Both the position numbers and the translations under genes were made by a program. The notes beneath the pieces were generated by a model. It saw nothing but the letters and a program-made list of their open reading frames with translations, did no database searches and was not told the origin of the DNA. Positions 1 to 64,000 of a stretch of DNA of 64,000 nt are shown piece by piece. Position 1 is the stretch's first letter; every line of letters begins with the position of its first letter. The stretch is taken from the NCBI GenBank assembly GCA_964016885.1, contig OZ024747.1, positions 62,496,001 to 62,560,000 of the forward strand. The letters run 5' to 3'. The stretch comes from Eledone cirrhosa. Taxonomy: Eukaryota.

Positions 1-13390: not shown

Positions 13391-13661
13391 CTATCTATTT
13401 ATCACTCTCTCACTCTCTCTCTCCCTCTATATATATATATATATATTTATATATCTGTATGCAGTTGATGGCCAAGAGAAAAAAAGATTACTCAATGCTG
13501 AAGTGGAGTTTAAATATTCATGTTTAAATTTACAACACTTATTTTGCAACTGGATTATATATATTAAGTTTCAGTAATATACTGAATGTATTTCCATTTC
13601 CCTATAAAAGTATACCTAATGTAAAACTAACATCCACATCGTTTTATTCATGTACATCTAA

Positions 13662-14031
13662 CTCTTAAACTCCTGTATTGCAAGAAACAATATGAGCAAA
13701 ACATTCATAAACTGTACAAAACAACTCTTTAACTGCATCACCTTAAAATTTAAAGTCTTTACTTTAATATTGCTGATTTTCACATAGTAATGTCCTATAG
13801 TAACGACACTATAAACATTTGGATTAAGAAACCACACGAAACCACATTTACGAGACCTTTCTGACATGCTAAAAAATAACACTAGAACTGCATCACATTA
13901 AAAACTAAAGTCTTTACGCTAATACAGCAAATTTTCACAGCTATATGTCCACCAGTAAAACTATTATGAACGTTTAATTATCAAACCCGCTTTTAGATAT
14001 TTACTGCAGAATTATTACAGGATGTTAAGAG
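13662..14031. mobile_element. piggyBac-like MITE
   Basis: TIRs CTCTTAAACTCCTGTA / TACAGGATGTTAAGAG, flanked by CTAA and TTAA (degenerate TTAA TSD). Internal direct duplication 13731-13820 / 13886-13975. Confidence 0.65.
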
Positions 14032-14265
14032 TTAAAGCAATCAAGCGTTGTTGAGTTTAATGTGTAGCCTGTTTATAAACCTAAACACAATAACCGTCTG
14101 GTTTATTGGTCTGTGGTCAGTTATATTCTCAGTTTTCTATCAAGTCAACAGTTTGTGATAATGGAGACAACACAATAATGTCCACTGCTCACCTGTATAA
14201 CATGTTCATTAAACAATACACTGCAATCAACTCTATCGACTGTTTGTAATATTTCAGTATATAAG

Positions 14266-14474
14266 GGCGGTGGGTTGGCTGTATCAGTGGAGCGTCGGAA
14301 AACATGCTTTATGCCATAGAGTTACGGCCCTTTACGATCTAAATTCAAATCCTGCCGAGGTTAGCTTTGCCTTTTATTCCTACGGGGTTGATAAATTAAA
14401 GTATCAGGAATCACTGGAATCGACTTTTTTCTTCCCCCCTCCAATTGTTAGCCTTGTGTCTAAATCAGAAACCC
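14266..14474 (+). mobile_element. SINE family 1 with target-site duplication
   Basis: SINE1 body flanked on both sides by ATATTTCAGTATATAAG. Confidence 0.85.
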
Positions 14475-14491
14475 ATATTTCAGTATATAAG

Positions 14492-14830
14492 AGGCGTGAA
14501 GTCACGTGGCTTTGTGGTTAGGGTGTTCGACTGGCTCACTATCATAAGGTCGTGAGACGGAGACACATTGTGTTCGAGAGTTGAGTAAGACATTTTATTT
14601 CGCATTGCTCTAATACACTCACGTGGAAAAGAAGATGAGTTGTACCTGTAATCAAAAGAGCCAGTCTTGTGACAAGCTGTGACACGCTGTGCCAGACTGT
14701 GCCACGCTAAATCTCTTTGAGAATAACATTAAGGTTATACATGTTTATAGAATACTTAGTCACTTGTGCGGGTAATATCACGAGCAGACTGTTCCATTGT
14801 TCAAACAAAACGCATAGTCGCAACCGACGG
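14492..14830 (+). mobile_element. SINE family 2
   Basis: GTGGCTTTGTGGTTAGGG head, TTGAGTAAGACATTTTATTTC core; tail shared with the 3700-3880 and 32200-32360 copies. Confidence 0.7.
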
Positions 14831-15324
14831 AGGTTCATCAGAGAGAGAGAGAGACATACACGCGTACACACACAACAGGGTATAGAATGCTAAAGACGTT
14901 TGAGTGCCGGATTAAATACTTTCAGTATTTACTCATGGTATTTTCCAGATTTATAATACTGGATATTCAGATGGAAGAAACAGTGGATTGTTATATTTAG
15001 TGCTTTCCTTTCCTTTTTGTTTTCTTATCTCGCTGCTACCATCTTTGCCACCGTTATTGAATACTTACAAAGTCTCAAATACAATATTTGGTTGTTAATC
15101 TACGCAGTTATGTCCACGGGGGGTGCCCTAGACACAGAGCCCATCACTTTCACCCTCTCTTTTTCTTCTGTGGCCCTAGAGTCCTTGCTTTTCCCCTTCT
15201 TTTCTTCTCATTTATGGCTTTTATAGTCTTTTTCTCTACTTTCCCACACAGCCAGATCTGCCTTTCTTTACCCCTTCCACATTTGCAATGTTATTTATAA
15301 AATTATTCACAAGTGATAGACAAT

Positions 15325-15515
15325 TTAGGAACACGGGCAGTAAGTTGGTATATTTAAGGGGTGAATAGAAGTAAACATACACACACATGTACACCAGGTC
15401 CGGACACAGGGGAGCCGAACTCCACTGTCATCGCCTCCGTCTCTCTTGTCCTCCCCATCTCTCACTATTATGAGCAAATGGGGTCTCACGCGCTGGCCGC
15501 CCCATGGCAGGAAAC
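15325..15515 (-). mobile_element. CRE-like retrotransposon 3' UTR fragment
   Basis: Reverse complement is homologous to 24402-24495 (GGCCAGC.CGTG.GACCCCATTTGCTCAT...GACAG.GGAGTTCGGC...CGGACC). Confidence 0.65.
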
Positions 15516-15699
15516 CATTTATCAAATGATATACAACATTTAAAATGATAAATTATCTACGTCTTGGTCTACTCCAAAAAATAGAACGTATAGTTAAGCA
15601 AGAATGGAGTATTTTTGAGTAAAGTAAATATTTTCAAACACGAATATAAGACTGACTTGGATCAAATGTCTTATCAAAACAGACATTATCCCAGTTTTA

Positions 15700-15925
15700 T
15701 GTGGTGTGAAGCTACTGAGAATAGAAGACTCAAACCCCTTGGATAGGACGCCAGTTCGTCTTAAAGTTAAACTCTGATTCTACTGGCATTCATTTTCAGT
15801 TGAGCAGAGTGGCACAACGTGAAATGAAACTCGTCTCTCAAGGACACGACGTGCCGCTCGGTGAAGGAATCGAAGCCACGGGCTTACAACTACATCTCCA
15901 ACACCCTAATCATAAGGCCGCTTAC
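15700..15925 (-). mobile_element. SINE family 2
   Basis: CAACGTGAAATGAA..CTCAAGGACAC...GGAATCGAA motifs. Confidence 0.7.
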
Positions 15926-16704
15926 ATCCACAATATAAACAGAAATAAACATATAAGTAAATACAATAAAAAATAATAAAACTAAAATAAATTTCTAAAT
16001 TAAATAAAGTGCAAGAATTAAACTAAAAAAATACGACAGAAACCAAACTCTGTTTTCTAATCGAGTTTGTTGAATGGTTGTGAAAGAGTTAATGGGAAGC
16101 GGGGCCCACACCAACATCGACCTTCATATCTTCACTACAATAACCCAAACAGAACTACATTATGGAAATTCACATCGAACTTCTGTCGTATCTAAACAAT
16201 TACATTGATTTATATTCGATTATGTTTCCACTTGTTTGGTTAATTTTAAAATGAATATTTTATGTTTTTTATTTTTTTAAAATTTTATATTTTTATTTTG
16301 CAGTTTAGATTTTATATTTTCTGGTTTGTTATTCCTTCAAACATTTATTACGGTTAAGTACTGACAAATATTTCGAAATATACATAATTACCACCATATC
16401 AACACAGATGCGCAGTTTCCCGTTGCTATTTACTGAAGCGTTATCAATATTTTCACAGAAAACGTGAACCGCAACAGAATGTACTACTGTGAGAGAATTC
16501 AATATGTATGAAAAGTTATCCATGCAGTAGATGATCTGATAAGATTTATATATATGGGACAAATGGTTTCGCTATTTTTATCAGAGTGTAAGTGTTATAG
16601 AGTTGTTGAAAATCGAGGTTATGATGCAAGTTCAATTTCCGGTTGTACCATTTTATTTAACTCCGAGACGTATTGACAATTTAATTTAGGTTCCTACTTA
16701 TGGC

Positions 16705-16781
<77 letters not shown>

Positions 16782-17189
16782 AAGAGAAAGAAAGAAAGAG
16801 AAAGAAAGAGGTTTTGAAAGCTCATCTACCTATGATAATTCATGAGGGAGGGGTAATAGAACGATTTTCTACTCTAAATACCTACAGACCGTGTTAGGTA
16901 TATTTATGCAGTGGAAAGACGATAGGTGAGACTAATGAGAATTAAACAGAAAAGTCAGTAATACAAGAGAGCAGAATACTCTAATATGGCGAGGCTGGAA
17001 TGAAATATTGTATTAATATATCAGATGTTGCTTCGTAGTTCCGGCAGATAGAATGGTAAATGTGTTACCCGGGAGAATAGCATAGAAAATGGAGTTTAAA
17101 GAGCCAATCCAACTTAGGGTGCTCGTTGTTTTAGTGACAGAAGTATACTGTGAAGTTCTTTAGTATAGTTTATATATGAAATCCAATAT

Positions 17190-17492
17190 CTCTCCAGGTA
17201 GAGCCGCTATTTCTCCGAATTAAGAGATCATAGCTCCGATACTATGGGTGTATGGTTAGAATGTCTCAGGAAAGAATCGCTGGACAGATTTTACGGGCAA
17301 AATCAAGCAGCAGGAGACCCAGGTGTAGACCCCGAGCAAGATGGTTGGATAACATCCATGACCTTGGCTGGTCACTCTTTGGGATCCAGCCGGATCAGTT
17401 GGAGACGGTTGCTTCTGACAGGACCTATTAGAGAGACTGTTTGAGGACTCTGCCGCCACTACCCTCTCAGGAATAAGTGGGCGAAGATGAAG
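17190..17492 (+). mobile_element. RTE-clade LINE 3' end
   Basis: Translation LQVEPLFLRIKRS*LRYYGCMVRMSQERIAGQIL....RRPRCRPRARWLDNI...ASDRTY*R, typical of the RTE C-terminus. Confidence 0.8.
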
Positions 17493-18093
17493 AAAAAAAA
17501 ATCTGTCTACATTTTCTGGTGTAAAGATTTGTAATGGTAATGGCGTTATTAGACATGAAGGGTTTTTAAAAGTACTCATTTCCGGTTTCATATCATGGAT
17601 ACGGGGATGAGAATACACACAGCAGCTAAAATTCACAAAAGATTTGGTACCTGTTACTAGATCTGTCAACTCTCTCACCCACTTTGGGATAAGTGGGAGT
17701 TGTCTTCTCTTGTGAAAATGGGTATAGTTTTCATTATATAAAATCTCCCATTTTGCCTCATTTTCCTCTGTTTCGGGGCACTTTTTTCGTGGTACTTCCC
17801 GTTTAGGATTTTAGAGGTTGCCAGGTCTGCTTTTACAGATTTGTATATATTTTTATATCGCAATTTCTAGATATTATTGTTGTTAGTTAAATGTGAGTTG
17901 ATTGGTCCATTCTTCTTCGAAGGAATGGTGTCACTAGTACAGTCAATAAAGGAACGCTGTAGAGGTCCTGCAAGACATCAAAACGAAGCTACAGACCATG
18001 TAAACATCTTTAATGAATACGTTCTGGTCCCAGTAAGACGGAGCGAGACCCCACACTTCCAACGAGTGGCGAGAATGGATGAAATATAGCTAC

Positions 18094-18136
<43 letters not shown>

Positions 18137-19053
18137 ACCCCACTCTCCAGAGCGTGAAATTAATAAACATTCATTGTACTGCCTCTCTGTTTTGTTCCTG
18201 TTCAAATTTTTCCATTATATATATATACATATACATACATATACATATGCATACATACATATATATATATATATATACATACATATACATAGATACATAC
18301 TTATATATATACATACATATATATACATATACATAAATACATATTATATATATATATATACATTATATATATATATATTCACATACATATACATATATAT
18401 ATATATACATATACATATACATATATATATACATACATATACATATATACATACATATACATACATATACATATATATACATACATATACATATATATAT
18501 ACATATATATATACATATACATACATATACATAAATACATACATATATATATATATACACATAAACACACATATATATATACATAGATACGTACATACAT
18601 ACATACATATACATACACACACATATACACTTGATTTATAAGATATTACTTCAATACTATTCATTTTTAAACATATATTCTATCAGTAAGTATAAGTGAT
18701 AAAATATTCAGTATTCCCCTATGTAACATACATCCAATAAAGATAATTTTTATGCAAGTATTTCAAAAGATATTGTTCACTTAGTAGAGAGTATTAAAGA
18801 GTTATATGGAAATATATGTTGTAATTAATGTGAACGGATCTGATATTAGATTCACAACATTGGATAAGGTGTTTCCAAGTACAATTTAACCGCTTTCTAA
18901 AATAATCTACTTTTTTTATCTTCCAGGAGGGATTTGGAGGGAAATAAGTTTAGGTATAATATATGTGCACTGGGATGTGATGATTATATATATATATATA
19001 TATATATATTGACGAAACATAAGTCAATTGCATGAACTCATAATCCTTTATTT

Positions 19054-19109
19054 ACTGCTATATATATTTCGATGATAGCCATTGAATGGCTATGACCTCA
19101 TCAGGCAGT
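19054..19109 (-). ncRNA. Minimal type I hammerhead ribozyme
   Basis: Minus strand: ACTGC CTGATGA GGTC-ATAGCCAT-TCA-ATGGCTAT-CATC GAAA TATATA TA GCAGT. Stem I is a perfect 5 bp; cleavage triplet AUA. Confidence 0.85.
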
Positions 19110-19267
19110 TAGTCAGTTCTTAGATATGCCAGCTCTGTGTTTATAGTGTTGATGGTATCAGAGCCTTGGGACATATGAGCTTGTTAGGAATAATTTAATG
19201 TTGTCAGCAGGAATAGTCTTGATTCTCATTGGTCAGTTTGTAGATGGTAGATGTGTGGGAGGAGGTG

Positions 19268-19347
<80 letters not shown>

Positions 19348-19790
19348 TATACATTATTTTATGTTACTTCAGTTCATTTAACTGGCGAAAGTGAGTTGTG
19401 TCTCGTATTGAAATGGCGTATCACCTTCAACCTACATACATGCATGCATACGTACATACATAGACACACATACACACGCGCGCACCTCTCTCCCCCATAT
19501 ATATATATATTATTATACTTTAGGAGTGTCATGCTGCCAACAAAAACACACGCACCTGTTGGTTTTCACTTCAATTTATTATAAATTTGGTTCGATAACT
19601 GGATGGTTGTTTATATATTGTCAAAGTTCTTTCGTCACACATTGACTGAGGAGCTTCCGATTCCAGAGTCAGGTTCGATCATTAATCGATCGTTCCTCGA
19701 GCTGATCGACAGTGAATCATACGTAATATGTAATTAAATCTGTATATGATGCAAAACTGATTCTTTGTTCCCTTATATACTATTATTATT

Positions 19791-19980
19791 AGTGGATTGG
19801 CAGTATCGCTAGAGGGTCGGACGCCATGCTTTGACGCATAGAGTTACGGCGCTTGCCATTCTGAGTTCAAATCCCGCCGAGGTTAACTTTGCCTTTCATC
19901 CTTACGGGGTCGATAAAATAAAGTACCAGTAATACACTGGGTAATTGCTGGCCTTGTGCCAAAAGTAGAAACAATTATTA
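19791..19980 (+). mobile_element. SINE family 1
   Basis: Near-consensus copy with A/B boxes, core and (ATT)n tail. Confidence 0.9.
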
Positions 19981-19982
19981 TT

Positions 19983-20019
<37 letters not shown>

Positions 20020-20803
20020 CTGTCCCATGAATATGTACCAAAAGAAATTCTATGTGTGGTTTGGTTTCCAAATAATCTGAGTTTTCGGCAACAGGATCCT
20101 GTTTCTTGAAAACAAAGTCGTTTACTTCCCACCTATTACCCCAAACAAACCTCAATAGAACAGCAATCTATCTCCAGTAACATTTTAAAACGTCATAGCA
20201 CCTGACAGCTACCTATACCTGATAACTAGGCTTAATTATGGTGTTCAATTTTAAACGTGCGTAAAGAAGTTAGCCGACAAGAATGCTGTAGCGTGAATGA
20301 TCGACCTGCTACAATTAGTAGACAATTCCTTTCAAAACACACTGAATTGTATCAACATAAAAAGAATGATACCTTATTCCCGGAGTAAAATACGAGATGG
20401 CTATTAGTATATACTATAAGAAGAAAATGAAAAAGAAAAAGAAAAATAAAAAGAAAAAGAAGAAGAAGAATCAACAAAAATTCTTCATTGATATTCTATT
20501 TATCGACTCCCAAAGGATGAAAAGCGAAGAAGATGTGATCGGGGAAGGAGTTTGAGCGTAGAGCGCAAAGTGTCGAAACAAATACCGCAAGGTATTGTGT
20601 CACAATATATCACTGTATTTACTGTATTACAAACGTTTCATTAAATTACAGTATCTGAGGACTTGGTGAGGTTACCCTAAACATACGGAAAGTCAACAGC
20701 ATTGACTCAATCCTTATGCTTAGAGAATATATCGTGTGTATGTAACCCTAACTCCTGGTGGAGCCCCGGGGTTCCCCTACTGACATATGATGTGTCTTAG
20801 TTA

Positions 20804-22691
20804 TTTTAAACCTGTTTGAGCTCATCACTCTCCAGGTCTGAACGCAGTTTTAAACCTGGTTTGGCCCATCACTCTCCAGGTCTGTACACAGCTAATTTTA
20901 AACCTGGTTTGGCCCATCACTCTCCAGGTCTGTACACAGTTAATTTTAAACCTGGTTTAGCACATCACTCTCCAGGTCTGTACACAGTTAATTTTAAACC
21001 TGGTTTAGCACATCACTCTCCAGGTCTGTACACAGTTAATTTTAAACCTGGTTTAGCACATCACTCTCCAGGTCTGTACACAGTTAATTTTAAACCTGGT
21101 TTAGCACATCACTCTCCAGGTCTGTACACAGTTAATTTTAAACCTGGTTTAGCACATCACTCTCCAGGTCTGTACACAGTTAATTTTAAACCTGGTTTAG
21201 CACATCACTCTCCAGGTCTGTACACAGTTAATTTTAAACCTGGTTTAGCACATCACTCTCCAGGTCTGTACACAGTTAATTTTAAACCTGGTTTAGCACA
21301 TCACTCTCCAGGTCTGTACACAGTTAATTTTAAACCTGGTTTAGCACATCACTCTCCAGGTCTGTACACAGTTAATTTTAAACCTGGTTTAGCACATCAC
21401 TCTCCAGGTCTGTACACAGTTAATTTTAAACCTGGTTTAGCACATCACTCTCCAGGTCTGTACACAGTTAATTTTAAACCTGGTTTAGCACATCACTCTC
21501 CAGGTCTGTACACAGTTAATTTTAAACCTGGTTTAGCACATCACTCTCCAGGTCTGTACACAGTTAATTTTAAACCTGGTTTAGCACATCACTCTCCAGG
21601 TCTGTACACAGTTAATTTTAAACCTGGTTTAGCACATCACTCTCCAGGTCTGTATACAGCTAATTTTAAACCTGGTTTAGCACATCACTCTCCAGGTCTG
21701 TACACAGTTAATTTTAAACCTGGTTTAGCACATCACTCTCCAGGTCTGTACACAGTTAATTTTAAACCTGGTTTAGCACATCACTCTCCAGGTCTGAATA
21801 CAGCTAATTTTAAACCTGGTTTAGCACATCACTCTCCAGGTCTGTACACAGCTAATTTTAAACCTGGTTTAGCACATCACTCTCCAGGTCTGTACACAGC
21901 TAATTTTAAACCTGTTTTAGCACATCACTCTCCAGGTCTGTACACAGCTAATTTTAAACCTGGTTTAGCACACCACTCTCCAGGTCTGTACACAGCTAAT
22001 TTTAAACCTGGTTTAGCACATCACTCTCCAGGTCTGTACACAGTTAATTTTAAACCTGTTTTAGCACATCACTCTCCAGGTCTGTACACAGTTAATTTTA
22101 AACCTGGTTTAGCACATCACTCTCCAGGTCTGTACACAGCTAATTTTAAACCTGGTTTAGCACATCACTCTCCAGGTCTGTACACAGCTAATTTTAAACC
22201 TGGTTTAGCACATCACTCTCCAGATCTGTACACAGTTAATTTTAAACCTGGTTTAGCACATCACTCTCCAGGTCTGTACACAATTAAATTTAAACCTGGT
22301 TTAGCACATCACTCTCCAGGTCTGTACACAGCTAATTTTAAACCTGGTTTAGCACATCACTCTCCAGGTCTGTACACAGTTAATTTAAAACCCGGTTTAG
22401 CACATCACTCTCCAGGTCTGAATACAGTTAATTTTAGACCTGGTTTAGCACATCACTCTCCAGGTCTGTACACAGTTAATTTTAAACCTGGTTTAGCACA
22501 TCACTCTCCAGGTCTGTACACAGCTAATTTTAAACCTGGTTTAGCACATCACTCTCCAGGTCTGTACACAGCTAATTTTAAACCTGGTTTAGCACATCAC
22601 TCTCCAGGTCTGTACACAGCTAATTTTAAACCTGGTTTAGCACATCACTCTCCAGGTCTGAATACAGCTAATTTAAAACCTGGTTTAGCAC
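20804..22691. repeat. 48-bp minisatellite, about 39 copies
   Basis: Unit AATTTTAAACCTGGTTTAGCACATCACTCTCCAGGTCTGTACACAGTT. Reads as an open 16-aa repeat on the + strand. Confidence 0.98.
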
Positions 22692-24269
22692 AGAAGGAGA
22701 AGCAATGATATCAAGGAAGTGAGAAAGAGACAAAAGATGTAGAAGATAAATCGACATTAGTAGTAGACTGGTACTTCTTTTATCGACCTAGAAAGGATGG
22801 AAAGCTCCATTGATCTCTGCCGGATTTGAACTCAGAACGTAGAGGGTTAGAACGAATAGCTTATGATCACAATGTTCTGGCTTTGATTCTCATATCAGGT
22901 GATACGTTGTGTTCATTCGTAAGGCATTTCATTTCATGTTGCTCCTGTTCACTCATCTGCAATGATTACCAGCAGTAGCGGCAACTGGAAGTTAACCCTG
23001 AGATGAGGCGGTGTCCCGTCAAGGGGAGGATAAGTATTGTATTATGAGTCGGTTAACACTTCCAGCTCGAGCAGATATAAAAAAAAGAAACAGACGTAAA
23101 ATGATAATTCTAACTCTTTAGGATTGTACTAATTGTCTTTTTAAAGGTTTTGTGGTATTTTTGTTGTTGTGAGGATATTTAGCTACTCACTCTAGCAGCT
23201 CAAGTAACGTGCTCGGAGTACGGTCGTTAGTTTATTAAAATTGCGCTGTTACTTCATTGAGAGAATACTTCCTGTTGCAGAAGGCTTTTCTTCACTTCTA
23301 TTGACAAAACCAACAAAGATTTAGAAAATAAAAATAGATATGGCTGCTAAGTCTTCTCTTTTGTAGTAATTTGCTACAGAATTTTCTTTTGACGCTCTGG
23401 AAAGTAATGAAGTGAACAGAGCTGTCAGTTGAGAGACTCTTTCATGATTTACATTGACGTTTTATTGTGATGGTTTCTGTCATTGCTTTGGAACACATCA
23501 CTTGAATTTAATTTCTTATCCAGTCTAAATAGGTTCCACTTCTTAGATCGAAAGGAAAATATTGGAATTTATGTTTTTTTGTTTTTTTTTGTTTTGTTTT
23601 GTTTGTTTCAACGAGAAGTTATATTTAACCAGTAACAATGAAGAAATTCAAATCTGTTTTAATTAATTTTTCTCAAAATAAAAACAATATTGACGAAATG
23701 ATGAACTAGTAAGATTTATCGGGTCAGAAATATATAAAGGAAGGACGAAAACAAAATAGAAAGAAAGAGTGTTTGATTAAAAACTTTGAAAGAGAGCCAA
23801 CAACTATTTTATTAATTATAAGTATTTTAGAGAATATAAAAGGAATCATTAATTATAGAAATGGCGTATCTCCCAAACAGAACTTCAATTAAGTATGATT
23901 GCTTCTGTGATTGAATCACAGAAGCTTTAATTGATTGCTTTTCAGTTGAATGTGGTGTTAATTCTTGAGAGGATTTAGTGTCAGCCTTTTTCATTGACAA
24001 TTCACATTTCAATGTGTTAAAATTTGCCTTACATTTCTCCAGTTCCATACCCAATAAATTAGATATCAATAATGTATTAGGTACAATATAATCGATTACA
24101 GTTTTCCGTTACAAAATTTGGTTTTACTTCCATGGAAGTAATTAATATTTTCTAGCGTCAAGTTGTTCTTCTCTTTGTAATAATTGGAAACTTCATTGAC
24201 AGCTTCACATGTTTATTGTATCGTCCAAGAGTTGGTACTGTATTAAGTTCCTCACTAAAAACATTTGAT

Positions 24270-24562
24270 GTTACATTCACCACCATAGGCGCTGAGCTGG
24301 CCAGCCGCAGGTGTGACCCTCGCGAGTTGGAATGGCTCTTCCAGCGCATCTCCCTGACCATCCTTCGGGGAAACGCCTTCTCCATTCTGTCTGCCGGGAC
24401 TGTGGAGAGGCCAGCACGTGGGACCCCATTTGCTCATCATACAGAGAGATGCAGAGGCTATGACAGCGGGAGTTCGGCCCTTCCACGTTCGGACCATATC
24501 CTTGTGGTTGTGTTCATTAAGCAGTTAATGAGCTTGCCAGAGGTGTTATATTATCCCTTATA
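24270..24562 (+). mobile_element. CRE-like (restriction-like endonuclease) non-LTR retrotransposon 3' end
   Basis: IGAELASRRCDPRELEWLFQRISLTILRGNAFSIL matches the CRE-type C-terminal signature (LFQRIS..I.RGNA.S.L). GC-rich 3' UTR; second copy at 15325-15515. Confidence 0.8.
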
Positions 24563-24634
24563 GTAGGTTTCACCTCATATAGAAAGGTTTATCAATGTTT
24601 TAATGATAAGGGATAAGAGTTTTATGATGAAAGG

Positions 24635-24785
24635 ACAGTCCGTTGCTGTGTTGGTACTCGTTATTTTCAACTGAGTAGACTGGAGTAATAAAAAAAAAAT
24701 CAAGTGTCTTACGCAAGGTATGTCCAAGAATGAAGCCCGTGACCTTATGATTATGAGTCCAAATCGCTAACTACCAGGCCACATG
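24635..24785 (-). mobile_element. SINE family 2 fragment
   Basis: CAACTGAGTAGACTGGAG..AAGTGTCTT..CAAGG core. Confidence 0.65.
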
Positions 24786-24842
24786 TATTTACATGTACTA
24801 AAACCACATGTAGAATTTCTTTTGTTACATATTCATGGATAG

Positions 24843-24908
<66 letters not shown>

Positions 24909-25313
24909 CTATGTATATATATATTATATATATATATATATAACTATGTATATATATATATTATATATATATATAACTATGTATATATATATTATATATA
25001 TATATAACTATGTATATATATAAAAACAAATAACGAAACGAAATTAAATTTCGTTTCGTTTGTAACTCACTTTTGTATGACTGACGCTTAAACAATTAAG
25101 TTAAAAATGTACATCCACATATGTATACTGAAATACTAGTATGCATATGAATACACACACGTGTACATATGTAGATGTACCGAGTTTTCACTGGTCACTT
25201 TACTGTGAGTGTCCAGCTATTCTGTATGTAAACACACATACAAACCGGTTTTTAGAGTCATACTGGTTTTTGAGGAAACACCTTTCCTCTATTCTCCAGA
25301 AAGCCAGACAAGG

Positions 25314-25358
25314 AATATTGGACTAGTTTCGATGTTGTTACATCTCATCAGCAATATT
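25314..25358 (-). ncRNA. Canonical minimal type I hammerhead ribozyme
   Basis: Minus strand: AATATTG CTGATGA GATGT-AACA-ACATC GAAA CTAG TC CAATATT. Perfect 7-bp stem I, 5-bp stem II with a G-C closing pair, palindromic ACUAGU stem III, GUC cleavage triplet. Confidence 0.93.
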
Positions 25359-25754
25359 TACCTATCTTCCGGCCTCTCTAGAGAATCGTGAAAGCACATA
25401 TCGCTATATGCTTTTTCTATGAAAATTAGTAGTGGGCAGACCAATTTGCATAGAGCGTGAGTACGTACCGGTTCAACGGAGACGATAAAAACAAATAACG
25501 AAACGAAATTAAATTTCGTTTCGTTTGTAACTCACTTTTGTATGACTGACGCTTAAACAATTAAGTTAAAAATGTACATCCACATATGTATACTGAAATA
25601 CGTGTGTGTATTCATATGCATACTAGTATTTCAGTATACATATGTGGATGTACATTTTTAACTTAATTTTTAACTTAATTGTTTATGTATATATATATTA
25701 TATATATACATATATATATATATTATATATATATATAACTATGTATATATATAT

Positions 25755-25807
<53 letters not shown>

Positions 25808-25832
25808 CTATGTATATATATATATATATTAT

Positions 25833-25865
<33 letters not shown>

Positions 25866-25917
25866 AAACTATGTATTATATATATATATACATATATATA
25901 TATATAAAACTATGTAT

Positions 25918-25951
<34 letters not shown>

Positions 25952-25960
25952 ACTATGTAT

Positions 25961-25998
<38 letters not shown>

Positions 25999-26013
25999 AC
26001 TATGTATTATATA

Positions 26014-26064
<51 letters not shown>

Positions 26065-26083
26065 TATATATATAATACATAGT

Positions 26084-26115
<32 letters not shown>

Positions 26116-26122
26116 ATACATA

Positions 26123-26161
<39 letters not shown>

Positions 26162-26162
26162 C

Positions 26163-26219
<57 letters not shown>

Positions 26220-26275
26220 CTATGTATATATATATATATATTATATATATATAAATATATATATATATATAAAAC

Positions 26276-26311
<36 letters not shown>

Positions 26312-26320
26312 TATGTATTA

Positions 26321-26411
<91 letters not shown>

Positions 26412-26436
26412 CTATGTATATATTTATATATATTAT

Positions 26437-26469
<33 letters not shown>

Positions 26470-26477
26470 AAACTATG

Positions 26478-26526
<49 letters not shown>

Positions 26527-26571
26527 CTATGTATTATATATATATACATATATATATATATAACTATGTAT

Positions 26572-26629
<58 letters not shown>

Positions 26630-26816
26630 GCGATTGCATTGTTGAACAAAGTGATGACGATTGGTCATCGACCCGGCACAGCTTTAATCGGGTCATTTGA
26701 TTGCAAACGAATCGAATATTATTATTAATGTTCGATATAACCCATACACACATACACACACACACATATATATATATATATCACATATATATATATATAT
26801 ATACATACATATATAC

Positions 26817-26897
<81 letters not shown>

Positions 26898-26956
26898 CAT
26901 ACTTACATTTATGTATCAGCTGTGCTAGGGCGAGAAATAATATTTTAATTTTATGT

Positions 26957-27028
<72 letters not shown>

Positions 27029-27030
<2 letters not shown>

Positions 27031-27217
27031 CAAGGGAAAAGTGGTAAGGAACCAGGTGGACCATAACGCACCAAAGTACTCAATACTTAGGGTAGTAGAG
27101 TGGGTAATAGGAGTAAGTAAGACCCCGACGGCTGAGCTCAAGCCGTTTCGACGGAGTACAGAATTAGCCGTCGAAACGGCTTGAGCTCAGCCATCGGGGT
27201 CTTACTTACTCCTATTA
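27029..27217 (-). mobile_element. Penelope-like fold-back unit with two 3' half-hammerheads
   Basis: Arms about 27105-27154 and 27168-27217. Each arm carries GAAA CGGCT-TGAGCTC-AGCCR TC GGGG. GAGTAC motif at 27076-27081. Second copy at 41785-41997. Confidence 0.75.
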
Positions 27218-27468
27218 ATATATATATATATATATAATATATATATATATAATATATAATATATATAATATATAATATATATAATATATATAATATATAA
27301 TATATATATATATAATATATATATATATAATACATAATATATATATAATATATATATATATATAATATATATATATATAATATATATATATATAATATAT
27401 ATATATATAATATATATATATATAATAATATATATATATAATAATATATATATATAATATATATATAT

Positions 27469-27535
<67 letters not shown>

Positions 27536-28660
27536 ATAAATGTGTGTGTGTGTGTACACACACGCACGCACATATAAACACACATACACATATACAATAT
27601 TTATCTCAGTACTATGTAAATTGGCGAAATTCAACGATAATTACAGGTGTAATAAATTTACTTTAAACTATTCAGAATTATAATATGAATGTTACTTGAA
27701 CAGCGTTTACAATTATATTCTCTTTCCTCCTTTGAACTTTACCGTATTATGCCTTAGATTGTTCGAACCACCTTTAATGTTACTTAAGTAATGAAGCTGC
27801 ATTTAGAAGGTAGCATCTATTGAAATTGATCACCTATTTATAGGATCACAAGAACTCAAATGGTTCTTCTGTAAATACTTGCCACTGACAATTACAACAG
27901 GAACACATTTCTACACTTAGAAATCTTCACTTTAAACAGAAACAATAATTTTAATTATATTGGAAACTACTGGGTGTATGATCAGAGCTAGGCCACGTAC
28001 TCTAGTGGAAAGGTTGATAGCTCGGAGACCATCAATGATATGGTATTATGTAGCTATTGTTATACAAAATAATTGTGTTGGACTTTAGTTGTTTCCGACG
28101 ATGAGTGCTCCAGTTGTTCAAACAACATATACTGTCTTCCTCTACTGCGTCTCGCTGACAAAATGGGAGGAAGGTATTTACGCGAGAAAACAACCAGCGA
28201 CACCAGCTCTGTCGGCCAGTTTACCTCAAGGGGCCCGCTCCTCAGGTAGAATGCATTCCTCCCCATTTCGCGAAGGAAAACTGCAGTTCAGTCACCAAAG
28301 ACCACAAAGATCTTGGCAGTGACCTGAACGAACACAAAGCGATCGGTCAAGTCCCGAGAAGTTTGTATAATTTTGCGCGTGGTACCATATGAAACACTAT
28401 ACAGCAAGATTAGTTTCTAACAGGCACAGGACACCAACATTAGGGGATGAGTATTATCTATTAAATCAGTTCAACCACTACACATGTTTTAGACAGCGTC
28501 ACAATGAAAATCAATGCTAACAACTAAATACCACAAAACATTTTTATTGATAAATTGATTGATTCTTCCATTCAATAAAATTACCAAACATTCTTATATC
28601 ATAACACGTTCTATATATATATATATCAATCGGTATATATATATTTATATGTGTGTGTGT

Positions 28661-28814
28661 GTAATAAACAACATAAGATCATTATTTCATTTACCAAAGG
28701 CTTAGTGAAACCTTTGGTAAATAAAATAATTACCTTATGTTGTTTATTACATAACTAAAAAGCTCTATAGCCTACATAGAGCACTCTCTTCTCTTTTGCC
28801 TTTCCTACGGAAAC

Positions 28815-28817
<3 letters not shown>
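28661..28817 (+). mobile_element. Penelope-like fold-back unit
   Basis: Arms 28661-28700 / 28711-28750 centred on GAAA CC-TTT-GG TA; GAGCAC at 28779. Same family as 9285-9650. Confidence 0.7.
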
Positions 28818-28880
<63 letters not shown>

Positions 28881-28883
28881 AAT

Positions 28884-29083
28884 ATTAGAAATTGAACAAC
28901 ATAATATATAACTACTACATTACCAAAGGTTTCAGGAACCCTAGACAGTATTAACATACGTGTAGTAAACCTTTGGTAATGGAGAAGTTATATACTGTGT
29001 TGTTCAATTTCTAATTAAATAGCTCTGTTTTATACATAGAGCACTCTTTTTTTTCCTTTGCTTTTTCTTCGGAAATACTTAAC
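28884..29083 (+). mobile_element. Penelope-like fold-back unit
   Basis: Arms 28884-28932 / 28967-29015 include (G)AAACCTTTGGTA. The tail is homologous to the reverse complement of 9525-9640. Confidence 0.7.
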
Positions 29084-29086
29084 ATA

Positions 29087-29298
29087 TAAGTATAAAGAAA
29101 GTGCTGAAGCGCAGAAATGCTATAAAGATAGCTTATAAAATACGGTGAAGACCTTAAAAAGATGGCAAAAGGTGCCATTGGGTGCTATTCCTCATAGCAG
29201 CCGATGGCAACTTCTTTTTCCGTCTTTTAAAGGCCTTCACTCTATTTTATAAGCTATCTTTATAACCATTCTGCGCTTGAGCACTTTCTTTATACTTA
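29087..29298. mobile_element. MITE-like imperfect palindrome, about 212 bp
   Basis: The whole element is an inverted repeat around a loop near 29190 and is flanked by TA. Confidence 0.75.
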
Positions 29299-30135
29299 TA
29301 TATACAAACATATATTCTCAGAGCTTTAAAAGCCGAAAATATATTAATATGTTTAAAACATATATCATCCGATTCAAGACCCAATGTAGCAATGTCGTTA
29401 TGTCGACGTAGTATATTCAGAAAGTTAGAGGATGATAACTGAGAAAGTAATTTAGCAGACTTTATAAGGGGTAAGATTTGTGGATGTATTGAAAATAGCG
29501 TAGAGTTAGGAATACATAAAGCATATTATACAGTTGCATGGATGGAGTTATAAGAAGAAAAAAGAAGAGATAAACAACTAAAAATAAATGAGATACGATA
29601 ATAGTATTATATACTGTTGGTAATTGGTCAAAGAATTCCTCGGTAATAATTCAGTTGAAAGAGATTTGCAGATGATGCCATTAACAAAGACATTCTTTGT
29701 TTCCATGAAAGTTGATATGTGGATGTTATGAGGTTCAATAAATATATCCTATTGGTGATTGTATACGATGTATCACACAGTGTCTTTACGTTCTGGGTTC
29801 AAAACCCACTGAGACCAATTGTGTGTGTCATCCTTACAGGATCGATAAAATAAAGTAGTAATCAAGTACTGGGTTCGATTTAATTAATTAACTTTCCTCT
29901 TCTCATTAAATTACTAGCCTTGTGACTGAATCTGAGATCTTTAATATGTTATATGAGTATTATACCACATGTAATATGTCATAAGTGTTAAAAACCTATC
30001 TGAAAAGGATATGTTTCAGAAAATGTTTTATGAAGTGGATATTTCCTCGATATTGTACATAAAGACTGAATGTTTAGTGGCGCTCTTAATGACATATGGA
30101 AGATATTATTTAATTATTATAGTCAGCCAAGCATA

Positions 30136-30808
30136 AGGGCGGTACAGAATTGTTAGAGCACCGCACAACAAGCTGTGCAGCTTATAGTTACAGCCATTTA
30201 TATTTTTAGTTCAAATACCGCCGCGGCTAGCTTTGCCTTTCTTTCGTACAGAGTAGATAAAATCAAGTACCAGTAACGCACTGGGGTCGATTTAATCAAC
30301 TTTTTCCCCACCCTTCAAATTGCTGACATTGTGCCTAAAGTAGAAACCATTATTATAGTCAGCCATAAGGGCGGTTTATTGGCAGAATCTGTAGAGATCC
30401 GGACAAGATTTGCGGCATATAGTTACGACCCTTTATATTTTGAGTTCAAATACTGCCACAGCTAGCTTTGCCTTTCATCTGAACAGGGTAGATAAAATTA
30501 AGTACCAGTAATGTACTAGGGGCGGTTTAATCGATTTTCATCTTCCCTTCAAATTGCTGGCCTTGTACCAAAAGTTGAAACAATTATTATAGCCAGGTAT
30601 AAGGGCGGTAAATTGACAGAATCGTTAGAGCGTCGGACAACAAGCTTCGTAGTGTTTAGTTTTGAGTTCAATTCCTTTGAGGTCAAATTTGCCCCTCATT
30701 CATTCGAAGTCGAGAAAAATAAAACCCCACTTAGGTACTGGGGTCACTATAATCGATTTTCCCCTCACCCCAATTGGGTGTGTCGGCCTTGTGTCGAAAT
30801 TAGAAACG
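30136..30808 (+). mobile_element. Three head-to-tail SINE family 1 copies
   Basis: Units start near 30136, 30369 and 30603, each preceded by an ATTATAG..CAG..ATAAGGGCGG linker. Confidence 0.85.
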
Positions 30809-30923
30809 TCTATTATCGCCAGACATTCGTTTTAGAGATATTAGTAATAAATATTGTCAAGAAAGAAATATGTATTTTTGCTCGTCTGTTTCAGGATGTT
30901 GAATTATTAACAGATATGGCATA

Positions 30924-30954
<31 letters not shown>

Positions 30955-30959
30955 TACGC

Positions 30960-30996
<37 letters not shown>

Positions 30997-31424
30997 GACG
31001 TAGCAAAGAAACAAAATATGAAGCAAAATCTAACAGAGTGATATTTCAAAATGAACGTGATGATATATTTCCTTAAAATAAACCGACTGACACAACATTA
31101 TCACCTGTCAAATCTGTTATCATTCAAATTTAATAGAATACGATGTGAACAGTGATATATTTCGTTCTTTGCACCCATAATGTCAGGAGTGGGGAAACAT
31201 TTTTTAATACAGTATCAGGTGATCTAGCGTAACACCTTTCATTAGATATGCTATATTTGGAAAATACATAATCACGACCATAATAAATGATCAGATAAAC
31301 AGAACAGCGATAATTAATTAAGCAATCATGGAGCGCACTTGATTAAGGTCTGATCACCGAAATATTAGAATGAAGTTATTATATATTATCAACTGTTCTA
31401 AAGTCTGTGTCAAGCCAGAAGGCT

Positions 31425-31642
31425 TGTTAGCCCGATGCTTATCCCGGTTTTGTGGCGTGAAGTGACTGAGAGTACAAGATTCCCCCCGTGGACAGGATGC
31501 CAGTCCATCGCAGGGTTAAATTCCCAGCTATTGTTGGAATTTATTTTCAGCTGAGTAGACTGGAGCAACGTGAAACGAAGTGTTTTCCTCAAGATCACAA
31601 CACGCAACACAGCCAACAACCTTATCCCTAGGCCACGTGCTT
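31425..31642 (-). mobile_element. SINE family 2 variant
   Basis: CAGCTGAGTAGACTGGAGCAACGTGAAA..AAGTG..CTCAAG core. Confidence 0.75.
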
Positions 31643-31654
31643 CCAACAGTAGAT

Positions 31655-31980
31655 ATACCGAAATATTAGAATGAAGTCATCATATCACCAACAGTGGCTA
31701 TATCGAAATATTGAGATGAAGATATCATATATTACCAACAGTGGCTATATCGAAATATTGAGATGAAGATATCATATATTCCCAACAGTTATACCGAGAT
31801 ATTGAGATGAAGATATCATATATTACCAACAGTGGCTATATCGAAATATTGAGATGAAGATATCATATATTACCAACAGTTATACCGAGATATTGAGATG
31901 AAGATATCATATATACTAACAGTTGTTATACCGAGATATTGAGATGAAGATATCATATATTACCAACAGTGACTATATCG
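31655..31980. repeat. About 44-47-bp minisatellite, about 7 copies
   Basis: Unit approximately ATATCGAAATATTGAGATGAAGATATCATATATTACCAACAGTGGCT. A related single unit lies at 31357-31393. Confidence 0.92.
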
Positions 31981-32079
31981 TTAGTTACGTCCAATGAATG
32001 CTATTGAAAAAAGTATGAACTTCGCAACGTTCATCTCTAAAGACATCATATGTTAATAGCTACCATTTTGAAAGGTGTG

Positions 32080-32360
32080 AAGGCACAAGGCTAAGTAGTG
32101 AAAGTATTCGGTTTACAACGGTCAGGTGATGATTCCCGGTGGTGCTTGGTGTCATTTAGCAAGACAAGTTATTTTATTTTGCTTTCTAATACACTCATCT
32201 TTAAAAAACCCCATTAATTGTACCTACATTTCAAAGATCAAAGGGCCAGACTTATAACAATGTCACGCCTAATATCCCTGAGAAGTAATTTAAAGGCACA
32301 CGTTCCTGCAAAATGCACTGATCAAACAACTGGAATACTCATCGTCAGAACCGACGGAAG
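32080..32360 (+). mobile_element. SINE family 2 (degenerate)
   Basis: GGCACAAGGCTAAGTAGTG head, AGCAAGACA core, CTCATCGTC..AACCGACGGA tail. Confidence 0.6.
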
Positions 32361-32702
32361 TCCAATATTTACAAAGGTGTGTTTAAATCAATTTATTTCT
32401 AGAACGAATGGAAGAAATAAATATTTATATCCGATAATTTATTGACTTAGTCAACTTTATAATTAATTAAATAATTTGTTTATCATCGTCATTAATTAAT
32501 TAAGATATTAGCATGAAAAAACAATTATGTAGAATATTATGGCAGCCGGGTAAATAAAGTGTTTGAATATATATATATGTATATATATATATACTTCGTG
32601 ATGTAAACATAAAAAAAACAAAAACAAACAAACAAGAACGTCACAAACAAATCACGGTAGAAGTGTGTAAATACTTTTGACTTCTTATCCACCTACCTCC
32701 CC

Positions 32703-32741
<39 letters not shown>

Positions 32742-32767
32742 TTTAGCTTACTTCCCACACACACACA

Positions 32768-32824
<57 letters not shown>

Positions 32825-32825
<1 letters not shown>

Positions 32826-32960
32826 GAAAACAGGGAGAAAAAGACGATTATGAGGAAGAAAAATATATTTTCTTCCTTTTTTTTGTGTCTCTCTCTCAAA
32901 AAAAAAAAGGAAGAAAATATATTTTTCTTCCTCATAATCGTCTTTTTCTCCCTGTTTTCA
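32825..32960. repeat. Inverted repeat with about 60-bp arms in (TA)n
   Basis: TGAAAACAGGGAGAAAAAGACGATTATGAGGAAGAAAAATATATTTTCTTCC... and its reverse complement. Confidence 0.92.
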
Positions 32961-33024
32961 CATATATATATATCCTAACTCGTGTGCATCCTCTCCACAT
33001 TTTATTATTATATATATATATATA

Positions 33025-33205
33025 AGTCTCGGGTTCAATCGGGGGCAACCACAGTTAGTAAAGTACTCAATACATAGTAGGCTATATACAATATTTAATA
33101 TAGAAATGGCTTCTACAGGACTAGAACTGTTTCATTCGAAGGAAATGATGATTTCCTTCGAATGAAACAGTTCTAATCATCTAGAAGCCATTTCTATATT
33201 AAGTC

Positions 33206-33209
<4 letters not shown>
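33025..33209 (-). mobile_element. Penelope-like fold-back unit, family of the 37-87 ribozyme
   Basis: Arms 33095-33146 / 33151-33202 centred on TGATGA; GAAACAG-TTCTAGTC-CTGTA on the minus arm; GAGTAC at 33063-33068. Confidence 0.8.
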
Positions 33210-33272
<63 letters not shown>

Positions 33273-33275
<3 letters not shown>

Positions 33276-33308
33276 CGGCCATCTTTGGCTGTGACCTCTT
33301 CAGGCAGT
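33273..33308 (-). ncRNA. Hammerhead truncated at stem III, running into (TA)n
   Basis: Minus strand: ACTGC CTGAAGA GGTCA-(10 nt)-TGGCC GAAA (TA)n. The 3' strand of stem I is absent. Same family as 19054-19109. Confidence 0.7.
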
Positions 33309-33418
33309 TTGAATTAGTATGGTATAGACAAGTACATATGTTGTTTAGGTGTATAATATTGTCAATACTCTGATATGCCCAGTTCCTTGTTGGGTTGTTA
33401 ATTCACTGAGGAAATGGA

Positions 33419-33460
<42 letters not shown>

Positions 33461-34520
33461 ATCCAGTCTATCTTCTATATAGCTGGAAATATTTTTGTTA
33501 TTGGTACAAAATATTGTAAAGAAAACGTGTATAATTTCTCTAAAACTCTCGGTTTCACTAAATTTCATGTTTGAAACTGAGTCATACCAAAAGTCGGCCA
33601 TCTCTGTAAAGCTGAGATTCTGTGTGTGAAAATGTACCATTTAATGTATTTTAAAGTGTAGTTGAGTTATTGATTCACATACAACGTTAGAAGGGATATA
33701 TTTGTATTTTTTCGTAATCCTAATAGCTTTATCACAATGTAAAATGTAGAATTGTATTAATTTATACCGCTTTGATAGTTGCGAAATATTTAGCGAAATA
33801 TATTGTATTTAATATCAGAATTTCAGGAAAAAAATGCCTTTACAAATGTTGCTAAGTTGTTTTGATCTATTGAGAGATTATTTTCTATATAATTTTCCAG
33901 AGGCTGTGTTTTATACCTTAAACTGCACCTAAATGAGATAAAATTGTAGATATATGGTGAAGGGATTAATGGATTTGACATCACGTTTTTATACATATTT
34001 AATCCTTCCTATTAAACATATTTTCCTTTGAAGAATAAACAGTTTATTTTACTGTTATATTTATGGTTACCAATATTTCTTTTATACGAGAGATGTTATA
34101 AAAGAATGGTGAAGATAAGAACGTTAACTGTTGGACTTCAAAATTTCATATTTCAATTACTTATATGAGATTAGTTTGTAGATCTTTTGCTTATCATATT
34201 TTATCTCCTTTCTTTAGAAACGATAAAGAGTTCTATTACATAAAAAAAGCAGTTTGAATCGGGCAGCCATTATTGTTAAATTTGATAATGTACCTACGTT
34301 TTGCAATTAAATATGTTTTACAGTTGCTTTCCCTCTTACCCCCCCCCCCCCCCCCCCTTCTATCACACACACTCCCTCTCTCTATAAATACACACTCATA
34401 TATACATATATGGTATACATATATATGATATATAGATATAGATATATAATATATATATATATATATTATATATATATATTATATATATATATTATATATA
34501 TATATATATATATTATATAT

Positions 34521-34686
34521 ACGTTATTCCGGGTTGAATCGGAGGTAACCACAGTAAGTAAGGTACTCAATACATAGCAGAGTATAAAAGTTTTAATATA
34601 GATGAGATTCTACAGGACTAGAACTGTTTCATTCATTAGAAATCATTCTAATGAATGAAACAGTTCTAGTCCTGTAGAATCTCATC

Positions 34687-34692
<6 letters not shown>
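34521..34692 (-). mobile_element. Penelope-like fold-back unit, family of the 37-87 ribozyme
   Basis: Perfect arms 34596-34641 / 34646-34692, each with GAAACAG-TTCTAGTC-CTGTA-GAATCT; GAGTAC at 34563-34568. Confidence 0.8.
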
Positions 34693-34728
<36 letters not shown>

Positions 34729-34738
34729 TATATATAAT

Positions 34739-34781
<43 letters not shown>

Positions 34782-35011
34782 TATATATATAATATATATA
34801 TATATAATATATATATATATAATATATATATATATATAATATATATATATATAATATATATATATATAATATATATGTATATAATATATATATATATAAT
34901 ATATATGTATATAATATATATATATATAATATATATATATATATATAATATATATATATATAATATATATATATATAATATATATATATATAATATATAT
35001 ATATATAATAT

Positions 35012-35059
<48 letters not shown>

Positions 35060-35105
35060 ATATATTATATATATATATATTATATATATATATATTATAT
35101 ATATA

Positions 35106-35259
<154 letters not shown>

Positions 35260-35286
35260 TATATATACAATATATAATATATATAG

Positions 35287-35372
<86 letters not shown>

Positions 35373-35378
35373 TATAAT

Positions 35379-35409
<31 letters not shown>

Positions 35410-38400
35410 GATAGATATATATATATGATATATTTAGTATACATACATATATATATATATATATATATCAACTGTATAATATATATGTACACAGACAAAC
35501 ACATATGATATATCTATATATATACATTTACATAAGGCTCCACATGTCTATATAAATATGTGTAAAAACATAAAGAACTATAAACATTCATTAAACTAAC
35601 ATATTAAACTGAGGTGTATCTATCTTTCTGTCGATTCACATTCAACATACACATATTTATGAACAAACACATCTTACTCTGTTTCTTATAAACTTACGTT
35701 TATTTCACATACATATATCATATATTTATTCACAGACATACATGCTCACACGCAGAAATTCACACACACACACACATATATATATAAATACATATGTGTG
35801 TGCGTGTGTATGTCTGAGTATAAATCAACGTATGTGGGGAAAATATACCAACAGGCATATAAATATATGTAAATATATTCTTTAAATATATCTTTAAAAT
35901 TTTTGAATATATTCCAAATTGGCAGATCAATGTTAAAATATGCATACACACGCAAGCACCCTCCCACGTTCACACAAGCAAATAAATATGCAAATATATA
36001 TATAAAAACATATGAAAACTAGGACAAACGTTATGATAGTTCCATATAGTGCTTGCAATTGACAGAAATATCGTAAAATTTCTAATCCAATAGAAATTAA
36101 ATTGCAGTATGTATGAAGAATTCTAGCAGTTCCTCATCTTAGATTTGTTTTGTAAATCTTTTGATTAACATATTTTATCTCCTTTCTTTAGAAACGATAA
36201 AGAGTTCTAATCTATATATAGATTTGAGCGACTTCCGTCCGCCAACAATGTGTGTGTGTGTTTATGTAAATGTATGTGTGTGTAAAAGGAAGGGGATGGT
36301 GAAAAAACTATAGCAAAACAGCGTCTGGCGTTACATTTGCTGCTCTGTGTGTGAGTGTATGTGTATGTGTGTATTTGTGTAAATGTATGTGTGCGTTTGT
36401 GTGAATGTATGTTTGTGAGTGTGTATTTTTGTAAGTATGTCTGTGTTTGTGCGTTTATATTTACATACTCATACATATAAATGTATGCATATCCACATAC
36501 AGACACGCAGACACATATTCACATACGTGTCAGCGCGTATAAAAACATTCTAGTACATAAAAATTAATCTAAAGATTGAAGTTTGTAAAAGAATGAAAGA
36601 ATACATATAAGACTACAAATCCTCGGAGAGGTGTGTAGTCAGCCATTTTAAACCCACTGCTACATGAAGGGACGTTATACTTTGTTGGCTTACCTATACT
36701 GGTGTCAACTATATCAATCCAATCTACCATATGACGTGATAGATGTGGCACTCTGGTAGTTGTCTGTTTAGTCGTGGTCATTTGATTAGCGGAATTTAAA
36801 CTTAGAAAGCAAAGAACCGGAATAATTACTTCAAGTTATCTCACTAATAATTCCACAAATCGAGCCAGAAGCTTCACGTTTATTAAAACGAACTCCTTAA
36901 CTATTCGGCCATGTGACGTCCATGTAAAAAAAACCAAAAGCAAAAAACAAAAACGAAAAACAAAAAACAACAACAACAAAAAAACAAACTCTAATTGTAT
37001 TTCAGTATACATCGTAAAATAAATAAAAAACATAATAAGATAAAACAATATTAATTATTTCTGAAGACGACTGGTTTCTTTAAGAAACAATAGTGAATGG
37101 ATTTAAAAAGACAATGTTTTTATAAAAATCAATTAATTACAATATAGCACAATTAATTAGTATGTTGTAAAGATAGTTCTTGTGCTAGACAATTGTAGAA
37201 AATGTGAAGCCATGTGTCTGGTCGTATATGGTTTACAAACTTGTGTAAATTCAATGGAACAAACTTTTAATAGTTACATTTCCATAATACTGCAGGCCTC
37301 AGTTGTTTTCTTCTCATTAAAATACACACAAATCTATTTGAGGCTTATAGTTAATTTAGTCTAGAAAGAAATGAAAATCGTGAGAGTCTCGATGATTGTC
37401 GAAGTGACAAAAACTAGTCGAAAGATATCGAAGTTTCGTGTACTATCGCTGGCAGTAAGTATTCTCTCTGAGTCAAGAGATATACCATTTCAAACTAAGT
37501 TTATATTGGTATCGAATAATTACGATATGTTTTTTTAATTATCTAAAGTAATTTGTCACAACGTAAGAAAGAATTTCCTTCGCGGAGAAATATTTGGCAG
37601 CTATCTTTCGCAAATCGAGAAGCATGCAAAGCTATGTTAAAACGATGAAATCCTCAAATGCACTGAGTTCTGACACTTGACTTGTCATGGGTAGCGTTTT
37701 CCGTCGTCAGAACTGATGCTAGTATTGTAAACATTTAAATTGGTTACAGTATTTGATTTCTTTCTTGTAGCTTCTAAAATTAAAAACTTATCAGTAGTTA
37801 CATAAAATATTAATAAATCTCTGATATAGACAATACTCTCTGCCTAACAAACTATCGGCCTTGTTCATTATGCAAAACAAATAATTGATCTTGTTCCTTG
37901 TTCGAAACAAAAAATTGGATGTGTTCCTAGAACTAAACAAACCTTCGGCCTTGTGCATAGTTTGAAACGAATCCTAAATGGTATGTTATCTAACACAGAA
38001 TATGCGTTTCTCTTTTGGTTGTGTCACTGGAAATTATTTTCTACCTAAATCCATTTCATGTTACTAAGGAATCATTGGCAAAATATTTTCTCTGAGCAAT
38101 AAATTCTATCTGAAATACTATTTATATCAATATTATGACACAGGTCAAATCTTCCCTTGTCTAAACTGTCACACATAATCTTATTTGAGACTTGGTTTGA
38201 GTTGTAATTATCGAAAGCGAGATAATAAAATAGGATTGATTTTACAGGGTATTGATAGTATGATACAGAATGAATACAACAGGGAAAATACGGAGCAGTG
38301 ACCTATCAAGGTTCTGAGAAAGCAATCAATTCGAATATAACCGAGGGACAATCATATGTCGAATATCCAGAAAAAGAAATTTTTTTAAAAATCAAGGATT

Positions 38401-38628
38401 ATTATCTGGATAAAGTTAATGTTGGTAGATTATAAAACAGTCACTAGAGCATTGATCAAATTCTTTGTAGTAATTATTCCGGCTGCTAGCATACTGAGTT
38501 CAAATCTCATCGAGGTCAATATTCTATTTCATTCTTCAGAGGTTGATAAATGAAATAGCATCTCAGATGTGGTGAAATTATTGAAATCCCATCCCCTTCT
38601 AACACCCATACACAACATTTTATTAAGG

Positions 38629-39270
38629 ACTAGCAGTGGTACCCGGCGTTGCACGGGATAAGGTATTTTGGAAGGCGGTCCGCCAACAGACCTAATCGTG
38701 GAAAAACTGCATGCCTGGACAATATGTAAAGAAAATAAACCGAATACTCTGATGGCTGCATAATCTTTAAGATTTTCCTCGATGAAGCAGGAAAAATGCA
38801 GGTTTTCACCTCATGCGAGCCCTAGGGAATCAAGAAAATGAATTTTTTTAATGTGCATAATATGCCTTGAAATTTTGGGAAAATCGGCTCGACCTAACGC
38901 CTCAAAAAAGCCCCCAAAAGCTGAAAAAATGAAGTTTTTCACCTAATGCGGGCCCTAGGCTATAAAAAGGTTGGATTTTCTTTGCTCAGGTAGGAAGAAG
39001 AGACTGACTAATACATAGTTACAATTTCAAGGAAATCGGTCTGACGTAACGCCTCAAAACCCCCCCCTAAAAGCTGAAAAAACTCAGTTTTCCACCTAGT
39101 GCGGGCCCTAGGGGATCAAAAAGTTGAACTTTTTTATGTGCATAACACTTCCTGAAACATAAGTAATACACATGTAAAGTTTGAAAAAAATAGGTTGGGT
39201 ACTTCTCGAGTTTTAGGGATTCAAACTCACAGACACACACACAGACATCCTCAGGTTTATATATATAGAT
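38629..39270 (+). mobile_element. Non-autonomous Helitron/Helentron-type (Lep1/HINE-like) element
   Basis: 5' ACTAGC..ACCCGGCGTTGCACGGG; internal tandem subrepeats (GTTTTCACCT.ATGCG.GCCCTAGG x3); CAGA/CA microsatellite and TTTATATATATAGAT at the 3' end. Confidence 0.7.
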
Positions 39271-39271
39271 G

Positions 39272-39428
39272 AATAGTGAGTCTTGTTACTCTAGAGTTTC
39301 GCCTGTTTATCACAGTTCCATCTGATGACCCTCTGTCAAACAGGCGAAACTGCAGAATAACAAGACTCACTATTTAGTTATAATAGAACTAATGTTAAAA
39401 CTTTACTTCGGTATTGAGTACTCGTTTC
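39272..39428 (+). mobile_element. Penelope-like fold-back unit with degenerate hammerhead
   Basis: Arms 39272-39308 / 39338-39374; CTGATGA 39322-39328, CCT/AGG stem II, GAAA 39346-39349. The inverted arm reads GAAA CTC-TA-GAG TA. GAGTAC at 39416-39421. Confidence 0.7.
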
Positions 39429-39639
39429 TCAGCGGAATTTGAACTCAGAACGTAAAGGCTCGTACTATATATCACGAAACATGTTGTCCGACACTCTATC
39501 GATTACTACCAAGTCTAAAGGAAGCATTTAATTGAAAACCAGCAGAATTAGACTCGGTTTTATTCCCAGAAATATTTTTATAATGAAAAATGGGAACATT
39601 GAATTTGTTGAATATTAACACAACGAGGATAATTTCAAT

Positions 39640-39822
39640 AATTGTTTCTACATTTGGAACAAGGCCAGCAATTAACCCAGTGCAATACTGGCACTTTATT
39701 TTATCGACCTCGTAAAGATGAAAGGCAAAGTTAACCTCGGTGGGATTTGAACTCAGACCGTAAATGGCCGTAACTCTATGCTGCAAATCATGGCGTCCGA
39801 CCCTCTACCGATACTACCAACC
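39640..39822 (-). mobile_element. SINE family 1
   Basis: Near-consensus reverse-complement copy. Confidence 0.88.
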
Positions 39823-39982
39823 CACAAATGAAATTCAAACTCCATTTGCTTCTGTTCACGACAAATGATCTGACATAGTGAGGCAGCATGGCTGTGTGGT
39901 TAAGGAGTTCCCTTCTGCAACCACGTTTTTTCAGGTTCTGTCTCACTGCGTTGCCCTTTGGGCAAGCATATTCTACCATGGA

Positions 39983-40049
<67 letters not shown>

Positions 40050-40621
40050 GAGTGAAAGAGAGAGAGAGAGATACAGGTGCATAAAATGATTGTATAATTC
40101 TTACAATGAACTTTTCACCGATAAACGTCAGCTGAAAATTCGTCAGTGTCCTTTGCAAAGGTTGATTTATGAATCTTGAATTTTGGATACGTATTGTCAA
40201 GCGAATGGAATGTTCTAATATCAAAACCTTCGCCATTCACAGGAAGACAGATTTAAGGAAACATTAAAGATAGATGCATACATAAATTCCCCTCTCACAT
40301 AGACACACACACACATACACATACATAAATGCTCCACACATATACACACACACAAACACGCACACACATAAATTCCTCTCTCACATAAACACACACACAC
40401 ACACATAAATTTCCCTCTCACATGGACACATAGACATACAGACAAATTCCCTACACATACACAAACATACAGACACACAAATTCCACTCTCACATACACA
40501 CATACACACAAATTTCTTTCTCACATAGACACACACATACATAAATTCCCCCCTCTCTCTCTCTCTCACACACACACACATATATATATATGAAGAATGT
40601 CACCGTTTCTTTGTGTAGAGG

Positions 40622-40691
40622 CATGAAGCAAAAGGCCACTTCTTAAGCATCCGTAATAACGGATGCTTAAGAAGTGGCCTTTTGCTTCATG
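40622..40691. repeat. Perfect hairpin, 33-bp arms, 4-nt loop
   Basis: CATGAAGCAAAAGGCCACTTCTTAAGCATCCGT-AATA-reverse complement. Confidence 0.95.
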
Positions 40692-41216
40692 GTCATTTTT
40701 CTCCCTCCAAGTGTTTTTGGCAAATCTTATGAAGTCTTTGGAATATATTATTCTAATACGTACATTCTTCTGCATTCCATATTCTTTACAGCAATGTTTT
40801 ATATGACAGTTGATTTATTGGACATTATGCTTTGTAAATGGTTCGAATCTGCACTTCAGATTCTATAATATATATATATATATATATATACAAAATTTAG
40901 TACAGCATCAACGAAGCCATGGTTGCAGCCAAGCTAACGAATGCAGTTTCGGTGTGCAGCAAAACACTCGGATAGGGTATATAACCCTAGAGTTATAACA
41001 TTACGTTTAGACAGCTTTGCAAAATGAATACAGCGACCGATAGAAGGGCCACAGTGACTATAGCCACGAAAAAGACTGAACTCAGGAAAAATTTGACCAA
41101 CCTGGACCGTCGCGTCGACATCATGCATAACACATAATACATATAATATATGCCATATAACATACATCACAAGTAATCCACAATATCTCCGCTAGGTTTC
41201 TGTAAATCCGAAATCA

Positions 41217-41290
<74 letters not shown>

Positions 41291-41418
41291 AAAGTTATAT
41301 TTAAATTGTTGGGTTAACAACGAGTAAATATTTATAACTGATATAAAAGCACTCAACAAGTATTTGGAGTATATTTATGATATTAAATAAATGGAAACTA
41401 TATTTATAAAACCATATT

Positions 41419-41484
41419 TATTTCGTTATATATATTTCAGGGATATCATATTAACAATATGTTATGCCTTCTTTAGACAAAATA
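41419..41484 (-). ncRNA. Hammerhead copy with G5A core mutation (predicted inactive)
   Basis: Minus strand: TATTTTGT CTAAAGA AGG...CCT GAAA TATATA TA ACGAAATA. Confidence 0.75.
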
Positions 41485-41577
41485 CAATATAAACAGTCTT
41501 ATAAATAATCAACCTCCCAAATGCAAGGTGATTGAAAGGTATGTCGTATCTATTTATTTATAAGACTGTTTATATTG

Positions 41578-41643
41578 TATTTTGTCTGAAGAAGGTATAA
41601 CATATTGTTAATATGATATCCCTGAAATATATATAACGAAATA
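41578..41643 (+). ncRNA. Minimal type I hammerhead ribozyme
   Basis: Stem I TATTTTGT/ACGAAATA; CTGAAGA 41586-41592; stem II AGG..CATATT-GTT-AATATG..CCT; GAAA 41624-41627; stem III ATATATAT; cleavage triplet AUA. Confidence 0.88.
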
Positions 41644-41693
41644 AATATGGTTTTATAAATATAGTTTCCATTTATTTAATATCATATATATAC

Positions 41694-41784
<91 letters not shown>

Positions 41785-41785
<1 letters not shown>

Positions 41786-41994
41786 CGGAGGAAATGTGGT
41801 AAGGAACCAGGTGGACCATAACGCACCAAAGTACTCAATACTTGAGGTAGTAGAGTGGGTAATAGGAACCAGTAAGACCCCGACAGCTGAGCTCAAGCCG
41901 TTTCGACGGCTAATTCTGGACTCGACGGCTAATTCTGGAGTCCAGAATTAGCCGTCGAAACGGCTTGAGCTCAGCTGTCGGGGTCTTACTGGTT

Positions 41995-41997
<3 letters not shown>
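41785..41997 (-). mobile_element. Penelope-like fold-back unit, same family as 27029-27217
   Basis: Two inverted GAAA CGGCT..AGCTG TC GGGG half-ribozymes joined through the palindrome GACGGCTAATTCTGGA-G-TCCAGAATTAGCCGTC. Confidence 0.78.
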
Positions 41998-42043
<46 letters not shown>

Positions 42044-42128
42044 TATTAATAATGAGTTCAAAACTCAGGCAGTCCTTTACAATGAAATAGCTCAAAGAAA
42101 GAAGTATTTCTGAGCCGTGTAATACAAG

Positions 42129-42607
42129 TTAATATAAATTAATATATTTGATAAACACGAATACCAACATATCTGTGTTTGTATTGTAAATGACTAAGTT
42201 AGCTAGATTGAAAAATTAGCACCACGGCCATTTGCCAATATGCTTTGTTTTTATTGATTTATTATTTTAAATCGAGACAGGCAAACTGTATTATTATAAT
42301 CTAGCTAACTAAGTAAATGACTAAGTTAGCTAGATTATAATTGTTTCTACGTTAGGCACAAGGCCACCAATTACCCAGTGTATTACTGGTACTTTATTTT
42401 ATCGACCCTGTAAGGATGAAAGGCCGAGGTTAACTTTGCCTTTCATCCTTACAGGGTCGATAAAATAAAGTACCAGTAATACACTGGAAAATTGGTGGCC
42501 TTGTGCCTAACGTAGAAACAATTATAATCTAGCTAACTTAGTCATTTACAATACAAACACAGATATGTTGGTATTCGTGTTTATTAAATATATTAATTTA
42601 TGTTAAC
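42129..42607. repeat. Local inverted duplication containing a folded SINE1
   Basis: 42314-42424 is the reverse complement of 42438-42549; 42129-42209 is the reverse complement of 42526-42607. Confidence 0.9.
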
Positions 42608-42609
42608 TT

Positions 42610-42674
<65 letters not shown>

Positions 42675-43619
42675 CATACATATATACATGTGTGCGCGTG
42701 TGTGTGTATATATATATATGTATGCGTGCGTGTTTGTGTATATATATACATCTGTATATATATATATATGCACACATATTATAAATATATATATATGTGT
42801 GTGTGTGTGTGCGCGTGTTTGTGTATATACATATATAAATATATATATATATATACGTGTGTGGGTGTTTGTGTATATACATATATAAATATATACGTGT
42901 GTGTGTGTGTATACATGTATGCATGCGTGTTTGTGTATATATATAATCTGTATATATACATGCACACATATACATATACAAATATATATATATATATGTT
43001 TGTGTATATACATATATAAATATATATATGTGTGTCTGTGTGTGTATATGTGTGAGTGTGTGTGTATATACATGTATGCGTGCGTGTTTGTGTATATATA
43101 TATATATATATATATACATCTGTATATATATGCACACATATACATATATAAATATATATATATATATATGTGTAGGTGTGTGCGTGCTTGTGTATATACA
43201 TATATATATATATATATATATACATATATGTGTGTGTGTGTGTGTGTGTGCGTATATGTGTGACTTTGTGTCGGAGTTTATATGGGTTACAACAGTTACA
43301 ACGATTTGTGCAAGATCATGAAATAATCTTTTGGAACTGATAATAAGAATTGCTAGTCATAAGTCAGAAAATTGTTTCTGTAGAGGGTTGGTTTGAACTC
43401 TTGATTCAACTAGTCTTAGTTCATCATTAATCCTCCGTTTATTCTATTTAAGAACATAGGAAGAATGACATGTCAGATGAAGGCTGGGGGAGTTTAGAGA
43501 TTTTGTTGAAAAGACAACAGTTTTGGTTCGTCTGAGAATGTCATCTTGAGAAACAGATGAATTGGTTTTGGACGGAGACAACCATTAAAAATGATTTCAT
43601 TTTGTATTTATTTGAGTGA

Positions 43620-43975
43620 GGAATAGAGAGAGAGAGAGATGTGGAGAGGGGAGAGGTGAGAGAAAAAGAGTGGGAGAGGCGGTGAGAGAGGAAGGAGGGA
43701 GAGAATAAGATAAAGAGAGAATAAGAGATATAAAGAAAGAGAGAGAGAGAAGTAGGGAGAAAGACGGGAAGGAGACAGAGAAGAAGTGGGAGTGAGTGAT
43801 GAAGAGAGAGAGAGAGGGGGAGGAGAAAGAGAGCAAGAGAGAGTGAGTGAGGAAAAGAGAGTGAGAGGGGGAGGATAAAAGAGGACGAGAGATTGAGAGG
43901 TAGAAGAGAAAGAGAGGAAGAGAGATATGAAGAGAAAGAGGAAGAGTGAGAGAGTAAGAAAGAAGATAAGAAAAG
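43620..43975. repeat. Polypurine low-complexity tract
   Basis: Almost entirely A/G on the + strand. Confidence 0.9.
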
Positions 43976-44734
43976 TCAGTATAAAACTCCATAAGAAGAT
44001 GTAGGTGTTGGTCGACCTAGACATCAGTCTTGGGGTCCTATATTCTAATCATTGATTTCATCACTGCTATTTGTTTTAGCTCCATGTTAATCCTGACCCT
44101 GCATACCTCTTATAAAAGATGCTCCAGTCGTGACTGTCACCTCCTTTTCTATACCAGAGACTACATTGTCTTATATAACCTTTATTTATTTAACTCTTTC
44201 GCTGTCCGAGTTCTAATAAAAAAACACTGCTTCTGGTCTTTATATCATTTTGAACATAATAAAGTTGGAAAGATTTATTAATATAATCAATTTTCTCGTT
44301 ATTAACGTGTTATTCGGAACATACCGTACAGACTGGGGTGTAGAGTCTGTCGCCTCCTCACCTTTCTTCTTCTTCTTCTTCTTCTTCTTCTTTTTCTTCT
44401 CCTCCTCCTCCTCCTCCTCCTCCTCCTCCTCCTCCTCCTCCTCCTCCTCTTTCCTTTCCGTTTCTTTTTTGCTATTTATATTGTAGTTTTTTTTAATCAT
44501 ATATTCTTTTTTCTTTAATAAAAACTTTTCACTTTAATCTTATATAAAATTATAATGGAAAATGTTCATATAACTAAACAGTATACAGCTTTGTATTGTA
44601 GAACCATAGCGATTTCAATTCAAGTAGTTTGTTATGAAAAGGGTTAAAACAGAATTGAGAGAGGTTTGGCATCTAGTCGTTGACTCTTCATCCATTTTGG
44701 GGGTAGTTTTGCAGCACACTTCATTCTGTCTTAT

Positions 44735-44830
44735 TACTTCTTCGCCTACTTGTTCCTGAGAGGGTCGTGGGAACAGAGCTCTAAAAGACTCCTTCCAGTG
44801 GGTCCTGTCAGAAGCAAACGTTTTCAACGA
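44735..44830 (-). mobile_element. RTE-clade LINE extreme 3' fragment
   Basis: FASDRTHWKESFRALFPRPSQE is homologous to the end of 17190-17492. Confidence 0.7.
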
Positions 44831-45162
44831 TACATTTACTTCTGACAGGAGAAAAATATTTTTCTTCTTAAAAATAAGATATTAAAATTTTTTTTTGTAT
44901 TTTTTTTGTTGTAATTTATCTTTATAATTTGTTGTTTTTCTTTTAGTTGGATCACCAAGTGAAACCAGCCAATATCGTGGATGTTATTCAACCATCTTGC
45001 TCTGGGTCTACCACCGAAACTACAATATGGTGATGTCTTATTACAATTAGCTAAATAAAAATATTGTCTTTCTGAGAATGACTGACGTTTTATCTAGTCT
45101 GACTTATCTCATAACTACTTAACATTATTCAATTTATGTGGATATTATAATCATTTACATTA

Positions 45163-45374
45163 GGGCGGTGGATTGGCAGTATCGATAGAGGGTCGGACGC
45201 CATGCTTTGCAGCATAGATTTACGGCCCTTTATGATCTGAGTTCAAATCCCGCCGAGGTTAACTTTGCCTTTCATCCTTATGAGGTCGATAAAATAAAGT
45301 ACCAGTCACGCACTGGGGTCGATTTAATCGACTTTCCCCTTCCCCCACATTGGCTTGTGCCTATATAAGAAACC
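45163..45374 (+). mobile_element. SINE family 1, full length, 19-bp TSD
   Basis: TSD ATTATAATCATTTACATTA (45144-45162) / ATTATAATCACTTACATTA (45375-45393). Confidence 0.92.
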
Positions 45375-46319
45375 ATTATAATCACTTACATTATATTTCA
45401 CCGTCGCAAAAGAACAAAACTAAGTTATATATCTTAGTCTTAGGCCCTTCTATGCCTTAAGGCAATGAGTCTTCTCTAATTTTCATTGGATATTTCTTCA
45501 TTGTTTCTGTAACGATTGAGGGTTTTACGGGGTCAGGGTGGTGGCCTGACGCCTAAAACATCCCCATATCTCAACACGGTCTTGAGATCGGCTTCAGATG
45601 GGTTAAGTTATATGGTGAGAAATGATATACACAAATGAAAGTAAATGTGACACATTGTATTAATTTGAAAAACATATCTCTAACTCTGCTAGTTATAGCT
45701 ATAATATTATTAATTAAAAGTTAATAATATCATAGCAAGACTAGACAGGAAATAAACAAACAAGAACATGACAGAAAGTTTAACTAAAATTTAGACATGG
45801 TATTATGAATCTTTTGTATACCGAAAGCTTTTATAAAATATCTATATTGGAACAAAATTTATCGACGAAAGAATAAAAAGAAACTTATTAAAGCTAATAT
45901 AAAATTTACGACTATAACATTATCTTTTACAAAATTTATCGCTATGAAAATTTCTGTAATAAGATTTACCATTACAAAAATATCATTTATAAAATTGATC
46001 ATTATCTTGTAAAATAAAAAGTTAGGATCGCAAAAATATCTATTATAAAATTTACGACTACAAAAATAGTTCACATATAATTGAAACTTTCAGATATATC
46101 TATGATAACATTTAGAACTACAATTATCTACGGTAAAATTTATAACTATGAATATATATATTAATCCTGAATTGAGTCAGGGGCAACACGGTTCTAGTCC
46201 TGTAGAAGTCCCCCTCTATCTATATCTATATATATGAATGGACCTGTTATTTTTATCTAAAGACATTTTTTCCAATTCCAACTCGCCCGTCCCTTCAATC
46301 TATCTTATTTCCCATTCTT

Positions 46320-46358
46320 TCTTCTGATGAAGGACTAGCGTCCGACGAAACATTAAGA
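46320..46358 (+). ncRNA. Degenerate minimal hammerhead
   Basis: TCTT CTGATGA A-GGAC-TAGC-GTCC-GAC GAAA CA TT AAGA, within a ~200-bp island between (TA)n tracts. Confidence 0.55.
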
Positions 46359-46488
46359 GCCCCTTCCTGCTATTTCAAGCGTTAACCTAATATATTCCTT
46401 CCATACACTGTAGCGATTGTGTTGATATTTCTGTTTACCTATATTATATATATATATAATATATATATTATATATATATATGTATAAT

Positions 46489-46575
<87 letters not shown>

Positions 46576-46581
46576 ATATAT

Positions 46582-46615
<34 letters not shown>

Positions 46616-46623
46616 ATATATAT

Positions 46624-46687
<64 letters not shown>

Positions 46688-46691
<4 letters not shown>

Positions 46692-46808
46692 GTTTCTACT
46701 TTTGACACAAGGCCAGCAATTATCCCAGCGTATTACTGGTAGTTTATTTTATCGACCCCGTAAGGATGAAAGGCAAAGTTAACCTCGGCGGGATTTGAAC
46801 TCAGAATG

Positions 46809-46810
<2 letters not shown>
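46688..46810 (-). mobile_element. SINE family 1, 5'-truncated
   Basis: B-box, core and tail present. Confidence 0.85.
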
Positions 46811-46867
<57 letters not shown>

Positions 46868-47646
46868 CACATATATATACATATTGTTATTCTATCTTCA
46901 AATAACGGGATTCTCCCCCTCTCTCTTTTCTTTAAAAAATCTCAGTGAATATGCGAGCTAGGATGACCCCCTACACTTCCCCTCCTAAACCAATATCAAC
47001 AACATACATTTCTGACAAATATTCCCAAACTATCCTTATTCTTCGCTTTACTGTAATCCCATTCTTATCAAAAGACATGTATCTTACACCTCATTAACCC
47101 CACCACCACCACCACCAGAGACGCACCTAAATTCATCTTTAATATAGAAAATTGTTGAAGGCATTCTTTATAAATTTAAGAGAGTTGTTTCAGCTATAAG
47201 AAATGAATTTGAAAAACATCCTGACATCATATTCGTCAGAGGTCATTTATTGAAATGGAACCAGCAGTCCCTTTCTTAAACATACTTTAAATAAGTCCCA
47301 AAATCACTCCCGTCCCATTATCTTGCTGTCAACCTTCACCATTTTCTGTGTATATGTGTGTGTGTGTGTGTGCGTGTGTGTATGCTTTAATTCCTTTAAA
47401 TCTTCATCAACACTCCTTCAGTCTCACACTCATTAAACCCCCCACCCCCACCCCAGACACATCCAAATCTCTCTTATATATAGAGTCACACATCACAACA
47501 CAACCTGACCTCAGTTTGACAATCGCCACCAACGAATGCGAGAAAGTTCTCAAAGAAAGTTAACCTGGAATCTTTAAAATTCTTCCCACCAAAGTTAACA
47601 AAGAACTTACTAGATCTACCAACTCATAATATTATATTACAAAATA

Positions 47647-47833
47647 GGCGGTGGATTGGCAGTATCGGTAGAGGGTCGGACGCCATGCTTTCCAGCATAG
47701 TTACGTCCCTTTACGATCTGAGGTCAAATCCCGCCGAGGTTGACTTTGCCTTTCATCCTTACGGGGTCGATAAAATAAAGTACCAGTAATACACTGAGTA
47801 ATTGCTGGCCTTGTGCCTAAAGTAGAAACAATA
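47647..47833 (+). mobile_element. SINE family 1, full length
   Basis: Consensus-like copy with an imperfect AT-rich TSD. Confidence 0.9.
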
Positions 47834-47900
47834 ATATATTATAAAATTAAATCAAATTATTTAGAACTACAAGTGAAGTCATTCTTTCTTTTTTTTTCAA

Positions 47901-47937
<37 letters not shown>

Positions 47938-48126
47938 TACACACACATATATATATATATATACATATATATACATATACATATACACACACATATATAT
48001 ATATATATATACATATATATACATATACATACATATATATAAATATATACACACATATATGTATATACATATACATACATATACATACATATATATATAT
48101 ACACACATATATATATATACATATGC

Positions 48127-48165
<39 letters not shown>

Positions 48166-48197
48166 AATATATATACATATATATATGTATGCATATG

Positions 48198-48252
<55 letters not shown>

Positions 48253-48303
48253 GACAACACGTTTCAAAAAACAACTGGAAACTAACAAATAAAAATAGCA
48301 AAA

Positions 48304-48362
<59 letters not shown>

Positions 48363-49309
48363 ATTTAAAAAAAACAATAACAACAAAAATATATTGTTTT
48401 CTGTTTCCAAGGAATCTAACATATAATGTAATATAGACTGAGATAAAATATAGCCGAGAGGAAGGTTGATAAATAACAACAGAATCTAAACTGAAAATAG
48501 TATTTGAAAAAATATCTTGCTCAGCTTCTGGCAAGAAAAGACCTTTCGTAGCCAAGACCTGACAAGACTGATCAAAGCGGAAATGTTAAAATTGTAGAAT
48601 TACGGCACTGGCTGCTGTGAAATGTAGGATTGATAACTGAGAACAAAAGATGTTCTATTAGAAATAGAAGACTAAAGTCACCCTATTGGTGGAAGTACGT
48701 GTAGGTATTGGTGGTGTCACACACTCACGATCATAGCGTCATGGGTTCGATTCCTGGACCGGGGTTTTCGTGAAAAACACCGGGCCTCTTATTAAAACAA
48801 TAAAAGCATACAGAAAACTTCATAAAAGACCAACTAAACATATATAGGTGTTAGCTGTAAGCTTCCCTTTATTAACTGGATATTGGTAACTAACAGAGAA
48901 TAGAATAAAGGAGGAAACTAAAAGTAACCATAGAATATCTGAAGGTTGTAAAGAAACAATTAATTACATTGTATCTGGAGTTTCCTCCTCACTGTTAAGT
49001 CCATAAATAAGGGAAACCTGATGACATTTTTCAGTACCTCCGAGGTTGGAGAGAGAAAGGTATCCCTAAAACAAAGATGTAGGCTAAATACCCACCCAAA
49101 ACCATGTGGTGGTGGTGGTGTTAAATCTGGCGACGGATTATGTCTACCACTGCTAACTTTTCCTCCTTTACAAATAATATATGTAGAAGCATTGTGTGTG
49201 TGTGACAGCTCACACCTATGCAGGTTTAGCTGGCCTCCTCCAAGATATATCTCGTTGTAGATATCTTAGGTAATTTAATGATAGGGTCTCCAGTCCTATC
49301 ATCTTATTT

Positions 49310-49442
49310 CTACAGCTGAGTAAACTGGAGCAACGTGAAATAAAGTGTCTTGCTCAAGGAAAAACACATCACTCGGTCCGAGAATTGAACTCACAACCTT
49401 TCGATTGCAAGCTCAATGCTCTAACCACTAAGCCATGCGCCT
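49310..49442 (-). mobile_element. SINE family 2 head and core
   Basis: Minus strand GGCGCATGGCTTAGTGGTTAGAGC...GAGTTCAATTCTC...CCTTGAGCAAGACACTTTATTTCACG. Confidence 0.85.
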
Positions 49443-49527
49443 TCACGAAGCATTACCGTGTTGGGAACTTTTACACAATGAAGTTTATGCCAGCATATGT
49501 TATAAACATATACAAGAAACGTCTCAG

Positions 49528-49713
49528 AGAAGAGAATAATAATATGACTATATTCTGGAACATCCCAGGAAGATTAAGAAAAACCCACTACATATTATTC
49601 CCTCTACAACGTACGAAAATATATCTATGAAACAAATGGCAAAATTATCCAAATTTGAAGATCTAGAAATGGAACTAGAATATGGGGGTTGAAAACAGAA
49701 ATAATTCCAATAT
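49528..49713 (+). mobile_element. R4/NeSL-like retrotransposon endonuclease-region remnant
   Basis: Frameshifted EENNNMTIFWNIP ... ENISMKQMAKLSKFEDLEMELE / WGLKTEIIPI resembles the RLE motif NI..K..EK..KY.DL..E....W..K..IIP. Confidence 0.6.
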
Positions 49714-50187
49714 AATCTCCTTCTTACATCTTCAAAATAAAACGTAATGTCGACTGATTACCAAGTGGTATTAGGATTCAATGAAGCAAATACTGTGCAT
49801 TAAAAAAAAAAAAATTAATTTTTTCTTTGATATTCACTTTAATTCAAATGATAGTTCTTATTAGATAGGAGAACATATAAAAAAACTACTGAAACCTGCA
49901 AAAAAAAAAAGTGCTCATCAGAGTATGATGTATTGGTCGTGCAATAACCCGGACCTAATCCACACCAAGTATAAAAAAACGTGCACAGATTAATCAAGAA
50001 AGAAGTTCAGTGAAAAATAATGAATAAAAGCAGACGATCATCATGGCATTACCGGATTGAATGAGTGTTGCAAAGAAAGCTTTGATGGATGATGAACTTT
50101 TAACAGAAGACAACAATACACCTAAAATAATAACATAAACAAGAGAAAAAATAATAATAAAATGAGAAAAAATCTAATTCCTAAGGG

Positions 50188-50196
50188 AATAACAAT

Positions 50197-50227
<31 letters not shown>

Positions 50228-50525
50228 CACTACCACAACCAGCAACAACAACAACAACAGCACTGCCACCACAAGCACCAGCAGAAGCAGCAACAACAAC
50301 AAAAACAACGCCACTACCACATGCACCACCAGCAACAACAGCAACAACAACAACAACAACAACACCCGCAACAATAACAACAACAACACCACAACCACCA
50401 GCAGCAGCAACAACAACAAAAACACCCCCACCACCACATGCACCACCAGCAACAACAGCAACAACAACCACCAGAAACAACAACAACAACGGCAACAAAA
50501 GCAACACCACCACCAACAACAACAC
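50188..50525. repeat. Compound (CAA/CAG/CAC)n trinucleotide tract
   Basis: Direct inspection; includes an internal duplication (CCACCAGCAG.AGCA.CAACAACAA...CCACATGCACCACCAGCAAC). Confidence 0.9.
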
Positions 50526-50741
50526 CATTGATTGAATGCATAATTTAAAGAATAGAACATGATTAAATAGTATGTTGAAATAACTGATTATTGATTTTAA
50601 CCGACATTTTTCTTCGGCTTTCAACAAGAAAACACTGTTGCATAACAATCTTTTCCTTTCGTTCGCCCTTTTTTAATTATTTCGAAAGTGTATGTAAAAT
50701 ACAGGAATACACTGATGTGTAAGGCAAAATACATACACACC

Positions 50742-51121
50742 CAGGGTCGGATGTAATGGAAGATGAGGGGACAAAGGAGGCAATTGCCTCGACTCCCTTG
50801 CAATGGAGGGCCCCACCAGCAACGGTTGTAGCAATTTATTTGTGCCCTCAGCTGAGCTTTTTAGTTTTAGGATGAATTTAATACCTGTATGTATAACTTT
50901 TCAATTCCTATTACTTGCGCCAAGCTAACTTTGATATCTAAAATTGGGGGATTTGTTGTGTATTCTAATTTTTTGTGAATGAGAGGGCTCCCAAGGTCCT
51001 TATCCAACACTGCTCACAAGGCTTGTGTCGACCTATGGTAAGGGACACTTGACTAATATTGCTCGGAGTGGGAACGAAATGTAGATGTGCCCCAGGTCCC
51101 CTATGTCTGAATCCAACCTCC
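50742..51121. mobile_element. hAT-like MITE
   Basis: 5' CAGGGTCGGAT and degenerate 3' ATCCAACCTCC; GGGCCCC-type subterminal motifs; 8-bp TSD TACACACC / TACACACT. Confidence 0.55.
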
Positions 51122-51251
51122 TACACACTGTGTATGTGTGCGTGGTTTCCAAAAAGTGGTTGCAAAGGGTTCATCTGAATATACAGACGGATTAAAGGTA
51201 AAAAAGCACTAAACTTCTGTTTTAATCGTAGAGACGCCGTCTTAACACATA

Positions 51252-54200
51252 GGCATTAAGACAGAACAGATACCCAGGTGTTAAGACAGAACAGATACCC
51301 AGGTATTAAGACAGAACAGATACCCAGGCATTAAGACAGAACAGATACCCAGGTATTAAGACAGAACAGATACCCAGGCATTAAGACAGAACAGATACCC
51401 AGGTATTAAGACAGAACAGATACCCAGGTATTAAGACAGAACAGATACCCAGGCATTAAGACGGAACAAATACCGAGGTATTAAGACAGAACAGATACCC
51501 AGGTATTAAGACAGAACAGATACCGAGGTATTAAGACAGAACAGATACCGAGGTATTAAGACAGAACAGATACCCAGGTATTAAGACAGAACAGATACCC
51601 AGGCATTAAGACAGAACAGATACCGAGGTATTAAGACAGAACAGATACCCAGGTATTAAGACAGAACAGATACCCAGGTATTAAGACAGAACAGATACCC
51701 AGGCATTAAGACAGAACAGATACCGAGGTATTAAGACAGAACAGATACCCAGGCATTAAGACAGAACAGATACCCAGGTATTAAGACAGAACAGATACCC
51801 AGGCATTAAGACAGAACAGATACCGAGGTATTAAGACAGAACAGATACCCAGGTATTAAGACAGAACAGATACCCAGGTATTAAGACAGAACAGATACCC
51901 AGGCATTAAGACAGAACAGATACCCAGGTATTAAGACAGAACAGATACCCAGGTATTAAGACAGAACAGATACCCAGGCATTAAGACAGAACAGATACCG
52001 AGGTATTAAGACAGAACAGATACCCAGGTGTTAAGACAGAACAGATACCCAGGTATTAAGACAGAACAGATACCCAGGCATTAAGACAGAACAGATACCG
52101 AGGTATTAAGACAGAACAGATACCCAGGTATTAAGACAGAACAGATACCGAGGTATTAAGACAGAACAGATACCCAGGCATTAAGACAGAACAGATACCC
52201 AGGTATTAAGACAGAACAGATACCGAGGTATTAAGACAGAACAGATACCCAGGTATTAAGACAGAACAGATACCGACGTATTAAGACAGAACAGATACCC
52301 AGGTATTAAGACAGAACAGATACCCAGGCATTAAGACAGAACAGATAGCGAGGTATTAAGACAGAACAGATACCCAGGTATTAAGACAGAACAGATACCC
52401 AGGTATTAAGACAGAACAGATACCCAGGCATTAAGACAGAACAGATACCCAGGTATTAAGACAGAACAGATACCCAGGTATTAAGACAGAACAGATACCC
52501 AGGCATTAAGACAGAACAGATACCGAGGTATTAAGACAGAACAGATACCCAGGTATTAAGACAGAACAGATACCGAGGTATTAAGACAGAACAGATACCG
52601 AGGTATTAAGACAGAACAGATACCCAGGTATTAAGACAGAACAGATACCCAGGTATTAAGACAGAACAGATACCCAGGTATTAAGACAGAACAGATACTG
52701 AAGGTATTAAGACAGAACAGATACCCAGACATTAAGACAGAACAGATACCCAGGTATTAAGACAGAACAGATACCCAGGCATTAAGACAGAACAGATACC
52801 CAGACATTAAGACAGAACAGATACCCAGGTATTAAGACAGAACAGATACCCAGGCATTAAGACAGAACAGATACCCAGGCATTAAGACAGAACAGATACC
52901 CAGGTATTAAGACAGAACAGATACCCAGGCATTAAGACAGAACAGATACCCAGGCATTAAGACAGAGCAGATACCCAGGTATTAAGACAGAACAGATACC
53001 CAGGTATTAAGACAGAACAGATACCCAGACATTAAGACAGAACAGATACCCAGACATTAAGACAGAACAGATACGCAGGTATTAAGACAGAACAGATACC
53101 CAGGCATTAAGACAGAACAGATACCGAGGTATTAAGACAGAACAGATACCCAGGTATTAAGACAGAACAGATACCCAGGCATTAAGACAGAACAGATACC
53201 GAGGTATTAAGACAGAACAGATACCCAGGCATTAAGACAGAACAGATACCCAGGTATTAAGACAGAACAGATACCCAGACATTAAGTCAGAACAGATACC
53301 GAGGTATTAAGACAGAACAGATACCCAGACATTAAGACAGAACAGATACCCAGGCATTAAGACAGAACAGATACCCAGGTATTAAGACAGAACAGAGACC
53401 CAGACATTAAGTCAGAACAGATACCCAGGTATTAAGACAGAACAGATACCCAGACATTAAGACAGAACAGATACCCAGGTATTAAGACAGAACAGATACC
53501 CAGACATTAAGACAGAACAGATACCCAGGTATTAAGACAGAACAGAGACCCAGACATTAAGTCAGAACAGATACCCAGGTATTAAGACAGAACAGATACC
53601 CAGACATTAAGTCAGAACAGATACCCAGGTATTAAGACAGAACAGATACCCAGGCATTAAGACAGAACAGATACCCAGGCATTAAGACAGAACAGATACC
53701 CAGGCATTAAGACAGAACAGATACCCAGGTATTAAGACAGAACAGATACCCAGGTATTAAAACAGAACAGATACCCAGACATTAAGACAGAACAGATACC
53801 CAGACATTAAGACAGAACAGATACCCAGGTATTAAGACAGAACAGATACCCAGGCATTAAGACAGAACAGATACGCAGGTATTAAGACAGAACAGATACC
53901 CAGGCATTAAGACAGAACAGATACCCAGGTATTAAGACAGAACAGGTACCCAGACATTAAGACAGAACAGATACCCAGGTATTAAGACAGAACAGATACC
54001 CAGGTATTAAGACAGAACAGATACCCAGGCATTAAGACAGAACAGATACCCAGGTATTAAGACAGAACAGATACCCAGGCATTAAGACAGAACAGATACC
54101 CAGGTATTAAGACAGAACAGATACCCAGGTATTAAGACAGAACAGAGACCCAGACATTAAGTCAGAACAGATACCCAGGTATTAAGACAGAACAGGTACC

Positions 54201-57200
54201 CAGGTATTAAGACAGAACAGATACCCAGGCATTAAGACAGAACAGATACCCAGGTATTAAGACAGAACAGATACCCAGGTATTAAGACAGAACAGATACC
54301 CAGACATTAAGACAGAACAGATACCCAGACATTAAGACAGAACAGATACCCAGGTATTAAGACAGAACAGATACCCAGGCATTAAGACAGAACAGATACG
54401 CAGGTATTAAGACAGAACAGATACCCAGGCATTAAGACAGAACAGATACCCAGGTATTAAGACAGAACAGGTACCCAGACATTAAGACAGAACAGATACC
54501 CAGGTATTAAGACAGAACAGATACCCAGGTATTAAGACAGAACAGATACCCAGGCATTAAGACAGAACAGATACCCAGGTATTAAGACAGAACAGATACC
54601 CAGGCATTAAGACAGAACAGATACCCAGGTATTAAGACAGAACAGATACCCAGGTATTAAGACAGAACAGAGACCCAGACATTAAGTCAGAACAGATACC
54701 CAGGTATTAAGACAGAACAGATACCCAGACATTAAGACAGAACAGATACCCAGGTATTAAGACAGAACAGGTACCCAGACATTAAGACAGAACAGATACC
54801 CAGGTATTAAGACAGAACAGAGACCCAGACATTAAGTCAGAACAGATACCCAGGTATTAAGACAGAACAGATACCCAGGTATTAAGACAGAACAGATACC
54901 GAGGTGTTAAGACAGAACAGATACCCAGGCATTAAGACAGAACAGATACCCAGGCATTAAGACAGAACAGATACCCAGGTATTAAGACAGAACAGATACC
55001 GAGGTGTTAAGACAGAACAGATACCCAGGCATTAAGACAGAACAGATACCCAGGTATTAAGACAGAACAGATACCCAGGTATTAAGACAGAACAGATACC
55101 CAGGCATTAAGACAGAACAGATACCCAGGTATTAAGACAGAACAGATACCCAGACATTAAGTCAGAACAGATACCGAGGTATTAAGACAGAACAGATACC
55201 CACACATTAAGACAGAACAGATACCCAGGCATTAAGACAGAACAGATACCCAGGTATTAAGACAGAACAGATACCCAGACATTAAGTCAGAACAGATACC
55301 GAGGTATTAAGACAGAACAGATACCCAGACATTAAGACAGAACAGATATCCAGGCATTAAGACAGAACAGATACCCAGGTATTAAGACAGAACAGAGACC
55401 CAGACATTAAGTCAGAACAGATACCCAGGTATTAAGACAGAACAGATACCCAGACATTAAGACAGAACAGATACCCAGGTATTAAGACAGAACAGATACC
55501 CAGACATTAAGACAGAACAGATACCCAGGTATTAAGACGGAACAGAGACCCAGACATTAAGTCAGAACAGATACCCAGGTATTAAGACAGAACAGATACC
55601 CAGACATTAAGTCAGAACAGATACCCAGGTATTAAGACAGAACAGATACCCAGGCATTAAGACAGAACAGATACCCAGGCATTAAGACAGAACAGATACC
55701 CAGGCATTAAGACAGAACAGATACCCAGGTATTAAGACAGAACAGATACCCAGGTATTAAGACAGAACAGATACCCAGACATTAAGACAGAACAGATACC
55801 CAGACATTAAGACAGAACAGATACCCAGGTATTAAGACAGAACAGATACCCAGGCATTAAGACAGAACAGATACGCAGGTATTAAGACAGAACAGATACC
55901 CAGGCATTAAGACAGAACAGATACCCAGGTATTAAGACAGAACAGGTACCCAGACATTAAGACAGAACAGATACCCAGGTATTAAGACAGAACAGATACC
56001 CAGGTATTAAGACAGAACAGATACCCAGGCATTAAGACAGAACAGATACCCAGGTATTAAGACAGAACAGATACCCAGGCATTAAGACAGAACAGATACC
56101 CAGGTATTAAGACAGAACAGAGACCCAGACATTAAGTCAGAACAGATACCCAGGTATTAAGACAGAACAGATACCCAGACATTAAGACAGAACAGATACC
56201 CAGGTATTAAGACAGAACAGGTACCCAGACATTAAGACAGAACAGATACCCAGGTATTAAGACAGAACAGAGACCCAGACATTAAGTCAGAACAGATACC
56301 CAGGTATTAAGACAGAACAGATACCCAGGTATTAAGACAGAACAGATACCGAGGTGTTAAGACAGAACAGATACCCAGGCATTAAGACAGAACAGATACC
56401 CAGGCATTAAGACAGAACAGATACCCAGGTATTAAGACAGAACAGATACCGAGGTGTTAAGACAGAACAGATACCCAGGCATTAAGACAGAACAGATACC
56501 CAGGTATTAAGACAGAACAGATACCCAGGTATTAAGACAGAACAGATACCCAGGCATTAAGACAGAACAGATACCCAGGTATTAAGACAGAACAGATACC
56601 CAGACATTAAGTCAGAACAGATACCGAGGTATTAAGACAGAACAGATACCCACACATTAAGACAGAACAGATACCCAGGCATTAAGACAGAACAGATACC
56701 CAGGTATTAAGACAGAACAGAGACCCAGACATTAAGTCAGAACAGATACCCAGGTATTAAGACAGAACAGATACCCAGACATTAAGACAGAACAGATACC
56801 CAGGTATTAAGACAGAACAGGTACCCAGACATTAAGACAGAACAGATACCCAGGTATTAAGACAGAACAGAGACCCAGACATTAAGTCAGAACAGATACC
56901 CAGGTATTAAGACAGAACAGATATCCAGGTATTAAGACAGAACAGATACCGAGGTGTTAAGACAGAACAGACACCCAGGCATTAAGACAGAACAGATACC
57001 CAGGCATTAAGACAGAACAGATACCCAGGGATTAAGACAGAACAGATACCGAGGTGTTAAGACAGAACAGATACCCAGGCATTAAGACAGAACAGATACC
57101 CAGGTATTAAGACAGAACAGATACCCAGGTATTAAGACAGAACAGATACCCAGGCATTAAGACAGAACAGATACCCAGGTATTAAGACAGAACAGATACC

Positions 57201-60200
57201 CAGACATTAAGTCAGAACAGATACCGAGGTATTAAGACAGAACAGATACCCAGACATTAAGACAGAACAGATACCCAGGCATTAAGACAGAACAGATACC
57301 CAGGTATTAAGACAGAACAGAGACCCAGACATTAAGTCAGAACAGATACCCAGGTATTAAGACAGAACAGATACCCAGACATTAAGACAGAACAGATACC
57401 CAGGTATTAAGACAGAACAGATACCCAGACATTAAGACAGAACAGATACCCAGGTATTAAGACAGAACAGATACCCAGACATTAAGTCAGAACAGATACC
57501 CAGGTATTAAGACAGAACAGATACCCAGGTATTAAGACAGAGCAGATACCCAGGCATTAAGACAGAACAGATACCCAGGTATTAAGACAGAACAGATACC
57601 CAGGTATTAAGACAGAACAGATACCCAGACATTAAGACAGAACAGATACCCAGACATTAAGACAGAACAGATACCCAGGTGTTAAGACAGAACAGATACC
57701 CAGGTGTTAAGACAGAACAGATACCCAGGTGTTAAGACAGAACAGATACCCAGGCATTAAAACAGAACAGATACCCAGACATTAAAACAGAACAGATACC
57801 CAGGTGTTAAGACAGAACAGATACCCAGGTGTTAAGACAGAACAGATACCCAGGTGTTAAGACAGAACAGATACCCAGACATTAAAACAGAACAGATACC
57901 CAGACATTAAAACAGAACAGATACCCAGACATTAAGTCATAACAGATACCCAGGTATTAAGACAGAACAGATACCCAGGTGTTAAGACAGAACAGATACC
58001 CAGGCATTAAGACAGAACAGATACCCAGGTATTAAGACAGAACAGATACCCAGGCATTAAGACAGAACAGATACCCAGACATTAAGACAGAACAGATACC
58101 CAGGCATTAAGACAGAACAGATACCCAGGCATTAAGACAGAACAGATACCCAGGTATTAAGACACAACAGATACCCAGGTATTAAGACAGAACAGATACC
58201 CAGGCATTAAGACAGAACAGATACCCAGGTGTTAAGACAGAACAGATACCCAGGTGTTAAGACAGAACAGATACCCAGACATTAAAACAGAACAGATACC
58301 CAGGTGTTAAGACAGAACAGATACCCAGACATTAAAACAGAACAGATACCCAGGTGTTAAGACAGAACAGATACCCAGGTGTTAAGACAGAACAGATACC
58401 CAGGCATTAAGACAGAACAGATACCCAGGTGTTAAGACAGAACAGATACCCAGGTGTTAAGACAGAACAGATACCCAGGTGTTAAGACAGAACAGATACC
58501 CAGACATTAAAACAGAACAGATACCCAGGTGTTAAGACAGAACAGATACCCAGGTGTTAAGACAGAACAGATACCCAGACATTAAGACAGAACAGATACC
58601 CAGGTATTAAGACAGAACAGATACCCAGGTGTTAAGACAGAACAGATACCCAAGTATTAAGACAGAACAGATACCGAGGTGTTAAGACAGAACAGATACC
58701 CAGGTATTAAGACAGAACAGATACTCAGGCATTAAGACAGAACAGATACCCAGGTGTTAAGACAGAACAGATACCCAGGTGTTAAGACAGAACAGATACC
58801 CAGGTGTTAAGACAGAACAGATACCCAGACATTAAAACAGAACAGATACCCAGGTGTTAAGACAGAACAGATACCCAGGTGTTAAGACAGAACAGATACC
58901 CAGACATTAAGACAGAACAGATACCCAGGTATTAAGACAGAACAGATACCCAGGTGTTAAGACAGAACAGATACCCAAGTATTAAGACAGAACAGATACC
59001 GAGGTGTTAAGACAGAACAGATACCCAGGTATTAAGACAGAACAGATACTCAGGCATTAAGACAGAACAGATACCCAGGTATTAAGACAGAACAGATACC
59101 CAGACATTAAAACAGAACAGATACCCAGACATTAAGACAGAACAGATACCCAGGCATTAAGACAGAACAGATACCGAGGTTTTAAGACAGAACAGATACC
59201 CAGAGATTAAGACAGAACAGATACCCAGGTATTAAGACAGAACAGATACCCAGGTATTAAGACAGAACAGATACCCAGGCATTAAGACAGAACAGATACC
59301 GAGGTGTTAAGACAGAACAGATACCCAGGTATTAAGACAGAACAGATACCCAGGCATTAAGACAGAACAGATACCCAGGCATTAAGACAGAACAGATACC
59401 CAGGTATTAAGACAGAACAGATACCGAGGTGTTAAGACAGAACAGATACCCAGGTATTAAGACAGAACAGATACCCAGGCGTTAAGACAGAACAGATACC
59501 CAGGTATTAAGACAGAACAGATACCCAGGTATTAAGACAGAACAGATACCCAGGTATTAAGACAGAACAGATACCCAGGCATTAAGACAGAACAGATACC
59601 CAGGTATTAAGACAGAACAGATACCGAGGTGTTAAGACAGAACAGATACCCAGGTATTAAGACAGAACAGATACCCAGGCGTTAAGACAGAACAGATACC
59701 CAGGTATTAAGACGGAACAGATACCCAGGTATTAAGACAGAACAGATACCCAGGTGTTAAGACAACAGATACCCAGGCATTAAGACAGAACAGATACCCA
59801 GGTGTTAAGACAACAGATACCCAGGCATTAAGACAGAACAGATACCCAGGTATTAAGACAACTGATACCCAGGTATTAGGACAGAACAGATACCCAGGTA
59901 TTAAGACAGAACAGATACCCAGGTATTAAGACAACTGATACCGAGGTGTTAAGACAGAACAGATACCCAGGTATTAAGACAACTGATACCGAGGTGTTAA
60001 GACAGAACAGATACCCAGGTATTAAGACAGAACAGATACTCAGACATTAAGACAGAACAGATACCCAGGTGTTAAGACAACAGATACCCGGGTATTAAGA
60101 CAGAACAGATACCCAGGCATTAAGACAGAACAGATACCCAGGCATTAAGACAGAACAGATACCCAGGCATTAAGACAGAACAGATACCCAGACATTAAGA

Positions 60201-63200
60201 CAACTGATACCCAGGCATTAAGACAGAACAGATACCGAGGTGTTAAGACAGAACAGATACCCAGGCATTAAGACAGAACAGATACCCAGGCATTAAGACA
60301 GAACAGATACCCAGGCATTAAGACAGAACAGATACCCAGACATTAAGACAACTGATACCCAGGCATTAAGGCAGAACAGATACCGAGGTGTTAAGACAGA
60401 ACAGATACCCAGGCATTAAGACAGAACAGATACCCAGGTATTAAGACAGAACAGATACCCAGGCATTAAGACAGAACAGATACCCAGGTATTAAGACAGA
60501 ACAGATACCGAGGTGTTAAGACAGAACAGATACCCAGGCATTAAGACAGAACAGATACCCAGGTATTAAGACAGAACAGATACCCAGGCATTAAGACAGA
60601 ACAGATACCCAGGCATTAAGACAGAACAGATACCCAGGTATTAAGACAGAACAGATACCGAGGTGTTAAGACAGAACAGATACCCAGGCATTAAGACAGA
60701 ACAGATACCCAGGTATTAAGACAGAACAGATACCCAGGTATTAAGACAGAACAGATACCGAGGTGTTAAGACAGAACAGATACCCAGGTATTAAGACAGA
60801 ACAGATACCCAGGCATTAAGACAGAACAGATACCCAGACATTAAGACAGAACAGATACCCAGGTATTAAGACAGAACAGATACCCAGGCATTAAGACAGA
60901 ACAGATACCCAGGTATTAAGACAGAACAGATACCGAGGTGTTAAGACAGAACAGATACCCAGGTATTAAGACAGAACAGATACCCAGGCATTAAGACAGA
61001 ACAGATACCCAGGTATTAAGACAGAACAGATACCCAGGTATTAAGACAGAACAGATACCCAGGTATTAAGACAGAACAGATACCCAGGTATTAAGACAGA
61101 ACAGATACCGAGGTGTTAAGACAGAACAGATACCCAGGCATTAAGACAGAACAGATACCCAGGCATTAAGACAGAACAGATACCCAGGCATTAAGACAGA
61201 ACAGATACCCAGGTATTAAGACAGAACAGATACCGAGGTGTTAAGACAGAACAGATACCGAGGTGTTAAGACAGAACAGATACCCAGGTATTAAGACAGA
61301 ACAGATACCCAGACATTAAGACAGAACAGATACCCAGGCATTAAGACAGAACAGATACCTAGACATTAAGACAGAACAGATACCCAGGTATTAAGACAGA
61401 ACAGATACCCAGGTATTAAGACAGAACAGATACCGAGGTGTTAAGACAGAACAGATACCCAGGTATTAAGACAGAACAGATACCCAGGCATTAAGACAGA
61501 ACAGATACCCAGGTATTAAGACAGAACAGATACCGAGGTGTTAAGACAGAACAGATACCCAGGTATTAAGACAGAACAGATACCCAGGCATTAAGACAGA
61601 ACAGATACCCAGACATTAAGACAGAACAGATACCCAGGTGTTAAGACAGAACAGATACCCAGACATTAAGACAGAACAGATACCCAGGTATTAAGACAGA
61701 ACAGATACCCAGGTGTTAAGACAGAACAGATACCCAGGTATTAAGACAGAACAGATACCGAGGTGTTAAGACAGAACAGATACCCAGGTATTAAGACAGA
61801 ACAGATACTCAGGCATTAAGACAGAACAGATACCCAGGTATTAAGACAGAACAGATACCCAGACATTAAAACAGAACAGATACCCAGACATTAAGACAGA
61901 ACAGATACCCAGGTATTAAGACAGAACAGATACCCAGGCATTAAGACAACAGATACCGAGGTTTTAAGACAGAACAGATACCCAGACATTAAGACAGAAC
62001 AGATACCCAGACATTAAGACAGAACAGATACCCAGGTATTAAGACAGAACAGATACCCAGGCATTAAGACAGAACAGATACCGAGGTGTTAAGACAGAAC
62101 AGATACCCAGGCATTAAGACAGAACAGATACCCAGGCATTAAGACAGAACAGATACCGAGGTGTTAAGACAGAACAGATACCCAGGTATTAAGACAGAAC
62201 AGATACCCAGGCGTTAAGACAGAACAGATACCCAGGTATTAAGACAGAACAGATACCCAGGTATTAAGACAGAACAGATACCCAGGTATTAAGACAGAAC
62301 AGATACCCAGGCATTAAGACAGAACAGATACCCAGGTATTAAGACAGAACAGATACCGAGGTGTTAAGACAGAACAGATACCCAGGTATTAAGACAGAAC
62401 AGATACCCAGGCGTTAAGACAGAACAGATACCCAGGTATTAAGACGGAACAGATACCCAGGTATTAAGACAGAACAGATACCCAGGTGTTAAGACAACAG
62501 ATACCCAGGCATTAAGACAGAACAGATACCCAGGTGTTAAGACAACAGATACCCAGGCATTAAGACAGAACAGATACCCAGGTATTAAGACAACTGATAC
62601 CCAGGTATTAGGACAGAACAGATACCCAGGTATTAAGACAGAACAGATACCCAGGTATTAAGACAACTGATACCGAGGTGTTAAGACAGAACAGATACCC
62701 AGGTATTAAGACAACTGATACCGAGGTGTTAAGACAGAACAGATACCCAGGTATTAAGACAGAACAGATACTCAGACATTAAGACAGAACAGATACCCAG
62801 GTGTTAAGACAACAGATACCCGGGTATTAAGACAGAACAGATACCCAGGCATTAAGACAGAACAGATACCCAGGCATTAAGACAGAACAGATACCCAGAC
62901 ATTAAGACAACTGATACCCAGGCATTAAGACAGAACAGATACCGAGGTGTTAAGACAGAACAGATACCCAGGCATTAAGACAGAACAGATACCCAGGCAT
63001 TAAGACAGAACAGATACCCAGGCATTAAGACAGAACAGATACCCAGACATTAAGACAACTGATACCCAGGCATTAAGGCAGAACAGATACCGAGGTGTTA
63101 AGACAGAACAGATACCCAGGCATTAAGACAGAACAGATACCCAGGTATTAAGACAGAACAGATACCCAGGCATTAAGACAGAACAGATACCCAGGTATTA

Positions 63201-64000
63201 AGACAGAACAGATACCGAGGTGTTAAGACAGAACAGATACCCAGGCATTAAGACAGAACAGATACCCAGGTATTAAGACAGAACAGATACCCAGGCATTA
63301 AGACAGAACAGATACCCAGGCATTAAGACAGAACAGATACCCAGGTATTAAGACAGAACAGATACCGAGGTGTTAAGACAGAACAGATACCCAGGCATTA
63401 AGACAGAACAGATACCCAGGTATTAAGACAGAACAGATACCCAGGTATTAAGACAGAACAGATACCGAGGTGTTAAGACAGAACAGATACCCAGGTATTA
63501 AGACAGAACAGATACCCAGGCATTAAGACAGAACAGATACCCAGACATTAAGACAGAACAGATACCCAGGTATTAAGACAGAACAGATACCCAGGCATTA
63601 AGACAGAACAGATACCCAGGTATTAAGACAGAACAGATACCGAGGTGTTAAGACAGAACAGATACCCAGGTATTAAGACAGAACAGATACCCAGGCATTA
63701 AGACAGAACAGATACCCAGGTATTAAGACAGAACAGATACCCAGGTATTAAGACAGAACAGATACCCAGGTATTAAGACAGAACAGATACCCAGGTATTA
63801 AGACAGAACAGATACCGAGGTGTTAAGACAGAACAGATACCCAGGCATTAAGACAGAACAGATACCCAGGCATTAAGACAGAACAGATACCCAGGCATTA
63901 AGACAGAACAGATACCCAGGTATTAAGACAGAACAGATACCGAGGTGTTAAGACAGAACAGATACCGAGGTGTTAAGACAGAACAGATACCCAGGTATTA
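51252..64000. repeat. 25-bp satellite array (about 500 units, continues past the window end)
   Basis: Unit TTAAGACAGAACAGATACCCAGGTA with recurrent variants (GGCA, GACA, GGTG, CCGAG, AGTCAG, 2-bp deletion). Confidence 0.99.

Follow-up and report, generated by a model that had tools for sequence, protein, structure and literature searches.

Is the hammerhead-like motif on the minus strand at positions 25314 to 25358 a working ribozyme in its own right or part of something larger, and how did it come to lie in this part of the Eledone cirrhosa genome? The window, that is, the whole 64,000-nt stretch analysed here, had been searched from its letters alone, and the motif had been described as a minimal hammerhead and the best candidate for an active ribozyme. 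The analysis below indicates that it is very probably the predicted self-processing site of a 465-bp non-LTR retrozyme that is inserted in (TA)n, usually as two inverted arms, and is likely spread by the reverse transcriptase-endonuclease of a Penelope-like element (PLE).

Read on the minus strand from 25358 to 25314, the motif consists of AAUAUUG, CUGAUGA, GAUG, UAACAA, CAUC, GAA, ACUAGU, C and CAAUAUU, and the original prediction was borne out in most structural details: every conserved core nucleotide is present, stem I has 7 bp, stem II is closed by G10.1-C11.1, the ACUAGU of stem III is self-complementary, and the GUC site places C17, after which the cut is predicted, at 25321. With its three-helix junction, open stem I and CUGANGA, GAAA and NUH elements, it is a type I hammerhead. 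The description as minimal did not survive: stem I extends beyond a GUAA/UCC internal loop, loop II comprises 6 nt, and the alignment to the Rfam HH9 model spans 72 nt. Minimal hammerheads of the PLE type are those without helix III and without peripheral loop elements, and here the extended stem I, the internal loop and the 6-nt loop II are both present and conserved. A strict type I descriptor matched once in the window and in none of 40 second-order Markov controls, each 51 kb long; the motif is real and not a product of chance. The HH9 match (25298-25369; 38.9 bits, with an E of 2.5e-6 for the window as a whole) falls below the gathering score of 52, which places the hammerhead outside that family as Rfam defines it. 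Rfam miRNA matches in the window, all likewise below their gathering scores, were discarded as noise from TA repeats and hairpins. The coordinates of the features are collected in Table 1.

Table 1. The retrozyme insertion and its parts, in window coordinates.
Feature	Position	Strand	Remarks
(TA)n target, left flank	24844..25019	.	
A arm, 1.25 units	25020..25601	-	outer end 25020 abuts (TA)n; 1,908 exact TA-A junctions
Full 465-bp retrozyme unit Rz1, non-coding	25020..25484	-	465-bp-spaced tandem arrays, 100% over query
A-B tail, 69-74 nt	25020..25094	-	long hairpin; likely reverse-transcription start region
Extended type I hammerhead	25298..25369	-	core 25358-25314, distal stem I, GUAA/UCC internal loop, 6-nt loop II; predicted cut 3' of C25321
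Palindromic ACUAGU stem III	25322..25327	-	monomer: one pair + tetraloop; double hammerhead: 6-bp duplex
Octamer ATTTGCAT	25444..25451	.	also in most sister-family units seen; candidate internal promoter element
Short inverted B arm	25600..25684	+	copies 25162 to 25088 and adds a 12-nt duplication; (TA)n adjoins its outer end
(TA)n target, right flank	25685..26627	.	

Elsewhere, the window holds tandem repeats at 20799-22692 (48 bp x 39.6), 31643-31977 (47 bp x 7.3) and 51251-64000 (25 bp x 511, running off the window). It also has a 206-aa open frame on the plus strand (1786-2406), for which Pfam returned only a sub-threshold DUF6451 match and which we take to resemble the C-terminus of a LINE reverse transcriptase.

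The hammerhead is embedded in a dispersed repeat. Around it, 351 bp are 100% identical to arrays on contigs C2, C3, C8 and C9 with a spacing of 465 bp; the exact 45-mer has 1,491 copies genome-wide, and 36,390 intact cores of the same hammerhead lineage were counted, against 0 with reversed-pattern controls. Subfamilies of this unit, Rz1, are 88-100% alike, and its longest ATG-initiated frame encodes 61 aa. A unit from a C9 array has a GC content of 36.6% and, folded as a circle, reaches -151 kcal/mol versus -96 +/- 6 in 60 shuffles (z -9.1); stems I and II form in this fold. Tandem units a few hundred bp long, each with a type I hammerhead, that are non-coding, low in GC and dispersed make the repeat a non-LTR retrozyme by the sequence definition of that class (PMC7229834; 10.64898/2026.07.22.740005). 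At least two consecutive hammerhead units, the mark of an "active" element as the term is used by Li et al. 2026, occur at many other loci of the family and are missing at the window locus.

A sister family of about 420-430 bp, with 8,522 matches to a 31-letter pattern, is 63% identical to Rz1. Core, loop bases and the ACUAGU palindrome are the same in both families, stems I and II of the sister have changed in a compensatory manner, and its cut site is GUA. Among the sampled loci, GUU (71) is commoner than GUC (50), and the GUC of the window copy speaks for that copy. In 16 chosen variants, standing for no more than two or three lineages, both sides had changed in 6 of the 13 named pairs (3 in stem I, 3 in stem II), and 96% of cells were paired versus 34-48% when the partners were slid, a pattern of compensatory change expected of type I hammerhead stems, although drawn from few lineages. 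The octamer ATTTGCAT is, on its sequence, a possible internal promoter element, and an snRNA-type promoter has been reported for newt satellite 2 (PMC2220036); neither strand yielded a Pol III A box, and the sole B-box-like word lies on the non-hammerhead strand. Contigs from four sequencing runs of unrecorded kind, which were not counted as evidence of expression, also contain the family: X1 and X5 each yielded one self-closing contig of 495/496 nt, compatible equally with a circle or a tandem array, and X2 yielded 1,064 pieces of many variants. The sister family appeared in 13 contigs of X5 and in 0 of X1, the latter being no proof of absence. In two sister arrays (L231:988-4776 and L232:1052-2736), two variants about 4% apart alternate with a period of 842 bp, as if a heterodimer had been copied.

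Stem III bears most directly on whether the motif would cleave. In the monomer it amounts to one pair capped by CUAG, and all 16 aligned variants have the ACUAGU palindrome unchanged. For a natural stretch of two units, a constrained double hammerhead folded at -212.6 kcal/mol and two single hammerheads at -201.3 kcal/mol, the double form being 11.3 kcal/mol more stable (unconstrained fold, -216.1 kcal/mol). The expectation that a loopless palindromic stem III promotes dimeric cleavage thus finds support both in these energies and in precedent, since tandem newt and viroid hammerheads are reported to act as dimers (PMC6155905); by this modelling, the ACUAGU stem III favours cleavage as a double hammerhead. 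The window monomer has a stem III of the same kind as axolotl HHR_Amex1, with one pair and a palindromic tetraloop, for which 6% cleavage of the monomer in 1 h and much more of the dimer have been described (PMC7229834). By analogy, the in vitro cleavage of just 1 among 9 dimers of Xenopus retrozymes (Li et al. 2026, 10.64898/2026.07.22.740005) is a reason for caution. From the modelled fold and these analogues, we infer that the hammerhead would cleave. The window insertion carries 1 hammerhead, so a double hammerhead in cis is impossible there and tandem arrays elsewhere are the better candidates; the claim that this particular copy, one of 1,491 identical 45-mers, is the best one therefore has to be given up. 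Judged from the folds, the window copy is probably a weak ribozyme alone and could cut well only in trans, the tandem arrays being the likely active form.

The two direct copies of a 115-bp segment that were said to flank the hammerhead do exist and are 100% identical (25020-25136 and 25485-25601), and their length is 117 bp; they are the overlap of an A arm 1.25 units long rather than a separate repeat. The architecture of this insertion recurs across the genome. Outer ends fall at two fixed sites of the unit, A (window 25020) and B (25089-25094), 69-74 nt apart; junctions at the B site numbered 360 for one variant and 1,330 matches for others, some of the latter counted twice. The far ends were followed at 140 loci in the initial part of contig C1, of which 135 remained after 5 duplicates were dropped; as these loci were picked by exact end patterns, young copies are favoured and tail conservation is inflated. 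Among 95 A-anchored loci, 17 ran off, and the 78 resolved ones ended in B (61), A (0) or neither (17), the A-A expectation with independent ends being about half. The 40 B-anchored loci, 5 of them unresolved, gave 30 A, 1 B and 4 neither among the remaining 35. The sister family likewise has A-type and B-type ends on opposite strands. A single insertion at G000:C1:5738087-5752751 carries 31 hammerheads in tandem on one strand and a lone one on the other, its left end being B and its right end A.

Arms of one insertion have a median identity of 99.3%, versus 93.5% between insertions, and the partner arm ranked first in 33 of 56 comparisons and within the top three in 50 of 56; both arms of one insertion derive from the same sequence variant. 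Arm lengths vary freely around a median of about 1.1 units, inner junctions are scattered, and there is no fixed element length. Of 112 A arms, 85 pass the cut site and 65 are longer than one unit. Inner arm ends lie within 25316-25324 in 5 of 218 cases versus 4.2 expected; given this lack of enrichment at the cut site, the DNA holds no record of cleavage, and a cleaved linear monomer as template, with run-off at the cut site, was rejected on the same counts. Ends of arms longer than 200 nt are modestly piled up around the tail (65 of 185 versus 40 expected). Within long arrays, most differences between units are private ones, as if the units had been made at once from one sequence, and a circle and a homogeneous multimer fit this alike. 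Searches for target-site duplications found a shared flank string at 8 of 114 resolved loci, and only one of these, L101, was convincing; it is a single-arm insertion with a 48-nt flanking duplication.

Inverted arms, a one-ended tail and a microsatellite target are the integration footprint of PLEs, and the retrozyme displays all three. A GIY-YIG-like fragment in the window (10553-12346) led to a young family with intact 808-aa ORFs that carry RWK, DKT and CxCX5C, motifs reported to mark the (TA)n-targeting Hydra clade of PLEs (PMC8557442). On these motifs and 71 mostly unnamed homologues, the family is assigned to the Hydra type; Pfam and PDB searches with its protein gave no significant match. 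Ten of its 11 loci with two inverted ends have one A' and one B' end about 175 nt apart, which is the length of its tail; the window copy, a two-armed fragment (related loci L191-L198), is the exception. For a Poseidon PLE in vitro, two internal start sites that bound the genomic tail, a predicted dimer, and nicking and extension of AT-rich DNA on both strands have been reported (PMC11167929). As the 808-aa PLE leaves the same two-ended footprint, PLE machinery most likely mobilises the 465-bp repeat. CUGANGA is absent from the 4-kb unit of this PLE, and canonical hammerheads are reported as universal in the Hydra clade (PMC8557442). Hammerhead-like cores at window positions 33303 (-), 19104 (-), 41586 (+) and 41476 (-) precede GAAA-UAUAUA and belong to the PLE type that lacks stem III. 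An inverted repeat carries the last two in its arms, and the core at 41476 contains a mismatch.

Comparison of the retrozyme with 20 loci of the 808-aa PLE, the one autonomous PLE family covered among 59,555 PLE-like first-look candidates in the genome, gave no BLASTN match (word 7, E 1). Clustering of 1,178 TA-adjacent ends recovered the sister family and no coding partner. A 9-mer shared near the A ends was considered as a link to the partner and dropped, being missing from the sister family.

These observations can be assembled into a pathway in which multimeric transcripts would be cut as double hammerheads into 465-nt monomers, which a host ligase would likely circularise. A dimeric PLE protein would then nick a (TA)n tract on both strands and start a cDNA at each of A and B. 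With a circle or an uncut multimer as template, both cDNAs would extend beyond one unit and then join head to head; the window copy would be one such short insertion, with a single hammerhead. Tentatively, and with less confidence than the assignment of the element itself, we propose that the insertions record rolling-circle target-primed reverse transcription of ribozyme-made circular RNA, with a dimeric Hydra-type PLE acting in trans and the cDNAs from A and B copied from one circle onto opposite nicked (TA)n strands. If this is true, the 465-nt RNA would offer a ready minimal substrate with which to explain both the movement of animal retrozymes and the inverted, tailed insertions of PLEs.

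Somewhat more doubtful is that the same family is mobilised by the same PLE machinery from a long uncut linear RNA, the hammerhead being a slow or protein-dependent passenger and circles playing no part. In the anole PLE, hammerhead mutants are reported still to insert, the main substrate being uncut RNA (PMC11167929); homogeneous arrays of 12-31 units could serve as sources, most A arms pass the cut site, and the same alternating two-variant sister array is found at two loci. A passenger role sits less easily with a core, palindrome and loop bases that are invariant between families so little alike, and, as most insertions are short and yet arms of 15 near-identical units occur, a circle is the simpler template.

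Readings that dispense with reverse transcription or with the repeat fare far worse. A DNA-level repeat bearing a fossil hammerhead, whether a MITE-like element whose ends are inverted or a satellite that recombination has spread, would account for inverted ends, tandem arrays and near-identical units; it is improbable, as the ends correspond to two different sites in the unit, arms and inner junctions follow no fixed length, and a protein-coding PLE has the same pattern. Still harder to credit is a stand-alone minimal ribozyme used by the host at this locus: its core is intact and its GUC site is in place, but the copy is a young one, identical to arrays elsewhere, with one hammerhead and set between TA runs.

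Hammerheads are well known from tandem repeats of animals, and as a motif this one is ordinary. With Rfam Hammerhead_HH9 (RF02275), the window hammerhead shares type I topology and loop layout over the full model, and differs in its sub-gathering score, the absence of a stem III loop and its multicopy mobile context. With the metazoan non-LTR retrozymes as reported in PMC7229834 (newt satellite 2, axolotl Rtz_331/HHR_Amex1), Rz1 shares a non-coding tandem unit with one type I hammerhead each, a GC content below 50%, the lack of an LTR, a highly paired predicted circle in which the hammerhead is free to fold, a one-pair palindromic stem III and loop 1/loop 2 elements. At 465 bp, Rz1 slightly exceeds the 150-450 bp given there and falls inside the range of 51-972 bp in Li et al. 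2026. Neither strict (TA)n targeting nor the two-arm A/B structure was found described in the accessible part of PMC7229834, whose supplement may show such structures, and a two-arm footprint of retrozymes was not found stated in the literature searched, subscription papers lying outside it. With PLEs (Hydra clade and Poseidon PAc, as described in PMC8557442 and PMC11167929), Rz1 shares tandem and inverted insertions, a one-ended tail, two start sites and (TA)n or AT-rich targets, whereas it has no ORF, a tail of 69-74 nt instead of 30-40 nt, and an extended instead of a minimal PLE-type hammerhead. One-ended tails and inverted copies of PLEs are already known and a PLE origin of retrozymes has already been proposed, the link between the two having so far consisted, in these sources, of co-occurrence and pLTR similarity (PMC7229834; 10.64898/2026.07.22.740005). 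What is added here is the integration footprint: thousands of young insertions with a (TA)n target, paired fixed starts and both arms of one variant. Together with an intact PLE ORF in the same genome, this footprint makes the mobilisation step, and the choice between circular and linear templates, testable in vitro.

Follow-up and report, generated by a model that had tools for sequence, protein, structure and literature searches.

An inverted hammerhead pair in Eledone cirrhosa as a probable Penelope-like insertion into (TA)n, with a covarying hairpin in its one-sided tail

Two hammerhead ribozyme motifs that face each other at one locus, one with a canonical core and the other with the G5A change, raise the question of whether they form a working pair or are what a mobile element left behind. 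The locus lies in a stretch of 64,000 nt of the Eledone cirrhosa genome (GenBank GCA_964016885.1, contig OZ024747.1, forward-strand positions 62,496,001 to 62,560,000), referred to here as the window. The region concerned is 41237-41784; the window as a whole is A+T-rich and full of (TA)n tracts and repeats, some of whose words presumably resemble cephalopod SINEs. Elsewhere the window contains a strongly strand-skewed satellite in which a 25-nt unit is repeated 511 times (51251-64000, continuing past the window edge), a 40-copy array of a 48-nt unit with one frame open for 632 codons (20799-22692) and a frameshifted fragment of a LINE-type reverse transcriptase (1485-2406; PF00078).

In the pair, the 3′ end of an abundant repeat that carries a hammerhead is present twice, in inverted orientation, within (TA)n. 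The near identity of the arms claimed in an earlier note on this DNA extends over 137 nt each, 41554-41690 (+) and 41508-41372 (-) being identical at 134 of 137 positions without gaps. The three differences are 41588 G/41474 A (G5A, read on the element strand), 41596 T/41466 C, at an unpaired spot of stem II, and 41687 T/41375 A, at the join to the TA repeat, where the family varies. An 81-nt tail overlooked previously (41290-41371) also belongs to the element, giving the order (TA)n, tail, inverted arm, longer arm, (TA)n. The features of the locus, and of two related ones in the window, are as follows.

41237-41288, no strand: left (TA)n flank, likely target
41290-41371, minus strand: one-sided tail, 81 nt of element sequence, ending in (TA)n
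41348-41370, minus strand: bulged hairpin that opens the tail, with 4 bp, a 2-nt bulge and a further 3 bp, common to Penelope-like element (PLE) loci of other animals
41372-41508, minus strand: minus arm, inverted copy of the same 3′ end, 5′-truncated further than the plus arm
41419-41484, minus strand: type I hammerhead motif with G5A at 41474
41509-41553, plus strand: spacer of 45 nt, family sequence 5′ of the plus arm, at multi-copy depth, with contigs continuous over 41538-41621
41554-41690, plus strand: plus arm, element 3′ end (pseudo-LTR piece), halting at the short end and entering (TA)n
41578-41643, plus strand: type I hammerhead motif; its core (41586-41592) is canonical, the cut is predicted to follow 41635, and C-to-T at 41596 is private
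41679-41784, no strand: right (TA)n flank, likely target
10055-10162, plus strand: solo copy of a sister subfamily with another stem II (motif at 10063), halting at the short end before (TA)n
10553-12346, plus strand: separate insertion of a Hydra-type PLE with a truncated GIY-YIG ORF (to 11390), showing the same insertion plan with coding sequence

Both arms fit a descriptor for type I hammerheads and belong to one family, as had been proposed, with an 8-bp stem I, the core, a 12-bp stem II with two mismatches, GAA and the palindromic ATATATAT; H17 is A in both (41635 and 41427), and pair 10.1-11.1 is A-U instead of the usual G-C. The cores read CTGAAGA (+) and CTAAAGA (-), exactly as described before: the plus arm has C3-U-G-A-N-G-A9, G12-A-A14, A15.1-U16.1 and H17, with the predicted cut 55 nt 5′ of the short end of the element, and the minus arm departs from the hammerhead consensus through G5A at 41474. 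A descriptor search of the window gave five matches with a canonical core and one with the G5A core, against none in 30 dinucleotide shuffles of 51 kb searched for the canonical core only. Rfam models gave no hammerhead match in the window at gathering score, nor in 41280-41700 at E<=10, where only miRNA-hairpin models matched, far under their cut-offs. Hammerhead-like cores of other families are found at 19104 (-), 25351 (-), 33303 (-), 46324 (+), 9374 (-), 39322 (+) and 43 (+), a density in the window of roughly one core per 5 kb.

Contigs of four out of 16 listed public runs, among which no RNA run appeared, were aligned to 41286-41684 at 80% likeness, and 4,633, 683, 90 and 4 contigs matched. 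The repeat family is plainly large and very abundant, although summed contig depth is not a copy number; one run, X1, is possibly from the source sample. At G5 the family letter accounts for 328,583.4 of 328,624.3 summed depth in X1 (>99.98%) and for all depth in X4, X5 and X6, and at 41596 for 238,237.5 of 238,408.7, the plus arm being the one that deviates there. Each arm therefore has one private transition, and the notion of a designed pair, one member intact and one inactivated, is not supported, G5A being private to this locus and matched by a private change in the other arm. Tail and spacer are likewise family sequence by contig depth (tail summed depth 1.7e5-8e5), and the spacer was rejected as a separate promoter or linker because it is multi-copy family sequence. 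Other family copies terminate at about 41370 or 41291, within TA repeats. A 23-nt family word had no match in metagenome, viral and prokaryote collections.

Compared with the solo copy at 10063, stem I has both bases changed in one pair (A-U to G-C) and a single base changed at two further places, with pairing kept throughout, and stem II is a different sequence likewise able to pair, both as noted earlier. Since 97% of family depth has U on the 3′ side of the covarying stem I pair and the 5′ G has no listed variant, the commonest state is likely G-U, bridging A-U (10063) and G-C (this pair), as judged from depth sums over unphased contigs. The 10063-type stem II is present as loose ends of 39-43 contigs and thus represents a subfamily. 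Covariation had been put forward as direct evidence of selection on RNA structure; it lies between two subfamilies, in a two-sequence comparison, and argues for selection on the mobile source elements rather than on these two copies. It is real, and mirrors ancestral source elements rather than selection on the pair. Core position 7 varies freely in the family (A, G, T) and is the sole core position varying at 5% or more; conservation of the core bases within the family was set aside, not being significant alone since the flanks also vary little.

An isolated arm folds no better than its own shuffles (z -0.36 and -0.68), with pair probabilities of 0.84 for stem I and 0.94 for stem II; stem I drops to 0.11 once the spacer and tail-side flank are included, and stem III has a monomer pair probability of 0.006, its self-complementary octamer being compatible with a dimer form. 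PLE hammerheads with a palindromic helix III are described as cleaving weakly and as active in same-strand dimers (PMC4209133). Such a dimer is impossible here, as a head-to-head pair never places two sense copies on one RNA, and with stem III this weak the label 'intact' given to the plus copy is too strong. Read-through RNA was suspected of hiding the ribozyme in a long hairpin, and folding agrees: it forms a 137-bp hairpin (-195 kcal/mol; z -31.7) that outcompetes the ribozyme, so that all ribozyme stems have probability 0.000 in either read-through RNA. Neither arm is predicted to cleave. G5A, which serves as an inactive control (PMC4075628), is likely without consequence, given the lack of a dimer partner, the read-through hairpin and a report that ribozyme mutants of the one PLE studied in vitro still insert (PMC11167929).

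These results bear on the view that the host has kept a regulatory pair under selection at this locus, either as an active ribozyme beside a dead one or as a long hairpin giving rise to small RNAs or subject to editing. The 137-bp read-through hairpin and the near identity of the arms are what that view would lead one to expect, and with 2-3 differences the chance of striking G5 itself, as one of the two private changes does, is 1.5-2%. However, a young fold-back would be near-identical in any case, and a change at any of the 12 core bases would have seemed equally 'classic', the chance that one of 2-3 differences over 137 nt strikes one of them being 17-24%. Fold-backs also occur often in both the window and the family, most of them lacking whole cores, and another head-to-head pair, at a PLE locus described below (L084), has two intact cores. 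We regard a host-kept pair as very improbable.

The variety of these fold-backs is seen in X1, where 19 joints skip the centre (depth 7-93 among the joints listed). Among the 15 of 19 joints listed, none keeps both cores, two keep one and 13 keep neither, and one additional joint in a side table (41493/41569) keeps both; short contigs bias the joints towards the deep part, and library fold-backs possibly account for some of them. No contig of the four runs spans the whole pair. A tail-to-tail family joint (41649 to 41291) has a depth of 1,339, far above the other joints, and is perhaps an amplified compound form. In the masked window, 15 self-symmetric fold-backs were found, several of which follow the plan (TA)n, tail, arm, arm, (TA)n. 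At least four other families contribute more fold-backs of this kind (41785-41997, 27030-27212, 33025-33202, 34513-34686, 39264-39433 and 28666-29301), most of them cut inside or after the ribozyme core and with the tail hairpin on one side.

The pair is very probably a single PLE-driven insertion, involving nicks on both strands of (TA)n, two internally primed cDNAs, early stops, head-to-head joining and decay. It has the plan of a cut-down PLE, with a hammerhead near the 3′ end, a tail on one side, a (TA)n target and varied fold-back points, and the published PLE signature comprises an inverted 5′-truncated copy, a one-sided tail and (TA)n targets (PMC8557442). Head-to-head was called the commonest form in 2013 (PMC3846280), opposite-strand hammerhead pairs 100-700 bp apart were noted in 2014 (PMC4209133), and in an anole PLE the tail has been explained by two internal reverse transcriptase (RT) start sites (PMC11167929). 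A target-site duplication is indiscernible within (TA)n. The insertion is likely heavily 5′-truncated, its source probably being a Hydra clade PLE or a non-coding passenger of one. Hydra-clade PLEs described with (TA)n insertion include Penelope-13_HM, Penelope-1_NV and Hydra-1_Obim (Craig et al. 2021, PMC8557442), and among the entries in the supplement of that paper are one from octopus and one from Hydra, the latter having an inverted 5′ copy and hammerheads on both strands.

In the order of events that we infer, a PLE endonuclease would nick both strands of a (TA)n tract and RT would begin within the RNA at two fixed sites, one per strand, just 5′ of two small hairpins. The cDNA from the first site would give the short end at 41690 and that from the second site the long tailed end at 41290; both would stop early and then be joined head to head. 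Afterwards each arm would have gained one private transition (or RT error), that at 41474 happening to strike G5, and G5A is likely a product of neutral decay.

The same plan is seen with coding sequence at 10553-12346, where an inverted 120-nt copy of the element's own 3′ end lies at the left (10553-10672) and a 39-nt tail is found on the right side only. A hammerhead-like motif with a CCGAAGA core and a very long stem II is located near 12153. Three full-length relatives of the ORF (E 2e-21 to 1.5e-6) carry an RT and show the features of the Hydra clade, namely RWK, DKT and a CxCX5C linker in the absence of CCHH; classification as Neptune was rejected as the motifs fit Hydra. Pfam gave no family for the ORF piece of the window and a weak GIY-YIG in two of the three relatives. 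A tblastn search with three PLE proteins matched only 10617-11381 and tied no RT or endonuclease to the pair's family; an ORF with RT and C-terminal GIY-YIG occurs in another of the window's elements and in loci that have the tail hairpin described below in common with the pair. A link between this family and a PLE protein is putative.

With the window ORF, 86 loci were gathered, of which 40 lacked room (400 nt or more downstream) or a match. A sense hammerhead lies 3′ of the ORF in 23 of 46 loci with at least 400 nt downstream, and the 86 loci gave 38 hammerhead matches in total, against none in five shuffles. One locus (L084, 5780-6070), in an unrelated genome, carries two hammerheads head to head with 26 nt between them, both with intact cores, and has tail plus hairpin on one arm only, and the insertion plan recurs in independent assemblies (L084, L023, L041). 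The hammerhead of L011 is that of the Penelope-1_NV row in PMC8557442. Loci L079-L086 sit in genomes labelled bacterial and are likely animal DNA that was mis-binned.

The tail of the pair opens with ACTC-CAA-loop-TTG-TT-GAGT, 84 nt past GAAA. Where 130 nt of room is available, 14 of 31 locus hammerheads have a similar motif 73-89 nt past GAAA (background 0.6%), counted with a pattern drawn up after these sequences had been viewed. Across 17 aligned copies, pairing is kept in 118 of 119 cells and there are 21 double changes, 17 of which fall in the three inner pairs, unused in copy selection; RNAalifold gave the same structure, and the Hydra-2_Amil consensus (PMC8557442) terminates in the same hairpin. 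A model of the hairpin matched 52 times across window and loci, 35 matches being new, and 98.5% of 330 cells pair with 59 double changes, in a fitted alignment of related sequences that yields no probability. In the window all seven matches at E<=0.1 lie in one-sided tails beside fold-backs (four of the seven trained the model); with filters off there are three weaker ones, one beside a fold-back, one within one and one neither. The element at 10553-12346 has no match, even with filters off, so it is not an evident parent of the pair and the hairpin is not universal in the Hydra clade.

The likeness emerged only as structure, plain alignment of six window-family tails with that of the pair being non-significant (p 0.05-0.61). 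The idea that the tails conserve a reading frame was abandoned, as the pair's tail breaks the frame and the changes fit the hairpin. Within the hairpin alignment G-U exceeds A-C by 9 to 2, a weak hint in favour of the sense RNA, biased by the model.

Where sequence continues towards the ORF (11 loci), a second hairpin is found 55-66 nt past the first. Twin bulged hairpins in the interval from hammerhead to ORF start were located at 2366/2428 (L040), 4848/4909 (L047), 5849/5912 (L009), 847/909 (L041) and 3461/3523 (L016). Copy ends were then placed relative to the two hairpins in 29 within-family comparisons covering six families, of which three continue into the ORF, two reach a contig end and 24 are informative, the L047/L049 rows being maybe one insertion counted twice and TA-like joins blurring ends by a few bases. 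Nine of the 24 ends fall 0-8 nt before hairpin 1 and 12 fall 0-8 nt before hairpin 2; the remaining three, elsewhere, belong to more distant subfamilies, two of them near a contig end. The plus arm of the pair also halts just before its family's hairpin position. The second hairpin and the ORF were not seen in the pair's own family, whose 81-nt tail is longer than both the 30-40 nt in print and the 55-66 nt between hairpins in the 11 loci.

The tail hairpin likely marks where reverse transcription of these elements starts. Beyond that, we propose tentatively, as a possibility that falls somewhat short of even chances, that Hydra-type PLEs have two RCTC-NNN-loop-NNN-YY-GAGY-RCT hairpins about 55-66 nt apart past the hammerhead, each of which would dock one subunit of an RT dimer and set a start site a few bases 5′, and that this arrangement is unreported. 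The main text of PMC8557442 makes no mention of a hairpin or stem-loop, and no twin hairpin was found in the literature, a scope outside which lie subscription papers, Repbase notes and the supplementary RNA-fold figures of PMC11167929.

An alternative is that an older solo PLE copy was inverted later, through general fold-back repair or a template switch at (TA)n. Fold-backs of other repeats in the window, such as 42313-42549 and 32827-32958, in which neither hammerhead nor tail hairpin was found, are what such a process would predict. Against it, each outer end of the pair coincides with one of the two fixed 3′ ends of the family, flanking host DNA shows no duplication, and the seven window hairpin matches at E<=0.1 all lie in one-sided tails by fold-backs, so that a later inversion is highly unlikely. 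Fold-backs without hammerhead or tail hairpin were recorded at 42155-42580, 32827-32958, 12425-12539, 40622-40691 and 25088-25673, some nested and one SINE-like; they may be host sequence moved in trans by PLE machinery or the result of a separate fold-back process.

Long inverted arms, a short spacer and TA flanks would also suit a MITE-like DNA transposon with a TA target, the arms being terminal inverted repeats and the hammerhead a captured passenger, but the ends are unequal rather than a fixed inverted repeat, with 81 nt of tail on one side. The same sequence stands solo at 10063, the centre varies among copies (19 joints), and tail hairpin and spacing agree with RT-encoding loci, leaving this explanation with scarcely any probability. 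An assembly or library artefact, in which a fold-back chimera acquired G5A as a base error, is suggested by the lack of a contig covering the whole stretch and by the trouble that palindromes are said to give assemblies (PMC8557442), and is hardly credible given that the arms differ in length and at two inner sites, that the residual X1 depth of up to 41 at G5 fits one real locus and that the plan recurs in independent assemblies.

As a probable PLE-driven insertion, the pair shares with Hydra-clade PLEs the (TA)n targets, the one-sided tail and a type I hammerhead that lies close to the 3′ end and has a palindromic stem III, and with Penelope-13_HM an inverted 5′-truncated copy with a hammerhead on each strand (PMC8557442). 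It differs from the Hydra-clade elements in that its family has no linked ORF, in its long, A+U-rich, A-U-closed stem II and in its 81-nt tail. With the PLE hammerheads of Cervera and de la Pena 2014 (PMC4209133) it shares a weak palindromic helix III with predicted dimer use, sequence families with compensatory changes and opposite-strand pairs 100-700 bp apart, but it has no extra base between 9 and 10.1, no G10.1-C11.1 and an 8-bp stem I. Like PAc, a Poseidon element of the green anole with two internal RT starts 3′ of the hammerhead (Frangieh et al. 2024, PMC11167929), it has a short end and a tailed end; in PAc one AC-rich stem loop lies within the ORF, whereas in the loci analysed here a bulged hairpin occurs twice at a spacing of about 60 nt, each copy lying just 3′ of an end. 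Non-LTR retrozymes are likewise non-coding animal repeats of small size that contain type I hammerheads, and are regarded as PLE-derived (PMC7229834; bioRxiv 10.64898/2026.07.22.740005). They form head-to-tail tandem arrays, unlike the copies here, which are dispersed, solo or head-to-head, and have PLE ends; no head-to-tail array of the pair's family (150-450 nt units) was found within the window.

The pair is a known form of insertion plus a chance mutation and in itself matters little, except as a warning that 'classic' inactivating changes arise often among thousands of dead copies. The origin of PLE tails and inverted ends has been named an open question (PMC8557442), and only one PLE has been studied in vitro, so the hairpin carries more weight than the pair. 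If the proposal is true, two hairpins would account for the one-sided tail and for head-to-head insertions together, and the pair would be the minimal footprint of a two-primer insertion. A short covarying RNA signal whose position predicts both ends lends itself to a direct mutational test, and the hairpin may serve as a marker for PLE remnants that have neither ORF nor ribozyme.
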